The notes under the pieces are model-generated. The model made no database searches and was not told where the DNA came from. It saw only the letters and a list, made by a program, of their open reading frames with translations. This document shows positions 1 to 64,000 of a stretch of DNA of 64,000 nucleotides, piece by piece. The stretch comes from Candidatus Bathyarchaeia archaeon (GTDB lineage Archaea; Thermoproteota; CALKCG01; B24): positions 896,001 through 960,000 of the forward strand of contig JAVZJD010000001.1 of NCBI GenBank assembly GCA_038870975.1. The letters are read 5' to 3'. Positions within the stretch are counted from its first letter, which is position 1. Each line of letters opens with the position of its first letter. The position numbers and the translations under genes are program-made.

Positions 1-279
1 TTAAGTGTTCTTCCATAAGGGTTTATTATAGAGTTTAAGGAGCTTTCAGATGGAAAGTAAGGGTTATTAGGCTTTTGGTCTTCTTCTAAGACCAAGACTA
101 GAGTTGACAATGTGCGTATTATTAACGATATTCTTTTCTTAATTATGTCTATCTTATGGTCATTCTTCTGAATGGCCATGAGATATGAAAGACAGCATTC
201 ATGCAAATAGTATACGCAATAATATTACTAGGAGTTTTTCAGATAAGTTCAAAGTGAAAATTAGAATGCAGATCTATTT

Positions 280-2925
280 ATGTTAGATGGAGTATCTGCC
301 ATTTCATACATATGTTTGCTCTATTTCATTTCCTTCTTTCCAGGCTATATGATACTATTTTGGATTAGATCTAAAGTTCTTATTAATCTTCCATTTTTTG
401 TTAGATTACCCTTAACTCTTGCCCTAGGCTTAATGACCCTTACAACTCTACTTTTCATCGTTGGTTTTATCATAATAGATGGAAACCTACCTATTTTAAT
501 TTCTTTATTTTTCATTACGCTCTTTATTTGTCATAATTTAAGACATGGATTAAAAAATAAAGTCGCGATAAATTTTAAGTCTTTCGACAATATTTTACCA
601 GCGATTTTATTTATGATATCTCTATTTCACTTCAGCACAGCAATCTCTATTTTTAGATGGCCTCCACCGGGGGATATATTCTGGCATGGAATGTATGTAA
701 GCATTCTTCACTATAATCGGAAAATTACCTTTAACATAGCGCCATATGATCCCTCCCTCCATTCAGCACCACCTATATCAGGTTTTACAGGCTTACATGT
801 TCTGTCAGCTGACTTTTCATTGTGGACAGGAGTTTTTCCAGCCGAGGCTGTATTTATTGTCGGAGGAGCAGTCGTTATTCTCATTCCTATGTTGCTTTAC
901 GTTTCAACTAATTTGCTTACAAAATCAAGATTTCTTTCATTATTCGCTTTTCTTTCAGTTTTCCTTACTAGTTCAGACTTAGAAGAATGGATTGTTGGAT
1001 ATTTTTATAATGGACCATATCCTAACTTATTTGGTTTCTTGGCAGTTTTACTCTTTTTAATTAACCTGGTAATTATTAGTGAAAATCAAACCGATCATCC
1101 TTACACTATGCATAAAAGAACGTCATTATTACTAATAATTTTAGCCATTTTCATAATATATCCGCCATTTACAGCAATTCCTATATCATACTTACTGGTT
1201 TCAACATTTCCTAGACTAAGGACATTTAAGAGAACTGTTGTAACATTTCGAGAAAAAGATCGATTGATCATTATATTATCGTTAATGCTTGCTTTATCTT
1301 CAATACTAGTAGTCTTAGCATTTTTCTATCAAAATCTTTTTTCTCAAATACTTCATGCGATACTCTATCGAGTTAGACAAATTTATGGAAAAGAAGGCTC
1401 TTTTAAAATACGAACCTCAATATTTTATGACTCAATAATTGGAATCGCAGTTATATTAGCTGGTGTTGCATCCATTTTCTTTATTTTTAAACGAATATAC
1501 ATCAACCTATCAATTTTTTACATGGTGATGTTTTTGTCAATAATGTTCTCTCTTCATCCCACCTTTTATCCATTTTTCTTGCTTATTCTTCCAAAAAGAC
1601 TCCTTATGATGTGCTCTTTGATTTCTTGGATAGTTCTAGCCACCATAATAAATCACTTATCTTCTAACCTGTTTGTTAATTTGAGGCTAGAATTCACAAA
1701 CCGAACTTATACATTAAAATTTCACGCAAGTATTTTGGTAGCTATAATAATCACTTTCTTAATTTTCACTCCTAGTTTAGTTTCTAATCTATCTTTCGAA
1801 CAGGCAAATAGATACAGCTGGTTTACAAGACATGGATTTGCCGATGATTATGATGTTCTCTTATGGGTTCACAAAAATGTTAAGATAAACGAAGTAATCC
1901 TTGATGATTTTTCTTTTACTAGCTATTATCTCCACTCTTTTTCCGTAAAGAATACTACATCACTTCTTTGGACACTTTCAGATTACAAACGTGAACGGGC
2001 AATAGACGCTTTAAGTTTCCTCAAGAATCCGACGAATGTTTCTCTTTTCCTCAACTTGATTGATAAGTATAGTATTAGATATGTTCTGGTAACTTCTGAG
2101 CGGGGATATTATATTTGGAGAGATATTGGTGGAGAAAATCGATATGTAAGTAAGCCTTATACACCTGCACAATATAAATCAATTTTTAATAAATATCCCT
2201 TCCTCAAGCTAGTATTTGAAAAAGGAAACGCCGGGGTTTATAAGGTATTGCCATATACACTTGAGGAAAGGAATGCGTTGAAATTTGATGGCACATGTAG
2301 CTATATTCAAGTTGAAGATAGTGTATCTCTTAGATTTACAAAAGAATTTGCGATATCTATTCATATTAAGCCAGAGCAACTACCTGCCGTAGATACCTTC
2401 CTTGTATCGAAAAGAGGAGAATATGAACTCAGCTGGAGGTGGAATAGAAAATTGGCTCTAATATTGAACTATACCATAGTTTTAGAAAGTAACAAAGTTT
2501 TCTCATACGATGATATTGGCAGATGGTGGCACATAATTGTGGTTTACGATGGTACTAAAGCTTACTTATACGTTAATGGTGTACTCGACTCATGTAGTGA
2601 TGTGAATTTAACTATACCGTCTAATAACTCTCCTTTGGATATTGGCTGCCGTAAGGACCTAAAGAACAATCCTTTTGGTTTTATACCTCAGAGTATTATT
2701 AAAGAAGTTATTATCTACAACCACTCTCTTTCACCTAGCGAAGTTGAGCGCCTTGCCAGAGGAAACTTAATAAAAGAGGGTTTAGTACTTTATCTGCCGC
2801 TTAATGAGGGAAGTGGTGCGCTCGCTCTCGACAGAAGCAGTTACGGTAATAACGGTGTGATTTATAGTGCTACGTGGACTAATTATTATGTTGTAATTGT
2901 TAATTCTATTCCATATGACGTTTAG
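280..2925 (+). CDS. Multi-pass membrane protein (GT-C-like glycosyltransferase) with C-terminal LamG/concanavalin-A-like domain
   Basis: Many TM helices, DxxWH luminal motif, 'LKLVFEKGNAGVYKV'; tail with ALKFDG, WWHIIVVYDGT..LYVNG, IYNHSLSPSEV, LPLNEGSG typical of LamG. Confidence 0.65.
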   Translation: MLDGVSAISYICLLYFISFFPGYMILFWIRSKVLINLPFFVRLPLTLALGLMTLTTLLFIVGFIIIDGNLPILISLFFITLFICHNLRHGLKNKVAINFKSFDNILPAILFMISLFHFSTAISIFRWPPPGDIFWHGMYVSILHYNRKITFNIAPYDPSLHSAPPISGFTGLHVLSADFSLWTGVFPAEAVFIVGGAVVILIPMLLYVSTNLLTKSRFLSLFAFLSVFLTSSDLEEWIVGYFYNGPYPNLFGFLAVLLFLINLVIISENQTDHPYTMHKRTSLLLIILAIFIIYPPFTAIPISYLLVSTFPRLRTFKRTVVTFREKDRLIIILSLMLALSSILVVLAFFYQNLFSQILHAILYRVRQIYGKEGSFKIRTSIFYDSIIGIAVILAGVASIFFIFKRIYINLSIFYMVMFLSIMFSLHPTFYPFFLLILPKRLLMMCSLISWIVLATIINHLSSNLFVNLRLEFTNRTYTLKFHASILVAIIITFLIFTPSLVSNLSFEQANRYSWFTRHGFADDYDVLLWVHKNVKINEVILDDFSFTSYYLHSFSVKNTTSLLWTLSDYKRERAIDALSFLKNPTNVSLFLNLIDKYSIRYVLVTSERGYYIWRDIGGENRYVSKPYTPAQYKSIFNKYPFLKLVFEKGNAGVYKVLPYTLEERNALKFDGTCSYIQVEDSVSLRFTKEFAISIHIKPEQLPAVDTFLVSKRGEYELSWRWNRKLALILNYTIVLESNKVFSYDDIGRWWHIIVVYDGTKAYLYVNGVLDSCSDVNLTIPSNNSPLDIGCRKDLKNNPFGFIPQSIIKEVIIYNHSLSPSEVERLARGNLIKEGLVLYLPLNEGSGALALDRSSYGNNGVIYSATWTNYYVVIVNSIPYDV

Positions 2926-3014
2926 ATAACATTCTCCTTGGAGGAAACAAAAGCCTAATAAACTCTTACGGAAGAACACTTAAATAACAGTTTTAGATAA
3001 ATCTGTCTTTTTAG

Positions 3015-4028
3015 TTGAAAAAAGCCGCTATTGTAGGGATGGGCGAAAGCGCTAAACTACATATAGCATCATTGCTAAAAATGCGGGTTAAAATAGTTGG
3101 GGTGGTTGACTTAAATATAGAAAAAGCTAAGGAAAAAGCGAGACAATGGGGTATAACTCGGTGCTATAATTCTTTAGAAGCGCTATTTAATCAAGAAGAT
3201 GTAGACGTTGTTCACATATGTACACCACCTCAATCACATTACCCTCTTATTCTTGAAGCCCTGCAAAGAAATTGTCACGTGATATGCGAAAAACCGATTC
3301 TTTTATCATGTAGAGATATGACGCATGTATTGAAGTTAGCTTCTGAGAAAAACTTAAGAGTATTTCAAGTCGAGAATTTTAAATTTCATCCGTCTATTAG
3401 GAAGGGTAGACAACTTGTTAACACTGCAACAGGTAATGTAAAATACGCATATGTATTTTGGCCTATACCAGTTTACCTGAAAGGGAATATTCCTCAATGG
3501 ATGAAGCAACTTCCTGGTCAACAATTTACTGAAGTAGCTATGCACCCCATATATATCATTATAGATTTCATTGGTAGTGAAATCCAAAAAATCGACGTAA
3601 GCCAACAAAGAAATGCATTAGGTCAACCAGACACTTTAACTATATTGATTAAAACTAATAGTGCTATCGGCATCGTTACAATATCTAAATCTTGTGCAAG
3701 CCCAGGAATGTTAATAGTGCACGGAGAAAAGTTAAGCTTTTCAGCAAATATTGACAATAATAGCCTTATAATATTTGGTCGAACCGACAACTTATATTCT
3801 AAATTCATGGTTAATATTGTAGCATCAACTCAGTTACTTAGCTCTTCGCTATCAAATGCTATTCGATATTTGGCTGGTAGCTTTAAAGAGGGCTATCACT
3901 ATGATTTTATTAGGTCTGTCTACGAAGCTATATTAGGTAAACAGCAAGGTCCAACCAGTCATGAGCATATATATGCCTCAGTTAAAGTGTATGAAGAAGT
4001 TCTAAATCAGCTTTCTTATGTCCATTAA
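3015..4028 (+). CDS. Gfo/Idh/MocA family oxidoreductase
   Basis: AIVGMG Rossmann start, ICTPPQSH, HVICEKP motifs. Confidence 0.9.
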   Translation: MKKAAIVGMGESAKLHIASLLKMRVKIVGVVDLNIEKAKEKARQWGITRCYNSLEALFNQEDVDVVHICTPPQSHYPLILEALQRNCHVICEKPILLSCRDMTHVLKLASEKNLRVFQVENFKFHPSIRKGRQLVNTATGNVKYAYVFWPIPVYLKGNIPQWMKQLPGQQFTEVAMHPIYIIIDFIGSEIQKIDVSQQRNALGQPDTLTILIKTNSAIGIVTISKSCASPGMLIVHGEKLSFSANIDNNSLIIFGRTDNLYSKFMVNIVASTQLLSSSLSNAIRYLAGSFKEGYHYDFIRSVYEAILGKQQGPTSHEHIYASVKVYEEVLNQLSYVH

Positions 4029-4122
4029 TTTTTACATGTATAAAAATAACTTGTTGATAATATCCTAGCTGTGGTAATCTGGGAAGGATAAGATAGGAAG
4101 AACTGCTGAGAAGATAGATTAC

Positions 4123-5493
4123 ATGTATCAAAATAATTGTGCCTCGCGTACCACTTTCAGGACAAGCGTAGATATCGCAGTCCTCGGTGGTGGCTGGGCT
4201 GGGGTTCTTTATGGTTTAGAATGCAAGTTAATATATCCTCACGCTAATATCACGATTTTAGAAAAACATGAGGCTATTGGAGGTCTTCTAAGAAGTACAA
4301 TAATAAATGGTCATGTATTTGACATTGGTGGGAGTCATATTATCTTTTCAAGAAATGAAGCAATTTTAGCTAAAATGCTTAAAATCCTTGGCAATGATAT
4401 TTATGAGTTAAAGAGAAAATCCCTAATAATGTTATCACGTCAATATATTCAATATCCTCTTGAAAATAACCTAAATGTGCTTCCTCTAGAAGAACGAATT
4501 AACGCACTTATATCGTTTCTTGAATCATGGATTACAAGAACAGATGATCATATCCCACAGAATCTCAGCGAATGGATTTATGGTTTTTTTGGTAGATGGT
4601 TTGCTGAAAGGTATCTTGTCCCTTACAATCTAAAAATTTGGAAGAGATCATTGGAGGAAATCGATGTTGACTGGGTTTATACACCAGGCCGACTGCCAAT
4701 TCCCGACTGGAGGGATGTTGTTAAATCAGCCATGGGTCAGCCCACCACAGGCTATGTTGAACAGTCAAAGTTCTACTATCCACGACATGGTGGAATACAA
4801 AAATTATTTGATAATGCGATAAATAAAGCAATCGAATCGGGAGTACAATACATTAGAGGTTGCAAGATCACGAGCATTAAGCGAACAAGGTATGGCTGGC
4901 TCATAAATAATGAAATGCACGCCAAGAAGCTAGTGAGCTCCATACCCCTGAACGAGCTTGTAAGACTTATAGAGTCACCAGAGCATATAATTAAGCTATC
5001 CAATCAACTTGACTACAATAAAGTGCTGATTGTTGGCTTAGCTATTGACAAACCAGCCCCAGAGCAACATTGGGTATATGTACCAATGTCGGACATAGTG
5101 TTTCATAGATACGCCTGGATATCTAACTATAGTCCATTCAATGCTCCACCGAATAGATCGACCTTAATAGCTGAAATCACAATACATCCAAACCAACCAG
5201 TTAACGCTGAAAAGTATGTTGAAGAAACCCTTAATGGACTGGAAAAGACAGAAGTCGTCGAAAGTAAAAAAGTGTTATTTACGCGATACTGGTTACACGA
5301 GTATGGTTATCCAGTTCACACAATAATGTCAAACAAAGCAAGAAATCAGATAATTCGATGGTTGTTGGAACAGGATATAATCTTAATTGGCCGATGGGGA
5401 AATTGGCAATATTGGAACATGGATAAAGTGTACGAAAATGTGTTAACTACTCTAGAAAGAGGCTTCAAAACTAAAAGCAATAATGCGGGGTGA
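4123..5493 (+). CDS. FAD-dependent oxidoreductase (protoporphyrinogen oxidase/UDP-galactopyranose mutase-like)
   Basis: LGGGWAG, GGLLRS, FDIGGSH, PYNLKIW, GRWGNWQYWNMD. Confidence 0.85.
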   Translation: MYQNNCASRTTFRTSVDIAVLGGGWAGVLYGLECKLIYPHANITILEKHEAIGGLLRSTIINGHVFDIGGSHIIFSRNEAILAKMLKILGNDIYELKRKSLIMLSRQYIQYPLENNLNVLPLEERINALISFLESWITRTDDHIPQNLSEWIYGFFGRWFAERYLVPYNLKIWKRSLEEIDVDWVYTPGRLPIPDWRDVVKSAMGQPTTGYVEQSKFYYPRHGGIQKLFDNAINKAIESGVQYIRGCKITSIKRTRYGWLINNEMHAKKLVSSIPLNELVRLIESPEHIIKLSNQLDYNKVLIVGLAIDKPAPEQHWVYVPMSDIVFHRYAWISNYSPFNAPPNRSTLIAEITIHPNQPVNAEKYVEETLNGLEKTEVVESKKVLFTRYWLHEYGYPVHTIMSNKARNQIIRWLLEQDIILIGRWGNWQYWNMDKVYENVLTTLERGFKTKSNNAG

Positions 5494-5770
5494 ATCTTAA
5501 GAGATGAAGGACCAAAGGGTAATAAAACTACATACTGGAGATTGCTAAAAGATAATCCTATAATAAGCCTTTAAGATGATATGGAAAAGTATCAAAATTT
5601 AAGCTTCTCAATGCGTAGACTTGAAACTCTTAAACAGGTTTAGGATAATTATCTTTGAAGCTTATCCCTCAATATGGTAATGTTGGCTTAAACGTTGGAA
5701 AGCTTGAATCGGTGTTTTCCAAGTTAAATTAATCTACGGTTTTATTTGCTAGTCAAGAGAAGAAGTTAGT

Positions 5771-7435
5771 ATGAATAAAAGATCAGATATACTTCACGTA
5801 TTAACAGCCTTAATAATCATATTGATGTACTTCTATGTGCTAGACCTATTCCAGCCACGTTATATAGTTCTCTGTAGAGGAGTTGCTTGGATTGGAGTTT
5901 ACGATATTGGATTAGTAAATATGAACTTATTCAGCGTTTTACTACTTATAATGGCTTCCATTATACTAATTGCATGCCATACAACTGATGGATTTAATGG
6001 CATTTCGCTGATTAAGCTTTCTGTCTTCTCTATATTAACCATAATCGTCATTGATCTACTTCTACTTCTTTACTGGATAGTGTACATGTGCAATCCGGCT
6101 GATTACACACTTACAGCGTATGTTCTTCTTCCATATCTTGACGCAGGACTATTCCACGTATGTTCTCCAGTATACCCAATTCTTCTTCTTGCGACGCTCT
6201 ACAGTTGGCTTTCCATCTTCACCATTAAAATCTTTAAAATACGTGTCAGGCTAAAAATCAGATACTGCAGGCCTTTAAGCGCTTTAACAGCCGTATCTCA
6301 ATTGAGTAGCACATATGTGGAAAGGCTCGGCTTCACAGCAATCATACTGCTCGGCATAATCCTAACACTAATACCATACTTACCAACAATAAACCCGGGA
6401 TTCAAATCCGTATCCGTAGACATCAAATACTACTCTGAGTGGCTTAATAGCATACTTTCATTAGACGGCTGGAGTGCGATTAAATATGTGTTTTATAAAA
6501 ATTGGAATAGATCGGTTTACGTGCTAATGCTGTACTCTATGGTAAAGGCTGGTCTTCCAAGTCAATATGTCTTAAACTTGGAAGGACTATTCATAGCTCC
6601 ATTTTTCGCCTTAACCGTATACTATATGGCTAAACGCATACACGGGGCTTCTCAATATGCTACATTGGCATCTTTATCTGGGCTTCTAGGGTTCAATATG
6701 ACCGCCAACATGTTTGGAGGGTTCTTCATGGCTTGGACTGCTCTATCACTATTCTACCTATGCGTAGGCTTAACACCCAGTCTAATGAGGGAGGACGTGA
6801 AAGCTCTGGCTTTATGCGTAGCAATATCAATTCTCATGCTCTACATACACCCTTGGACTTGGAGTGTATGTATGGCTACTCTATTAACACACCTAGCCAT
6901 ATCGGCTTTAAAATACGTCAAACTGGGTAAATTCGCAGTCAACAGAAGCCTGTTTACGCTTCTCGTGGTAAATGCCATCGTAGACTTCTTAAAGAACATT
7001 TTAACGCCCTGTGGAGGTGGAGTGGTGGCATCAGCTGTAACGCTGACTAGGGCTATAAGCTTCGAAAACATACTGAAGTTATCTTGGAGCTTAAACAGGT
7101 TAACATATACCTATCTAATGGGATTATTGTTTAATCCACTGCACATGGCTCTAGCGTTAGTAGGCGTCTTAAGCCTACTCAAATTGAGAAGTGAACATTC
7201 ACAGCTCACTTTAATATGGTTAGCGGTAGCATCGACGCCATTCATAATAGTAGATACAGCGTTACAGTCACGCCTAATACTGACCATGCCATTCCCAATA
7301 CTCATAGCCGAAGGCCTGTGGGCGTTATCTAAGTTCCTCGGTAAATTCGACTCTAAGCTTCCGAAGCTTTTCCAAGCATTCTTCATAGTCTCAAGCCTGA
7401 CTTACACGGTGAGGGCGCTATGCAATCTTATATAG
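5771..7435 (+). CDS. Multi-pass membrane protein, possibly GT-C fold
   Basis: Long ORF, >10 hydrophobic helices, SVDIKYY and HPWTW motifs. Confidence 0.55.
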   Translation: MNKRSDILHVLTALIIILMYFYVLDLFQPRYIVLCRGVAWIGVYDIGLVNMNLFSVLLLIMASIILIACHTTDGFNGISLIKLSVFSILTIIVIDLLLLLYWIVYMCNPADYTLTAYVLLPYLDAGLFHVCSPVYPILLLATLYSWLSIFTIKIFKIRVRLKIRYCRPLSALTAVSQLSSTYVERLGFTAIILLGIILTLIPYLPTINPGFKSVSVDIKYYSEWLNSILSLDGWSAIKYVFYKNWNRSVYVLMLYSMVKAGLPSQYVLNLEGLFIAPFFALTVYYMAKRIHGASQYATLASLSGLLGFNMTANMFGGFFMAWTALSLFYLCVGLTPSLMREDVKALALCVAISILMLYIHPWTWSVCMATLLTHLAISALKYVKLGKFAVNRSLFTLLVVNAIVDFLKNILTPCGGGVVASAVTLTRAISFENILKLSWSLNRLTYTYLMGLLFNPLHMALALVGVLSLLKLRSEHSQLTLIWLAVASTPFIIVDTALQSRLILTMPFPILIAEGLWALSKFLGKFDSKLPKLFQAFFIVSSLTYTVRALCNLI

Positions 7436-7482
7436 ATATGTTTGTTTAAACTGTTTTATTGCCTCTGTTGGAGGTGGGGGAG

Positions 7483-8323
7483 TTGGCTGGGGAGAAGGTT
7501 TTAGTTGTGGGGTTGGTGTGAAGTCGGCCGTCCGCTTTTTGAGTTGTTGAAGGAGAGCAAGAAGTTTGACGTTTATGGTTTTGATGTAGACGTGGAGAAG
7601 ATAAGGGATGTTGAAAAGCCTATGTCAAATAGCCGCGTCGATATTATGCACATCTGCATTCCATGTTTTAACCAAAACGAATTTGTGAGCACTGTAGTAC
7701 GGTATGTGGAGCAGTTTAAGCCTAAACTTGTAATAGTTAACAGCACGGTTCCACCTGGAACCACAATGAAAATCTACGAGCAGTGCGGCTGCCTTGTTGC
7801 ACACTCCCCCGTTCGAGGAGTTCATAAGAGTTTAGAACATATGAAGTGGGAGTTGAGACGGTGGATAAAATACGTGGGAGGCGTGAACATCGAAGCTACT
7901 GAAGAGGCGAGAAAGCATTTTGAGGAACTGGGTTTAAAAACGAAGGTTTTGAAAACGTGCTTGGAGACTGAGCTCGCCAAACTCTTTGAAACAACTTATA
8001 GGGCTTGGATGATCGTATGCTTCCAGGAAATGCACCGCATATCAAAACATTTCAGTGCTGACTTCGACGAAATCGTAGACTTCTTAGAGGGCACGCATCG
8101 AGTTAGAATGGATAGACCTGTAATGTTTCCAGGCGTTATCGGCGGACACTGTCTGATCCCAAACGTCAAACCGCTTCTAGAACTCTACGACTCACGGCTT
8201 TTAAAGATGATCTTAGAATCTAACGAGAAGAGAAAGGAGGAGCTTAAAGATAAAAGCATTTCAGATGAAGTTGAGAAAATAAGAAAGAGAGTGGAAGCCT
8301 TCTCAAAAAGACTAGGGGTCTGA
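7483..8323 (+). pseudogene. UDP-glucose/GDP-mannose dehydrogenase family protein, frameshifted near 7517
   Basis: SD GGAGGTGG then TTG 7483 reads MAGEKVLVVGL; removing one base at ~7517 restores GLGEVG and joins ORF 7505..8323 (NSTVPPGTT, ELAKLFET, GGHCL). Could be a sequencing error. Confidence 0.75.
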
Positions 8324-8325
8324 CA

Positions 8326-9084
8326 ATGTTAGATGCCGTCATTCTAGCCGCCGGTAGAGGCACTAGGATGAGGCCCTACTCTAACGCGGTTAACAAGGAG
8401 ATGTGTCTCATAGGCTATCACCCTATCATAGAGTACTCGGTCAGAGGCTTAGCCTCAGCAGGCTTAAAAAGAGTATTCGTAGTCTTGGGAGAGCGTAAAA
8501 GCCAGATAATGGAGTACCTTCGAGACGGCTCAGACCTAGGCATACGCATAGCCTACCTATTCCAAGATATGAAGCACGGTGAAGGAACCGCTAAAGCGGT
8601 CGAGGCGGCTGAGGGATGGATAAGTGGAGACTTCATGGTCATCTACGGAGACAGCTTCTTCCACCCTACAGACTTCTTCAAGGAAATAGTCCAGCTACAC
8701 GTGGCTAAAAAGCCTCATGCAACCATGGGCGTATATTTAATGAGCCGATACAGAGAGTTCGGGCTTCTAAAAGTGGAAAGTGGATTGGTTGAAGACAGCC
8801 TAGAAAGGCCATCTGAGGCGGAGGCTGAAGAAGCCAAGATAAACGGCCTATACCCTGTGAACTCTGGACCCATGATATTCAACCCCACCGTCTTCGACTA
8901 CATAAAGAGAACATCCATATCCCCAGCTGGCGAATACTGGATAACCGATACCGTAAAGCTCATGATACGGGATGGGCTTAAAATCCAAGCATACATAATA
9001 CCCCGAACCGTATTCTGGAGAGACATAGGGAGACCTGAAGCGAGAATAGAAGCAGAAAAGTATATGCTTGGAAAACAGCCATAA
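8326..9084 (+). CDS. Sugar-phosphate nucleotidyltransferase (glucose-1-P thymidylyltransferase-like)
   Basis: AVILAAGRGTRMRP, GTAKAV, IYGD, WRDIG. Confidence 0.9.
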   Translation: MLDAVILAAGRGTRMRPYSNAVNKEMCLIGYHPIIEYSVRGLASAGLKRVFVVLGERKSQIMEYLRDGSDLGIRIAYLFQDMKHGEGTAKAVEAAEGWISGDFMVIYGDSFFHPTDFFKEIVQLHVAKKPHATMGVYLMSRYREFGLLKVESGLVEDSLERPSEAEAEEAKINGLYPVNSGPMIFNPTVFDYIKRTSISPAGEYWITDTVKLMIRDGLKIQAYIIPRTVFWRDIGRPEARIEAEKYMLGKQP

Positions 9085-9149
9085 GAGAGTGAACTAAGCT
9101 AGTCGTAATTCTTCTCAGCTTCAAACCTGACATATGCCATTAGGTTTCT

Positions 9150-9338
9150 ATGCAATCTTATATGAGTAAGCCTAGGCGTTTCACGCTAGCCTCAACCTCC
9201 TCAGACGGACGTGTTGAGAAGCGTGAAAACCTAGATGTCGAACAGCTCATAGGCGAAGTATATTTAACCCTACGTAGGCTTATAGAAGAACTCTTAAACA
9301 TAAAAGAGGTGAGAATAGAAGTAGAGAACATTTTATAA
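9150..9338 (+). CDS. Small hypothetical protein
   Basis: Short ORF with coding-like composition; no motif recognised. Confidence 0.35.
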   Translation: MQSYMSKPRRFTLASTSSDGRVEKRENLDVEQLIGEVYLTLRRLIEELLNIKEVRIEVENIL

Positions 9339-9570
9339 CTATCCAACTACTTTCAAACAGAGCTTTTTAAAATATTTTGAATCATAGTAGGCATATCGTC
9401 TTCTTCCTGTCCCCCCATTTAAGAGACAGAAAAACCCGCTTCTTATATTTGGTAGCAGTTCTATATGACCGTATATGCGAAGTACTGTCCATTATTTTTA
9501 CGACACGATAACGTATAGAGACGGAAGCCTATTTATTCCAGTACTATTAGTTTAGTTTTGAAAGAGGTAA

Positions 9571-9703
9571 ATGTCTAGTCAGGAAAAATTGAGATCAATA
9601 CTTGGTAGGTTTTATAGTCTTATTAGAGAAGTTTTAGAGAGGCGTGAAAGCGGTCTCAGGTTTAATATTCCATTCCTTAGCGCTAGCGAGATTTCTGAGC
9701 AGG
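9571..9703 (+). pseudogene. N-terminal fragment of a Cas4-like PD-(D/E)XK nuclease
   Basis: SD GAGGT + ATG; 'LRFNIPFLSASEISEQ' resembles the start of Cas4-like nucleases just before the first Cys; abuts the truncated vapC. Confidence 0.4.
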
Positions 9704-9927
9704 AAGAAACGTCTAGCCGTATTGTAGTCTTCCTCGCTTATTCTGTTGAGGTATTTGGCTCTATCTAGCACTCCTAAAACTTCGCCGATATTCCATGTGC
9801 TGAAGGCGAGTTTCACATCCCCGGTATACGTTTTGACGTATAGTTCTCTGACTTTATCGGTGCCAGCCTCTTCAATATACCTTTTAACTATTGCGCTACT
9901 GTCTAGATATGCTGTCTGCCCGTTCAT
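9698..9927 (-). pseudogene. vapC: VapC/PIN toxin, 3'-truncated
   Basis: YLDSSAIVKRY and WNIGEV PIN motifs; only ~75 codons before running into the antisense of the 9571 fragment. Confidence 0.7.
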
Positions 9928-10168
9928 CCCTCATCGCCCTGATAAGCTCGCTTACAGAACCCTCCCTAGGTTTTACGGGTTTAAACTCCAGCTCGTAGAA
10001 TCCTAAACCTGTCAACTCCTCTAGGGCTTTATCTACGTAATCCATCAACTCCTCGCGAATAACCTCCTCGAGTAGGATGCTTAATTCTACCCCCTCTTCC
10101 AAGGCGCGTCTTTTAAGCCTACGCCAGAGTTCATCATCAACATAGACGCTGCTTTTCTTTCTAGCCAT
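9896..10168 (-). CDS. vapB: Ribbon-helix-helix VapB-type antitoxin
   Basis: KKSSVYVDDELWRRLK..A RHH, C-terminal SELIRAMRDER; overlaps vapC start. Confidence 0.8.
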   Translation of the reverse strand: MARKKSSVYVDDELWRRLKRRALEEGVELSILLEEVIREELMDYVDKALEELTGLGFYELEFKPVKPREGSVSELIRAMRDERADSISRQ

Positions 10169-10514
10169 ATAGAAACCTATAGGTATATACTGATAAACCA
10201 TATTTAAATTTTCCCAGCCTTAACAGGTTGTTGAAGCGAAACCTAAACTTGAAGACGCTTAATCTAAAGTTTAGTATTCCGGTAGTCTGGAGATTCAGCT
10301 TATTTCAACGGTTTCTCCGCTTGGACTAAAGGATCTGCTTGACACGGCTGTTGAAAAGTATAGAATTGAAACTTCTGTAGAAAGGGAGGATTGTATGGAG
10401 CTTCCGTTAGATTGTTTGTTCAAGTTCCCCTAAAATCTTCCTTGGTCTTATAGGTTTGTTTGAATGTTTTATGTTGAAAGCGTCTAAGAGCCGCCTTATG
10501 CTACTTGAATATGT

Positions 10515-10615
10515 ATGGGTGTTTTCAGGGATAGGGATAGGCTTCTACCAGACTTTCCGATCGAGGATTACTGGGATAGCCTCCCGTATAGGGATTTTGA
10601 GCTTAAAAAGCTCGG
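10515..10615 (+). pseudogene. N-terminal fragment resembling Orc1/Cdc6
   Basis: MGVFRDRDRLLPDF...LPYRDFELKKL resembles the Cdc6 start (IFxDRxxLxPDY..LPHRE); no Walker A follows. Confidence 0.35.
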
Positions 10616-10998
10616 TATGGTGAGGATCCTTATGATGAAGGAGACCTCTAAAATCACTTGCCCAGTTAAACGAGGGGGAAAAACCTCGGGAGTAGCATAC
10701 TCCTACGAGCATGGGGTTCAGCAATGCTGTGGATCGCTCAGAATCATGTGAAACGTATACAGATGGTTTCGTTTAAACCCATACGACAAGCTGAACACAT
10801 CACACCATAGAAGTGCCTCCAAACACTCAAACCCACTTAAAACTCCGCTGAAAAATATGGGTCGACGAATTTAAAGCCAAGAGGAGAATATGGAAAACCA
10901 GGGAAATACTACCTTGATAATTTAGAGTAAAATACAGGATAGAGGGGAGGGGATATAACCCCCACAATAAGCTCCATAATCATCCATAAAACTCAGTA

Positions 10999-11085
10999 CT
11001 TTCAATTCTCTCTATGAGATTCGATGAGTACAGTTTACGGTTTAGAGTAAAATTTCACCTACTTTCAATTCTCTCTATGAGGTTC
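10999..11085 (-). CRISPR. Two-repeat, one-spacer mini-array in reverse orientation
   Basis: Exact reverse complement of the repeat at 10999-11022, one-mismatch copy at 11062-11085, 39-bp spacer. Confidence 0.9.
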
Positions 11086-11207
11086 TTCCACTTGGGCTTC
11101 GGTGGAAATCCATACCTTAAATGCAGATTAAGCACCACCGAAGTAGCACCACAAAATTTAAATGCAGAAAACGCTCTAACAACGAAATAGAGCAAGAAAA
11201 ACCCTCG
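11086..11207. promoter_or_regulatory. CRISPR leader/promoter region between the divergent arrays
   Basis: AT-rich, palindromic ATTTAAAT at 11156-11163 after an A-run; 9-bp inverted repeat CTTCGGTGG 11097-11105 / CCACCGAAG 11135-11143. Confidence 0.6.
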
Positions 11208-12600
11208 GAATCTCATAGAGAGAATTGAAAGAGCCTTCCTCTTGCTATTAACCCGAAGTTCACATATACATCCAGAATCTCATAGAGAGAATTGAAAGCT
11301 TCGCTGTACGAGGAAGAGAAGAACATTCTGACGGCTATCTGGAATCTCATAGAGAGAATTGAAAGTTCGCAAGGTGGCTGGGCATTCTGACCGTGGACGA
11401 GAAGAATCTCATAGAGAGAATTGAAAGGAATGATGTCGGCGGGAGAGTCGTCTACGGGAGGAGACGGCGGAATCTCATAGAGAGAATTGAAAGAGCTTTT
11501 TAGCGCGTTCTGCTACTTCTCTTTCTCTTGGGAATCTCATAGAGAGAATTGAAAGTTTGAGATTCCGAGCTAGAAGCGCATCTGTAAACTTCCATCCGAA
11601 TCTCATAGAGAGAATTGAAAGAGGATCGTATGAAAGCCAGAATATTTATCGCTCTCCCATCCAGAATCTCATAGAGAGAATTGAAAGTGAGAAAATGGCG
11701 ATGGCAAACCGCGCTGGCAGGCTGATAAGGCAGTATCTCGGAATCTCATAGAGAGAATTGAAAGCTGGCTCAGGCTTGGGCTTTGGAGCCTTGGCTCTCT
11801 CTGAATCTCATAGAGAGAATTGAAAGGAATTGAAAACTCTGATTCCAACGGTCGAAGATGTGTCTAGAATCTCATAGAGAGAATTGAAAGTTATTATGAC
11901 GAGTATGAAGAGGTAAATAACGTACACGAATCTCATAGAGAGAATTGAAAGTTTTAGTCTTTACCTTAATTTTTTCAACCGTCTCTGAATCTCATAGAGA
12001 GAATTGAAAGGACACATATGCTTTTACTGTACAAGTCAAGAGACTTGATTTACCTGAATCTCATAGAGAGAATTGAAAGGATGTATGTAAGCCAGAATAT
12101 GAATTTAACGTGTTTGTTGAATCTCATAGAGAGAATTGAAAGTACTTCAATTTTTAGACATTTTGCACATTTAGATATTTTCTGGAATCTCATAGAGAGA
12201 ATTGAAAGCAAATCCATAAGGGAAGCTTTTAGCTCTAACGGGAGGCTCGAGAATCTCATAGAGAGAATTGAAAGAGCCATCTATCTGCTGAGCTTCCCAT
12301 ATCCGACCTACGGAATCTCATAGAGAGAATTGAAAGTTCTTTCACTCAACTTTTCTTGTATTCATGTTTTCTAGAATCTCATAGAGAGAATTGAAAGTCT
12401 GTAGCTACGTATATCATGTATCCGACGCCTATACCCGCCACGATCCCCGAATCTCATAGAGAGAATTGAAAGCACATTTCTTTTTCCCACGTTATTGCCG
12501 ACAACAGGAGGTGTTGGAATCTCATAGAGAGAATTGAAAGACGTCTGGCTTGAAAGTAGACTAAGCCACAATGATTGAATCTCATAGAGAGAATTGAAAG
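11208..12600 (+). CRISPR. CRISPR array, 22 identical 24-bp repeats (GAATCTCATAGAGAGAATTGAAAG), 21 spacers of 35-53 bp
   Basis: Repeats counted directly; ATTGAAAG 3' end typical of Thermoproteota repeats gives + orientation. Confidence 0.99.
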
Positions 12601-12711
12601 AGCTCCATCAGAAAGACTAAATGGTGACGCTGAGAAGCTTCTCCCACCTCAGAGTAAACCGCGGTCATTCACAAAGAATAACGCTAAAAGGAGTAAGTTG
12701 AAAAACTTAAT

Positions 12712-13791
12712 TTGGAGATTGAGGAGTTAAATCTAACCGTGCTCTTAAACGGTTTAGATATGAACTATACCCCTCTTATGAGAGAGCTTGGTTTAAAATG
12801 GAGAGATAGGGATGGAAGGGAAATAGACAACCTACTAGCATTTTTCAAAGGCAAGGGAGTAAACTGCCTCAGAGTTCGAATATGGTTTGGCGGTTCAGGC
12901 CCCTCAAGACTACCCTATGCTTTAAAACTGGCTGAAGAAGCCTACACTTTGGACTTTAAAATCCAGCCTACGATTTTCCTATCCGATGGCTGGGCCGACC
13001 TTTATAAGCAGCCTGAGCCGAAGGATTGGGCTTCACTTAGCCTCCAAAGCAGATTGAACAAGATTAAATCGTACGTCTCCAACGTCGTCGAATCTTTAAC
13101 GCCTATTATGGATAATTGCGTATACTTCCAGGTTGGGAATGAAATAGACTATGGAATATGCGGATTCTATGCACGCGATGGGAAGAAGAGGAAGAACTTT
13201 GAATGGCTTAGAAAACACGTATGGAAATATGAATCTATAATCCTGAGTGAATCGTTTAAAACCATTAAAACCTTCTGTGGGAAACCCGTCGCCCTACACC
13301 TAGGTAAGTGGTGGGATCTAGAGTTGATATCGTCCTTCCTCTCAGCGATGGATGAATTTAAAGTTGAATACGAAATCCTATGCTTCTCCTTCTACCCTTC
13401 GATGTTTGGAGCAAGCTTAAACCAATTGGAAGGGCTTAGAAAGATAGCTGAAGAAAGAGGGAAGCTTATTGCAATAGCGGAATACGCGTATCCAAGCTGT
13501 CCAGTTAAAGGACAATTCTGGTTTATGAGTAAACCTTCACCCGGCTACTCGTTGACCCCTGAAGGGCAGTCCTTATGGTTGAAAGACTTTCTAACCCACT
13601 GTAAAAGGTTGAACGTGTACGCAACTTTCTACTGGAGCCCAGAACTCTACCTTATGAAGAATCAAATTAAAAAGTTATACGTATCGGAGGAGATGCCTCT
13701 AGACTTCGGCTGGGGGCCGATGTCCCTCTTCGATGAAAAAGGATATGCTAAACCATGCGTGGAATCGCTATCCCATGGTGTAGCGGACTGA
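12712..13791 (+). CDS. Glycoside hydrolase family 53 (endo-beta-1,4-galactanase-like)
   Basis: GVNCLRVRIW, SDGWAD..KQ..P, QVGNEI, SFYP, AEYAYP. Confidence 0.85.
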   Translation: MEIEELNLTVLLNGLDMNYTPLMRELGLKWRDRDGREIDNLLAFFKGKGVNCLRVRIWFGGSGPSRLPYALKLAEEAYTLDFKIQPTIFLSDGWADLYKQPEPKDWASLSLQSRLNKIKSYVSNVVESLTPIMDNCVYFQVGNEIDYGICGFYARDGKKRKNFEWLRKHVWKYESIILSESFKTIKTFCGKPVALHLGKWWDLELISSFLSAMDEFKVEYEILCFSFYPSMFGASLNQLEGLRKIAEERGKLIAIAEYAYPSCPVKGQFWFMSKPSPGYSLTPEGQSLWLKDFLTHCKRLNVYATFYWSPELYLMKNQIKKLYVSEEMPLDFGWGPMSLFDEKGYAKPCVESLSHGVAD

Positions 13792-13856
13792 ATTGAAAAC
13801 CGAGGGATTAGAAAAACATATAGGCATCCCCCCTTCTGGTTAGAAACTGGAGAACT

Positions 13857-14291
13857 ATGCCTAAGACACCTAAGGATCTGGTTGAAGTAGAAGCCTATGC
13901 TCATGCTACGGAGGACCCTTCTAAAGTTGAAGAAGCCGTTAGAAACATTCTACTTGAAACTGTTAGAGATAGAATTAAGCTGGAGAAGACTACGCTCAGA
14001 GGACATTACGGTAATCCGATAATCGTCTACCGTGGTAGTATTGAAAACGTCTCTGAAGAGTTCCTCCTAAGCTTGATTAAACGGATGTCTCCCGAGGATA
14101 GACTCTCCCTTAAAACATCGCTCGATACACATCTAGGTAGGCACAACATTCTATACTTAAGATTCAATAAGCAGGAAGCCTATCTTGGGCGTTTAAAACT
14201 AGACCAGATGGACGCAATATGCTTAAGGTTGAAGTTTAAACCCCACGTTTTCGAAAGGCTTCCAAAACTCATAGAGTCTAAGGAGGGGTAG
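13857..14291 (+). CDS. DUF54 RNA-binding protein of the exosome superoperon
   Basis: HATEDPSKV, GHYGNPI, LRFNKQEAYLG. Confidence 0.9.
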   Translation: MPKTPKDLVEVEAYAHATEDPSKVEEAVRNILLETVRDRIKLEKTTLRGHYGNPIIVYRGSIENVSEEFLLSLIKRMSPEDRLSLKTSLDTHLGRHNILYLRFNKQEAYLGRLKLDQMDAICLRLKFKPHVFERLPKLIESKEG

Positions 14292-14293
14292 AC

Positions 14294-14983
14294 TTCACCA
14301 GAGTTTTCCACGACCTCCACATAGTCTTCAACGAATCTGAGGTCAATCGAATGCTTTCTACGGCTGGGAGACTGGGTTTTTCAGTCGTAGGATTAACCTT
14401 TGAAGACTTCAACGTGAAACCTCTAACTGTTGAACCTCCGGAAAACCTCAAGGTTGTTTGGAGGATTGACCTTACCCACGATAAGGCTCAGCCAAAGACC
14501 ATAGATAAGCTTAGAAAGCTGTTTCCAATAGTGGCTGTTTCCTGCAGCTCTAGAGATCAGTTTAGAGCTGCTTTAAAAACACGTACGGATTTGATCTTTC
14601 AGAAAAAGCTTTTCACGTTAACTCTTTCAGACGTCAGAGTTCTAGCTTCTTCAGGTAAATTCTTCGAATTCAACCTTAAACCTCTAATTTACGCTAGAGG
14701 GTTTGAAATGGTTAAAGCCATTAGAACAATACGTAGAAACATTAAACTCCTGAAGAAGATGGAAATACCGATTGTAATCTCAAGCTGGGCTTCCAACACC
14801 TATGAGCTCACTTCACCTCTTGAGCTTCCCCAGTTTCTAGCTTTAGCAGATGTAAACGTCCAAGAATTCTACCGATGTGTCTCAGAAGAACCCGCCAGAC
14901 TGGTTGAACTGTCTAATTCTAGGCGTATTGGGCTCCCAAACGGCGTTAGAATTCTAAAACGTGAAAACCATGAAGACGTTTAA
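14294..14983 (+). CDS. rnp3: Ribonuclease P protein Rpp30 (start uncertain; first ATG at 14351)
   Basis: FHDLH motif in frame upstream of the ATG, FEFNL, PIVISSWA; superoperon position. Confidence 0.8.
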   Translation, partial: FTRVFHDLHIVFNESEVNRMLSTAGRLGFSVVGLTFEDFNVKPLTVEPPENLKVVWRIDLTHDKAQPKTIDKLRKLFPIVAVSCSSRDQFRAALKTRTDLIFQKKLFTLTLSDVRVLASSGKFFEFNLKPLIYARGFEMVKAIRTIRRNIKLLKKMEIPIVISSWASNTYELTSPLELPQFLALADVNVQEFYRCVSEEPARLVELSNSRRIGLPNGVRILKRENHEDV

Positions 14984-15299
14984 AACTAGATACTTGGCTT
15001 TAAAATTCGAATGCGACGGAGAAATCGATAGAGACGTTTTCTGGAATTGTCTGATTGAAACATACCTACGTCTATACGGTGAATACGGTTTTAGCAAGGC
15101 CAACATTAGACTTCTAGAGTTTAAAGGCAAATCCGCCATCATCTCTGTAGACCACGCGGCTCTACCATATCTTAGAGCCGCTTTAACCATGATCAGAGAG
15201 TTGAACGGCGTTAAGACAATAGTACGAGTCTTAGGCGTCTCAGGCACTATTAAACGTCTTAAGGCCAAATTCCTCTCTGAAAATGTTGGAAAATCATAA
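14961..15299 (+). CDS. rnp2: Ribonuclease P protein Pop5/Rpp14
   Basis: RYLALK, LYGEYG, LRAAL, GVSGTIKRL. Confidence 0.9.
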   Translation: MKTMKTFKTRYLALKFECDGEIDRDVFWNCLIETYLRLYGEYGFSKANIRLLEFKGKSAIISVDHAALPYLRAALTMIRELNGVKTIVRVLGVSGTIKRLKAKFLSENVGKS

Positions 15300-15393
15300 A
15301 ACTTTTTAGGAGCCGATTACATATTAATTTAGACTTCCTCGGATTGATTTTAAAAACTGCATATTGTTAAAACGATAAGTTTGAGGTTGAGAG

Positions 15394-16116
15394 GTGTTGG
15401 AAATGTTCGCAGCACAGGGAGCATACGACAGGGTTATCACAATATTCTCCCCAGAGGGTAGACTATACCAGGTTGAATACGCTGTTGAAGCAGTTAAAAG
15501 GGGAGCCGCGGTTGTTGGATTAGCATGTAAATCATGCTGCGTTCTAGCTGCTGAAGAAAGACCCCCATCTAAACTTTTGGATGAAAATTTCACATGGAAA
15601 ATTTTCAAAATAGATGATCACATAGGTGTTGCAATAGCTGGATTTGGACCAGACGCCAGACTCCTAGTAGATCAAGCTAGGATTTACGCTCAAAGCAACA
15701 AGCTCATGTACGATGAGCCTATAGACGTTGAAGTCTTGGTTAAACGTATAGCCGATATTAAGCAGATGTATACTCAACACGCCGGAGTTAGACCGTTTGG
15801 AGTAGCACTCCTCTTCGGAGGAGTAGACAGATACGGAGCCAGACTATTCGTAACTCTACCAGGTGGAGATTACTGGTGCTATAAAGCCACATCCGTAGGA
15901 ATGGGCAGTGAAGCCGCTGTAGAATATCTAGAAGCAAACTATAAGCCGGATTTAACCACTGACGAGGCGGTAGGAATGGTGGTTAAAGCCTTGGTTAAAG
16001 CAAGCGGAGGCAAAAGTGAAGATAGAAGGTTTAAACTTGCCGTGATCCCGGTTGAAACAAAACAGTTCAGAATACTAACCGATGGAGAAGTCTCAGAATA
16101 CCTTAAGAAGGCTTAA
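15394..16116 (+). CDS. psmA: Proteasome subunit alpha
   Basis: YDRVITIFSPEGRLYQVEYA signature. Confidence 0.97.
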   Translation: MLEMFAAQGAYDRVITIFSPEGRLYQVEYAVEAVKRGAAVVGLACKSCCVLAAEERPPSKLLDENFTWKIFKIDDHIGVAIAGFGPDARLLVDQARIYAQSNKLMYDEPIDVEVLVKRIADIKQMYTQHAGVRPFGVALLFGGVDRYGARLFVTLPGGDYWCYKATSVGMGSEAAVEYLEANYKPDLTTDEAVGMVVKALVKASGGKSEDRRFKLAVIPVETKQFRILTDGEVSEYLKKA

Positions 16117-16130
16117 AGCGGGAATGAAAA

Positions 16131-16820
16131 ATGTCCGAACATCATGTTTTAGCTAGACTACAGATATCTGGTGAAAAATTCGAAGTAATTGTCAACCCAG
16201 ATTTCGCATTAAACTATAGACTCGGCAAGATAAACGATATAGATAAGGTTTTAATAGCGTATGAAATCTACACAGACGTAAGGAAGGGGTTGAAAGCACC
16301 CTCTGAAAAGCTCATGAAGTACTTTAAGACGACAGACGTGAGGAAAATAGCCGACATCATAGTTAAACAAGGAGAGCTTCAGATAACGGCTGAGCAGAGG
16401 AGAAAGCTGATAGAAGAAAAGAAGAAACAGATAATAGCCTTCATAGCTAAAAACTGTATAGACCCTAGGACAAACCACCCCATTCCAGCTTTAAGAGTCG
16501 AACAAGCCATGGAGCAGGTCAAGGTATCTATAGACCCGTTTAAAGAAGCCGAAGGCCAGGCTTTAAAAATCATAGAAGCGTTGAAGCCGATTTTACCGCT
16601 TAAAATCGAAAGAGTAAAGCTAGAGGTTAAAGTTAAACCTGAGTACGCTCCTAAGATGTACAACTTTGTAAAAAGCTACGGCTATCTGGAGAAAGAAGTG
16701 TGGCTTAGCGACGGCTCGTGGACGGCGAACGTAGACATTCCAGCTGGGCTTCAAGCCGAGTTCCTAGATAAGCTTAACAAGCTTACAAAAGGTACGGCTC
16801 AAGTCAGAATCTTAAAGTAG
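16131..16820 (+). CDS. Ribosome maturation factor SBDS/SDO1
   Basis: GELQITAEQRR, IDPRTNHP. Confidence 0.95.
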   Translation: MSEHHVLARLQISGEKFEVIVNPDFALNYRLGKINDIDKVLIAYEIYTDVRKGLKAPSEKLMKYFKTTDVRKIADIIVKQGELQITAEQRRKLIEEKKKQIIAFIAKNCIDPRTNHPIPALRVEQAMEQVKVSIDPFKEAEGQALKIIEALKPILPLKIERVKLEVKVKPEYAPKMYNFVKSYGYLEKEVWLSDGSWTANVDIPAGLQAEFLDKLNKLTKGTAQVRILK

Positions 16821-16833
16821 GTAGGTAGCACAT

Positions 16834-17520
16834 ATGAGTGAACGTAGAATAGTTTTACCCGGTGAGCTTATAGCAGAAGGCGACTACCAGCCTGGTTTAA
16901 ACACCTTCAAACAAGGCGAGAAGATTTATGCGTCTAAAATAGGCGTACTTTCCATAGTTAAACAAACGGTCTCCGTAATAGCCTTACACGGCGTTTACGA
17001 GCCTAAAGTCGGAGACACCGTCATAGGTAAGGTCATAGACGTCGGAACTTTCAGCTGGACTGTTGATATAAAGTCGCCTTATACAGCTGTTTTAAATGCA
17101 TCCGACTACTTCAAAGGTAGGTTTAACCCAGCTAGAGACTCTCTAATCAAAGCTTTAAAGCCTGGAGACATGATAATAGCACAGATTGCAGACTTCGATA
17201 GAACTAAGAACCCCGTACTAACAGTCCAAGGCCCTGGTCTAGGGGTTATAACTAAAGGAGTCGTAGTTGAACTGTCTCCTTCAAAAATACCTAGACTCAT
17301 AGGTAGGAAAGGCTCTATGATAAACCTACTGAAGAAAGAGGGTAGATGCAACATAACAATAGGTAAGAACGGTTTAATCCACATAGTTGGTGAAAAGCCT
17401 GAAGATGAAGAGCTGGTCGCTCAGGCAATAGGAAAAATAGAGAAGGAAGCTCACACAACAGGTTTAACAGATAGAATCATGAGGTTTATGAAGAAAGGGA
17501 GGGGTTTAAATGTCGACTGA
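16834..17520 (+). CDS. rrp4: Exosome RNA-binding subunit Rrp4
   Basis: [33 protein letters not shown]. Confidence 0.95.
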
Positions 17521-18220
17521 ATTCGTTAGGGCTGACGGTAGACTTCCAAATCAACTAAGACCAATAAAAATGGCCGTTGGTGTACTCGATAGAGCAGATG
17601 GGTCGGCTTACGTTGAACAGGGGAATACGAAGGTCTTAGTTGCTGTCTACGGGCCTAGAGAACTTCATCCAAAACACCAGGCGTCGCCAGACTCAGCCAT
17701 AGTAAGATGTAGATATCATATGGCACCCTTCTCGACTAAAGAGAGGAAGACACCGGTGCCCTCACGTAGAGAGGTAGAACTTTCAAAGGTGATAAGAGAC
17801 GCGCTTTCTCAGGCTATTTTTCTAGAGAATTTCCCTAGGACATCCATAGACATATTCATAGAGGTTTTAGAGGCTGACGGTGGGACGAGATGTGCAAGTA
17901 TAAACGCGTGTTCTCTGGCTTTAGCTAACGCTGGTATACCGCTTAGAGACCTAGTTTCATCTGTAGCCGTAGGCAAATATAAGGGTCAGATAATACTGGA
18001 TTTAAACGATGAAGAAGATGAAAACGCTGAAGCAGATATGCCTGTGGCAATAATGCCGAACATTAATAAGATAACGCTTCTACAGGTTAACGGTGTTCTA
18101 ACGGAGGATGAGTTTAAGCAAGCCCTTGACTTAGCGATTAAAGGTTGTATGGAGATTAATAGAATTCAAAGGGAAACCCTTAGAAGTGTCTACTCAGCTA
18201 TTAAAGGTGAGGAAGAGTGA
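17510..18220 (+). CDS. rrp41: Exosome exonuclease Rrp41
   Basis: ADGSAY, YGPRE, MAPFS, EADGGTR. Confidence 0.96.
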
Positions 18221-19035
18221 AGACGTTTAAAGTAGTTTCTCAACTCGTTAGGTCTAGAATGGTAGACCTACTCAAGAAAAACTCCAGAATAGACGGTAGA
18301 GGTCTACTAGACTATAGGGAGATTAAAGTTGAAAAAGGCTTTATAACTAGAGCCGCTGGGTCGGCTCAAGTTTCAATAGGGTCTACGAAGGTCCTAGCTG
18401 GGGTTAAAGTTGAATTAGGCGAGCCTTTCCCAGATATGCCTGATAAGGGTGTTTTAACGGTTAATGCTGAACTGGTTCCGCTTGCATCGCCGGCCTTCGA
18501 ACCCGGACCGCCAGATGAAAACGCTGTAGAACTCGCCAGAATAGTCGATAGAGCTTTAAGAGAAACTGAGACAGTTGATTTAAAGAAACTCTGCATAAAG
18601 CCCGGTAAGAAAGTCTTCGTAGTGTTTGTAGACATATACGTCTTAGATTACGACGGCAATTTTATAGACGCCTCTTCACTCGCCTCAATAATCGCACTGC
18701 TCAATACAAGGATTAGAAAATTCAGAATAGAAGAGGGTGAGCTTAAGTATGAAGATGAGTACATGCCTCTTCCCATAAAACACACGCCTGTCACCATAAC
18801 CTTGGCTAAATCAGAGGATGGACCGTTCATAGTTGATCCAAACCTTGAAGAAGAACTCAGCTTAGGCAATAGAATATCCATCTCTATAGATGAGCTTGGC
18901 AGAATCTGCGGGGTTCAAAAGCTGGAGGGAACACTAACTGTAGACGAAATATTTAAAGCAGTATCTGTAGCTAAAACTGTCGCTCCAAAGCTAATAGATA
19001 TCGTGGTACGGGAGGGTGGCTTAAGTGTCCAGTAA
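18217..19035 (+). CDS. rrp42: Exosome subunit Rrp42
   Basis: [25 protein letters not shown]. Confidence 0.96.
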
Positions 19036-19276
19036 GCCTAAAAACGCAGGTATGGGCTCAATGAAGGCTAAATATGGGGCTCCACTTAGAAGTAGATATG
19101 TTAGAATTCTTCAGATGGCTAAAAGAGCTTACCAATGTCCTAAGTGTGGTAAACTTAGAGTGAAGCGCGTGAGCGTAGGCATATGGTTTTGCTCAAAGTG
19201 CGGTTATAAATTTGCAGGTGGAGCTTATCAACCCACTACTGAAATGGGTAGAGTTGCTCAACAAATGAAGAAGTAG
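19025..19276 (+). CDS. rpl37ae: 50S ribosomal protein L37Ae (eL43)
   Basis: KYG..LR, CPKC...GIWFCSKC, FAGGAY. Confidence 0.95.
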   Translation: MSSKPKNAGMGSMKAKYGAPLRSRYVRILQMAKRAYQCPKCGKLRVKRVSVGIWFCSKCGYKFAGGAYQPTTEMGRVAQQMKK

Positions 19277-19281
19277 AACCG

Positions 19282-19539
19282 GTGTATGTTTTGAAGCTAG
19301 AGTGTCTAGTTAAGCTTAAAGTAGACCCGAAATTCTTAGAGTCTATCTTTAGGGCACTTTACCCTGAAACCCTACGCGTTACCTCGAAGAGAGTATCTGT
19401 AGCGTTTACGAAATCCGAATATTCAATAATTCTCAAGTTTAACGCTAAAGACCCTACGGCTTTAAGAGCGGCTTTAAACTCCTACTTGAGGTGGTTTTCA
19501 GCCGTTGAAAGGAGTTTAAAATCCATAGATGTGTCGTAA
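19282..19539 (+). CDS. pcc1: KEOPS complex subunit Pcc1
   Basis: ALYPE, AKDPTALRAALNSYLRW. Confidence 0.9.
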   Translation: MYVLKLECLVKLKVDPKFLESIFRALYPETLRVTSKRVSVAFTKSEYSIILKFNAKDPTALRAALNSYLRWFSAVERSLKSIDVS

Positions 19540-19680
19540 ATCCTCGGCGAGTAATAGATTCTCCATAACGCCTTCTTCTGAGCCTTCCAACTAAAACCGT
19601 TCTGTCCTTCATAAAAGGACTTTAAACTTCCTTCTCGGATAAACTTAAAAACGGGTTTAAGTTTAAAAGAGTGAAGTATC

Positions 19681-20490
19681 ATGAGAAACAGCTTACAAAT
19701 AGTCGTTCTGATAAAACAAGTACCTGACATTGGGAAAGTTAAATTTAACGTTGAGGAAGGTAGGATAGATAGAAGCTCCGCTCCATTGGAGACAAACCCC
19801 TTCGATTTGAATGCACTTGAAACAGCCATTCAGGTTAAAGAACAAAACGGAGGATACGTAACAGTTATAAGCATGGGGCCTCCTCAAGCAGAGTCGAGTT
19901 TAAGAGACGCTTTAGCGAGAGGTGCTGATAGAGCCATCCTTCTTACGGATAAGCGTTTCGCCGGGGCAGATACACTCGCCACATCTTACACGCTGGCCAC
20001 CGCCATTAGAAAGCTCGGCTCCTTCGACTTGATAATCTGTGGCGAGAAAACTGTAGATGGAGATACTGGTCAAGTTGGACCTGAAGTTGCTGAGCACTTA
20101 AACATTCCACACGTCGCCTATGTTTGTGAAATTAGGTCTGTAACGTCTGACAGTCTTCTAGTGGTTTCCGATATGGGTGACAAATACTTGATCGAAGTTA
20201 AACTTCCAGCTCTTATAACTGTGACTAAAGATATAAATACACCTAGACTCCCCACTTTGAGAAACGTCCTTAAAGCTAGGAAAGCCCATATTGACGTTTG
20301 GACCGCAGATGACTTAGCCGGCTATGGGGACGCGTGTAGATTCGGCCTTCAAGGTTCTATGACAACTGTATTTAAAATAGTCTTCCCGTCTGAAGAGAGT
20401 AGAAAAGGTTTAATTTTCCATGGAGAGGACGCTGTTGAAAAACTTGTAAAAGCTTTAATCGAAAGGGGGCTTATACCCTGGATCTTCTGA
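19681..20490 (+). CDS. etfB: Electron transfer flavoprotein beta subunit
   Basis: KQVPD, NPFDLNALE, GADTLAT, DGDTGQVGP. Confidence 0.95.
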   Translation: MRNSLQIVVLIKQVPDIGKVKFNVEEGRIDRSSAPLETNPFDLNALETAIQVKEQNGGYVTVISMGPPQAESSLRDALARGADRAILLTDKRFAGADTLATSYTLATAIRKLGSFDLIICGEKTVDGDTGQVGPEVAEHLNIPHVAYVCEIRSVTSDSLLVVSDMGDKYLIEVKLPALITVTKDINTPRLPTLRNVLKARKAHIDVWTADDLAGYGDACRFGLQGSMTTVFKIVFPSEESRKGLIFHGEDAVEKLVKALIERGLIPWIF

Positions 20491-21470
20491 TTAAAGACGG
20501 CGTAATTGTATACGCAGAGCAAGAGAATGGAGTAATACACCCTGTTTCATTCGAACTTCTAGGCAAAGGTAGAGAATTGGCGGATAGGCTTAATGTTGAA
20601 CTTTGGAGTGTCATAGTAGGCTACGGAATTCGAGAAAAAGCCGAAGCACTCATACACTACGGTGCTGATAGAGTTTTCCTCTACGACAATCCAACGTTTA
20701 AAGAATTCGACGTTGTCAAGTATAAACAGGTGCTTGTCGAGTTAGTTAAAGAAGTCAACCCCAGGCTATTTCTAATAGGTGCTACGCCGCTTGGTAGGAG
20801 TTTAGCTCCAAGAGTTGCAGCCGCGTTGAATACTGGTTTAACGGCAGACTGTATAGATATTCAAATAGATGATAATGGTGAAATCGTCCAAATTAGACCC
20901 GCCTTCACTGGGAACATACTCGCCCATATTAAAACTAAAAGTAGACCTGTCATGGCGACTGTTAGATATAGAGTTATGAAACCGCCGCCGAAAGACACGT
21001 CAAGGAGAGGAGAGATAATTGAAAAACAACCTCTACAACTCAGAAATTCGGGACTTAAAGTTTTAGGCAAAGTTGCAGAAAGATCTGTAAACCTTGCAGA
21101 AGCAGACGTCATAGTGTCGGGAGGCAGAGGTTTGAAGAAGAAAGAAGATTTAAACATGCTTAAGGAATTGGCCTCCCTCATGGGAGGTGTTCTCGGTGTT
21201 AGTAGACCTCTCGTCGACGATGGGTGGGTATCTAAAGACCATCAAGTCGGCTTCAGTGGAAACACGGTTAAGCCTAAACTTTACATCGCATGTGGGATTT
21301 CAGGCTCTCCTCAACACATAGCAGGCATGCGCGACTCTGAAGTGATAGTAGCTATAAACATAGATCGAACGGCCCCCATTTTCCGAATAGCTGACTACGG
21401 GATAGTAGGCGATTTATATGACGTTGTACCTAAATTGATTGAAGCGTTAAAGAGGTTGAAAGAAAGATGA
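20478..21470 (+). CDS. etfA: Electron transfer flavoprotein alpha subunit (likely CTG start)
   Basis: GLTADC, GGRG, QVGFSG, GISGSPQH; conserved GVIVYAEQ..SFELLGKGREL lies upstream of the TTG at 20577. Confidence 0.92.
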   Translation: MDLLIKDGVIVYAEQENGVIHPVSFELLGKGRELADRLNVELWSVIVGYGIREKAEALIHYGADRVFLYDNPTFKEFDVVKYKQVLVELVKEVNPRLFLIGATPLGRSLAPRVAAALNTGLTADCIDIQIDDNGEIVQIRPAFTGNILAHIKTKSRPVMATVRYRVMKPPPKDTSRRGEIIEKQPLQLRNSGLKVLGKVAERSVNLAEADVIVSGGRGLKKKEDLNMLKELASLMGGVLGVSRPLVDDGWVSKDHQVGFSGNTVKPKLYIACGISGSPQHIAGMRDSEVIVAINIDRTAPIFRIADYGIVGDLYDVVPKLIEALKRLKER

Positions 21471-22852
21471 ATGGCTTAAGTTTAGAGTTTATTGGAAAGC
21501 TTAAAAAGATTGTAGGAGAAGAATGGGTAATTCAAGGTGAAGAACTGGTTGCAGGATATGTACTAGATGAAACTCCTCCTCCAATAAGGCCTCAGCCGAA
21601 CTTAAACGTAGCCGTCGTTAAGCCGAAGTCTTCAGAAGAAGTTTCTGAAATCCTTAAACTGGCGAATGAATACATCGTCCCAGTTTTTCCGAAAGGTGGA
21701 GGTACTGGTCTAGTTGGAGGCTGTATACCGACAGCTCCGGGGATAGTTCTCTCTCTAGAAAGGATGAATAGGATTATAATAGACAGAGATAATTTAATGG
21801 CTGAAGTTGAAGCAGGTGCAACTTTAAGGGATCTTTTAAAAGCTTCAGATGAAGCTGGCTTATTCTTTCCACCGCATCCTGGTGATGAAGGGGCTCAAAT
21901 AGGCGGTTTAGTAGCTTGTAATGCTGGCGGAGCTAGAGCTGTTAAAACTGGGGTTATGCGTAATTACGTACGTGGTCTAGAAGTAGTCTTATCCAATGGG
22001 GAGATTTTAAAACTGGGTGGTAAGCTCTTGAAGAACAACTTCGGCTTTGACCTCATGCAACTTATAATTGGAAGCGAGGGGACTTTAGCCGTTATCACCA
22101 AGGCTTGGATACGTCTCTACCCGAAACTTCCAGCAACGGCGACGCTCATAATTCCATTTAAATCAAGAAGTGCAGCTGTTAAATCCGTCCCTAAAATTCT
22201 TCAAGAAGGCATCCTACCTTTAGCCTTAGAATATGTTGAAAAAACCCCAATTGAAAGGTCTGCTGAACGTCTAGGTTTAGAATGGCCTTGCAAAGTGGGC
22301 GAAAGCTTTCTCATAGTAGTATTAGCTGAACAATCTAGTGAAGTTTTATACAGTCAATGTGAAAAACTCTTATCCCTCTGTGGAGAATTCGAATCTCTTG
22401 AGCCTCTTCTAGCCGAGAGTAGAGAAGAACAGGAAAATATCCTGAAGATCCGCAGTGAAATATACTCCTCCCTCAAACCAGACATGGTAGACATACTAGA
22501 TGCCACAGTTCCACCAGCATCTATAGACATCTTCATGGATGAAGTTGAAGATATAGCAAAACGCTACAACACCTACCTACCGTCTTATGGACATGCCGCA
22601 GACGGAAACATCCACGTCCACATAATGAAAGAACCTAATTGGCGTAACGAAGACTACGATAAAGTCAGAGATGAAATATACACAGCAGCCGTAAGGCTCG
22701 GTGGGACGATAACAGGTGAGCATGGTGTTGGAGCGGTTAGAAGAAGAAGTTTAGAAAAGTATCTAAACCCTACACAAGTAAAACTCATGAGGGAGATTAA
22801 ACGTATATTCGACCCTAAAAATATATTAAACCCCGGCAAAGTACTACCCTAA
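21467..22852 (+). CDS. FAD-linked oxidoreductase, GlcD/D-lactate dehydrogenase family
   Basis: GGGTGLVGG, GSEGTLAVIT, GHAADGNIH, GEHGVG, DPKNILNPGK. Confidence 0.93.
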   Translation: MNGLSLEFIGKLKKIVGEEWVIQGEELVAGYVLDETPPPIRPQPNLNVAVVKPKSSEEVSEILKLANEYIVPVFPKGGGTGLVGGCIPTAPGIVLSLERMNRIIIDRDNLMAEVEAGATLRDLLKASDEAGLFFPPHPGDEGAQIGGLVACNAGGARAVKTGVMRNYVRGLEVVLSNGEILKLGGKLLKNNFGFDLMQLIIGSEGTLAVITKAWIRLYPKLPATATLIIPFKSRSAAVKSVPKILQEGILPLALEYVEKTPIERSAERLGLEWPCKVGESFLIVVLAEQSSEVLYSQCEKLLSLCGEFESLEPLLAESREEQENILKIRSEIYSSLKPDMVDILDATVPPASIDIFMDEVEDIAKRYNTYLPSYGHAADGNIHVHIMKEPNWRNEDYDKVRDEIYTAAVRLGGTITGEHGVGAVRRRSLEKYLNPTQVKLMREIKRIFDPKNILNPGKVLP

Positions 22853-22899
22853 GCCCATTTTAAAAAAATTAAAATAAGAGATGCACTAGAGATTTATAC

Positions 22900-23213
22900 G
22901 GGCGGGTAAGCCAGTGAGCGGGCTTCCGGACGCTTAAAGCGTCTGGAGGAAATTCCTCCACGCAGGTGGAACCACACCACGGCGACGTGGGGGGCGAGAG
23001 CCCCGGCTCCGGCGCAGAAAAGGCACTCCCGCCTGGTGTATGTGGATGATATGCGGCTCAACCGCTGACAATACCGAGCTGTGGAGATGAAACTGCCGTC
23101 CTGTGGGCGTCAAGGCGAATGAAGCCTATGAGCCTCCACCTGAGGCTTCGGTAGGCCGCATTAGTCAAATCCCGCATAAAACAGAAGGAGGATTACGGCT
23201 GGCATACCCGCCC
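22900..23213 (+). ncRNA. rnpB: Ribonuclease P RNA
   Basis: P1 termini GGGCGGGTA..TACCCGCCC; GAGGAAATTCCTCC and AAACAGAAGGAGGATTA form the 8-bp P4; internal GCAGAAA and GAAAC motifs. Confidence 0.93.
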
Positions 23214-23278
23214 TCTAAAACTACTTGTTTCGCAAATACGCTTACCCCCCTTGAATCGGCATATGGCGAAGTTTATCG

Positions 23279-23692
23279 TTAGAAAGGCATTGAAATTGCG
23301 AGGATTGCGCTTAAAATCGCAACTATTATGAGGAATATTATGGACGATACTATCGCTATGGATAGCGCCCCAACCCACCCCACGTCAAAAATAGACTTAT
23401 ACGATGCCAACCATGCTATGAAAGCCAGTATTACTGCTAGTACTTGTGCAAGCACCCCTAGGAATAGGTATAGAGTTATCGACGATAGAGCCATAACTAT
23501 TGTAAACACCATCGGCCCTACTAGAGTAGCCAACATGGCTTTCCCTATTGAAGCCTTTTTCCCAGCGATTATTCTAGCTGCTATGTACACTGGTATTGAT
23601 GCAAATATCCAAGCAATAAGCAGCATTAACACTAAGACTGTGAAGGATGGAATTGTCCAAACAGCAAACGGCGGAGGCATAGTTGACACCAT
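23279..23692 (-). CDS. Hypothetical membrane protein
   Basis: Four hydrophobic helices. Confidence 0.7.
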   Translation of the reverse strand: MVSTMPPPFAVWTIPSFTVLVLMLLIAWIFASIPVYIAARIIAGKKASIGKAMLATLVGPMVFTIVMALSSITLYLFLGVLAQVLAVILAFIAWLASYKSIFDVGWVGALSIAIVSSIIFLIIVAILSAILAISMPF

Positions 23693-23707
23693 ATCTATGG
23701 TATTTTC

Positions 23708-23980
23708 TTACTGGCTGGTTGAAGTTTTAGATTCCTCCTCTTTCTTCAATTCCTGTTCAATTTCTTTCTCGATGTCTTCTATGGGTTTAGGCGGAGGGGT
23801 TGTTGCCAGCGTATATCCTATCCATGCTAATATGCCCAGCACTCCTCCAACTGCTATAAAACCAGTTAGTTTAAGTACGAGTAGTGCATACTCCGTCAGG
23901 AAGACTAAGTAGGCGTAGAATAGTATGCCTAAAACCCCCGCTGCTAGTAGTAAAGCACCTATGGTTTGATCTTTACTCAT
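23708..23980 (-). CDS. Conserved small archaeal membrane protein
   Basis: Two TM helices then WIGYTLATTPPPKPIEDIEKE; SD GGTGG. Confidence 0.85.
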   Translation of the reverse strand: MSKDQTIGALLLAAGVLGILFYAYLVFLTEYALLVLKLTGFIAVGGVLGILAWIGYTLATTPPPKPIEDIEKEIEQELKKEEESKTSTSQ

Positions 23981-24075
23981 TTAGACCACCTAATATTGAA
24001 AATAGTTTAATTGTAAGCTGAATTTAAGATTTACCACAATTCAAAATGCTTCTTTATATTTCAGCTGAAGAAGCT

Positions 24076-24399
24076 TTATTTAACCAGTATTTTAGCCAGT
24101 ACATAGACGATCAAACTTACGATAAGAGCGATTGCTAATGTCGTGAAAATTGTCTGCTTCTTTTCAACCGTTGAAGTTTCACTGAAAGTTTGAATAGTGC
24201 TCTTATTGCTCATTTCCATATCTCCAGAAGAGACTTCTCGGGGAAGACCTTCTTCTATAGTAGTTTCCTTAGAAGTGTTCCCCTTTCCATCCTCAACTAC
24301 GCTGGTTTGAAGTGGAGTTTGAAGCATAGTCGAAAGTACTATGGCTAATACTACTCCAAGTACTACACTGATAACCGACTTCTTAATTTGCCCCGTCAT
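24076..24399 (-). CDS. Hypothetical membrane protein
   Basis: N- and C-terminal TM helices around an S/T/E-rich linker. Confidence 0.6.
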   Translation of the reverse strand: MTGQIKKSVISVVLGVVLAIVLSTMLQTPLQTSVVEDGKGNTSKETTIEEGLPREVSSGDMEMSNKSTIQTFSETSTVEKKQTIFTTLAIALIVSLIVYVLAKILVK

Positions 24400-24440
24400 C
24401 TAAATACTTAAACCGCGTTTTTAAGAGATAATTCTACTGT

Positions 24441-24884
24441 TTAGAACGGCCTCTTCCTCCATATTCTAAAGGTCTCAAACCATAAGATAGTAGCCGCTAT
24501 TAATGCAACTGTTAAAGCCATTAGGTTTAACGTAGACATCGTTAGAAGCTGATACACCACTATTGTCGTAAAAAAGCTTGCGTAGAATAAGTATCTTGGA
24601 AGGGCGTATCCCAGAACGTTTACAAATAGACTTAAAACGCCCACGTCGACTTTTCTAGTGACAACATACCTACCATATGCGTCTTTACCGACTAAGCCAA
24701 GCGCCTCCAATTTATCGAGGTGGTGGAACGCTAAACTTGGACTTGAAAGCCTCAAAGCCCTCTGCACTTCTCTTACACCAACCCCCCTCCTACTCCTCAA
24801 AAGATACATGTAGACTTGCAACGTCTTACCCTTAAGAGCGTATTCAATCTTCTCCATATCCACGTCTTTAGATTCTTCAGGCAT
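24441..24884 (-). CDS. Membrane-tethered winged-HTH transcriptional regulator
   Basis: GKTLQVYMYLL..GVREVQRAL.LSSPSLAFHHLDKL then two TM helices; start near MPEESKD. Confidence 0.8.
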   Translation of the reverse strand: MPEESKDVDMEKIEYALKGKTLQVYMYLLRSRRGVGVREVQRALRLSSPSLAFHHLDKLEALGLVGKDAYGRYVVTRKVDVGVLSLFVNVLGYALPRYLFYASFFTTIVVYQLLTMSTLNLMALTVALIAATILWFETFRIWRKRPF

Positions 24885-24982
24885 TTCCACTCCTCGATCA
24901 AACAATTGATTGGATAAGAATAAGCATTTCCCCATTTAAAAGTCGTTTTCAGCAATCGGGCGAAGCTTAAGCCAGTCAAGCA

Positions 24983-26083
24983 TCAGTATAAGACCTCTTC
25001 CAGCCTACCACTTTCCATAGCCTTCTTAAGCTCTAAAGCTATACGCTTACCTGTAGACATAGGCTCGTTGAAAATGTACGGCGTGTACGGTGAACTTTGA
25101 GGGTATAGATTCGTCCCCGCAACTATCCTAGCGGAAACCTCGAAAACCGTAAAACCTCTACTAGGATGATATATCGTTTCGAGACAAAATGGTCCAATTA
25201 TGCCTGGTGGGAAAAGCCTCTGAGAAGCCAATACTACTCTAGCACCCATGTCGAGGCAATCTTTTAAAAGACTCTCTCTTAAAATCAGAGGCTGATTTCC
25301 CGTAACAGTATAGTCAAAGAACTCCGTTGGAACATTCGGTAGCCCCCTATAGGCTTCATCTATAGGCTCTATCCGCTTATCCATACTTAAAAGCTCAAGT
25401 CTTCCCCCTTCCCCAACTCTAAATCCTCCATTTAACATCAGACTATAGAAAAAGTGGAAGTAGTAGCGTACCCCAGGTATAAACTCCTGTATAGAGACTT
25501 CTTCAAGGCTTTTTATAAGTCCTCTCCTTATGGCAGATCTAATCTTCTCCTCAAGTTCTTCTATAGAATCTGCCGTGAAATATCCAGCCCCTCCTTTTGC
25601 ACCGGGATACTTTACGAAGACTTTACAATCGGCTTCTGAAGGATTTTTAAACTCTCTAGGGGTTTTCAATCCTGCCTCTCTAAACCATTCTCTCTGTTTA
25701 GACCTATCACTCTCCCAAAGTAAAACCATTCTGTTGCCGAACATGGGAACATAAAGTTTATTGACTATGTCAACGGCTCCAACATATTCGACAAAGGAGC
25801 CGTGCGGTATTATTACGCAATTTTCCTCTATAAGCTTCTCTTGCACCTCTCTAGTAAGCACATCTTTAAACTTCCTAACTTCTATGAATAAGTCTGGTTT
25901 AGCTAAGGGGAAGGCTTCGTAGACGAATTTACGATCCGGTGTTGTTATGCCGAGAGTTTTAAACGCCAGTTCTCTAGCACCGTGGAAGATTTGAAGCGCT
26001 GAATGAGAACATATGGTTGAAATCGTTATTCTACTTTTATCGTACTTTGAAACGACCTCTTCAATCTCTTCTCTCGTTATCAT
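24983..26083 (-). CDS. purP: 5-formaminoimidazole-4-carboxamide ribonucleotide synthetase PurP
   Basis: SHSALQI, PHGSFVEY, GAKGGAGYF, GPFCLET, EVSARIVAGTN. Confidence 0.93.
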   Translation of the reverse strand: MITREEIEEVVSKYDKSRITISTICSHSALQIFHGARELAFKTLGITTPDRKFVYEAFPLAKPDLFIEVRKFKDVLTREVQEKLIEENCVIIPHGSFVEYVGAVDIVNKLYVPMFGNRMVLLWESDRSKQREWFREAGLKTPREFKNPSEADCKVFVKYPGAKGGAGYFTADSIEELEEKIRSAIRRGLIKSLEEVSIQEFIPGVRYYFHFFYSLMLNGGFRVGEGGRLELLSMDKRIEPIDEAYRGLPNVPTEFFDYTVTGNQPLILRESLLKDCLDMGARVVLASQRLFPPGIIGPFCLETIYHPSRGFTVFEVSARIVAGTNLYPQSSPYTPYIFNEPMSTGKRIALELKKAMESGRLEEVLY

Positions 26084-27240
26084 GTTACAACTTCCCCAAG
26101 CCTATTGTGCCTATAAGCGTATGAAATTTCAATAGCAGTTAAATCTAAAACGCTTTCAACTCTATCTACTCCCAGTTCGCGGAGAATATTAGAATAACGT
26201 ATGGAAAGCCTCCTCATTTCAGGCGAAGTAGGTCCTACACATGGGCTTCCCGGGACTCTAGGGCTTACATCAAACACGTAGAACTCAAGCCTCTTACTTT
26301 CAGGGCCTTCGTACGCTATAGCTCCTTGGAGTGCGAAAGAACCTATAAGTCCCGGAGGATACTCTAACCTGCATATTTTGACGAACTTTTCAGCGGCATT
26401 ATAGACGAGCGGCTTCTGCGACTCTCTCATAGTCACTCCAAAATGGCCGATCTCCTCATTCTTAATGGGAATGTTTAGTTCAAGCTGATCCTTTGCAGGT
26501 AGGTTCAGTACTCCATGTAGATTTACCTGCCTCCTATCGTCAAATCCTAGAAAGTCAAACTCTGGAAACACATCTGTTAGAGCCCATGCGTGGAAGTTTG
26601 CATTAAACCTAGGGCCTAGTACGAATTCTTCTATTATAGATTGTTTTAAGTCTTCTTCTGCTATCACATCTTCTCTTATGAGCTTCTCAGCCTTAGCCCA
26701 ATATTCCTCTGGACTACTTGCCGTGAAGAATGCCCTTTCAAGAGGTCTTTTCTTCTGCCTAACTTTTACGATAACCAGTCTATCTATTTCCTCTGGGTTT
26801 GAAAACAGCTTAGGCATTTTAATCCCCGCCTTCTCTAAGAGCCAATATTGATTTCTTGGAAGTTGCCTCTCCTCCGTTTTAAGAAGATATCTATTCCCGT
26901 AGATTGGGATGTAGAACTTATTCTCTATGTTTTCCCATCCCACGTAAACTGTAAAAGACCTATTCGGTATGAAAATAGTGTTTAAGCTTAGAAGTTTATC
27001 TTGGACTTCATCGTTGATAATGTCTTCAAACCTGTCTAGAAGGATTACTTCATCGAATAGGAATTTATTGTATTTGGCGTAGAGCTCTTCTCTACCCTTT
27101 TGACAGACGACTACAGTTTTAAAACCAGCATATCGAGCAGATACCGCAACTTCTTCTGCGGAGTGGCTTCCAAGTACGCCTATAGCTGGCTTACCATACT
27201 TTGAAATAACCTCTTGAATCTCTCTCCTCTCAATAGCCAT
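26080..27240 (-). CDS. PurP-like ATP-grasp paralog
   Basis: GSHSA, IPNRSF, ERAFF, GHFGVTMRES, DVSPRVPGSP. Confidence 0.88.
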   Translation of the reverse strand: MAIERREIQEVISKYGKPAIGVLGSHSAEEVAVSARYAGFKTVVVCQKGREELYAKYNKFLFDEVILLDRFEDIINDEVQDKLLSLNTIFIPNRSFTVYVGWENIENKFYIPIYGNRYLLKTEERQLPRNQYWLLEKAGIKMPKLFSNPEEIDRLVIVKVRQKKRPLERAFFTASSPEEYWAKAEKLIREDVIAEEDLKQSIIEEFVLGPRFNANFHAWALTDVFPEFDFLGFDDRRQVNLHGVLNLPAKDQLELNIPIKNEEIGHFGVTMRESQKPLVYNAAEKFVKICRLEYPPGLIGSFALQGAIAYEGPESKRLEFYVFDVSPRVPGSPCVGPTSPEMRRLSIRYSNILRELGVDRVESVLDLTAIEISYAYRHNRLGEVVT

Positions 27241-27339
27241 ATGGCCACTCCTCGTTAAAAATATCGTTGATTCTGGCTTAAAAACGCTGAGAAATTCTTA
27301 AACTTTTTTAATGCCCACCACCCATAAAACCTGGAGCTT

Positions 27340-28602
27340 ATGCGGGTTAAAATGTCTGGTTTTAACAGCCTCATAACGGTAGATGAGGCTTTAAAAAGGC
27401 TCTTAGAGGCTGTTAGAAACTTTAAGCTTGACGTTGAAAAAGTATGCTTAGAAGAATCCGTTGATAGAGTGTGTGGTGAGGATTTAAAGGCCCCAGTAGA
27501 CATTCCACCCTTTGACAGGTCAGCCGTAGATGGATATGCAGTCAGATACGTAGACGTTATAAGCGCGTCACCGCATAACCCCGTAGAACTTAAAGTAGTA
27601 GGTGTCTCAGAGGCTGGATATGATTTAAAAATGCTTCCAAAAGTTAGCTCAGGAGAAGCAGTAGAGATTTACACTGGTGCTCCTCTGCCATCTGGGGCAG
27701 ACTCTGTAGTTATGGCGGAGTTCTGCAAGAGAGATGGAGACAGAGTATGGGTTTCGAGGCCTGTGGCATGTATGCAGAACATTTCACTGAGGGGTGAAGA
27801 CTTTAAAGCTGGAGAATTGGTAGTGGCTAGAGGCGTTAAATTGAAACCGTGGCATATCGGTGCTTTTGCCTCTCTAGGTATAACGAATATACTGGTTTAC
27901 CGTAGACCTAAGGTTTTAATCGCCTCGACGGGTTTAGAGCTTAAACAGTTGGGCTCTGAGGATAATCAGGGGAAGATATACGATTCAACTAGACCTATGC
28001 TTAAAGCTCTCCTGAAAAGCATAAACTGTACGGTTTTAGACCTTGGAATACTCCCCGACGAGCCTGCATACATAGCGGAAGCAATATCTAAACATTTAGA
28101 TTCAGCCGACCTAGCGGTAATTACGGGTGGTACGAGTTTAGGCTTAAGGGATGTAACACCAGAGGCTTTAAATATGTTGGAGGAGTCGGAGCTAGTCTTT
28201 CACGGGGTCCGTATGAGACCGGGTAAACCGACTGGTGCGTATGTTGCTAAAGGCAAGCTTATCTTCATGCTTTCAGGCTTTCCAGTGGCATCTTTCATAG
28301 CGTTTAAAGTCTTCATCGAACCGACTATTCATGCTATAATGGGCTCTAAGCCGGATCCACAGCCTACGGTTAGAGCGTATATTACTAGGAGGCTGGCTAA
28401 ACCAACGGGTGTTAAAGCCTATGTTAGAGTTAGAATCTACCGTTCTCAAGACAGCTTTTATGCCGAGCCTCTTAGATTAACGGGGTCTGGAATACTCTCA
28501 ACTCTAACGAGAGGTAACGGTATCCTCACTTTAGATGAAGAAGTAGAGGGTGTCGATGAAGGAGAAGAAGTTGAAGTTTTACTTACACAGGCTTTTGAGT
28601 AG
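27340..28602 (+). CDS. moeA: Molybdopterin molybdenumtransferase MoeA
   Basis: PPFDRSAVDGYAV, TGAPLPSGADSVVM, RPGKP. Confidence 0.95.
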   Translation: MRVKMSGFNSLITVDEALKRLLEAVRNFKLDVEKVCLEESVDRVCGEDLKAPVDIPPFDRSAVDGYAVRYVDVISASPHNPVELKVVGVSEAGYDLKMLPKVSSGEAVEIYTGAPLPSGADSVVMAEFCKRDGDRVWVSRPVACMQNISLRGEDFKAGELVVARGVKLKPWHIGAFASLGITNILVYRRPKVLIASTGLELKQLGSEDNQGKIYDSTRPMLKALLKSINCTVLDLGILPDEPAYIAEAISKHLDSADLAVITGGTSLGLRDVTPEALNMLEESELVFHGVRMRPGKPTGAYVAKGKLIFMLSGFPVASFIAFKVFIEPTIHAIMGSKPDPQPTVRAYITRRLAKPTGVKAYVRVRIYRSQDSFYAEPLRLTGSGILSTLTRGNGILTLDEEVEGVDEGEEVEVLLTQAFE

Positions 28603-28613
28603 GCGGTGGAATA

Positions 28614-30587
28614 TTGGCGAAAGTCTTCCACAGACTTATGAAGGTCGAGGAAGCCATAGAACTTGTTAAAAGGCATTTAAAGCCTCTTAGTCTTGAAGTG
28701 GAATATGTAGATTTGACGGAGGCCTTGGATAGGATTCTTGCAGAATCTATAGTTTCACCTGTAGACTATCCTCCTTTTGACAGAGCGACTGTAGACGGCT
28801 ATGCAGTCAACAGCGTCAGTTTACTGAATGCTGACGAGGAAAACCCGGTTAAACTTAGAGTAGTTGGAGAAGTTAAAGTCGGAGAACTTCCAAGCCTAGA
28901 AGTCAAACAAGGTGAGGCAGCTGAGATACATACAGGTGCGTCGATTCCTAAAGGAGCCGACTCAGTTGTAATGTCTGAGTACAGTAAGAGAGCAGGAGAC
29001 CATGTGCTCATCTATAGGTCGACATACCCTGGTGAAAACATCGCTCAAACTGGTACTGACTTGATGGTCGGAGAAACTCTGCTTAGAAAAGGCGTGATTT
29101 TAACACCTAGGGAGATTGGAGTACTTGCTGCTGTTGGACTCTATAAAGTTCCAGTTTACAGGCTCGTTAAAGCCGCTGTAATTTCAACGGGATGTGAAAT
29201 TCAACGGCCAGGCTTACCTTTAAAACCCGGCAGAATATACGATGTCAATAGTTATACGATTTCCTGTATGCTCAGAGGATTAGGCTGTCGATCAGATATA
29301 TTAGGCATATACCCGGATGACTTCGAAGTTCTACGTGAAGTTGTGGGGAAAGCCCTTGAAAACTACGATATTATTATATCTTCAGGGAGTACTTCAGCTG
29401 GATTTGGAGATGTAATCTACCGTGTCTTCAACAGCTTAGGTGAACCCGGTGTCCTAGTCCATGGGCTTTTAATGAAACCTGGTAAGCCTACTGTTGCAGC
29501 TGTAGTAAACGGTAAGCTTGCGTTAGGACTACCGGGTTTCCCAGTTTCAGCTATGATAGCTTTCCACGTTTTTGCGAGACCAATAATCGCATATTTAATC
29601 GGCTTCACAGTTGAAGCACCAGTCAAGGTAAAAGCTGTTCTACCGTTTAGAGTTAAAGTAGGCGGCGGAGTGAAAACCATTATACCTGTGAGCTTGACTT
29701 CAAACCCATCCGGTTTATTCTCAGCATATCCGGTTGTTGAAGAATCTGGAGCTATATGGAGACTGGCTCTATCCGACGGATACATAGAGTGCCCTGAAGA
29801 GAGAGACTTCCTCAATGAAGATGAAGAAGTTTATGTGTCACTCTTCTCTAAATCGATTAAACCAGCTGACTTGGTCTTCATTGGAAGTCATTGCCTAGGT
29901 TTAGACCTCATCCTCGAGAACACCGTAGAACCTCTTAATGTAAAGACTGTCAACGTAGGCTCACTGGGGGGCTTCTTCGCCGTTAAAAGGAGTGAAGCCG
30001 ATATTGCTGGCGTCCACCTCTTAGACTCTGAAACCTTACAGTATAATATTCCTTTTATAAAAAAATATGAGTTAGAGGGTAGAGCCGTACTAGTCAGAGG
30101 ATATATTCGAACACAGGGCTTTATAGTGAAACCTGGCAACCCTAAGAGGATAAGGGGGTTTGAGGACTTCTTCAGAGAAGATGTTACAATAGTCAATAGG
30201 AATAAAGGCTCGGGGACGAGAGCTTTAATAGATGAAGGTTTAAGGAGAGCTGCTGAAAACCTCGGATTAAGGTTTGAAGAGGCAGTTGAGAGAATTAAAG
30301 GTTATAAGTTTGAAGCTAAAACCCACTCGGCAGTAGCGTCGGCTGTAGCATATGGTAAGTGCGACGTAGGTGTAGCTGTTGAAGCGGTAGCTTACTCCTA
30401 TGGATTAGAGTTTATACCGATAGCTGAAGAACTGTATGACTTCCTAGTCTTAAGGGATAGACTTCAGAAGACGTCTGTCAAGCTTTTTATTGAAGCTCTC
30501 AGCTCTGAAAAATTTAAAAGAGCTCTTAGTGAAAGACTTAGAGGCTATAAACCTCTCAGAGAAACTGGGAGTATAATATATGGTTGA
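28614..30587 (+). CDS. moeA2: MoeA fused to a periplasmic-binding-protein-like domain (MoeA2)
   Basis: MoeA motifs followed by GSHCLG, VGSLGG, AGVHLLD, NRNKGSGTR. Confidence 0.93.
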   Translation: MAKVFHRLMKVEEAIELVKRHLKPLSLEVEYVDLTEALDRILAESIVSPVDYPPFDRATVDGYAVNSVSLLNADEENPVKLRVVGEVKVGELPSLEVKQGEAAEIHTGASIPKGADSVVMSEYSKRAGDHVLIYRSTYPGENIAQTGTDLMVGETLLRKGVILTPREIGVLAAVGLYKVPVYRLVKAAVISTGCEIQRPGLPLKPGRIYDVNSYTISCMLRGLGCRSDILGIYPDDFEVLREVVGKALENYDIIISSGSTSAGFGDVIYRVFNSLGEPGVLVHGLLMKPGKPTVAAVVNGKLALGLPGFPVSAMIAFHVFARPIIAYLIGFTVEAPVKVKAVLPFRVKVGGGVKTIIPVSLTSNPSGLFSAYPVVEESGAIWRLALSDGYIECPEERDFLNEDEEVYVSLFSKSIKPADLVFIGSHCLGLDLILENTVEPLNVKTVNVGSLGGFFAVKRSEADIAGVHLLDSETLQYNIPFIKKYELEGRAVLVRGYIRTQGFIVKPGNPKRIRGFEDFFREDVTIVNRNKGSGTRALIDEGLRRAAENLGLRFEEAVERIKGYKFEAKTHSAVASAVAYGKCDVGVAVEAVAYSYGLEFIPIAEELYDFLVLRDRLQKTSVKLFIEALSSEKFKRALSERLRGYKPLRETGSIIYG

Positions 30588-30655
30588 AAGAACCGTCAAA
30601 TCCAAGAGAAAAATAAGACTACGTTTAAAACCTAGGTTATACTTACTGTTATCGT

Positions 30656-30850
30656 ATGTGTCTCTTAAAAGTCTATTTAGATGATGGTGGAAGAAGACTT
30701 ATAGCGACCGATGTAGCCTTAATATTACGTGAAGAAGATGGCTTTAGGCTTGGCTTCTTAGAACCTGGTAAAAACGTTCTACTTAGAAAAGTAGTGCTTC
30801 AGTTGTTGGATGCAGTAAATTCTCTTGCCGTTTTCAGACCTTTAGAATAA
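30656..30850 (+). CDS. CooT-family small nickel-binding protein
   Basis: MC start (MCLLKVY), ~64 aa, Sm-like pattern. Confidence 0.6.
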   Translation: MCLLKVYLDDGGRRLIATDVALILREEDGFRLGFLEPGKNVLLRKVVLQLLDAVNSLAVFRPLE

Positions 30851-30905
30851 AGCGTCGCAATAATTCAATATTTAAAAGGGTGGTCGTCTATTCTTCTATG
30901 AGAGA

Positions 30906-31877
30906 ATGCCTAGAAGACTGGAGGAAGGATTCGACCCGAAGCTATCCTATTTAAAGACCTTCATAAAGGTTGTTGAAGAAGGTGGGTTTAGAAAAGCAGC
31001 TAAGAAGCTTAACTTATCTCCCGTGGCTGTTATGAATCATGTTAAAACCTTGGAGAAGTTTTTCGGCGTTAAATTGTTCGAGCCACGGGAAGGTCTAACC
31101 CCTGAGGGTGAAAACGTCTATATGGTTGTGAAGGAAGTTGTGAGTAGGCTTTCTCTTCTCAGAGGGCTAGTTCCAGATGTTGGGAAAGCTGGCAAGATTA
31201 AGATGACAGTTTATACGACTGAAACCCCTATGGAGTATTTACTCCCATGCTTCTTACTGAGGTTTAAAGAGTTTAACTCAAGCGTCGACTTTCAAGTTGA
31301 AGTAGGGCTCTTAGAAGACGTGAAGTCGAGCCTTAAGGAGAGATTAGCCGATGTAGGGCTCATAATGGTTCCAGAACATTTGAAAGCCTCTCTTCTAGAT
31401 GAATTCGAATGTTTAGAGATTCTGAAAGACACCCTTGTGGCAGTATTCTCCCCCCTCCATAAGATTTCGAGGATGAGGACCGTAGATATTCAAACTTTAG
31501 CTAAACAGCCGCTTATACTCGATAAGCCCGGCTCAGACAATAGGCTTTTTACAGATGAGATATTCTCTCTCAACTTAATAGACCCATCTACTTTAAACGT
31601 TAAACTCATTCTAAGAGGCTCCTCAGCTATAACAACCGCTGTAAGCCAGGGGTTCGGGGTAGGCATATTACCTGAAATGCTTACGAGGAAGTGGGTTAAA
31701 GCCGGCCTTGTATCCACCAGGCCTCTGGAGTGTAGAGGAGTTAATCTAATACTTCTATTAATTAGACAGAAAGATTCTTGGACTAATGTAGTTGAATCCT
31801 TGTGGAAGTTTGCCAAGGGTTTTAGCGAAATATACGGGAGTAATCCTCCATGTCTACAGAGATTTACATCTGTATGA
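30906..31877 (+). CDS. LysR-family transcriptional regulator
   Basis: LKTFIKVVEEGGFRKAAKKLNLS..V..HVKTLE..G..LF HTH plus substrate-binding domain. Confidence 0.92.
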   Translation: MPRRLEEGFDPKLSYLKTFIKVVEEGGFRKAAKKLNLSPVAVMNHVKTLEKFFGVKLFEPREGLTPEGENVYMVVKEVVSRLSLLRGLVPDVGKAGKIKMTVYTTETPMEYLLPCFLLRFKEFNSSVDFQVEVGLLEDVKSSLKERLADVGLIMVPEHLKASLLDEFECLEILKDTLVAVFSPLHKISRMRTVDIQTLAKQPLILDKPGSDNRLFTDEIFSLNLIDPSTLNVKLILRGSSAITTAVSQGFGVGILPEMLTRKWVKAGLVSTRPLECRGVNLILLLIRQKDSWTNVVESLWKFAKGFSEIYGSNPPCLQRFTSV

Positions 31878-31906
31878 TTTTTGCCATCATAGGCTATTGC
31901 TGAAGA

Positions 31907-34162
31907 TTATTTACGACTCCTCTTGTAAAAACGGGGAATTTTCAAAATTTTCCCTATTGAATATACTACCGTAACTGCTAGGCTGAATATAAGCATAGTT
32001 AGCGATATAGCATACTGTGTTAAATCAGGTGTATAGGTTATTGTTACAATTCCACTTCCACTTGGTAAGAACACTTCTATGAATGGTACTTTAACTCCAA
32101 GCATTTTCATGAGGTTCGAAGGATAGTATGGAACTACTGTAGTAGGCCTCCCATTTACTTTTACTTCAAGCTCAGGATAGTAGACCATTCTAATCTTAAG
32201 TTTATCGTCAGGTTTAGCCCCTTTAAACTCTAAAACTATGGTATCTACCGTATAATTTAGAATACGGATTGCTGCGGTTGAATTTTCAATAGAGGCTATT
32301 GGATTGAAGCTCTTCATCCTAAAGACTTCGAATAGGCTGTTGGAGAAAACTTTCACGTAGCCGCTCTGTTTAAGAGTGCTTCTAAGTGAAGGGTTTATCA
32401 CGGCTATATACGTCACGCCTAATTCCTTAGCCAGTATTTCCAACTTTTCCAAGTCGTTAGCCAATGCATCTGCTTCGATCGATAGGATGCGGTTACCCTC
32501 AGTATTAGCTATGGAGTTTGTTATGTATCTGGTTCCATAGATTCCACCTATCGTAGGAGTATTCGACATTAGAGACGCTAAGTAAACATAATGGCTGGGC
32601 GGGTTAACTACACCCAAAGTATCCTGAATTAAAATGTACGTGTTTGATTTGTCTGAGCTTTGAATCCACCCTATTAACTCTTCTACTCTAGAGGGTAGAG
32701 AGTAGTCGTAGCTCAAGGGGAACACTATACGGCGGTTTAGCGGATGGGCGATATCCGTAGTCTCCAATTGAGCGCTTAGAGACATGCATATGAGAATTAA
32801 AGCTAAAACCGAGCAAAGCTTATTGTTCACAGACGCGTTAGACTTCCTTCTTAGAAGACTCTTCAGGGCGTATATGGCTCTTGAAAAGCCTACACCTGCT
32901 AAAGCTATTAGCATATATCTCGCGGAAGCCACACATTTACCGAAGGCAAGCTCACTATGGAAAGGTATTATTCTGGTCAAGTCAACCCATCCTATTCTAA
33001 AACTTTCATATCCTGCTCCTATCCATAAGAGCAGTATGGATGAAATCAGCGGATGGTAGCAGTCGTCTTTATAAACAATGTAGCCCACAATTAGGAACGG
33101 TACGGCTAGAATGAGGACTGATGGGTTAACAGTAGTCAGTGATATTGAAAATACGATGTAACCGAGTGTAAGGGAGACAACCCCCAGTTTCTCCTTCAAC
33201 CCTATTCTCGCAGTTCTAGTGAAAATCCATATTCTGAGAGGTATGACTAGTAAAGCTAAAGATATTATAAGCCAAGTATAGGGCTTGAATGTCTCCAAAA
33301 TATCTATGAGAGCCCACTTCCCAATTTCCCACTTAATGTTCCAGATGAGGTTGTGATATATCTTATTGTATTTCATCATTGGAATAAGCCAGAATGACGA
33401 GAAGAGTATGGTAAAGCAAGCTATTAAACCATAGTCTAGAAAAGCTCTCCATAGGATTCTAGCGTTTAAGCTTAAAATCCTCATGACCATTAATACGGCT
33501 ATGGATATGGCTAGGGAGTAGAAAACCATTGGATGAGTCACCATGGTTGAAGCTGAGAAGAACGCTGCCCAAATACAGATAACAAGCCACTTGAATCCTA
33601 AGTCTAAATCTAAAGTGTGTATTATCAAAGCTAAAGCTACGAATGAGAGGACTATTCCCATACTCTGCCCCCACATTCCGACTTCATAGATCTGTTTAAT
33701 CCCAGCGTCAAGCCAAGCACTTTCACCTGGGAAGACTGTTACTGCGATTAGCGCTGCTGCTACAGCTCCAACTCTATCCGCTGTTAAAGCTCTAACGTAA
33801 ATGTAGACCGCAGGAGCGTAGGCTACGTAGACTATATTTAATGCTAGCTTGTAAACCGTGTAGAAGTCTACGAATTTTAGAAGACCATAGGCTAGGATTG
33901 CTACATAACTGTGGGGTCCGCAGTAGTAGAACTGGTTGAGAGGCCAGCCGTACTGGTTTAAAGGGTCCCAGCCTAAGAGTCTGCCCTTAGGTAGGAGGTA
34001 TTTTAGAGTGAGCCATGCCTGGTTTATATAGTTCGGATGGTCCCATCCTATTAATATGCCGGGTCTGTAGAAGGTTTTAATTGATAGAGTTGCGTAGAAG
34101 GCTATGATCGTTAGGGATAGATAGTCCCAGTTTTTCTTTAGAAGGTTGTTGAAACGGCTCAT
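31907..34162 (-). CDS. Large membrane protein, GT-C/YfhO-like
   Basis: GWDHP, GWDPL..GWPL.QFY, many TM helices, C-terminal 'YYPELEVKVNG'; start at MSRFNN (ORF track extends to 34312). Confidence 0.65.
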   Translation of the reverse strand: MSRFNNLLKKNWDYLSLTIIAFYATLSIKTFYRPGILIGWDHPNYINQAWLTLKYLLPKGRLLGWDPLNQYGWPLNQFYYCGPHSYVAILAYGLLKFVDFYTVYKLALNIVYVAYAPAVYIYVRALTADRVGAVAAALIAVTVFPGESAWLDAGIKQIYEVGMWGQSMGIVLSFVALALIIHTLDLDLGFKWLVICIWAAFFSASTMVTHPMVFYSLAISIAVLMVMRILSLNARILWRAFLDYGLIACFTILFSSFWLIPMMKYNKIYHNLIWNIKWEIGKWALIDILETFKPYTWLIISLALLVIPLRIWIFTRTARIGLKEKLGVVSLTLGYIVFSISLTTVNPSVLILAVPFLIVGYIVYKDDCYHPLISSILLLWIGAGYESFRIGWVDLTRIIPFHSELAFGKCVASARYMLIALAGVGFSRAIYALKSLLRRKSNASVNNKLCSVLALILICMSLSAQLETTDIAHPLNRRIVFPLSYDYSLPSRVEELIGWIQSSDKSNTYILIQDTLGVVNPPSHYVYLASLMSNTPTIGGIYGTRYITNSIANTEGNRILSIEADALANDLEKLEILAKELGVTYIAVINPSLRSTLKQSGYVKVFSNSLFEVFRMKSFNPIASIENSTAAIRILNYTVDTIVLEFKGAKPDDKLKIRMVYYPELEVKVNGRPTTVVPYYPSNLMKMLGVKVPFIEVFLPSGSGIVTITYTPDLTQYAISLTMLIFSLAVTVVYSIGKILKIPRFYKRSRK

Positions 34163-34197
34163 TCTAGTTTTTCTCAAGGTGGAGGGTCTTATTAAAA

Positions 34198-35076
34198 CTA
34201 CAACAAGTAGAGGAGAGTAAACACTGAGATGAGCCATATGACAAATACTGAGGTGAACTTCCACTGTTTGAATAATTCGCTTGGGTTGTTTGCTACGGCC
34301 GTGTTTCTCCAAACAGTATTGGTGTAAAACGCTACTAAGTATGTGATGAGTGGTATGGTTAGAGCAAACCCGATCCCATGGACGTTTATACTATAAATTG
34401 TGTAGACTACGATTACCAGGAATGATACTATGAAAAGTCCGCGTCTGATTTGAATCTTCTTGTAGTATTTGAGGGCCTTTCTATGGGTTTCTGCGTTATC
34501 GCCAAGTTCGAGAATCTCTCCGACACGTTTTCCAAAAGACAGCAGTAGGGCTAGTGAAAATATGCCTACTATAAGCCAAGGCGATATTGGTACTGAGATT
34601 GCGTAGGCTCCGGCTATGGCTCTTATAACGTAGTTTAAAGACACATCGGCTACGTCTAAAAGTGCATAATCTTTCAAGGTGAAACTGTAGATTTGTGTGT
34701 TTAGAAATAGCATAATCATACATATCAACACGTTTAGGTTAACGCAGTAGGCTATAGTGAAGCCGGTGGACGCCGTTAAAATACTCAATATTGCCGCTGT
34801 TCTTATGGAGATTAGATTCGATGGTAAAGGGCGTAGTCTTTTAATCGGATGTTTCTTGTCTCTCTCCAAATCTCGTATATCGTTAAGTATGTAATTGGCT
34901 CCTGATGTTAAGCATGCTGATGCAAAGGATGCTATTAGGCTTGGCCATAGGTCTAGTTTAAACATCGATTGTGAGAAGACGGCGGGTACGATTATGAGTA
35001 GGTTTTTATACCACTGGTTTGGCCGGGTCAATGTAATGAACGCTCTAAAGGCTTTTAATCGCCTATTCTTGCTCAT
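34198..35076 (-). CDS. UbiA-family decaprenyl-phosphate phosphoribosyltransferase-like protein
   Basis: RPNQWYKN, YILNDIRDLERDKKHPIKRLRP, YSFTLK, KRVGE. Confidence 0.9.
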   Translation of the reverse strand: MSKNRRLKAFRAFITLTRPNQWYKNLLIIVPAVFSQSMFKLDLWPSLIASFASACLTSGANYILNDIRDLERDKKHPIKRLRPLPSNLISIRTAAILSILTASTGFTIAYCVNLNVLICMIMLFLNTQIYSFTLKDYALLDVADVSLNYVIRAIAGAYAISVPISPWLIVGIFSLALLLSFGKRVGEILELGDNAETHRKALKYYKKIQIRRGLFIVSFLVIVVYTIYSINVHGIGFALTIPLITYLVAFYTNTVWRNTAVANNPSELFKQWKFTSVFVIWLISVFTLLYLL

Positions 35077-35087
35077 AGTCACCACCT

Positions 35088-36203
35088 CTAGTATGGATTC
35101 CATTCATTGAGTTTGGTATCTTCTGGGTATTTCCCATATGGATATTTAAGCCAAAGCCTTCCCCAGTTGGTTTTAAAGAACCTTCTCATACGTATGCGTC
35201 CGATTGTAGGATACCATATGTAATCGTGGTATACGTTTGACGCTAAAACTGCCAGTTTAAACATTGGACTGTTGAACAATACTCTATCCACCACGGGTTT
35301 TCCTCTTAAAAGCTGGTCGAAGAATATTGCGGGGCTCCGTTTAACTTTAAACTTGAAGTCTATCTTCGCTGGGTCTAAGTCGCCTACTACATCTATTTGG
35401 CTGATGTCTGCACACCCCAAGCCCTTCTCGTGGGCGATGCGTAGGTATTCTATATCCATAGGGTTAAACCCCATGATTCTAGCAGCCACTGAGTCGACAG
35501 CCACTTGGTCTGCCCCTGCTATTAGAATATTTCCTTCTCTAGGTGTCATTGTTCTAGGTCCAGCTCCATCTCCCATCACAGTCCCGTCGACTACTGCGAA
35601 TACTCCTGGGTGTATTTCACGTTGTATTTGGAGAAGGTCGACTAGAACTTCGTGGATGTTTTTATGGGCGTGGTGTCGATATTTTGGGATGAGTCCTCCA
35701 AAGGAGTTTTTAATAGCGCATGTGATCTTTGTATGTCCGTGGGTTTTTAAAGTGGCTAAGTGTAGGATTCCTCTACCTATGAATAGGGTTGGAACTAGGA
35801 TTTTCGTTTTAAATAGTTTATCTAAAGCTAACAGTTGAGACTTAGGCTTGTATTCTATCCATTCGACATTGGGAAGTGGGATGAATTTAACTCCATATTT
35901 TTCGAATATTGGTAGCCATTTATTCAGGTAGGCCCCCTTCCATGGATGGGTTACCACGGTTTGATTTTCGACTGGAAACACTTTAAATCCATCATTAGTT
36001 AAAACCCTTAAAACACCCTCGAGTTGCCATACTGGTGTTGAACAGGCTGGGAAGAAGAGAGACCATGAGAGGTTAAGCTTCAAAACGATTTCTCCTACGC
36101 TTGGGAAATGCCTCCTGTAATCTGCTATTCTCATTAATCGCTCATAGTCTTCAATAACTGTCTCTGGTGAGGTGCGGATAACGGTGACTCTGGGGTTTTT
36201 CAA
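35088..36203 (-). CDS. DUF362 domain protein
   Basis: LKLNLSW, LKTHGHT.ITCAIKNSFG, GDGAGP, DQVAVDS. Confidence 0.88.
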   Translation of the reverse strand: MKNPRVTVIRTSPETVIEDYERLMRIADYRRHFPSVGEIVLKLNLSWSLFFPACSTPVWQLEGVLRVLTNDGFKVFPVENQTVVTHPWKGAYLNKWLPIFEKYGVKFIPLPNVEWIEYKPKSQLLALDKLFKTKILVPTLFIGRGILHLATLKTHGHTKITCAIKNSFGGLIPKYRHHAHKNIHEVLVDLLQIQREIHPGVFAVVDGTVMGDGAGPRTMTPREGNILIAGADQVAVDSVAARIMGFNPMDIEYLRIAHEKGLGCADISQIDVVGDLDPAKIDFKFKVKRSPAIFFDQLLRGKPVVDRVLFNSPMFKLAVLASNVYHDYIWYPTIGRIRMRRFFKTNWGRLWLKYPYGKYPEDTKLNEWNPY

Positions 36204-36358
36204 TTCGAGGATAATTTTTGAAAATCCTGCGGATAATCGTTTCTCAGGTTTATCGTAGGAAAATCCATCCGTCGATTTACATCCTCGTTTTCTATCTTCG
36301 GCTTAGTGTTTAGCAATTTATAAGTAGTTCTTACTCCGTATTTGTTCGTGGTGTCTCT

Positions 36359-37354
36359 TTGGCTGAAGTCTTCTACGATAAAGATGTAGAATTGTCTATT
36401 TTAAACGGTTTAACTGTGGGCGTGCTCGGATATGGCAATCAGGGGCGGGCTTGGGCTTTAAATATGCGGGACAGTGGAGTTAAAGTCTTAGTTGGCAATA
36501 TACGGGATGAATATTGGACTAGAGCCGAAGAAGACGGTTTCAAAGTCCTATCCCTCGACCAAGCATCTGCAAATTCAGACATCTTATGCCTCCTTCTTCC
36601 AGATGAGCTTCAGCCGGTCGTATACAGGGATTACATAGAGGCCAATTTGTCTGAAGGTAAGATGCTTGTTTTCGCTCATGGTTTTTCAATAAGATATGGG
36701 CTTATAAAGCCTCCTGCTTTTGTAGACGTAGGTTTGGCGGCGCCGAGAATGATAGGGTCTGGTGTTAGAAGGCTTTACACACTAGGCTCTGGTGCTCCAG
36801 CGCTACTGGCTGTTAAACAAGATTACAGTGGCGTAGCTTGGGGGAGGCTACTGGCTTTAGCTAAAGCCTTGGGTTTTACTCGTGTAGGAGCGGTTAAGTC
36901 TAGTTTTGAAGAAGAGACAGAGCTCGACCTTTTCACAGAGCAGGCTGTAATGCCTATAATACTTTCAGCCTTTATGAAGGCCTATGAAATACTCTCTGAA
37001 GCTGGCTATAGTTCAGAGGCGATAATACTTGAGCTTTTAGCGTCTGGTGAACTTATAGAGGTTTTCAGACAGGTGTGTAAACTCGGGCTTATAGGTCAGT
37101 TGCCTCTGCATTCTAGGACAAGTCAGTACGGTCAGCTTTCCAGGGTGCAGAGGTTTATAGACATTGTTGAAAAGCCTATGAGGCTTAGCCTTGAAGAGAT
37201 AAGGTCTGGGCTTTTCTCGACGGAGCTTATACTTGAACAGAGGAGTGGATACGTTAAGTTTCGCAAGCTTATGGAGGAGGCTGCATCCCATCCACTATGC
37301 CGTGCTGAAAACGCCATTAAAAGCAAGGTTAAAATACCCTACGACGTCTTATAG
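36359..37354 (+). CDS. ilvC: Ketol-acid reductoisomerase
   Basis: GYGNQGRAWALNMRDSG, FAHGF, ETELDLFTEQ, SRTSQYG. Confidence 0.95.
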   Translation: MAEVFYDKDVELSILNGLTVGVLGYGNQGRAWALNMRDSGVKVLVGNIRDEYWTRAEEDGFKVLSLDQASANSDILCLLLPDELQPVVYRDYIEANLSEGKMLVFAHGFSIRYGLIKPPAFVDVGLAAPRMIGSGVRRLYTLGSGAPALLAVKQDYSGVAWGRLLALAKALGFTRVGAVKSSFEEETELDLFTEQAVMPIILSAFMKAYEILSEAGYSSEAIILELLASGELIEVFRQVCKLGLIGQLPLHSRTSQYGQLSRVQRFIDIVEKPMRLSLEEIRSGLFSTELILEQRSGYVKFRKLMEEAASHPLCRAENAIKSKVKIPYDVL

Positions 37355-37426
37355 GGTTGAAATCCATTAATCTGTTTGCCTACTGTGGTTTTGATTTTTA
37401 CATTTTCGTAGGCCCTCTATTGGATT

Positions 37427-37882
37427 TCAGCGCAGTTTGATGAGTATTAGTATGCTGATTATGATTAGGATTATAGACGTTATAACAGTCATTATTTGGC
37501 TTAGCCTTAGGAGTCTAACTAGGTATATTGGAATTGTATTGATGTTTATTACGTTGTTTACAAGCACCATATAGGTTATAGTTAGAGTAAGCCCCATAAA
37601 ACCTGCGACTAACGCTAGTATGCCGAGTATGACTGCTATGCTTTTAGAGCCGTTTGTAGAAGCGGGGGTTGGACTGGCTGTTGTAGGCTCCTCGGGTATT
37701 ATTAAAGCCGCTATTATGTACAGTATTATTCCAAAACCCCATACTAGGGAGATTGCAACCCATATGAGTCTCACTACTACGGGGTCTATGTTTAAGTATT
37801 CACCCAACCCCCCGCAGACACCTGCTAAAATACGGTTTTTCCTAGACCTATATAGTCTTTTAACTGGTGTAGTTTGCTCCAT
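37427..37882 (-). CDS. PspC domain membrane protein
   Basis: KRLYRSRKNRILAGVCGGLGEY..IDP..VRL. Confidence 0.92.
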   Translation of the reverse strand: MEQTTPVKRLYRSRKNRILAGVCGGLGEYLNIDPVVVRLIWVAISLVWGFGIILYIIAALIIPEEPTTASPTPASTNGSKSIAVILGILALVAGFMGLTLTITYMVLVNNVININTIPIYLVRLLRLSQIMTVITSIILIIISILILIKLR

Positions 37883-37961
37883 ACTTTATTTATATTAAAA
37901 AAGTGGATTTAAAACTATTTATATACAGTGTGTTTTTAGTAAGGCCATCGACATTAGGTGG

Positions 37962-39539
37962 TTGCCGTTGAAGGAAGTGCATAAATGGGGTGTTTTTGAA
38001 GCCGATTTTAAAAGTAGTAGTAGCTATGGTGATCCTTTTCGAGATGTGTCTCTCAGCTGTATCTTCAGATCTCCAACTGGTAGAGAGTTTGTTGTCGATG
38101 GTTTTTGGAACGGCGGCTCCACTTGGTGTGTTAGATTCATGCCAGATGAATTAGGCGTCTGGAGTTATAGGACTTTATGCTCCAATAGCGGTGATGAAGG
38201 GCTTCATAATCAGACAGGCTTCTTCGAATCCGTACCATATGAGGGTGAGAACCCCATCTATATCCATGGTGCTTTAAAGCTTTCAGATAATCGGAGGTAT
38301 CTGGTTCATGCCGATGGTGTTCCATACTTTTGGCTTGCCGATACCGCGTGGAATGGTGTTTTGAGGTCGACAGTCGCAGAGTGGTCTAAATACTTAAAGA
38401 TCAGGAGGGAGCAGGGTTTTACGGCTGTTCAGTTTGTAGTGACGCATTGGCGTGGAGGGCCGTGTGATGTTGAACGTGAGACTGCCTACGAGGGTAGAGA
38501 GAGAATAATCAGGTTGAATGTTGAATTTTTCAAACGTATTGACGTTAAATTCTCCATGGTAAATGAATACGGTTTAGTAGCTGCTCCAGTGCTCTTATGG
38601 GCTATTAGAGATGATATTAGCCCCGGCTCAAACCTTACAGATGGAGATGCGCTTTTACTAGCACGCTATTTAGTGGCTAGATATGGAGCATACATCTTGG
38701 TTTGGATATTGGCTGGAGATGGAGACTATAGGGGTGGTAAAGCTGAACGTTGGAAGTTTATTGGAAGAGCCGTCTTCCAAGGTAGATCTAGACATCCAGT
38801 AACCATGCATCCCGCTGGAAGACATTGGCTTCTACCTGAATTTCTACATGAAGAATGGCTGGATATAGTAGGCTATCAAAGTGGACATGGAGTCTCTGAA
38901 GACGACTTGAAATGGCTCTGCTTCGGTCCGCCGAGTAGAGACTGGCTTTTAGAACCGGCAAGACCGTTTATAAACCTTGAGCCGAATTACGAGGGTCATC
39001 TAGCGTATAGGGTATTTAAGCCTATAACTGCGCATATGGTTCGTAGAGCTGCGTACTGGAGTCTTCTAGTGGCGCCACCCGCGGGTGTATCGTATGGAAC
39101 CAATGGAGTCTGGTATTGGAGTAGAAAACCCGAGGTTCCGATTAACCATCCTCATATTGGTGTTGCTAAACCTTGGAGAGAAGCCGTTAATCTTCCAGGT
39201 GCTTGGAGTATGGGTCGGCTTAGAAGGATATTTTCGAAGATACCTTGGTGGGTTCTTCGCCCAGACCATGAACTACTCGTGGAGCAGCCGGGTTTTAAAC
39301 ATGTGGAGCTATTCGTAGCCGCATGTCGAAGTGAAAAAGGTGAAATCGCCTTAATCTATACGCCGGAAATGCAGAGTCTAAATTTAAACCTCAGCCATAT
39401 GAAGAAGCCTTTTGAAGCGGTATGGATAAATCCACGTAGAGAGGAAGAAGTGAGAATAGGTGTATTCTCATGCGACCGTTTAAACCTTACGCCTCCAGGA
39501 CCGGGTGATTGGCTACTAATACTGAAAGCTTTAAGCTAA
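37962..39539 (+). CDS. DUF5060/DUF4038 glycoside hydrolase (apiosidase/GH140-like)
   Basis: VRFMPDELGVW, FWLADTAW, QSGH, EPNYEG, C-terminal PPGPGDWLL. Confidence 0.85.
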   Translation: MPLKEVHKWGVFEADFKSSSSYGDPFRDVSLSCIFRSPTGREFVVDGFWNGGSTWCVRFMPDELGVWSYRTLCSNSGDEGLHNQTGFFESVPYEGENPIYIHGALKLSDNRRYLVHADGVPYFWLADTAWNGVLRSTVAEWSKYLKIRREQGFTAVQFVVTHWRGGPCDVERETAYEGRERIIRLNVEFFKRIDVKFSMVNEYGLVAAPVLLWAIRDDISPGSNLTDGDALLLARYLVARYGAYILVWILAGDGDYRGGKAERWKFIGRAVFQGRSRHPVTMHPAGRHWLLPEFLHEEWLDIVGYQSGHGVSEDDLKWLCFGPPSRDWLLEPARPFINLEPNYEGHLAYRVFKPITAHMVRRAAYWSLLVAPPAGVSYGTNGVWYWSRKPEVPINHPHIGVAKPWREAVNLPGAWSMGRLRRIFSKIPWWVLRPDHELLVEQPGFKHVELFVAACRSEKGEIALIYTPEMQSLNLNLSHMKKPFEAVWINPRREEEVRIGVFSCDRLNLTPPGPGDWLLILKALS

Positions 39540-39638
39540 ACGTCCTTTAAACCAAGCGGAATTTAGGTTTTTCACCTAGTTGTAGAAAGTAAACTTTATT
39601 AAACGAAAACAGTAAAGCTATTTGTGCCTATACGAGGC

Positions 39639-39713
39639 AGCGGGGTGGGGTAGCTAGGTTAACCCGCCGGGCTCATAACCCGGAGATCGGTCGTTCAAAT
39701 CGACCCCCCGCTA
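39639..39713 (+). tRNA. tRNA-Met initiator (CAT)
   Basis: Cloverleaf AGCGGGG..CCCCGCT-A, A1-U72, GGG/CCC anticodon stem, CAT anticodon, TTCAAAT loop. Confidence 0.97.
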
Positions 39714-39841
39714 CTATTCATCAACTTCTAGGTTTAAGTTATTTTTATCGTTGAGTGGAAGATTTTTTTAACTGATATATTGTCTTTTTTCCACGATTTT
39801 TTCAAGGAAATGTTTTTATTCTTAAAAATTTACGTTTAATC

Positions 39842-40534
39842 ATGGATTTGAGTCAAATTAAGGTTGGTATTGAGAATTTGGATGCTCTCCTGCAGGGGGG
39901 TTTTATAAGAGGTTCTACCGTTGTTCTTTGCGGTCCTGTTGGTACTTTGAAATCCCATATTGGTTTTCACTTTATTTATAGTGGTTTAGTGAATGGTGAG
40001 AAGTGCTTCTGTTTTAGTACGAATCAAGACTTGGATGTTTTAGCTCTTCAACTTAAGATCAACTACGGCTGGGATTTAAAACGGTATGTCGATACTGGGA
40101 TGTTGGACTTTCTCTACTATTCGCCGGCTAGTGTTCAGATTTCACGTTTAGCGTATGAGCTTAGTGGTACGGAGATTGTTAGAGAGATTGTCCATAGGGT
40201 GGGTGATGATGTCAGTAGGATAGTTGTTAATACGTTGTCTCAGCTGTTCACGGTGATAGGTGACGAAGGGCTCGTGTTGAGTTTAATCTATAGGTTGAAG
40301 GCGAAAGTTGGGAAGAGTGGGGCGGTGGCGCTCTTTATAATGGATAGTAAGATTCAGAGGGAGAGTATTGAGGAGAATGTGAAATCTATAGCCGACTATG
40401 TCTTAGAAACTAGAGTACATGAAGATGTGATGCATGAGGAGGTTGTAGAAATAAGGCTTGTTAAGTCTTTGACGAGGCATGACTTAAAATGGCATAGGGT
40501 CTACTTGGCTGAAAACGGTGTACACGTCGAATAG
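39842..40534 (+). CDS. RAD55/KaiC-like RecA-superfamily ATPase
   Basis: GIENLDALLQGG, Walker A GPVGTLKS; Walker B degenerate (IVVNT). Confidence 0.85.
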   Translation: MDLSQIKVGIENLDALLQGGFIRGSTVVLCGPVGTLKSHIGFHFIYSGLVNGEKCFCFSTNQDLDVLALQLKINYGWDLKRYVDTGMLDFLYYSPASVQISRLAYELSGTEIVREIVHRVGDDVSRIVVNTLSQLFTVIGDEGLVLSLIYRLKAKVGKSGAVALFIMDSKIQRESIEENVKSIADYVLETRVHEDVMHEEVVEIRLVKSLTRHDLKWHRVYLAENGVHVE

Positions 40535-41087
40535 TAGTCTAACGTCTACATCAGACTTCTCCTAATCATCTCTAACAGCGGTTTTATCTGGTTAGTATTT
40601 TCAACTTCTACTTTTCATCGTTTAACTGTTGTAATGGCTTCTTCTTACAACTTTTTAAGGTTTTTATGGACTTTTATGGAGCGGTTTATGGTTGTTTTTT
40701 ATGGATGCTTAGACCCCCTAGTCGGGTTCGATTGAAGCCCTCGGTTGGGCTACTGGGGTTTTCGAGTTCTAACGGTATAATCGATTCTTCGAAGGCTCTA
40801 CTCTTACGCGCAGTATTAGAGTTTAAACTCCTACTTTAGCCTACTCATCTTCAACGTTGCTTAAGCTGGCTCATTAGGTTTTAGAAAGCGTAATCTATGG
40901 GCTTTTCGTACACTCGACGAGCTGTGGCTCAGACGCTTTATACTCTTCATACCATTCTAACTCTTCCACATCAGAAGAAGAACTTAATCAACTCCTACAC
41001 AAAGTCATCAGTCTCCATAGAGGATTCCTATAGTTGACTACATCAGAAGGCTTAAATGATTTTTATCAACATCTTGATGTGATCCAC

Positions 41088-42077
41088 ATGGTGAGCCTAG
41101 AGAGAAGTACTCTACGTGTTCAAACGCCTGATGGTGGCTTTGTTGAAATACCCTACTTTAAGATTAAAGGTAGGTCTTACAGCCCTGTTGTTTATATTCA
41201 AGCGGCTCAGCATGGAGTTGAACTTACAGGCGTGTACACGATTAAACTTTTACTAGACAGTATTGCGAGCATGGATGTTAACGGGACAATTATACTCGTT
41301 CCTGTGGCAAACCCTTTGGCTGTAAAGTGGAGGAGGCACTTTTACAAGATGGAGTTGGGAGAACCATACTCTAGCTACCATCCCCACCAGATGAATAGGC
41401 TTTGGCCTGGGAAAGCCGATGGAAATGAAACTGAGAGAATGGTCTACAGTCTTTATAGAAACTTGGTTGAGCAGGCAGACTACGTTATAGACCTTCACTG
41501 TTATGAGCAGTGGATTGCGCCAGCTGCACTAGCTAATGGGTGGGATGAGGTATCCGTAAAACTTGCTGAGTACTCGCTACTACCATTTATAGAGATTTAC
41601 GATAAACCAAACGTTCATAGAGGTATGTTGAGTTATGTGGCCACCGAAGCTGGTAAACACGCGCTCACAATTGAGCATAGTGGTCAAAGGTGGGTTTCTC
41701 CAGAGCAAGCTAAGCTTGTGTATAAGGGGCTTATGAACATCCTCCGCTACTTGGCCATAATTTCAGGTGAAATTATCAAGCCGAAGCTTCAGTTTACGCT
41801 TGGAAGAGATCAACACGTAGATGTTTATGCCCCTGAAGGAGAGTGGATAATAGTTGTCTTAAAATCGGCTGGTGAATGGGTAGAAGAAGGGGAAGAAATA
41901 GCTAAACTTCTCAATATGAACAGTCTAGAGGAGGAGACTGTTAAAAGTCCAGTTAAAGGCATGATCTACTGGATAGGCTCTACGAGAAGCAACATAGACA
42001 CTAGACCATCAGAAGAAGTCCAAGTGGTCTTGAAGGGTGAGAAGTATCGAATAGCCACAATCTACGTCGTAAAATAA
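41088..42077 (+). CDS. Succinylglutamate desuccinylase/aspartoacylase (M14) family hydrolase
   Basis: QHGVELTG, VPVANP, MNRLWPG, IDLH, C-terminal biotinyl-like barrel. Confidence 0.88.
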   Translation: MVSLERSTLRVQTPDGGFVEIPYFKIKGRSYSPVVYIQAAQHGVELTGVYTIKLLLDSIASMDVNGTIILVPVANPLAVKWRRHFYKMELGEPYSSYHPHQMNRLWPGKADGNETERMVYSLYRNLVEQADYVIDLHCYEQWIAPAALANGWDEVSVKLAEYSLLPFIEIYDKPNVHRGMLSYVATEAGKHALTIEHSGQRWVSPEQAKLVYKGLMNILRYLAIISGEIIKPKLQFTLGRDQHVDVYAPEGEWIIVVLKSAGEWVEEGEEIAKLLNMNSLEEETVKSPVKGMIYWIGSTRSNIDTRPSEEVQVVLKGEKYRIATIYVVK

Positions 42078-42266
42078 AGACTTCCTTTATACATCTCGGA
42101 GAAGTTCCCAAGTAAACCTCGAAAACGTATTCATATTAACGGCTGTAGCTATGACGTCTATATCGTAGTGAAGAGCCTTTAACGAATCCAATAGATGCCT
42201 AGGTTGACGATAAGCTTTCATAGTTTAGGTTTATTTGAGCCTTTAACCTTTCACCTGTCTCTTTAG

Positions 42267-42590
42267 CAACAAGCGCTATGGCATTGGGGTTTACTTTTCG
42301 GTACTGTTCTCTATTATCTCTTCAATTTAGATATTGGTTTTATTCTTTTAACTGGTTTTGCGGCTTTTATACCGGATATTGATTGGATGATGGAGTTTTC
42401 ATGGGGCTTTGGAAATGTCCATAGGAAGCTCCTACATAACGTTTGGTTTCTAGGCATACTGATGCTCTTAGTGCTCTTCTTATTTAGGAGTTTGATTCTG
42501 GTGCTCACTGTAATGGTTGGCTTCATAAGCCATCTTATGATCGATTCTTTCACTGTCACGGGGGTATATTGGCTTTATAGCATAATATAG
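42267..42590 (+). pseudogene. Membrane metal-dependent hydrolase (YdjM-like) remnant
   Basis: In-frame PDID, HRKLLH, SHLMID motifs; no proper N-terminus and early stop. Confidence 0.6.
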
Positions 42591-42839
42591 GGTGTCATGT
42601 ACGTAGCTGCAGAATGCAGAGTAGACTCTAAGCCCAACGATAAACGAGACGAAGAACAGTATAAGCACTTCAGCCTTCCTACGCGGAGGCCAATCAGACC
42701 ATGGAAAACGCATACCAAGCATCAAATTACAATTCTTACCAAGCAAATAATAAGTGTTAGGTTTCATCTGGAGGCTTATGGTGAAATTCAATTACCTCTT
42801 TAGACGTAACAACATGCCTATCCACGGTTTACTAGGCTT

Positions 42840-43559
42840 TCACACGAGAGTTTTCATCGTTACTGTCATTTTGAAGCTCAGCCTGACGTAGTATTTTACT
42901 GGTTCTTCTTCAGTGTTAGGTTGGAATATTGCAAGCCATGTATCTACATCCACCGTCCACGTGTCTCTACTTACCCTCATCAGTGTTACATGCCCTTCAT
43001 CGTATAAGGCTTGGTGTGGCTCTGGGGCTGTCACGTTAACAAAGAATGTATAATTCCCGAATGAAAAACCGCTTAATCCCGGTTCTGGCAGTGTGGGCGT
43101 GGTCCTCAATGCGTACCCTGCTAATTCGCCCGTATCCGCATCTATGAAGCCTATGGTTACTACGGCGCTCGGAATTTCCAAAACCTCACCCACATCCATC
43201 ATGTCGATTTCAACATTTGAAAAGCCTATAGTTAAAATGATACGGTAGTTTTTAGAGAGTAGCCTAGAAGGTATACTCCTCAAATGTTCATCCCTCCAAT
43301 AAGCCTCCTGAAACTTCACAAACGCAGACCTAGGGCTTTCAATTAAGGACAGAGCAAATGAGAAACCAGCACCGCGCACAGCCGTCCGTGCAAACACACC
43401 TTGAACACCATCCTCATACGGCTCGCCAGTATCGCTTACTATCAACCCGTCTTCGGAAAACTCTACCTTAGGAGGGCCTCTATAGAAGACGATGTAGATG
43501 GCGGCGAATAAAACCAAAATTATAATCGGAACGAGGATAATCTTCTTCAGAAGAGCCAA
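42840..43559 (-). CDS. Membrane-anchored hypothetical protein
   Basis: N-terminal TM/signal helix, beta-rich body. Confidence 0.65.
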   Translation of the reverse strand: MALLKKIILVPIIILVLFAAIYIVFYRGPPKVEFSEDGLIVSDTGEPYEDGVQGVFARTAVRGAGFSFALSLIESPRSAFVKFQEAYWRDEHLRSIPSRLLSKNYRIILTIGFSNVEIDMMDVGEVLEIPSAVVTIGFIDADTGELAGYALRTTPTLPEPGLSGFSFGNYTFFVNVTAPEPHQALYDEGHVTLMRVSRDTWTVDVDTWLAIFQPNTEEEPVKYYVRLSFKMTVTMKTLV

Positions 43560-43679
43560 GCTATCTTGTAGATAATACCCATTGAAACGTTAAATAAATT
43601 TTGCCTGTTTGAGTTACAAAAGATAGAAGTACAGAAAAGTTTTTACGTACAATATTGTTTAAATATACACAGATGTAGA

Positions 43680-44729
43680 ATGTGTACGGCGGATATTTTT
43701 AGGCAGGCGGCTCGTCAGTATTTTGAAGCGGTTAAGTCTGTTGAGAAGGCTAGAGAGGAGTTGAAGAAGATTATCATTAAGTATATAATAGCCGATGCTG
43801 ATTTGAGTAAGCATACAGAGCTTGCCATATCTGAGAATTTAGGTTTGCCGAGGAGTACTATAAGAAGTATTCTAGTCGAGCTTCTAGATGAGAAGGTTCT
43901 TAGAGTTGAAGAAATCGGCAATGTTAAACCCTATATAATTAATGATGAAATGGGTATTGGGATCGCCATAGACTGGCTTAACCTAAGCTTTACAAGAGAA
44001 GAGATAAATGAGCTTTTAGCAGCTAAAGAAGCTAAAGATTTCCACGGTATGATGTGGATAGCATGGGGGGCATCTGGTAGAGACACTACTAGATATCGAG
44101 GGTATGATGCAGATAAATGCCTTAAAACGCTTATTGCGAGATTTTTATGCTATATGGATGAAATAGAGGGAAAGCTTAGAGAAGCCTTCGGTGAACAAAC
44201 CTTAGAGGAGTTGACTTCTTTATTTCCTGAAATAGGTTCTTTTGTAAAGCTTATAGAAGCCCCTTTACCTGCTGCCGTCAAATGGGCGGCTAGAGATCTT
44301 CAAGAGATGGATGAGCAGTCTTCTGTCAATGATATTAAAAGAGTTGTGGTTGAAGCTTATGAGAATAGTCTTAAAAGTGTTGTTAGAAAGTTTAAGAAGG
44401 TTGCATATATCTTAGAAGAGAAGGGTTATGAAGGATTACACGAATTCTTCAAAGGAAAGAAGCCAGTCTACTTTGCTTATCAAGTAAAGAACGGAAAGAA
44501 GCCGGAGTATAGGTTTCGCGACGAGTACCTTTGGGCTGCGACGCTGGCCCTTAGAGAAAGCTGCAAGATAGGTGAAAAGATAGGTGCAGACCCCAGTCTT
44601 CTTAAAGAGGCTAGAATGCTGGCAGACGCATTAGACTTGGCTTTAGAGAAGAAGTATAGAGGACTCAATGCTGAGGGATTAAGCTTAACTGACTGGGCGA
44701 TTAGAGAGCTACATAAGCTTCAAAAATAA
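43680..44729 (+). CDS. Hypothetical protein with N-terminal winged HTH
   Basis: TELAISENLGLPRSTIRSILVEL..KVLRVEEIGNVKPY; helical C-terminal part unrecognised. Confidence 0.65.
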   Translation: MCTADIFRQAARQYFEAVKSVEKAREELKKIIIKYIIADADLSKHTELAISENLGLPRSTIRSILVELLDEKVLRVEEIGNVKPYIINDEMGIGIAIDWLNLSFTREEINELLAAKEAKDFHGMMWIAWGASGRDTTRYRGYDADKCLKTLIARFLCYMDEIEGKLREAFGEQTLEELTSLFPEIGSFVKLIEAPLPAAVKWAARDLQEMDEQSSVNDIKRVVVEAYENSLKSVVRKFKKVAYILEEKGYEGLHEFFKGKKPVYFAYQVKNGKKPEYRFRDEYLWAATLALRESCKIGEKIGADPSLLKEARMLADALDLALEKKYRGLNAEGLSLTDWAIRELHKLQK

Positions 44730-44869
44730 CTATGAAAAGTATGGTGGAAAATCTTGAAGAAGAGGAAATATGGCTGGGATGCAAAAGCCTGTTGCGTAGA
44801 GACGGCAAAATAGATTAACCTTACAGATAATTATTTAAGTAAGAAAGTAAGAATATATTTGGTGATCTC

Positions 44870-45160
44870 ATGGCTAGGTATGAGAAGCCCGACATCACAG
44901 TAGTTAGCAGTAAGGGACAAGTGGTGATACCTCAAGGCATAAGGGAGAAGCTGGGCATAGGACCTAAGACGAAGCTACTTGTTTACAGCTATCAAGATGT
45001 GGTGATATTGAAGAAGCTGGAGATGCCAGATGTAGCAAAGGAGTTGGAGGAGATCTATAAAAAGGTTGATGCAAGAATAGCCAAGTACGGCGAGCTGACT
45101 TGCGAGGAGGTAGACGAGGTAATCCAAGAGTACAGAAGGAAGAAGAGAAGTCCCCGATGA
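44870..45160 (+). CDS. AbrB/MazE-family antitoxin
   Basis: VSSKGQVVIPQGIREKLGI. Confidence 0.92.
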   Translation: MARYEKPDITVVSSKGQVVIPQGIREKLGIGPKTKLLVYSYQDVVILKKLEMPDVAKELEEIYKKVDARIAKYGELTCEEVDEVIQEYRRKKRSPR

Positions 45161-45170
45161 AGGTCGTGGA

Positions 45171-45587
45171 ATGAAGGTTGTCTTCGACACAAACGTCTTA
45201 GTATCTGCTCTGATCAAGGCTGGAAAGCCGAGGGAACTTATCTTAAAGATAGCTGAGGGAAAAGCTCAGCTAGTTTTGTCCAGAGGTATTCTAGAGGAGC
45301 TTCTCGAAGTCACAGAGCATCCGAAGATAAGAAGGTACGTTGATGAGGATGACGTAATCGCCTTTCTCAGGGTTTTGGGAGCCATCGGTAAAATGGTTAG
45401 GGTAAGGTCTAAGTTCAAGGTCATAAAGGAAGATCCCGACGATGACGTAATACTGAGGACTGCCAAGGATGGTAGAGCCGACTACATAGTGTCAGAGGAT
45501 AAGCACCTGTTATCATTAGGTGAATTCAAAGGGATAAAGATACTGAGTGTAGATGAGATTCTAAAATTATTAAAGGAGTTGAATTAA
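45171..45587 (+). CDS. PIN-family toxin
   Basis: VVFDTNVLVSA, DPDDD, ADYIVSEDKHLL. Confidence 0.92.
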   Translation: MKVVFDTNVLVSALIKAGKPRELILKIAEGKAQLVLSRGILEELLEVTEHPKIRRYVDEDDVIAFLRVLGAIGKMVRVRSKFKVIKEDPDDDVILRTAKDGRADYIVSEDKHLLSLGEFKGIKILSVDEILKLLKELN

Positions 45588-45719
45588 TCACGTTTCCCAT
45601 AAAATTGTTGAAAGAGTGATAGATGAGATTTTGGTTAAATCTGGATTAGAGCCTGTAACGATGATATGGAATTCATTAAAAAGCTGAGGAAATTGCTTTG
45701 AGTTGCGGATATAATAAAC

Positions 45720-46010
45720 GTGGGCATTGATGGAAAGCACTCATACCAGGAGCCGTTTGCATCTGTAAAAGAGGCTAAGGAGAAATACGGAGATAGGATA
45801 GTTATCCTAGGCGGTGTAGACGTGGATAAGCTCACCCGCCTTCGTATAGATGAGTTAAAAAGCTACGTCCTAGAGATCATACGGAGCTGTGCACCCGGCG
45901 GCGGGTATGCATTAGGCTCTGGAAACTCCGTGACCAATTACATGAACTTAGAAAACTACAGGGAGATGATACGTATGTGTGAGAAGTACGGTAAGTATCC
46001 CTATAAGTAA
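45720..46010 (+). pseudogene. C-terminal fragment of a uroporphyrinogen decarboxylase-family protein
   Basis: KEKYGDRIVILGGVDV, APGGGYALGSGNS; N-terminal two-thirds absent. Confidence 0.75.
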
Positions 46011-46023
46011 GGAGCCGATTCGT

Positions 46024-47159
46024 ATGAAACCGATAGAGAGGGTGTTTAGAGCCTTCAGCCTAGAGGAGCCTGATAGAGTCCCCTTATGGGAGGGCTGGAT
46101 AACAAACGACGGCGTCTATGAGGCTGTTATAGGCTATAGCTTAGACAGATACCTAGATGAATTTCTAACCAAGGCAACAGTGTCTGAGAGGGAGGATAGA
46201 ATTAGAAGGGCTAGAATTCTTGCTGAGGCTCAGATAAAATGCTATAGAAGACTTGGGCTGGATATGTCGCCTATATGGGGATCAGCACCTCCATATGACT
46301 GGAAGCCTGTTAGAATAGATGATGAAACCTTTGTAACGGAAACTGGGGCGATCCACCGCTATTCTCCAAAGAGCCATCAGACATGGGTAGTAGACTACCC
46401 TGTTAAAACCCTGAAGATGCTAAAAGTTACATGTATCCAGATCCTCATGCCCCCGGTAGGCTTGACCACGTAGAGGCTTTAGTTGCCGAGGCGCACAAGT
46501 ACGACATGCCTGCCGTAATCGAGGTTGGAGGGGGGCTAGAGTACACGATAGAGGAGGTAATATCGCTTCCAAACCTAGTAGTGCTTATGTTCCGTTATCC
46601 AAGCTTGGCTAGAAGACTGATAAACATGGTTGTTGACTTTAGTATTGAGATAGGTAAAGCCGCCATAGACATGGGGGTAGACGTCATTGAGATAAGCAAC
46701 GACAGTGGCTGCGTTTCCGGACCTATGTTATCGCCTAAGCTATTCCACGAATTCATAACGCCGACGCTTGAAAGACAGGTTAAAACCTTCAAGAGTAAAG
46801 GAGCTATAGTCTTCGTCCACTGCGATGGAAACGTATACCCTATACTTGAAGATATGGTTAAAAGTGGGATAGATGGATGGCATGCAATAGAGCCTCAAGC
46901 AGGTATGGACATAGGATATGTAAAGAAAAAATATGGAGACAGGATATGCCTCATAGGAAATATAGACGTGTCCCACACGTTACCTTTTGGAAGTGAGGAA
47001 GACGTCATAAAGGAAGTTAAGGAGAGAATAAACATAGCTGCACCGGGAGGTGGCTATATTCTAGCGTCATCAAACTCCATCCATAGGGGCGTTAAACCTT
47101 CTAACGCCATAGCCATGTATAAAGCTGGCAGAAAGTATGGTGTATATACAGAACGATAA
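46024..47159 (+). pseudogene. Uroporphyrinogen decarboxylase-family (MtaA/CmuA-like) protein split by a frameshift at ~46410
   Basis: EEPDRVP start, HCDGN, GGGYILASSNS; adding one C to CCC 46409-46411 gives VKTPEDAKSYMYPDP and joins both ORFs. Confidence 0.8.
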
Positions 47160-47232
47160 TATGCCTCCCGGCGCATATTATCGGCAAAAGGCAATGTTTA
47201 TTATGCTGGAACGACCATAATTTGGAAGGCGA

Positions 47233-48000
47233 ATGAAAATGAATAGAAAAATGACAGTTGCGTTTCTAGTTGTTTTCATTATGCTATTCGTAGGCTGCCC
47301 GTTGACTTCAACCTTCGCAAACAAGGATGGGGCTGGACCACCAGACCTTCAGCGGGTAGTCTTCATACACTATGCAAAGGCTAATGCAAAACCACCGGCA
47401 AAAGAAACTGGTTATTATAAGCTTATAGGTGCTAAATGGAAGAGCTTTCCAGTTTCTCTAGAAGTGAACCCCTCTGAACTGGATGCTGAGTTTGTGAAAA
47501 AGGCTATAGGTTTAGCTGCTGAGGAGTGGGATAGCGGTGCCTACAGTCGATCAGAGGGTATTGATTGGTATGGAGTAGACCCGGATCTATTCAATGACAC
47601 TATCAGTACTACAGATAAAGGCTATGAGGACCTTGCGTGGACGAGCGATAAACTTGATGGTAAGAATACGCTTCTCTTCGGGAATTATTCTACCCCGGGT
47701 GTTATTGCTGTCACGATCCTCTGGTATGATAGGGCGACGAAGACTATTGTAGAATTCGACATAGTGTTCGATACAGACTACACGTGGGGCAACGCTACCG
47801 GAGACCCGAATGTAATGGATCTTCAGAATATCGCGACACATGAGCTTGGACACGGGGTTGGATTAGGCGACGTCTATCAGAGCACAGCATACCAAGAGAC
47901 AATGTACGGCTATAGCGACTACGGGGAAACCAGCAAGAGAGACCTCTACATAGGCGACAAAACAGGTATCACAAAACTATACGGTGCGGCTTCGGCTTAG
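47233..48000 (+). CDS. Secreted matrixin-family zinc metalloprotease
   Basis: Signal peptide; HELGHGVGLGD zinc motif; Met-turn ETMYG. Confidence 0.88.
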   Translation: MKMNRKMTVAFLVVFIMLFVGCPLTSTFANKDGAGPPDLQRVVFIHYAKANAKPPAKETGYYKLIGAKWKSFPVSLEVNPSELDAEFVKKAIGLAAEEWDSGAYSRSEGIDWYGVDPDLFNDTISTTDKGYEDLAWTSDKLDGKNTLLFGNYSTPGVIAVTILWYDRATKTIVEFDIVFDTDYTWGNATGDPNVMDLQNIATHELGHGVGLGDVYQSTAYQETMYGYSDYGETSKRDLYIGDKTGITKLYGAASA

Positions 48001-48140
48001 CCGAACCCCCTACTTTTTCCAATAAATCTTCCCAGCAGTAAAACCATCGCACTTCTCAGAATCGAAGATAAACTATAATGATTTAAATAAGCTATTTTTA
48101 AAAGAAGAAAGCCACTGGAATGGAGGAACTATGGTGGGAG

Positions 48141-48215
48141 GGCCGCCGCCGGGATTTGAACCCGGCCTCCAGGCTCCACAGGCCTGTACGCTAACCAGGC
48201 TACGTTACGGCGGCC
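48141..48215 (-). tRNA. tRNA-His (GTG)
   Basis: Reverse complement folds: G-1, GCCGCCG/CGGCGGC acceptor, CAGGC-CTGTGGA-GCCTG anticodon arm, TTCAAAT loop, C discriminator. Confidence 0.96.
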
Positions 48216-48822
48216 ATATATCCTCACAGTATTATCCCTGCATGGGCTTACCTTAAGATTACCGAGGAGAGATTATTCTAGTCCTCCTAGTAAATTTTAC
48301 TCTCTTTTAGGCTTTGAAGGGTATAGAAAGTGGATTGACTACCATTCTCTAAGAGATAGAGAATTGCAGAGATTGCGTTGGAACCTATGGAAAACTTCGA
48401 ATGGGCTTGTCTCTCTTCAAGCAGTTCTTCAAATGCGCATATTATGTCTTTTGACGTCTATTCTTTGAAAAGGACTTTTAAGCCGCTCTTCAACCCATTT
48501 CTCGTCGATGATTAAACCATATTGATCATGGCGCATCACAGTTTCAATATGCATCTCTCGCCTTTTGATAATACTTTGAAGCTTCATCATGTCTCCCAAG
48601 AAGAATTTTGTAGATTATCATGTCCACTCTGTGAAAATGCTTTCTCAAAAAACTCCTGATACGAATCCAGTTTTTACGTAAAGCCTTATCGCAGGTTTTA
48701 GGTCTATCTAAGTCTATAGGGAAACCTTATGATAGAACTTTTCTAGAAGAATTTCGCCTCCATAATTTCCAAAGATTCATAGTAAAATTTTTAATTATAA
48801 AAATTAAATTAAAAAATATTTT

Positions 48823-49017
48823 GTGTCTAAAGGATCTATAGATGGGTTAAAGAGAAGGTTTTGGCATTCGATAACAGGCGGGGTCTTCCTCATAGGTCTC
48901 GCAATCCTATTCTACATAGGATTTTGGCCTTGGATACTTGCTTTACTAGGTCTGATGGCTATAATCGAAGGCATCGGCGAATACTACTATAGAAGAAACG
49001 AGGAAAAACCGACTTAA
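48823..49017 (+). CDS. Small membrane protein
   Basis: GGVFLIGLAILF..GFWPWIL two-helix pattern. Confidence 0.7.
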   Translation: MSKGSIDGLKRRFWHSITGGVFLIGLAILFYIGFWPWILALLGLMAIIEGIGEYYYRRNEEKPT

Positions 49018-49097
49018 GAGAATAGACTTAGAGATATTCGACTATCGAACGATGTTTGAGTACTTATCTATGTAATAAGTATGATAGAAAATTTTCC

Positions 49098-49175
49098 AAA
49101 ATAATGAAAGAAGCAAAAGAACTAGGTTTAAACACCTCAAAAAGGCTCTAAAAGAGGCAATAAGAAGATTAAAAT
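49098..49175 (+). pseudogene. CcdA-like antitoxin remnant
   Basis: KIMKEAKELGLNTSK then, after a frameshift, ALKEAIRRLK. Confidence 0.45.
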
Positions 49176-49242
49176 TGAAAGGTAAAGTCAGCAAAAACAC
49201 TTCAACTCTCAACTGTCAGATGGCTATGCATATTATCTATAC

Positions 49243-49938
49243 TTAACGGTTCATTGGCTTTTTCATTGTATATCTACAGTCTGCTCTTATGGGGCATAGG
49301 TTGCATTTAGGCTTATCGGTGCAGAATTTTAAGCCGAATTCTGTGAGCAGTGCATGGAACGTTTTATAAGTTTCCACGTCTCTCGGTATGCTCTCTTGAA
49401 TGTAGGTCTGCCATTCCAAGTAGTTTTTGAGGTGGATGTCGCAGAACCTCTCTAGGATTCTTTTCGCATACTTTGAAACTGGGATAACGGGTCTGTTGAA
49501 GGCGTACAGCAGGATTGTGTCTGAGGTTTCAGGTCCAATACCGTCGACACTGAGCAGTCTTCTCCTTAAAGAAGGATCATCTAATGAGTCCAACCTTAGG
49601 CTAATCATCAGTTTTGAAACCTCGTATAGAGTTTCGAGCTTCCTATACGTAAAACCAGCTGGTTTTATAGCCTCCTTCAGTAATGTAGGAGGTGTCTCAA
49701 CGATTTTAGACGGCTCTAGAATCCCCATTTTCTTCAAATTCTCCACAGCTTTACTGGCATTGTTACGCCAGTTTGCGTTTTGAACCAATATTGCACCAAC
49801 GATCCTCTCAAATGTAGCGTTCTCAGGCGCTGGCCAGTCTAAGCCTTTTCCAGTACGTCTCCACTCATTTGGTGGAACTTCATCCAAGAATTCATCTACA
49901 AGAAGCCTGTAGAGCATGGAAGGACATGAAGTCTCCAT
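49243..49938 (-). CDS. Endonuclease III-related HhH-GPD protein
   Basis: GAILVQNANW, LLSVDGIGPETSD, C-x5-C-x2-C-x5-C Fe-S motif. Confidence 0.9.
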   Translation of the reverse strand: METSCPSMLYRLLVDEFLDEVPPNEWRRTGKGLDWPAPENATFERIVGAILVQNANWRNNASKAVENLKKMGILEPSKIVETPPTLLKEAIKPAGFTYRKLETLYEVSKLMISLRLDSLDDPSLRRRLLSVDGIGPETSDTILLYAFNRPVIPVSKYAKRILERFCDIHLKNYLEWQTYIQESIPRDVETYKTFHALLTEFGLKFCTDKPKCNLCPIRADCRYTMKKPMNR

Positions 49939-49965
49939 TGAAGCTTCCTCCGTTAGAGCAGAGTT

Positions 49966-50337
49966 TTAAGGTAGCTGTATTGTAACATCATCTCCATCTT
50001 TCAAGTTGAGTCTAAACCTTAAATTTTCAGCGGCTACTAGCTCGATTAGATCTTCCGGGTAGTTTGCCACTTTAGGTATTACTGCAATGGCTTTTACACA
50101 TCCTTCGATGAAGACTTCAGCCGCTAATCCTCTGCAGAATCCTTCAGCTGGCTTTATCTCTACGTCGGCCTTCTCTTCAATAAGTCTTCTAGCGTCTTTA
50201 TCAACCTTGAGGTTTAATGTTCCAGGGTAGGGTGTGAATCCAAATTTCTCTTGTATCTGTGTAATAACCCATGGCAGTGTAACGTAAAACCTCCCCAAGC
50301 CTAAACCGCTTACAACCTTCCCCTTTAAAGCCAGCAT
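49966..50337 (-). CDS. ribK: CTP-dependent riboflavin kinase
   Basis: GKVVSGLGLG, PYPGTLN, LNLKDGD. Confidence 0.92.
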   Translation of the reverse strand: MLALKGKVVSGLGLGRFYVTLPWVITQIQEKFGFTPYPGTLNLKVDKDARRLIEEKADVEIKPAEGFCRGLAAEVFIEGCVKAIAVIPKVANYPEDLIELVAAENLRFRLNLKDGDDVTIQLP

Positions 50338-50375
50338 AGCTAAATTTATCTCTACTACGGAGGTTTTTAAACTAG

Positions 50376-51386
50376 ATGGTAAAGCCTATAGTTGAAATTA
50401 CGGCTGACAGTAACATACCCTTGATAGGCTCAGTGGGATTTGGACTTATCGATAGAGGTACAAACGTTATACAGGTTAGACCTACAAGTATATGTCCACT
50501 TTCATGCATATTCTGCTCCACCGATGCAGGACCTAAATCGCTTAGAAGAGCCGTTGAATACATAGTTGAACTAGACTATCTAGTGGAAGAATTCAGAGGG
50601 CTTGTGAAGTTTAAAAACTGTAAGCATGTTGAAGCACATATAGACACCGTAGGAGACCCTTTAACTTATCCAAGGCTTCCGGAGCTCTGCCAAGCTTTAA
50701 GGGAAACACCAAACGTTGAAGTAGTGTCTCTCCAAACGCATGGATTCCTCCTCACGGAGAAGCTGATTGACGAGCTTGAAGCAGCCGGATTGACCAGGAT
50801 AAACCTTTCAATAGATAGTTTAAACCCGGATAAGGCTAAGATGCTCTCTGGAACTGAAAATTATCATGTGGATAAAGTTGTAGAGATGGCTAAATACATA
50901 GCTCAATCGAAGATAGACTTGTTAATAGCACCTGTATGGGTTCCGGGGATAAACGACAACGATATTGAGGAGATCATCCAGTTGGCTCTTGAGATCAAAG
51001 CTGGGAAAAGCGCTCCACCATTGGGGATTCAGAAGATGCTTACTCATAAACACGGTAGAAAGCCTAAGGGAGTTAAACCCATGAGTTGGAAAACCTTCTA
51101 CGATAGGCTTAGAAGCCTTGAGAACACATACAGGGTTAAGCTCATACTCAGCCCAGAAGACTTCGGAATACATAAATGTAGAGAACTGCCCTTACCCTTC
51201 CAGAAGTTTGAAAAGGTTTGGGTTGAAGTCGTCGGCTTAGGCTTATTCAAAGGGGAAAAGCTTGGAGTAGCTAGAGGTAGAGTGTTGACCGTTGTAGATG
51301 CTGATGAAGCACCCGTAGGTTCTAAGATCAGGGTTAGAGTTTTACGTGTTAAGAACAACATATACATGGCTAGGTTTGAACCGTAA
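50376..51386 (+). CDS. Radical SAM protein with C-terminal TRAM-like domain
   Basis: FGLIDRGTN, CPLSCIFC. Confidence 0.9.
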   Translation: MVKPIVEITADSNIPLIGSVGFGLIDRGTNVIQVRPTSICPLSCIFCSTDAGPKSLRRAVEYIVELDYLVEEFRGLVKFKNCKHVEAHIDTVGDPLTYPRLPELCQALRETPNVEVVSLQTHGFLLTEKLIDELEAAGLTRINLSIDSLNPDKAKMLSGTENYHVDKVVEMAKYIAQSKIDLLIAPVWVPGINDNDIEEIIQLALEIKAGKSAPPLGIQKMLTHKHGRKPKGVKPMSWKTFYDRLRSLENTYRVKLILSPEDFGIHKCRELPLPFQKFEKVWVEVVGLGLFKGEKLGVARGRVLTVVDADEAPVGSKIRVRVLRVKNNIYMARFEP

Positions 51387-51397
51387 ATAGAGGTTGC

Positions 51398-51618
51398 ATC
51401 ACCATCGGCAAGAAAGCATAGAGTTTCAACGGTGGGATTAACTATCGGTAAGCTTAAACATCTTTTCAACGTCAATGTTTCAAACGGGTACCGCTCAGAT
51501 GTAGCTTGAACGTCCAAAAAGCTGGAATAAGACTCCGAGCCGAAATGGCGTTGGATTGGTGAAAAGCTGAGCTTAGAAAAACCGAGAATCTCCCGACTTT
51601 AGTCGTAGGGAGCGTCAA
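51398..51618 (+). mobile_element. Non-autonomous IS200/IS605-family element (left end, omegaRNA-like interior, right end)
   Basis: Degenerate left end CGGCAAGAAAGC..GGGATTAACTATCG 51406-51447; right end GAAT + hairpin CTCCCGACT-TT-AGTCG..GGAG + TCAA 51586-51618; no ORF. Confidence 0.75.
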
Positions 51619-52946
51619 CTGCCGGAGAGTTGAACCCGCTCAAATTTTACGTGTGGACTGTAGGAGTTTCCCCTACCATGCAGGTCTTTTGAAAGACCTA
51701 CAACCTTATCCTTCATAATCTGGTAGAAGTCTCCGCCTATAACGGCTCCTTTAACCCTCCCCTCAATAGATCCGTTGACTATCAAATATCCATGTGTCAC
51801 AGTTGCGTTTAAATAGCCGCTTACAGGGTTGGAAAGCCACTCCCCTATGGTTTTGAGGATGTAAACCCCCTTCGAAGTTTCCCCGACCATCTCATCAAGC
51901 TCGTAGTCTCCAGGCTTAAGTATGAGGTTGTTCGGTAACGGTCTTGACGACGTTGCCGAGGCTTTATGTGAGTTCCCAGTGCTTTCACGCTTCTCCCTAT
52001 TAGCGGTATACGTATCATATAGGTATGTCTTTAAAACTCCGCTCTCTATCACGCAGTTCCTCCTCACAGGTATACCTTCGTCGTCGCACGTTCTACTTCC
52101 CATAAAGCCTGGAACAGTCCCATCGTCGATAAACGTGACCTTTGGAGACATAATTTCACTCCCAATCTTATTAACAAGTGGAGACCTATTCGTTTGAACA
52201 GAGTCCGCCGAGATCGCCATAGACAATAGACTACTGAAGATCGACGCCGCTACACGTCCATCTAAGATCAAATCGTACAGCCCAGTATCCAAGGCTTTAG
52301 CGCCGATAAACTCGTAGGCTTTTAACCCAATCTCTCGCCCAAGTTCATACGGTTTAACCTCATCCATAAAACGCGCCTGTTGAAAATCTGAAAAAGTTGC
52401 AGACTCACTCCCTTCTCCAGCCTTGGCAGTCGCATAAATCACTATGAACGTGTCTCTTCTAGAGACCTCTTCACCATGAAGATTCGCTATCGTTCTCTCC
52501 GATATTTCGACGTTTAAAGCTCCATAAACCGATTTAACTCCATACTTAGAGGAGTTTATTCCCTCTATAGTTGATTCAGCTATTTCTACAGCTTCTTCAG
52601 GCGTTAATTTCGCCAAACGTTCATCGTACACTCTATCTACACTCGTTACACCTAAACCCTTAGGGGCGGAAACCCAATATGGGTCTTCAGGGCTGGCTCT
52701 AGCTATCTTAACAACTTTGTCAACGGCTTCTTCTAACCCCTGTGGAGTGACATCATTGGATAGATATAGTCCTATACGCTTACCTACTGCCACTCTAAAA
52801 CCCACTACGCATCCGTTTGTGTATCTGCAAGCCTCTACCTTATCTGTGAAATCTACGGTTAGTCTTTCTCTTCGAATAACGGTTAAATCTCCATCCTCAG
52901 CTCCAATACTCGTAAGCTTATCTAGAATCCTTCTAAGGTTAAACAC
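51615..52946 (-). CDS. tldE: TldE/PmbA family protein
   Basis: DDEG, YLYDTYTA, STGN, no HExxxH; GTG start after SD GGAGGTGG. Confidence 0.9.
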   Translation of the reverse strand: MFNLRRILDKLTSIGAEDGDLTVIRRERLTVDFTDKVEACRYTNGCVVGFRVAVGKRIGLYLSNDVTPQGLEEAVDKVVKIARASPEDPYWVSAPKGLGVTSVDRVYDERLAKLTPEEAVEIAESTIEGINSSKYGVKSVYGALNVEISERTIANLHGEEVSRRDTFIVIYATAKAGEGSESATFSDFQQARFMDEVKPYELGREIGLKAYEFIGAKALDTGLYDLILDGRVAASIFSSLLSMAISADSVQTNRSPLVNKIGSEIMSPKVTFIDDGTVPGFMGSRTCDDEGIPVRRNCVIESGVLKTYLYDTYTANREKRESTGNSHKASATSSRPLPNNLILKPGDYELDEMVGETSKGVYILKTIGEWLSNPVSGYLNATVTHGYLIVNGSIEGRVKGAVIGGDFYQIMKDKVVGLSKDLHGRGNSYSPHVKFERVQLSGS

Positions 52947-52947
52947 G

Positions 52948-54333
52948 CTAACCACCTCCAACAATCATCCGTTTAACTCTAATATGAGGACCTCCATCTC
53001 CAACTTTAACCGTCTGAGCGCTTTTCCCACATCCGCCGAATACGGAGGTACTTATGTGTAGGTCTGAGGAAACGCAGTCAACATCCCTTAAAACGTCCAA
53101 TATGAAACCTGAGATTACAACTCCTCTAACCATTTCACCGACCTCACCCTTCCTAATCATGTGAGACGGTCCTACGCTGAAAGTAAAAGTCCCCATACCT
53201 GGGTCAACCTCCCCGCCGGTTGAACCCTTACCTTTAATGTAAATGCCGTAGTCAACCCCCTCCAAAAGCTCTTCAAATTTCGCATCGCCGGGAAGCATGT
53301 AGAAGTTTGTCTGTCTAACTATCGGTATATTCTCAAAGTCTTGGCATCTACCGTTGCCAGTAGTCGTCGTCGACAATTCAGCGGCGGCTCTCCGTGACGT
53401 TAAAAACCTCTTTAAAACCCCATTCTCCACCACTAATGTCCTCCTCTTGGGAACACCCTCGTCATCATACGGTATGAAATACCCGCCTTCAACAACCCCC
53501 TCGTCAACTATCGTCACGTAGTCTGATGCAACCTTCGTGCCGAGCCTATTTCTGAGGATAGACCCACCCGAGTATACTAGGTCTCCCTCTGAAGCATGTC
53601 CGAAAGCTTCATGTAGCAGAAGTCCTACGACTTCAGGGTCTACAACAACGGTATAGCTTCCAGGAGGAGGTGTTTTACAGTATAGTGCTTTACAAACTAG
53701 GTTTGAAAGATCCGATGTGAATTCGGTCCAGTCGTTTCTCTCGATGAATTCCCAGCCGGAAACCATAGACTTCTGATGGGCTACTCTCTCCATAACACCC
53801 GACTCGTAGGCTACACTAACGTGGGAAACACCTGTTGTAAAACTCTTAACTTCAACGTCTACACCAGTGGTGGATTTTATGACTCTCCTGTCGTACATTA
53901 CACCCAGCCTTGTAAAAGCGGATTTTACCCTCGGGTCGTTAAACGCAGCCCTATTGGCCTCTAAAACCACTCTTACCTTCTCCTCAAAGTCGACCTCTAA
54001 CGGGTTTTCCTCAAACTTTGAATGGGCTTTATCTTTCACCGTTTCAACTTCAGCCAATTTAGCCTTAGATTGAGGTTGAACGGCTCTAGCTATGGCTAAA
54101 GCTCTCTCTAAACACTTGTATATACTATCTCTATCTAGTATGTTGGTCGCTGAGAATCCAAATCCACCCTTATATACCAATCTGATGCCTAGCCCCTTCA
54201 CTCCACTTCTGAAAGCCTCCCGTATATTCCGATTATCTACGCTGAATATTTCAAAGGCGCTCTCATGGTATATTAGGCTTAAATCATCTAAACCCAGCTT
54301 TTCTCCTTCGCTTAGAATCCAATCCAACTCCAT
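52948..54333 (-). CDS. tldD: TldD family metalloprotease
   Basis: HEAFGHASEGD, YDDEG, RQTN, CGKSAQ, GGPH. Confidence 0.93.
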   Translation of the reverse strand: MELDWILSEGEKLGLDDLSLIYHESAFEIFSVDNRNIREAFRSGVKGLGIRLVYKGGFGFSATNILDRDSIYKCLERALAIARAVQPQSKAKLAEVETVKDKAHSKFEENPLEVDFEEKVRVVLEANRAAFNDPRVKSAFTRLGVMYDRRVIKSTTGVDVEVKSFTTGVSHVSVAYESGVMERVAHQKSMVSGWEFIERNDWTEFTSDLSNLVCKALYCKTPPPGSYTVVVDPEVVGLLLHEAFGHASEGDLVYSGGSILRNRLGTKVASDYVTIVDEGVVEGGYFIPYDDEGVPKRRTLVVENGVLKRFLTSRRAAAELSTTTTGNGRCQDFENIPIVRQTNFYMLPGDAKFEELLEGVDYGIYIKGKGSTGGEVDPGMGTFTFSVGPSHMIRKGEVGEMVRGVVISGFILDVLRDVDCVSSDLHISTSVFGGCGKSAQTVKVGDGGPHIRVKRMIVGGG

Positions 54334-54354
54334 ACAGTTATAGATAAATCAAAA

Positions 54355-54446
54355 GTCAAGTTAAATCTTCCCTCTAAATCGGCCATACTTAAATACATAC
54401 TCCCCTTGAAAGCTGTTATTTACGTAGAGGTTGCTTAAAACGTCGT
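54355..54446 (+). repeat. Direct repeat copy 1 of the promoter/5' end of the beta-CASP gene
   Basis: Core 54403-54446 matches 55642-55685 at 43/44; weaker similarity extends ~50 bp upstream. Confidence 0.9.
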
Positions 54447-54461
54447 CACACGGACAACGGG

Positions 54462-54561
54462 GTTGCAAACTAATCTCCTTCACCAGTCTTAGCAGTTGCA
54501 TAAGCCACTATGAAAGACACCTTTATAGAGGCCTATTCAGCATGAATGCTTCCTATCATTC
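54462..54561 (-). pseudogene. Decayed internal fragment of a tldE homolog
   Basis: Ungapped ~73/100 identity (hand count) to 52396-52495; YATAKTGEG vs YATAKAGEG. Confidence 0.8.
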
Positions 54562-54622
54562 AATAACCTTGAAACTGTTGATAGCTTCTTTAAGGGCTTC
54601 TACAGAATCAGCTCCTTTAAAC

Positions 54623-54973
54623 TCAAATGAGTAGCATCCGCATGGGCTGTAGTGTACGCTTGAAGGGGTTGAATACTAAGCCTAATATCTCCAACGTTAC
54701 AACGCCGAGGAGGGCTTGGTCGTCAGCTTCACCGAGGATGACAGGCGTATGGCACTCGCCCTGCGGGAGGGATATGTAGCACTCTGAAACCTTCCGCTTA
54801 ACCGTGCTTCCATCAGCGAGGATAAACTCATGCTCACGCATGGGGGTGAGCCCTATCCTCTTCCACACCTCTTCGGGGAGAAGTGAGTATACTACACCGC
54901 TGTCGACTAAGAATCTAACATCGGCTTCACCAGTAGGACCTCTAACCCTACCTTCAACGTAAGTTATACCCAA
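54623..54973 (-). CDS. Clan AA retroviral-like aspartic protease
   Basis: FLVDSG, LADG, ALLGVVTLEILGL. Confidence 0.9.
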   Translation of the reverse strand: MGITYVEGRVRGPTGEADVRFLVDSGVVYSLLPEEVWKRIGLTPMREHEFILADGSTVKRKVSECYISLPQGECHTPVILGEADDQALLGVVTLEILGLVFNPFKRTLQPMRMLLI

Positions 54974-55168
54974 AAATCCCCCTCCATTCAACAGTCTTCA
55001 AAGGAAGACCGCAACGGCTGGAATCATACATAAACCTCAACTTTCCCTATTAGCCTTCAATCATTTATAAACCTTATAGTGTTTAGGAAAAAACTATTTT
55101 ACTATCCGAGTTCACACATCCGGTAAGGCTTTGTACGGCAGACCTCTACTTCACATCGGCTGTCTCAA

Positions 55169-55463
55169 CTAAAATTCTCTTCCTCTAGAAATCAAGTGAG
55201 CTGCTGAATCGCGCGTTAAACTGGCTCTAACAACTCCCCTTGCAAAGCCTACAACCTTTCCCTCTTCTTTGGCAAGAAGCGCGATGGCATTGGGATCCTT
55301 TAAAAACCTCATAGTGACTTCCCTCGTCTCGCCAGACTTGTATAGTCTTAGTTCTTCCTCTAAAAACTCGTCTGGCAAGATCCCTAAAGCTTTCCCATAC
55401 CGACTTCTCACAATCCAATAGTTGCTCCAAGTCCTCTATACCAGCGCTCACTATTTCTGCCAT
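55169..55463 (-). pseudogene. GNAT acetyltransferase remnant
   Basis: MAEIVSAGIEDL..WES frameshifts into ILPDEF..LLAKEEGKVVGFA, then truncated. Confidence 0.65.
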
Positions 55464-55591
55464 TGTTATGTGATGTTTCAAGGCCAACCTATATTCTTTA
55501 AGATTTGTGGAAATAGGGTGTGACCACTCACTGATACTCGTCCACCGTTTCCACATCTCTCCACTTCACATTCGACTCTACAAGTCGAATG

Positions 55592-55685
55592 GTTAAGTTA
55601 AAATCTTTCCTATTAAACCAGCTACACTTAAACATATATTTCCCTTGAAAGCTGTTATTTACGTGGAGGTTGCTTAAAACGTCGT
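55592..55685 (+). repeat. Direct repeat copy 2 (native promoter/start of the beta-CASP gene)
   Basis: See 54355-54446. Confidence 0.9.
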
Positions 55686-56653
55686 TGAAAATAAGGTTCA
55701 ACGAGGGCATAGAGGTCTCTTACGGGTCGACTAGGATAATACTCGACCCTTTCAAGTTCAATTCGAAGTGTAAACTCGCTCTTCTCACGCATGCACACGG
55801 CGACCACTCTAAAGCCTATACGGAGTATGAACGTGGTCTTGCGACAGATCAAACTCTAGACCTGCTGGCGCTCTATACTGGGAAACGTAAAACCATGAAT
55901 AGTGAGACCGTTAGAATAGGTGAGAAGCTGAAAGTCGATGATTTAGAGATATCTGTCCACGATGCTGGACACATACTAGGCTCCGTCATGTTCCACATAG
56001 CTACACCTGAGCATTCAATCCTATACACGGGTGATTTAAACTGCGTAGAAACCCTAATATCTAAACCGGCTGAGGAAGTCTCATGTGAAACCCTAATAAT
56101 AGACTCTACATTCGGATACCCCTACTTTAAGTTTCCAAGTAGGGATAGACTCTACAGCGATATCGTAAACTGGGTTGTTGACGCAATTCAACGTGGCTAT
56201 ATTCCAGTTTTACACGCAGACTCCATAGGTAACTCTCAAGAGCTCATAGCTCTATTCAATAGGTTTACTAGGATTCCAGTCGTCTCCCATGTGAAGGTCT
56301 CAAAGGTGAATGAGATATACAAGCGGTATGGGTTTAAACTCGAATATTTAAGCCACGGCTCTGAAGACGCCTCTGAATCTATCAAATCGGGCTTCTGCGT
56401 TTACATAGCTCCTAAAAATGCGCGTGTTTCACTCGGTAAACCCATTGTAGAGGCCCTGGTTTCAGGATGGGCTTTAACACTCGGCGGCTTCCCATTAAGT
56501 GACCACGCCGACTACCCCAGTCTAATAAACTACGTAGCTACTGTAAGACCCAAAAGGGTTTACACGTATCCAGATGGATACTCAAGCCGGGTTTTAGCGA
56601 GTAGGATAGAGAAGGTTTTAAATATACCAGCCCGCTCGATAAGCGATTTTTAA
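55670..56653 (+). CDS. Metallo-beta-lactamase/beta-CASP nuclease
   Basis: THAHGDH, AGHILGS, YTGD, LSDHAD. Confidence 0.9.
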   Translation: MLKTSLKIRFNEGIEVSYGSTRIILDPFKFNSKCKLALLTHAHGDHSKAYTEYERGLATDQTLDLLALYTGKRKTMNSETVRIGEKLKVDDLEISVHDAGHILGSVMFHIATPEHSILYTGDLNCVETLISKPAEEVSCETLIIDSTFGYPYFKFPSRDRLYSDIVNWVVDAIQRGYIPVLHADSIGNSQELIALFNRFTRIPVVSHVKVSKVNEIYKRYGFKLEYLSHGSEDASESIKSGFCVYIAPKNARVSLGKPIVEALVSGWALTLGGFPLSDHADYPSLINYVATVRPKRVYTYPDGYSSRVLASRIEKVLNIPARSISDF

Positions 56654-57702
56654 CCCAACTCTATGATCTTCTTAGCTACTGCTTCAGCCATCTCACTCGT
56701 CGATGCGCTTCCTCCGAAGTCGTAGGTCTTCACCTTCCCCTCTTTTAAGACTTCGAAGACTCCGGCTTCAATCTTCTTAGCCGCCTCTGTACATACAGGG
56801 TCGCTGTGTTTAGAGCCGAGCCACTCAAGCATCATCTTCGACGCCATTATGGTGGCGATGGGGTTAACTTTATTCAAGCCTTTATACTTCGGTGCGGAAC
56901 CATGTACTGGTTCAAACATTCCGTAGTTGTCGCCTATGTTTGCTCCAGCTACAAACCCCAACCCACCGACTAATTGCGCAGCTTCATCGCTTAAAATGTC
57001 TCCAAACATGTTCGTAGTGACTACTACGTCGAAGTCTTCAGGCCTCTTTACAAGTTGCATGGCCGCTGCATCTATCCTCAATTCCCAGAGCTCGACATCC
57101 GGGAACTCTTGAGCAACCTTCAAAACCGCGTTCTTAAATATTCCATCCGTAATCTTCAGTATATTCCCCTTATGCACATAAGCCAGCTTCTTCCTACGGT
57201 TCATAGCTAGTTTAAACGCAAACCTCGCTATACGTTCGCATGCCTTCCAAGTTATAACCCTCATGGCGACTGCTACTCCTGAAGCCAACTCAAACTCTAT
57301 GCCCGAATACAAGTCCTCAGTATTCTCTCTAACTATTACAAGGTCTATATTGGGTTTGAGACTTGGAACATTCGGCAGAGACCTGCAAGGTCTAACATTA
57401 GCGTATAAATCAAACATTACTCTAATCGTTACTGCTACGCTTCTAGGAGAGCCGGGTTCTTCCGGCGTTGTAACGGGTCCTTTAAGGCAGGCATCGCTCT
57501 CCTTTAAAAGCTTGATACTATGCTCAGGCAGATTTGTCCCATACTTCGGTATACATTCCAAACCAGCCTCCACGTCTAAAGGCTTTAACTCCAAACCTTT
57601 AGAAGTATCTTGCACGGCTTCTAAAACACGCATAGCAGCATCTACAACCTCTGGGCCAATACCATCCCCCTTGATCACGGCGATTCTATACACACCCATC
57701 AA
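56650..57702 (-). CDS. Isocitrate/isopropylmalate dehydrogenase family protein
   Basis: GDGIGPEV, RENTED.Y, NMFGDILSDEAA, FEPVHGSAP. Confidence 0.95.
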   Translation of the reverse strand: MMGVYRIAVIKGDGIGPEVVDAAMRVLEAVQDTSKGLELKPLDVEAGLECIPKYGTNLPEHSIKLLKESDACLKGPVTTPEEPGSPRSVAVTIRVMFDLYANVRPCRSLPNVPSLKPNIDLVIVRENTEDLYSGIEFELASGVAVAMRVITWKACERIARFAFKLAMNRRKKLAYVHKGNILKITDGIFKNAVLKVAQEFPDVELWELRIDAAAMQLVKRPEDFDVVVTTNMFGDILSDEAAQLVGGLGFVAGANIGDNYGMFEPVHGSAPKYKGLNKVNPIATIMASKMMLEWLGSKHSDPVCTEAAKKIEAGVFEVLKEGKVKTYDFGGSASTSEMAEAVAKKIIELG

Positions 57703-57768
57703 TTAACACCTCTAAAACCTCAACATTAGAAGGAGAGTTGCAACGCCTATTTTATATACTTTATTACT

Positions 57769-57953
57769 TTACATATAAACGCTCGGCAAGAAAGCTTAGA
57801 ACTTAAGGTCTACAAATGAATTGCCGACAAACCAATTAACAAATTCCACTATTCACTAAACTGTATATGCTGTATAAAGAGGCTGGGGGATGAATAAATA
57901 AAACCCTCAGCCCGCAGGAGCCGGGCGCAGCTTCTTTACAAGGGAGGAGTTGA
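57769..57953 (+). mobile_element. Second IS200/IS605-type relic (clear left end, degenerate right end)
   Basis: TTAC 57769-72 then CGGCAAGAAAGC-hairpin-ATGAATTGCCG 57784-57826; shares 17/18 nt with the 51405 end; GGGAGGAGTTGA near 57942-57953. Confidence 0.55.
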
Positions 57954-58000
57954 GAAGAAGGGGCTTGTGAAGCACCTCTTTGTCTTCAGAAAAATGTCAT

Positions 58001-58111
58001 TTTTGTCATTTTTGTCAGCCATGGAAAAAGGTATGGAAAGTGAAGTGAAGCCGGCTCAGAGTCAGCAGTCTGACCTATGGAAAATTTCCATAGCTGACAA
58101 AACTGACAAAA
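58001..58111. repeat. 27-bp imperfect inverted repeat containing TGTCA iterations
   Basis: 58001-58027 vs 58085-58111, 2 mismatches; inner palindrome CTATGGAAA-A-TTTCCATAG. Confidence 0.85.
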
Positions 58112-58122
58112 TTTTAGAAGTG

Positions 58123-58528
58123 TTAGGTGTCTGTGTTTTTCGGGTTTAAGCGTCTTCCGGCTGGCTCTGTTTGAAGAGGGCTTTTCGCCCGCCTGCACGC
58201 GGGGCAGTAGCCCATCTTTTCAACAAATTTGTTGTGCCTCTCTATCTGCGTCTTTATCGTTGCGCTACTACGTCCTAGCTTCTGGGATATGGTCTTCATG
58301 CCAAGACCGTCTTCAACGTACATTTGGATGATTTGAGCGTGCTCCCTGTCGCCGACTGTTTTAAACGTCCCCCTGTACTCGCCTTTTTCAAGCTCTTCTT
58401 CAAAGGATATTTTTAGACCGAGCTTGTACGCTATGCCCTCGCCCTCTTTAACATGCCACTCTGGAAGCGGGAAGACGCCTACCCCGATATCCCCTTCTTT
58501 AGTTAATAGTGCGAACTGGTTCGGCTTT
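58123..58528 (-). pseudogene. 5'-truncated gene ending in HTH + CxxC
   Basis: Frame open from ~58528 (KPNQFALLT..PEWHVKEG) with no start; ends MKTISQKLGRSSATI..CPACRR. Confidence 0.55.
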
Positions 58529-58593
58529 CTTCAAGCCTATGGTGGAATAACGTAGCTGGGTCGCCGTCAAGCACTATACGTCCCTGATTCATA

Positions 58594-58630
58594 ACTTCTA
58601 GTCTAGAAGCATATCTTCTAGACTAGAAGT
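58594..58630. promoter_or_regulatory. Perfect 16-bp inverted repeat with self-palindromic arms
   Basis: ACTTCTAGTCTAGAAG-CATAT-CTTCTAGACTAGAAGT, 85 bp upstream of ORF 58716. Confidence 0.6.
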
Positions 58631-58715
58631 CTTTCTTTTCAACCTCCAGATTAACATCTAGCTACACGTCGTACTTAAAACATATATATAACTTCGAAAA
58701 TTCCTCTGATGGAAA

Positions 58716-59606
58716 ATGGGCAAAGAGGTGGTAGAAGAAAGGATAAACTGGCCTCTGTGGATCATAACGATATTTGTCATAACGATTCTGACTTTTCTAG
58801 GTCAAGCTGCTATCAGTACGACGTGTATGCCATTCGCATGCTCCTTCAATTTAGCTGCATATGATTGGCCATTTGTAATACCCCTACCACTGCTACTAGT
58901 ACTAATGCGTACATACATATCTACGCTTATGGGTAGAAAAATCAGCATAACAAGTCTAATTTACTTATTTGTAGTAATCGGTGTGGCTCTGCTACTGGTT
59001 TACATAGGAATGCAGGCGGCTCCTGAGGAATCTAAGGAAGTTTCAACGGGCTCCTCAAGCAGCGGGGCTATTTTACCTGTTAGCTCGACTGCTGTTTCAT
59101 CGATAGAAGAAGCTGCTAGGCTTCTGAACGCATCCGCCCCTGTCAGGCTTCCGACAACTATACCCAGTAGCATGGTCTATATCAGAATAATCTTTTCAAG
59201 CGACACCAGCTCAATTTACGTTTTCTACGCTGATGAACCTATAGTCGAGGAGAATAACCCATTCGTTCTCATGCATCTGTTTGAAGGGTGGACGTTCGAA
59301 GATGTGGAGGGCGGGGCACCAGATATGATGCTGATAATACACAGGCTTGACTCGGAGTCCACGGTTATGGTCAGTGATATAAACACTGAGGAGGCTGCTA
59401 GAAAATATGCTGAAGAGTTCAATCTAACCTATCGAATGGTTGACGGGATAGCCGTATTCGGCTACAATCCTGTGGAGTCTAAGATCTGGGCTGAGCCCAT
59501 AGGTGTTGTGCACTTCTACATAGGCAACATAGTTTACCAGATTAGAACCCATCTATCCTTTGAGGAGATGGTGGAGATTGCCAGGTCTATTATCGAGCAG
59601 TTCTAA
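58716..59606 (+). CDS. Membrane-anchored hypothetical protein (DUF4367-like C-terminus)
   Basis: N-terminal TM helices; SIEEA..LP..IP; ends LSFEEMVEIARSI. Confidence 0.65.
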   Translation: MGKEVVEERINWPLWIITIFVITILTFLGQAAISTTCMPFACSFNLAAYDWPFVIPLPLLLVLMRTYISTLMGRKISITSLIYLFVVIGVALLLVYIGMQAAPEESKEVSTGSSSSGAILPVSSTAVSSIEEAARLLNASAPVRLPTTIPSSMVYIRIIFSSDTSSIYVFYADEPIVEENNPFVLMHLFEGWTFEDVEGGAPDMMLIIHRLDSESTVMVSDINTEEAARKYAEEFNLTYRMVDGIAVFGYNPVESKIWAEPIGVVHFYIGNIVYQIRTHLSFEEMVEIARSIIEQF

Positions 59607-60340
59607 AGTAATCATGATGATAGTTGTGGTTGCCGTCCTGCTAGTGGGAGTAGCCACACCTGTCCGAGGCAAGGGGCATACGTCCGAGTGCAATTGGCAT
59701 TACTACGCTATCGGATTTTGGTATGACCCTATTAATCTTAACAACCAGACGCTAGGAGTATCTGGAAAAATTACAGTCTATGGATAACAAGATAAAGGGT
59801 ACTGGACGTTGGATTGTAGAGTTTGTACAAATATTGTTTTATGACGGCTCATGGTTGCAAATAGGATACGAGAAGAACAGGGAGGGTACTGGAGAGCTAA
59901 AGTACTACTGGGAATACTGTATCTATGTATTGTCACCCCCCTCTAACGAAAGTCTTTTTGAAAAAGCAACGGCCGGCTCAGTTCCAGAGTTTAAAATATA
60001 CCGATCAGGCTCTTCAAACAGTGGATGGATGTGGAAGCTTCTTAAAGACGGTGTTCTAAAGAAGCAGCTGTCTCTTCCATCAGCCTATTCCACTGGAAGA
60101 GCTGAGGCTGCTTTCGAATCCATAGATAGTAGTGAAGAGATTACCTATAACCAGGGGACAGGCTTGTTCACCACTTTAAAATACTACTACAGTGGATCAT
60201 GGTTAAACTGGAATGCTATAAAGTTTACAAACGGAAGAGGGAAAGCAGGTGCGGAGTACCCGCCAGACCCACCATACCACGCTAAAGCACTGAATACGAA
60301 TGCGTTTAAGACCTGGGGAGACTACGATGCAGACCCCTAA
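59578..60340 (+). pseudogene. Secreted beta-rich protein, possibly glutamic-peptidase-like, split at ~59782
   Basis: Signal-peptide ORF ends ITVYG*, next begins MDNKIK; deleting one G gives ITVYDNKIK; WLQIGY and AEAAFE motifs. Confidence 0.5.
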
Positions 60341-60699
60341 CAGGTAACAGGGAGCCATCCATTTCCTCCTCATGGAGTTTGATGATGTTGTAGGTTCTTA
60401 TGAAACTCCGCTGATTTCTACGCTACTTCTCCCCCGCTTCTCTATTCCAGAAACCCCACCTTAGACCATCACCAGATCGATCCGTGAATCATCCAGAATC
60501 TTTCAACTCTCTCTGGTTGCAACAAAAAATACCTAGGGGGAAGGGTAAGTTCGGAATGACCGAGAAAAGACAAATATATTAGGATAAAAATTGTCTTTTT
60601 ATTACCTTTTCTAAACCGTTTAAAACTCGCTAAAAACTGAAGAAGTAGAGATTTCTAAACCAAGTTTCAAACCCTTATAGCTACCCTCTAAACTATTAG

Positions 60700-61370
60700 A
60701 GCCAAATTATCTAGAAGCTAAGTGCATAACGGAAATTAGAGGGACGAGGGGAGGAGGCAGATTTGCAAACGAAACGGAGTCTGCTAAGGTCAGAGCCAAC
60801 GAGAGAAGGTACTTTTACGGGTGGTATGATCTGGGAGGTGTGGAGCAGGCCACGATATTCGCAGTACGTCAAGCACGGTATAAATCAAGGTTTACGCTAT
60901 GCGAATTTCCAGTAGCTATGTATGACGCGTTGATAGTCCTCATACCTAAACCCGGGCTATATTTGGATAAGAACAGACTTGAAGCATTATTAGCATATCT
61001 AAATTCCTCGTTCTGTCAGTATTACATAGAGATTCATGGTAGATACATAGCTAAAGGGCCTATAGCACTTGAAGTCAACATAGCTAGGGATATGCCCATT
61101 TTAGACGTTAGAAAGCTCAGCGGTATGCAGATTCATGAGTTAGCCTATTTGTTCGATAAGCTTGAGTCTGAGGCTAGGCGTATAGGCGGTGCTTCTGAAA
61201 AAGAGATAGGTATCATAGGCGTAGAAGTTAATGGTGTAAAGACGCATACGATAGTAGTCTTCGGCGATGAAAATGTGTATCTTTTAGGAGTTGTAACTCT
61301 TGAAGAACTGGGTTTAGAAGTCGACCCGATAAAAGGTGAACTAAAACCACTGGAGCTGCTGCTAATGTGA
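60700..61370 (+). pseudogene. Chimeric remnant: type IIG restriction-modification C-terminal fragment fused to an aspartic-protease C-terminus
   Basis: WYDLG, LLAYLNSS, MPILDVRKL then at ~61205 IGIIGVE..LLGVVTLEELGLEVDP. Confidence 0.7.
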
Positions 61371-61461
61371 CTATATGGCTCTAAACAATCGAAGTAGGTT
61401 TATCTATATCCTACTGGTCAACTGAAACTGTCTAAAAGCTCGAGAAGGAAGGTGAACGGGT

Positions 61462-62637
61462 TTAAGCTCCAGCAGGGAACGCATATTCATAGTTGCATAC
61501 ATAACTTACGCACTGCTATATCTAGCTAGGCTCAATTTCTCCATTGCTCTCCCTCTGTTAAACGAGGAACTTGGTTATTCGAAGTTTACACTGGGTTTAA
61601 TCGCGGGGGCATTCTCAATCTCCTACGCAATAGGACAGTTTATACATGGGCGATTGGTTGACCGCTATGGGCCTAAGAAGATAATACTCATAGGTTTAAT
61701 CGTCTCTGGGATTATGAATATATTATTCAGCCGCATTAACACATTAATCCTACTGATAGTTGTATGGGCTGTTAACGGATACGCTCAGTCGACCGGATGG
61801 CCGGCTGTAGTTAAACTTGTAAGTAGCAGGTTTAAGTCTGAACTTGGAAAAATAGGCGGATTATTCGGCTCATGTTTCCTCGTTGGGAATATGGTGGCTT
61901 GGCCTATTCTCGGCTACTTGGTGTCAAACTATGGGTGGCGTATGGTTTTTACAATACCGTCGATCATACTGATAGTGCTTGCAGTTCTATTCTACCTGAC
62001 GATTGAAGAGGTTGAGAAAACAGAAGCGTACAATTCAAAGCAAATCGTAAACTTCAAGAAGCTCATCTTTTCAAAGGGTTTAACCATAATAACTTCAGCA
62101 TACATACTGCTTCAATTTGTACGAAGCGTTTTCACGCTATGGGCTCCATCATATCTCTTTGAAAAATACAGGCTTCCTTTAGACGTGGCGGGTTACACCG
62201 CCGCCGTTATACCTCTCGGAGGTATTGTGGGATCACTAGTCTCAGGTTGGCTTTCAGACTATTTGGAGAAACCCGGGAGGAAACTGACAATATGCGTTTT
62301 AACAATATCCCTCGGCTTTGCAATAGCTGCTTTCCACTATGCTTCTAATCTAGGTCTTGAATTAGGAATATTTTCACTATTTATCGTAGGATTTACTCTC
62401 TACGGTCCACATGTGATAATATCTACCGTCATACCTATGGAGCTTGATGAAAGCTACGGTGGAGCTAGTGTAGCGGGATTCATAGATGGAATGGGATACT
62501 TCGGCTCGATGCTTGCAGAGTCTTCCACCGGCTGGCTTATCGAGGTACATGGTTGGAGTGGTGCTGTAACCTTCTGCCTCACCAGCACACTGTTAGCAAC
62601 GATACTAGTAGCCTTCCTCTATGAGGAGAAAAAGTAG
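61462..62637 (+). CDS. MFS transporter (GlpT/UhpC-like); start uncertain
   Basis: YLARLNFSIALP, GRLVDRYGPKK, NGYAQSTGWP, GWLSD; first two TM helices lie upstream of the TTG at 61654. Confidence 0.85.
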   Translation, partial: LSSSRERIFIVAYITYALLYLARLNFSIALPLLNEELGYSKFTLGLIAGAFSISYAIGQFIHGRLVDRYGPKKIILIGLIVSGIMNILFSRINTLILLIVVWAVNGYAQSTGWPAVVKLVSSRFKSELGKIGGLFGSCFLVGNMVAWPILGYLVSNYGWRMVFTIPSIILIVLAVLFYLTIEEVEKTEAYNSKQIVNFKKLIFSKGLTIITSAYILLQFVRSVFTLWAPSYLFEKYRLPLDVAGYTAAVIPLGGIVGSLVSGWLSDYLEKPGRKLTICVLTISLGFAIAAFHYASNLGLELGIFSLFIVGFTLYGPHVIISTVIPMELDESYGGASVAGFIDGMGYFGSMLAESSTGWLIEVHGWSGAVTFCLTSTLLATILVAFLYEEKK

Positions 62638-62672
62638 GGTTAAAGCCAGCTTTTCTCAATTTAAACTGACCA

Positions 62673-63869
62673 TTAGAGGCCGAAGTACTCATTGATCGGC
62701 TTCTGATAGGCTTCAACTCTACCCTCTAAAACATCCGTATATTTTACAGGCTGGCCTAAGTAGGCAGATTCATATATCGATTCACATATGGCCTTAGCCT
62801 TAAGCCCTTCCTCACCGTCGACTTCAGGCTTCCTCTTATTCTCAACGGCATCTAGGAAATCGTAGCATTCTATGAATACTCCATTCATGATGCCGTATGG
62901 GAAGAGCCTCCTCTTCCCTTCACTGTCTAGAGAGCTTAAATATTCTCTTTCAAGCTCTCTCATAGAGTATGTAATCTTCTTAGGCCCGTCTTGGATTATG
63001 ATTTCAGCGTTGTCAAATGGACCGTGAAAAACGTCGCCGTGGTCCAGTAAGCATCCTCTACTACCGTAGTGTACAACGTTGGTGTAGCTGTACCCTGGGG
63101 CTGCTATAGTCCAGCTCCAAGTACATATTAAGCCGTTTTTGAAGGTTATCATAGCTATCCAAGTGTCTTCCCGCTCATCGTAAACTATCCTGTCGCCTTT
63201 CTTATGAGGCCACTTTTCAAACTGTGTTACTCTAGCGTATACTGTCTCAGGGTCTCCATATAGGTATCTCAAGGTATCGGCGAAGTGTGCCCCACTATCC
63301 ATAACCATTCCTCCACCACCAAGCATTTTCTCAATTCTCCAATGCCAAACCCTCTCCTCGGATGGGTTTTCCCAGCCAGCGTGTTGAGCGAAGAATAGCC
63401 TAGGCTCTCCCAGCATTTTCCTCTCGTTTATAATCCAGTATGCCGTCCTCTGGCTTAAACCCCTTCTAACGTTCTCGGCTACTGCGACAATCTTATTATA
63501 CCTCTTGGCTGTCTCTATTACAGCCTTACTAGCCTTCACGGTTATTCCAAAAGGCTTCTCAACCATTACGTTTGCACCAGCTTTTAAGCAGGCTATAGCG
63601 GCTTTATGATGCTCTGAGTGGGGTGTACAAATATCCACGGCATCAAGCGACTCCTTGGAAAGCATATCCTCTACACTACTGTAGACTCTTGGCTTAAAGT
63701 TTTGACTTTGAGCAGCAATATTAGCAAACTTTTCAGCCGAAGCCAACACGGGGTCGCACATAGCCGTAAACTCAAACTTCTCAGGCTCCCTCTGTTTAAT
63801 AGCCACGTAGGCTCTTAAATGGGCTTCAGCCATTCCTCCACATCCAACGATAGCGAGCCTCAAAACCAT
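62673..63869 (-). CDS. Gfo/Idh/MocA family oxidoreductase
   Basis: IVGCGGMA, ICTPHSEH, VEKP, DSGAH. Confidence 0.93.
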   Translation of the reverse strand: MVLRLAIVGCGGMAEAHLRAYVAIKQREPEKFEFTAMCDPVLASAEKFANIAAQSQNFKPRVYSSVEDMLSKESLDAVDICTPHSEHHKAAIACLKAGANVMVEKPFGITVKASKAVIETAKRYNKIVAVAENVRRGLSQRTAYWIINERKMLGEPRLFFAQHAGWENPSEERVWHWRIEKMLGGGGMVMDSGAHFADTLRYLYGDPETVYARVTQFEKWPHKKGDRIVYDEREDTWIAMITFKNGLICTWSWTIAAPGYSYTNVVHYGSRGCLLDHGDVFHGPFDNAEIIIQDGPKKITYSMRELEREYLSSLDSEGKRRLFPYGIMNGVFIECYDFLDAVENKRKPEVDGEEGLKAKAICESIYESAYLGQPVKYTDVLEGRVEAYQKPINEYFGL

Positions 63870-64000
63870 AATGACACATCAAACTCTTCATAGTTTTTGA
63901 TTTAATATAGCTTTCTATGAGGCCATATTTCAAAACACGGAAAAATAGTATCTACCTCTTGGTGGAAATAATCTATCCGTAGAAGATAGTCTTAAGTATT

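Follow-up and report, generated by a model that had tools for sequence, protein, structure and literature searches.

A one-spacer inverted CRISPR mini-array at the leader of an orphan array in a Bathyarchaeia genome: a probable stub of a second array

Introduction

In the type I-A loci of Sulfolobales, divergent pairs of CRISPR arrays flank a csa1-cas1-cas2-cas4 adaptation cassette, and in Escherichia coli integration away from the regular site has led to 'neo-CRISPR' formation. Small arrays have also been described in a regulatory role: in the sections of Shmakov et al. 2023 (PMC10120712) on which we draw, regulatory mini-arrays lie inside cas loci, usually carry one degraded repeat, and hold a spacer with a partial, PAM-flanked match to a promoter. 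For the archaeal adaptation machinery, the excerpted part of PMC6698737 describes Cas1-Cas2 of Pyrococcus furiosus as able to integrate in vitro not only at repeats but also at sites resembling them, with features of the repeat as the main guide. Integration in this organism requires a pyrimidine at leader position -3, as stated in the available part of PMC13748974.

Here we describe a mini-array of two repeats and one spacer that lies, inverted, at the outer edge of the leader of a much longer array in the genome of a Candidatus Bathyarchaeia archaeon. The window is the whole stretch of DNA that was analysed (64,000 nucleotides, G000:C1:896001-960000), and positions are given relative to its first letter. 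The genome of 1.85 Mb comprises two contigs, has a G+C content of 41% and is 92.9% complete. In full-text searches of the literature we met no account of a CRISPR leader with an inverted repeat at its outer edge, a result that is not proof of absence.

Results

Anatomy of the locus

The mini-array lies on the minus strand and consists of an outer, flank-side repeat (10999-11022) that matches the main-array repeat at 24/24 positions with 0 mismatches, a single 39-nt spacer (11023-11061) within the 35-53 nt range of the main-array spacers, and a leader-side repeat (11062-11085) that matches at 23/24. The one substitution in the latter, at 11082, falls on its leader side, at position 4 in the crRNA sense, and the 8-nt 3' end that would form the 5' tag of a crRNA is intact in this repeat as in the other. 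An interval of 122 bp (11086-11207, plus strand) leads to the main array, an orphan array identified by repeat scan that comprises 22 perfect 24-nt repeats and 21 spacers of 35-53 nt (11208-12600, plus strand). The first-pass annotation had placed two reverse-complement repeats, one with a single substitution, around a 39-bp spacer at a distance of 122 bp from the first repeat of a 22-repeat array, and all of these positions were confirmed. The motifs that it named in the interval were likewise found: a palindromic ATTTAAAT box (11156-11163) in plus orientation with an A-rich stretch ahead of it, a CTTAAA that reads TTTAAG on the minus strand (11116-11121), a duplicated TTAAATGCAGA (11117-11127 and 11158-11168), and a 9-bp inverted repeat with arms at 11097-11105 and 11135-11143.

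The main-array repeat ends at its 3' side in ATTGAAAG, which we take to be the 8-nt crRNA tag of archaeal type I and type III systems. This placement of the tag indicates that the main array is read on the plus strand, and hence that the mini-array has the minus strand as its sense strand and points away from the interval between the two. Rfam gave only sub-threshold CRISPR-DR45 matches on the repeats, and the strand assigned by that model is uninformative. A repeat-pattern scan of the whole genome returned 26 matches compared with 0 in the reversed control, so the repeats of the mini-array are not chance occurrences. With at least two direct repeats of the genome's repeat family and a spacer of normal length, the mini-array is an array in the ordinary sense. 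It is also chromosomal, as its neighbours are housekeeping genes (a nucleotidyl transferase, a GH53 glycosidase, RNase P p30 and a proteasome subunit) and include no viral genes. A tRNA scan of positions 9000-13000 found none.

On the flank side, 35 nt outside the mini-array, the sequence holds a palindrome of the form GGGG-ATATAA-CCCCC (10950-10964). When read by eye it resembles a GGGGTATATAAAACCCC element that the cas-linked arrays of contig 2 have in their leaders, and it could serve as a promoter in either direction.

Variation of the mini-array between strains

A metagenome contig from a related strain (L022) carries the same flank and the same leader with one perfect inverted repeat between them and no spacer. 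In the alignment, the window and L022 differ at this place by exactly 63 bp, equal to the 39-nt spacer plus one 24-nt repeat, with 1 substitution in 119 nt of flank around this unit and 2 substitutions and 1 single-base gap in the leader. Identity between the two is 93.5% over 10439-11022 and 97.4% over 11060-11210, and synteny runs on for several kb upstream. The exact size of the difference indicates that close strains have diverged here by the gain or loss of a single repeat-spacer unit, and the content of the mini-array therefore varies by a whole unit, as is the case in ordinary CRISPR arrays. The locus exists in two states among these strains, namely one inverted repeat without a spacer (L022) and two repeats with one spacer (the window). 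A long second array in relatives, which the first-pass annotation had considered, is not what L022 holds at this place, where there is the single inverted repeat only.

In contigs from three other studies (X2, X3, X5) the left flank (10600-10991) is of the L022 type, sharing its 5 substitutions and 1 gap, and there is also an 83-nt contig that consists of 10970-11019 followed by 33 letters diverging from the spacer of the window. Among the pieces listed for these samples none covers 11023-11061, and contigs of this kind drop rare variants; the pieces are thus no more than compatible with the spacer-less allele. The spacer itself had 0 matches in the 55 other loci that were fetched.

The main array has changed to a far greater extent over the same comparison. 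Its 21 spacers in the window share 0 with the 5 visible in L022 or with the 22 of a further contig (L029), and L029 and L022 have one main-array spacer in common. Since the main array has turned over fully while the mini-array changed by one unit, the site of the mini-array is much less active.

The sequence upstream of the locus also differs between the strains. A 116-aa open reading frame with no Pfam match is intact in L022 (L022:11914-12264) and is broken across three frames (55, 78 and 28 aa) in the corresponding part of the window (10456-10810); parts of it are found at 72-83% DNA identity in genomes of the same family (G002, G004, G005, G007). A strain-variable segment lies just upstream and measures 0.74 kb in the window (9702-10439) as against 3.4 kb in L022 (L022:8503-11897). 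The segment of the window contains a 101-aa open reading frame with no Pfam hit. The segment of L022 contains a gene for a DUF6785/DUF6784 membrane protein and one for a PD-(D/E)XK nuclease with a C-terminal cysteine cluster, possibly Cas4-like, whose Pfam match is to the superfamily only.

The interval as a member of a leader family

Junctions between leader and first repeat were collected from 50 loci on metagenome contigs and 5 on genome contigs, and 20 distinct leaders, each with 135 nt or more of upstream sequence, were aligned, namely those of the window and L022 together with 18 others. All 20 contain a ATTTAAAT-type box with an A-rich stretch ahead of it, another T(A/T)A(A/T)ATGCA box further upstream (20/20), and an inverted repeat of the form CTTCGG.../...CCGAAG (20/20). 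The motifs of the interval are thus ordinary features of a leader family. The first-pass annotation had read them as signs of a bidirectional leader; 18 of the 20 leaders have no mini-array or inverted repeat behind them, so that these motifs cannot be adaptations for such a function. The A-rich element precedes the ATTTAAAT box on the plus strand, and the minus-strand side is without one, so that as far as the sequence can tell the promoter of the leader points to the main array, and no promoter for the mini-array is evident.

The arms of the leader inverted repeat (window 11097-11143, alignment columns 26-72) are 29 nt apart. Seven pairs form in all 20 leaders and one pair covaries, being C-G in 14 and U-A in 6, although this covariation may represent a single evolutionary event. 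Given its position upstream of the array promoter, the inverted repeat is more likely to be a DNA-level or protein-binding element than a part of the pre-crRNA.

The leader-side repeat of the mini-array borders on the distal end of the main array's leader, and independent copies of this leader cease to resemble each other within about 5 nt of the inverted repeat. At leader position -3, the main junction has a T and the junction of the mini-array has a purine, which by analogy with the partial P. furiosus account suggests a low efficiency of integration at the mini-array.

cas genes and related arrays

The only Cas1 of the genome lies on contig 2, as do all of the cas genes that were found, and these are on a different contig from the mini-array. 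The array of the window is therefore an orphan that would need those proteins in trans. On contig 2, two long divergent arrays of another repeat family, which has the same last 15 nt as the repeat of the window and a different 5' half, flank a csa1-cas1-cas2-cas4 cassette. To one side of these arrays lies a type I-A module (csa3, csa5, cas7, cas5a, a weak CsaX match, cas3', cas3'' and cas6), and to the other a type III-D module with several Csx7-like proteins, Cas10 and a weak Csx10 match.

Near-identical leaders were found on a contig labelled as belonging to a different candidate archaeon. This contig, from a metagenome-assembled genome named as Ca. Haiyanarchaeum thermophilum (L074:4485-7745), has two divergent arrays of the same repeat around csa1-cas1-cas2-cas4, and the leader of the window is 98.4% identical to both of its leaders over 125 nt, compared with 74% to the leader of a genome of the same genus (G002). 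This disparity points to transfer of an array module between lineages or to a binning error.

Solitary copies resembling the repeat occur elsewhere in the genome, at G000:C2:430899-430922 (minus strand, 1 mismatch), G000:C1:509203-509226 (plus strand, 2 mismatches) and G000:C1:508574-508597 (plus strand, 5 mismatches). A DUF2204 nucleotidyltransferase gene adjoins the first of these, at a distance of about 3.3 kb from the type III-D module. The last may be a relic of a leader plus repeat, as the degenerate leader that precedes it resembles that of G002 by eye only; no synteny was detected between the array flank of G002 and this leader-like relic at C1:508.5 kb. A shared relic is present in genome G003 (L013:131-174) and in contigs L046, L048 and L075, where the last 26 nt of a leader are followed by a repeat truncated after 21 nt, with a tRNA gene ending about 80 nt away. 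In this lineage, arrays have often collapsed to single repeats.

A probable stub of a second array

The mini-array is best explained, with a probability of roughly 0.7, as what there is of a second array, a stub that runs in the opposite orientation and adjoins the leader of an active orphan array at its outer edge. The leader-facing end of this second array would have been joined to the outer boundary of a leader module of about 125 nt. From there, the difference between the strains could have arisen in either direction. A unit would be lost by recombination between the two direct repeat copies of the stub, and one would be gained by a rare off-leader integration at a solitary repeat, carried out by the csa1-cas1-cas2-cas4 proteins of contig 2 as the only adaptation module of the cell. 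The comparison includes no polarising outgroup, and we favour loss over gain by a narrow margin.

For the origin of the layout, deletion of one leader and the cassette from a pair like that of L074 would yield what is seen in the window. The deletion would need ends at two element boundaries, which a random deletion rarely has; at a guess, such precise ends might stem from reactions at the junction of leader and repeat, where the integrase itself cuts. The first-pass annotation had proposed a relic of a second array left after cas deletion, and this proposal, the nearest of its three to our own reading, is plausible and upheld in part: the L074 pair, with its near-identical leaders around a cassette, speaks for a divergent ancestor, whereas the window itself retains no cassette and one leader.

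Were the stub transcribed on the minus strand from the leader region, Cas6 would be expected to cut both repeats and release a canonical crRNA with an 8-nt tag, a 39-nt guide and a 16-nt 3' handle, which could be used by I-A or III-D effectors. The stub looks like a leftover or barely started array rather than a special regulatory RNA gene, and its spacer is most likely of the ordinary immune type, with the stub weakly expressed or silent.

A possible shared leader for two arrays

An alternative is that the second array is active and is served by the same leader, which would either work in both directions or flip between the 24-bp inverted repeats that bracket it; a flipped leader would serve the stub, and the spacer would have been acquired in that state. 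The perfect 24-bp inverted repeats on both sides of the 122-bp leader in L022 would suit this explanation, as would the placement of the extra repeat-spacer unit of the window on the leader side and the palindromic ATTTAAAT box. However, the only other contig with the left flank (1/1, L022) has its leader in the same orientation, and the window and the Logan contig described below show one orientation. The main arrays have turned over fully while the stub holds 0 or 1 spacer, and the same leader motifs occur in the 18 aligned leaders that have no stub. We regard this explanation of the locus as improbable. The broader proposition, that one leader serves two arrays from both ends or by flipping and that a solitary repeat at its outer edge can be seeded with spacers, is at least as doubtful; if true, it would provide a route for the birth of new arrays.

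Spacer targets and the regulatory reading

The newest main-array spacer (spacer 1, 11232-11274) matches the viral contig L079 (IMG/VR, 8,959 nt) at 43/43 positions (L079:1317-1359). This contig has no CRISPR repeats and carries CCT directly 5' of the protospacer on the crRNA-sense strand, whereas the opposite orientation would give ACC. The PAM of type I-A systems is CCN, with which CCT agrees, and the plus orientation of the main array is thereby confirmed. From this match the main array is a working immune array. Spacer 1 also overlaps by 37 nt with the ninth spacer of a metagenome array (L058), which suggests that the virus matching L079 is targeted in other samples as well.

For the spacer of the mini-array, exact scans of IMG/VR gave 0 matches for the whole spacer and 0 for both halves, and a search of a phage collection gave chance hits only (E=7, enterobacterial phages); the mini-array and main array as a whole had no match in that collection. 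A viral match, such as an ordinary spacer may have and which the first-pass annotation had counted against a regulatory role, was therefore not seen in either source beyond chance. This says little, since only 1 of the 3 main-array spacers tested gave an exact viral match.

The spacer also has no self target: the best ungapped match genome-wide is 26/39, and apart from its own site the only 12/12 seed match has no extended pairing. No site in the cas loci (C2:428-476 kb) was present among the matches listed; the first-pass annotation had suggested that the cognate cas operon be located and its promoters compared with the spacer, and the operon, on contig 2, yielded no such match. A 13-nt stretch in the flank (10921-10933, plus strand) is identical to 11041-11053 in the spacer and lies 120 bp from it. 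The identity covers spacer positions 9-21 and not the seed, L022 has the flank copy as well although it has no spacer, and exact matches of the spacer across the genome number five 13-mers and one 14-mer. By our own estimate, an identity of this kind would arise in this neighbourhood about 1 in 1,000 times by chance; as it was noticed after the fact, it is possibly a chance match.

These results bear on the possibility that the mini-array is a regulatory crRNA-like gene of the CreA/CreR type, whose guide would repress a partially complementary promoter through an effector complex. Its form of two repeats and one spacer, with one repeat slightly altered, is what such a gene would have, and the 13-nt identity to a site 120 bp away could be taken as a partial target. 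Against this stand the low self complementarity, the lack of a cas-locus site among the matches listed, the unextended seed match and the position of the 13-mer outside the seed. The locus is on another contig than all cas genes, and neither repeat is strongly degraded, there being one substitution in one of them. The first-pass annotation had proposed to look for a spacer conserved in relatives while main-array spacers turn over; the main array has indeed turned over, but the sister strain L022 does not have the spacer. A regulatory role is not supported by these data and is largely refuted; we consider it very unlikely.

Distribution and the anti-repeat reading

The arrangement was rare in the material surveyed. 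Of 56 leader junctions fetched, 31 had at least 190 nt upstream and could be assessed, the other 25 being too short, and an inverted repeat within 450 nt (at most 5 mismatches) was present in 1/31, that of L022. A pattern scan found the arrangement in 0/16 other genomes of the class, which are the same genome set as for the order. Degenerate repeats at the outer leader edge were sought as well: the best ungapped matches were 11-14/24 and no better than shuffles (17/18 leaders tested, one further leader reference being too short for the test). A degenerate outer-edge repeat in L074, suggested by resemblance to the eye, was rejected as unsupported against shuffles. In this sample the arrangement is a peculiarity of one locus, which counts against the stub reading as well.

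A plus-strand transcript that began upstream, for example at the GGGGATATAACCCCC element, would traverse the inverted copies before entering the main array, and would thus act as an anti-repeat RNA able to pair with the repeat inside the pre-crRNA. The TATA-like palindrome 35 nt upstream of the stub, the perfect complementarity over 24 nt and the retention of the inverted repeat, unlike the spacer, in both strains are in keeping with this. To our knowledge, however, type I-A and III-D systems use no tracrRNA-like pairing partner, and the genome, at 92.9% completeness, yielded only I-A and III-D modules and a Cas6, with no type II or type V. An inverted repeat of this kind is also missing from the class genomes and from 30/31 assessable leader junctions. 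An anti-repeat RNA is accordingly unlikely, and slightly more so than a regulatory guide.

Assembly of the locus

In a Logan assembly of run X1, one contig of 24,633 nt spans 10600-11500 with 0 differences and 0 gaps (901 bases); X1 is probably the source sample, and its agreement, from the same reads with another assembler, does not represent independent data. L022, from an unrelated JGI metagenome assembly, shares both the junction of flank to inverted repeat and that of inverted repeat to leader. An artefact in which the repeat unit was mis-joined or inverted, a concern of the first-pass annotation, is thus next to negligible, since two assemblers returned identical 901 bases in a single piece and the independent assembly reproduces both junctions, even though repeated sequence is difficult for assemblers and only the probable source sample X1 is known to contain the spacer.

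Discussion

The locus provides a natural before-and-after pair, in which a solitary inverted repeat (L022) and a repeat-spacer-repeat (the window) occupy the same spot. It bears on the shrinkage of arrays to single repeats and on whether a lone repeat that has no proper leader can take up spacers. Under a gain of the unit, the window would record off-leader integration in the wild, in an archaeon whose one adaptation module serves a foreign repeat family; under a loss, the change would be ordinary array decay. In either case, the locus comes off the list of candidate regulatory crRNA genes.

Like the regulatory mini-arrays (CreA of CreTA, CreR) in the consulted sections of PMC10120712, the stub has two repeats and one spacer apart from the main repeats; it differs in its position outside a cas locus, its near-perfect repeats, its lack of a PAM-flanked partial target and its loss or absence in L022. 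The virus-borne mini-CRISPR arrays in the available extract of PMC6858448 similarly have 1-2 spacers, whereas the stub is chromosomal and has no viral neighbours. A further comparison is with the solitary repeats of Francisella, presented in the consulted sections of PMC10120712 as remnants of lost arrays. The L022 allele is likewise one solitary repeat, and other relics of this kind occur in the present genome and in G003; the L022-type copy differs in being perfect, inverted and placed on the leader of a live array, and that of the window in having a spacer. Off-leader integration by archaeal Cas1-Cas2, as outlined in the excerpted part of PMC6698737, would explain the gain of a unit at a repeat without a proper leader, with the difference that for the window such an integration is a proposal from sequence and the change may have gone in either direction.

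The layout itself is close to the divergent pairs around an adaptation cassette, such as those of contig 2 and L074. The window differs from these in having 122 bp, one leader and no cassette between its arrays, and in that one array is reduced to 1-2 repeats that abut the outer leader edge of the other. It shares with them two arrays of the same family that point apart, and its leader is 98.4% identical to both leaders of the L074 pair.

Follow-up and report, generated by a model that had tools for sequence, protein, structure and literature searches.

The elements closest to the locus described here are the palindrome-associated transposable elements (PATEs) of Haloquadratum (PMC3119063) and Geobacillus (PMC10055086), which, in the passages of these papers that deal with their structure, lack terminal inverted repeats and target duplications, carry IS605-like subterminal hairpins and are too short to encode a protein. 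The same passages state that PATEs often encode omegaRNAs, and propose that these are used in trans with TnpB (PMC10055086). Stand-alone omegaRNAs, mobilised guide RNAs that work in trans without an effector or transposase of their own, are likewise reported in sections of PMC10691335, and a pseudoknot to a right-end motif is given as a characteristic omegaRNA feature in an excerpt of PMC12558985. TnpB is reported to release its omegaRNA by processing the mRNA that encodes it (PMC10278001, in extract), which raises the question how protein-less elements make a usable guide RNA. For IS608 (ISHp608), part of PMC5934647 describes the guide and cleavage pairs AAAG/TTAC and GAAT/TCAA, a need for the flanking TTAC in excision, and a preference for TTAC followed by C; IS607 elements, which depend on a serine recombinase, have GG as their last bases (PMC13565253, in part).

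We identified an element of this kind in the window, by which we mean the whole 64,000-nt stretch of DNA analysed, part of a 1.85 Mb genome (G000) that is 92.9% complete. It is a protein-less IS200/IS605 derivative (PATE), as a preliminary description made from the sequence had claimed, and lies between a radical SAM gene (+) and a tldE/pmbA gene (-) that converge on it (Table 1). The latter has NCBIfam PmbA as its best match, below the cut-off, and is placed downstream of a TldD-like gene. There is no protein gene in the 221 bp, which are crossed merely by spurious minus-strand frames. The motifs cited in the preliminary description (TTGC, AAAG, CTTAAA, GAAT, the hairpins and TCAA) all lie where it had placed them; the interval 51394..51640 that it gave extends past the element on both sides, since end homology, empty sites, TTAC spacing and the IS608-type tetranucleotides set the limits at 51398-51618, and 51619-51640 is host tldE sequence outside the element proper.

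Table 1. Features of the element and its flanks, in window coordinates.
Feature	Position	Strand	Basis or remark
Whole protein-less IS200/IS605 element (PATE)	51398..51618	+	221 bp; absent in 4 relatives; family alignment
Radical SAM gene, 336 aa, left flank	50376..51386	+	ORF; Pfam Radical_SAM 85.6 bits; converges on element
PmbA/TldE-like metalloprotease subunit gene (tldE/pmbA), 449 aa	51615..52964	-	Pfam PmbA_TldD domains 1-3
Host target / left cleavage site TTGC (family: TTAC)	51394..51397	+	Orthologous 4-mers each hold a stop
Left-end guide AAAG and decayed subterminal hairpin	51413..51436 (AAAG 51413-16; hairpin 51416-36)	+	Aligns to family left ends
TATA-like putative promoter from tnpB gene; family YTTAAAT, here CTTAAAC	51447..51459 (CTTAAA 51453-58)	+	Family position
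Decayed remnant of GAGCG-NGT-CGCTC hairpin	51484..51496	+	Family alignments
Pseudoknotted module, 5' part (predicted): stem P1, 3-bp extension GTC/GAC, pseudoknot 5' strand GCTGGAA	51499..51548	+	A1/A3 pair counts
Approximate deletion breakpoint, 70-90 nt lost	51549..51551	+	Length difference to intact copies, model alignment; uncertain by several bases
Surviving internal stem of family omegaRNA (internal loop, GA tandems)	51551..51586	+	R2 positions ~83-118
Right end: guide GAAT, hairpin, cleavage site TCAA	51586..51618 (GAAT 51586-89; hairpin 51590-51612; TCAA 51615-18)	+	32/35 vs family right end
tldE/pmbA TGA stop from element (TCA on +)	51615..51617	-	ORF end; translation ...RVQLSGS*
Host flank, would-be guide of an intact omegaRNA	51619..51634	+	Seed search of genome

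We found the site empty in four of the seven other genomes of the same family (G001, G003, G006 and G007), which hold both flanking genes 16-25 nt apart, with the radical SAM orthologue adjoining the empty site. G002 has another neighbour gene, and G004 and G005 gave no flank match; the tldE ends of these three, 30-31% paralogue-level matches, were unusable. The element is 75-80% identical, over aligned columns, to four intact copies of 287-311 bp, and the subterminal hairpins at both of its ends (the left decayed, the right nearly intact) are homologous to the ends of tnpA/tnpB elements. Folded as single-stranded DNA, the left hairpin reaches -3.4 kcal/mol in the window copy vs -8.1 in the PATE L059. 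The right-end 35-mer is nearly that of the family (Table 1), the next best site in the 1.85 Mb genome scoring 24, and in sequencing runs the breaks of other right ends fall at 51617-51619. Family ends also flank Pfam-confirmed TnpB (L061, L063) and TnpA with TnpB (L076; L041 for the right end). The ends are mutually unrelated and the flanks carry no duplication, and a classical MITE was rejected on these grounds.

The tetranucleotides AAAG, GAAT and TCAA are identical to those of IS608, and only the left cleavage site is mutated, TTGC being one change from TTAC. Of 46 distinct family left ends, 34 have a TTAC at a distance of 13-19 nt ahead of the AAAG guide, an unbiased count that replaces a regex-biased 36/36, and the corresponding spacer in the window copy is 15 nt. 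The orthologous 4-mers in the relatives are CTAC, CTAT, TTAC and TTAT, each holding a minus-strand stop, then a Lys codon. The simplest reading is that the ancestral target was likely TTAC followed by CT, which would place the insertion before C, the preferred +1 base of IS608 in the passages of PMC5934647 on target choice; the predicted pre-insertion sequence was not seen exactly in any relative or in the four sequencing runs inspected. The window copy differs from IS608 in having no tnpA or tnpB, in its TTGC left cleavage site and in its hairpin sequences. The family shares ends, promoter position and a 3' scaffold with right-end pseudoknot with archaeal IS1341/IS605 TnpB elements (L061, L063, L076, L176), SisTnpB1 and Halobacterium sotRNAs; full-length elements lack the module described below, which had no match at E below 0.07 in 16 tnpA/tnpB loci, and no Rfam model matches the family.

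The TATA-like CTTAAA, also pointed out in the preliminary description, occupies the family promoter position. The motif stands about 25 nt before the tnpB start in L061 and L063 and before the transcript start in the PATEs L059, L084, L069 and L024, a geometry that we take to be that of a promoter, and the motif probably acts as one. The GAGCG-NGT-CGCTC hairpin that follows also opens the tnpB reading frame in the family.

A genome-wide search for the ends, which the preliminary description had suggested, was fruitful in other genomes, where tnpA/tnpB donors with related ends were found, and gave no further copy in G000: by BLAST, nhmmer and model R1 the element is single there. A loose right-end regular expression gave over a hundred chance matches in G000 and was discarded, and a BLAST match at C2:749.5 kb was rejected as an extra copy because it lies inside a coding region. 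Elsewhere in the family, the records L095, L096 and L120 hold divergent PATE sequences at one insertion site, which suggests gene conversion or fast divergence among copies.

The element also bears on the gene into which it was inserted. As had been noted, its right end supplies the tldE stop codon, TCA at 51615-17 being the reverse complement of TGA. Read on the opposite strand, TTAC and TCAA contain TAA and TGA in a common register, so that insertion at a gene end of the form G-TAA keeps the stop and alters the last codon alone. The swap from TAA to TGA that had been put forward therefore fits as nearly harmless, but the ancestral TTAC is a likely precursor rather than an observed one, and the last sense codon would have changed too, presumably from Arg to Ser (relatives have Lys). 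The present TTGC is probably the former stop codon of tldE, mutated once freed from selection. Precise excision with today's TTGC would add 8 residues to TldE before the next stop, so that the host is only mildly dependent on the element, and we rejected the idea that the element is locked in by lethal excision for the same reason. We compared 62 distinct right ends, the window's among them, that have 330 nt or more of flank; those closing a frame of at least 100 codons number 6 in the stop register vs 2 and 3 in the other frames, which is unconvincing as an enrichment of stop-codon insertions. The two longest frames so closed are full-length genes in the right flanks of L058 and L085, one for a GH2 hydrolase (581 aa), the other for a beta-CASP nuclease (441 aa), and both stop on the terminal TCA of the element. 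A literature search found no published stop-codon insertions of this sort, and the swap may be one way for such elements to settle in gene-dense genomes.

We investigated the omegaRNA of the family in the last 150 nt of 23 elements (set A2: 19 of 42 candidates and four added by hand, copies with an extra hairpin being left out), which mix PATEs and tnpB elements. In the predicted fold, TTGAC pairs with the GTCAA of the terminus, and the remaining helices are a 5' hairpin, an internal stem and the right-end hairpin. Of the 35 pairs, 14 show changes on both sides; each TTGAC/terminal GTCAA pair is conserved in 21-23 of the 23 sequences. A PATE subgroup (L024, L080, L084-L086, L133 and others) carries an extra 18-19 nt hairpin in the loop of this pseudoknot. 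The internal loop of the family omegaRNA, in the window at 51557-51586, contains TGATGA/CTGA-like words; the stem at 51551..51586 may be kink-turn-like, and these words are reminiscent of an L7Ae-binding kink-turn.

Intact protein-less relatives measure 264-333 bp, a range that omits one 175-bp entry with a falsely called end, against 221 bp in the window copy. Pairwise alignments and the family omegaRNA model R2, which was built without the window, place a deletion of about 70-90 nt near 51550. Five intact PATEs on which R2 had not been trained reach 96.8-123.5 bits and two damaged copies 73.1 and 51.6; the window obtains 36.5, with an alignment that takes in just the last ~65 nt and leaves out the 5' half. 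The module 3' strand, the omegaRNA 5' hairpin and the TTGACAC pseudoknot hairpin are deleted and, because the 5' hairpin and the pseudoknot partner are gone, the copy can no longer form the family omegaRNA. The window copy thus departs from PATEs said often to encode omegaRNAs in having lost half of its own.

The preliminary description had seen in the interior a working stand-alone omegaRNA with a guide antisense to the tldE 3' end. The missing 5' half of the scaffold and the want of a cognate TnpB or TnpA in G000 speak against such an RNA; that the guide is antisense to tldE is simply a consequence of the landing site. The covariance-model check that it proposed turned up no meaningful match in Rfam (including HEARO, sot, IS605-orfB, RAGATH and ribozymes) for the window, eight family loci, L138 or L203, and whole-region folding was no better than shuffles (z -0.8). 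The motifs AACGTCC..ATAAGACTCC, assigned in that description to the omegaRNA interior, belong to a separate upstream RNA module that has no match in full-length tnpB elements. Intact relatives, by comparison, appear to be stand-alone TnpB omegaRNAs, as judged from a full scaffold in common with tnpB elements and a cognate TnpB in G081.

We additionally searched G000 for partners and targets. No Y1 TnpA and no cognate TnpB was found in this 92.9% complete assembly; its two intact TnpBs share 30-33% identity with the cognate protein and have IS607 ends, a MerR-resolvase gene standing next to one of them, and were rejected as partners on account of those ends. The missing TnpA or cognate TnpB could lie in the unassembled part. 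No site with TTAC and a 12-nt seed match with up to 2 mismatches was found in G000, and the only target of the would-be guide is its own empty allele. With no Y1 TnpA, a single copy and no excision joint in four runs, the window copy does not appear to be mobilisable in trans at present. The family is mobile elsewhere: G081 holds 24 module copies, a TnpA and an intact TnpB 79% identical to the cognate. A decayed 3' remnant of a tnpB of the same family, with omegaRNA and right end, lies at G000:C2:769341-769617 (-) (L005; 36.3 bits on R2), showing that the family was once present in G000 with its nuclease. A protein-less IS607-type mini-element at G000:C2:713333-713560 (-) has a left end, a structured interior, an omegaRNA-like 3' part and a right end ending in GG, and does not match the module model; G000 has IS607 recombinase and TnpB genes, and as a candidate for a live stand-alone omegaRNA this locus is more promising than the window copy. 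In G001, L041:1528-3015 (-) is a single 496-codon frame with Y1 TnpA and TnpB domains that starts at the contig end, possibly a TnpA-TnpB fusion or overlapping genes in one frame.

Strain variation was inspected in 4 of 19 listed runs, from four studies (X2, X3 and X8 DNA; X13 RNA). The element is present in every one of them, always with its deletion, and neither an empty allele nor an excision joint was found. Over 801 nt, 11 of 12 substitutions in X2, 11 of 12 in X3 and 8 of 10 in X8 fall inside the 221-nt element, the three DNA runs sharing most variants and not being independent. The excess in X2 is marked against all flank sites (p 5e-6) and not significant against synonymous sites (p 0.06 for X2/X3, 0.33 for X8), a pattern that fits neutral decay. 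No changes at TTGC (51394..51397) are listed in the four runs. The differences within the element in X2, X3 and X8 are mostly A/G transitions. RNA-library contigs (X13) cover 51293-51606 and 51627-51756, and carry no strand or ends; gaps in their coverage have no evidential weight.

The window copy is most likely a decaying fossil. A functional omegaRNA, whether as a TnpB guide against the empty allele or as an antisense RNA to the tldE 3' end, would draw on the surviving promoter-like motif and right end, on the fit of the 3' 65 nt to R2, on the presence of the region on an RNA-library contig that gives neither strand nor ends, and on the precedent of trans-acting stand-alone omegaRNAs (PMC10691335 and PMC10055086, in part). 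We nevertheless regard it as highly improbable, given that the deletion took the 5' hairpin as well as TTGAC, which pairs with the terminal GTCAA in the kind of pseudoknot to the right-end motif that is typical of omegaRNAs in the excerpt of PMC12558985, that G000 has no cognate TnpB that we could find, and that substitutions accumulate. Domestication, in which the copy is kept for the tldE stop and perhaps as a terminator or insulation between the convergent genes, is only slightly less improbable. The element's presence in every run from four studies, a T5 run after the right-end hairpin on the minus strand, and the loss of any stop at that codon upon precise excision with TTGC would all agree with it; against this, the excised gene gains only its short extension, variants fall even in the right-end hairpin (51607-51611), a scan for bacterial-type terminators found none, and the relatives do well with about 20 nt between the genes.

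For the fossil itself, we consider it very probable that TnpA acting in trans inserted the element at TTAC, that the freed TTAC drifted to TTGC and that the copy is now inert. The family is active in hot-spring archaea, and a PATE moved by a TnpA from elsewhere would have entered 3' of TTAC, the reverse complement of the G-TAA ending of tldE. Since TTAC and TCAA carry TAA and TGA in the same register, the stop would have stayed at the same codon and the insertion, being nearly neutral, could have spread. Later decay would have turned TTAC into TTGC, eroded the left hairpin and removed the 70-90 nt, both the ancestral TTAC and the order of these events being reconstructed; TTGC likely blocks excision by TnpA. 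Taken by itself, the window copy is a neat fossil of an ordinary kind, and its family matters more.

The motifs AACGTCC..ATAAGACTCC match a 70-nt segment that in intact PATEs stands between the tnpB promoter/start hairpin and the omegaRNA. A metagenome scan with the core of this module gave 58 loci, and those with enough flank are short, protein-less elements. The proposed fold has a 9-bp stem, a bulged base, a 3-bp extension and a 7-bp loop pseudoknot with bases abutting the omegaRNA. Set A1 comprises 34 of 57 stretches, with the core fixed by the search pattern and the window included; in it 93.7% of cells are paired, both sides change in 8 pairs, and each measure is attained by 0-1 of 500 shuffles (0 of 500 for the covariation score). 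Set A3, 22 of 27 loci found with a model that does not encode the pseudoknot, shares no locus with A1 and has 84.7% of cells paired, with covariation in the pseudoknot itself (CG 9 / UA 9; GC 9 / CG 6); none of 500 shuffles attains its covariation score, and two of five measures are not above shuffles (182/500 and 220/500). The shuffle tests of both sets ignore relatedness. Compensatory changes occur in both the module stem and the pseudoknot, alongside many G-U pairs. In the window copy the module stem is decayed but kept and the GTC/GAC extension still pairs, while the pseudoknot 3' strand TTCCAGC is lost with the deletion. The loci L208, L209, L082 and L102 hold module variants with short internal deletions.

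Model R1 scores the window at 57.2 bits, the window having been in its training set, and matches 11 of 151 genomes of the window's phylum, including the 24 copies of G081, and 2 of 5 genomes behind other loci (7 copies in G152). We identified at least five unrelated omegaRNA types behind the module (clusters of 30, 5, 3 and 2, and the G152 type), and in all types seen the module runs directly up to the start of the omegaRNA. It is present in IS607-type elements (L203 and L204), whose two ends match G000's own IS607 elements, and in G152 elements with unrelated ends. It had no match at E below 0.07 in 16 tnpA/tnpB loci, and the tblastn matches within 93 module loci came from neighbouring elements or a shared 3' tail; a coding piece of tnpB was rejected on both counts. 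The sole module upstream of a tnpB, L201, was also set aside, as here a PATE precedes a separate left end of IS607 type. The module core has no match in viral contigs. From these comparisons, the module was seen only in protein-less elements, directly 5' of the omegaRNA, in both IS605 and IS607 types.

By analogy, the module resembles exoribonuclease-resistant RNAs and small self-cleaving ribozymes: a compact pseudoknot whose loop bases are invariant sits where a functional RNA begins at its 5' side. It has no Rfam match. The order of its strands (P1, P3, P2 inside the loop) is presumably unlike HDV-like, twister and pistol folds, and those assignments were rejected by comparison with the consensus folds. 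A conserved pseudoknotted module in place of tnpB sets this family apart from PATEs in the passages of PMC3119063 and PMC10055086 consulted, which do not mention one, and intact relatives likewise add to the published stand-alone omegaRNAs (PMC10691335, in part) a 5' structured module common to IS605 and IS607 types. PATEs and their omegaRNAs are thus already known and the module appears undescribed: we found no description of it in the literature covered (PMC13343696 and 10.1101/2023.03.06.531077 among it, in part), and supplementary motif catalogues or subscription papers may hold one.

The module might instead not be a functional RNA, and be either a DNA hairpin for single-strand transposition or a founder fragment spread by recombination among PATEs. 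It lies on the strand used by TnpA, often travels with the same left end and promoter, and is decayed in many copies. We consider this unlikely, because the module also occurs in the IS607-type L203 and L204, served by a serine recombinase, and in the G152 elements with unrelated ends, and because compensatory changes, G-U pairs and the abutment on the omegaRNA start in every type favour a structured RNA.

An RNA-level role is suggested by the position of the module and by its occurrence in protein-less elements only, under both transposase systems. Intact members would probably be expression cassettes, composed of the tnpB promoter, the pseudoknotted 5' module, the omegaRNA and a guide derived from the flank; loaded in trans by TnpB, their RNA would direct cutting of the empty allele, and the element would be retained. 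A transcript that is not translated and has no TnpB of its own may require protection, or a different way of arriving at its 5' end. The module most likely acts as RNA; on this reading there is about an even chance that it shields or matures the 5' end of the transcript until TnpB binds, perhaps as an aid to loading, self-cleavage is considerably less probable, and a protein-binding site or other role would account for the rest. Tentatively, and a little short of even probability, we propose that a portable 70-nt module, as a 5' shield or new small ribozyme, replaced tnpB in guide-RNA transposons of thermophilic archaea and was swapped among at least five omegaRNA classes of IS605 and IS607 types, so that orphan guides could mature and capture TnpB in trans, the window copy being a broken witness. 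The same guarded credence attaches to the joint reading in which this exchange goes together with a TTAC/TCAA pair that lets elements insert on stop codons almost without harm. The module would be a small, thermostable candidate for how protein-less elements make guide RNA; as a stabiliser or processor of RNA it could be put to use in expressing TnpB guides, and if self-cleaving it would represent a new ribozyme class.

Elsewhere in the window, at 45720-47159, we observed three consecutive or overlapping frames that we take, by eye, to be uroporphyrinogen-decarboxylase-like, one of them apparently split by a frameshift near 46431-46473.
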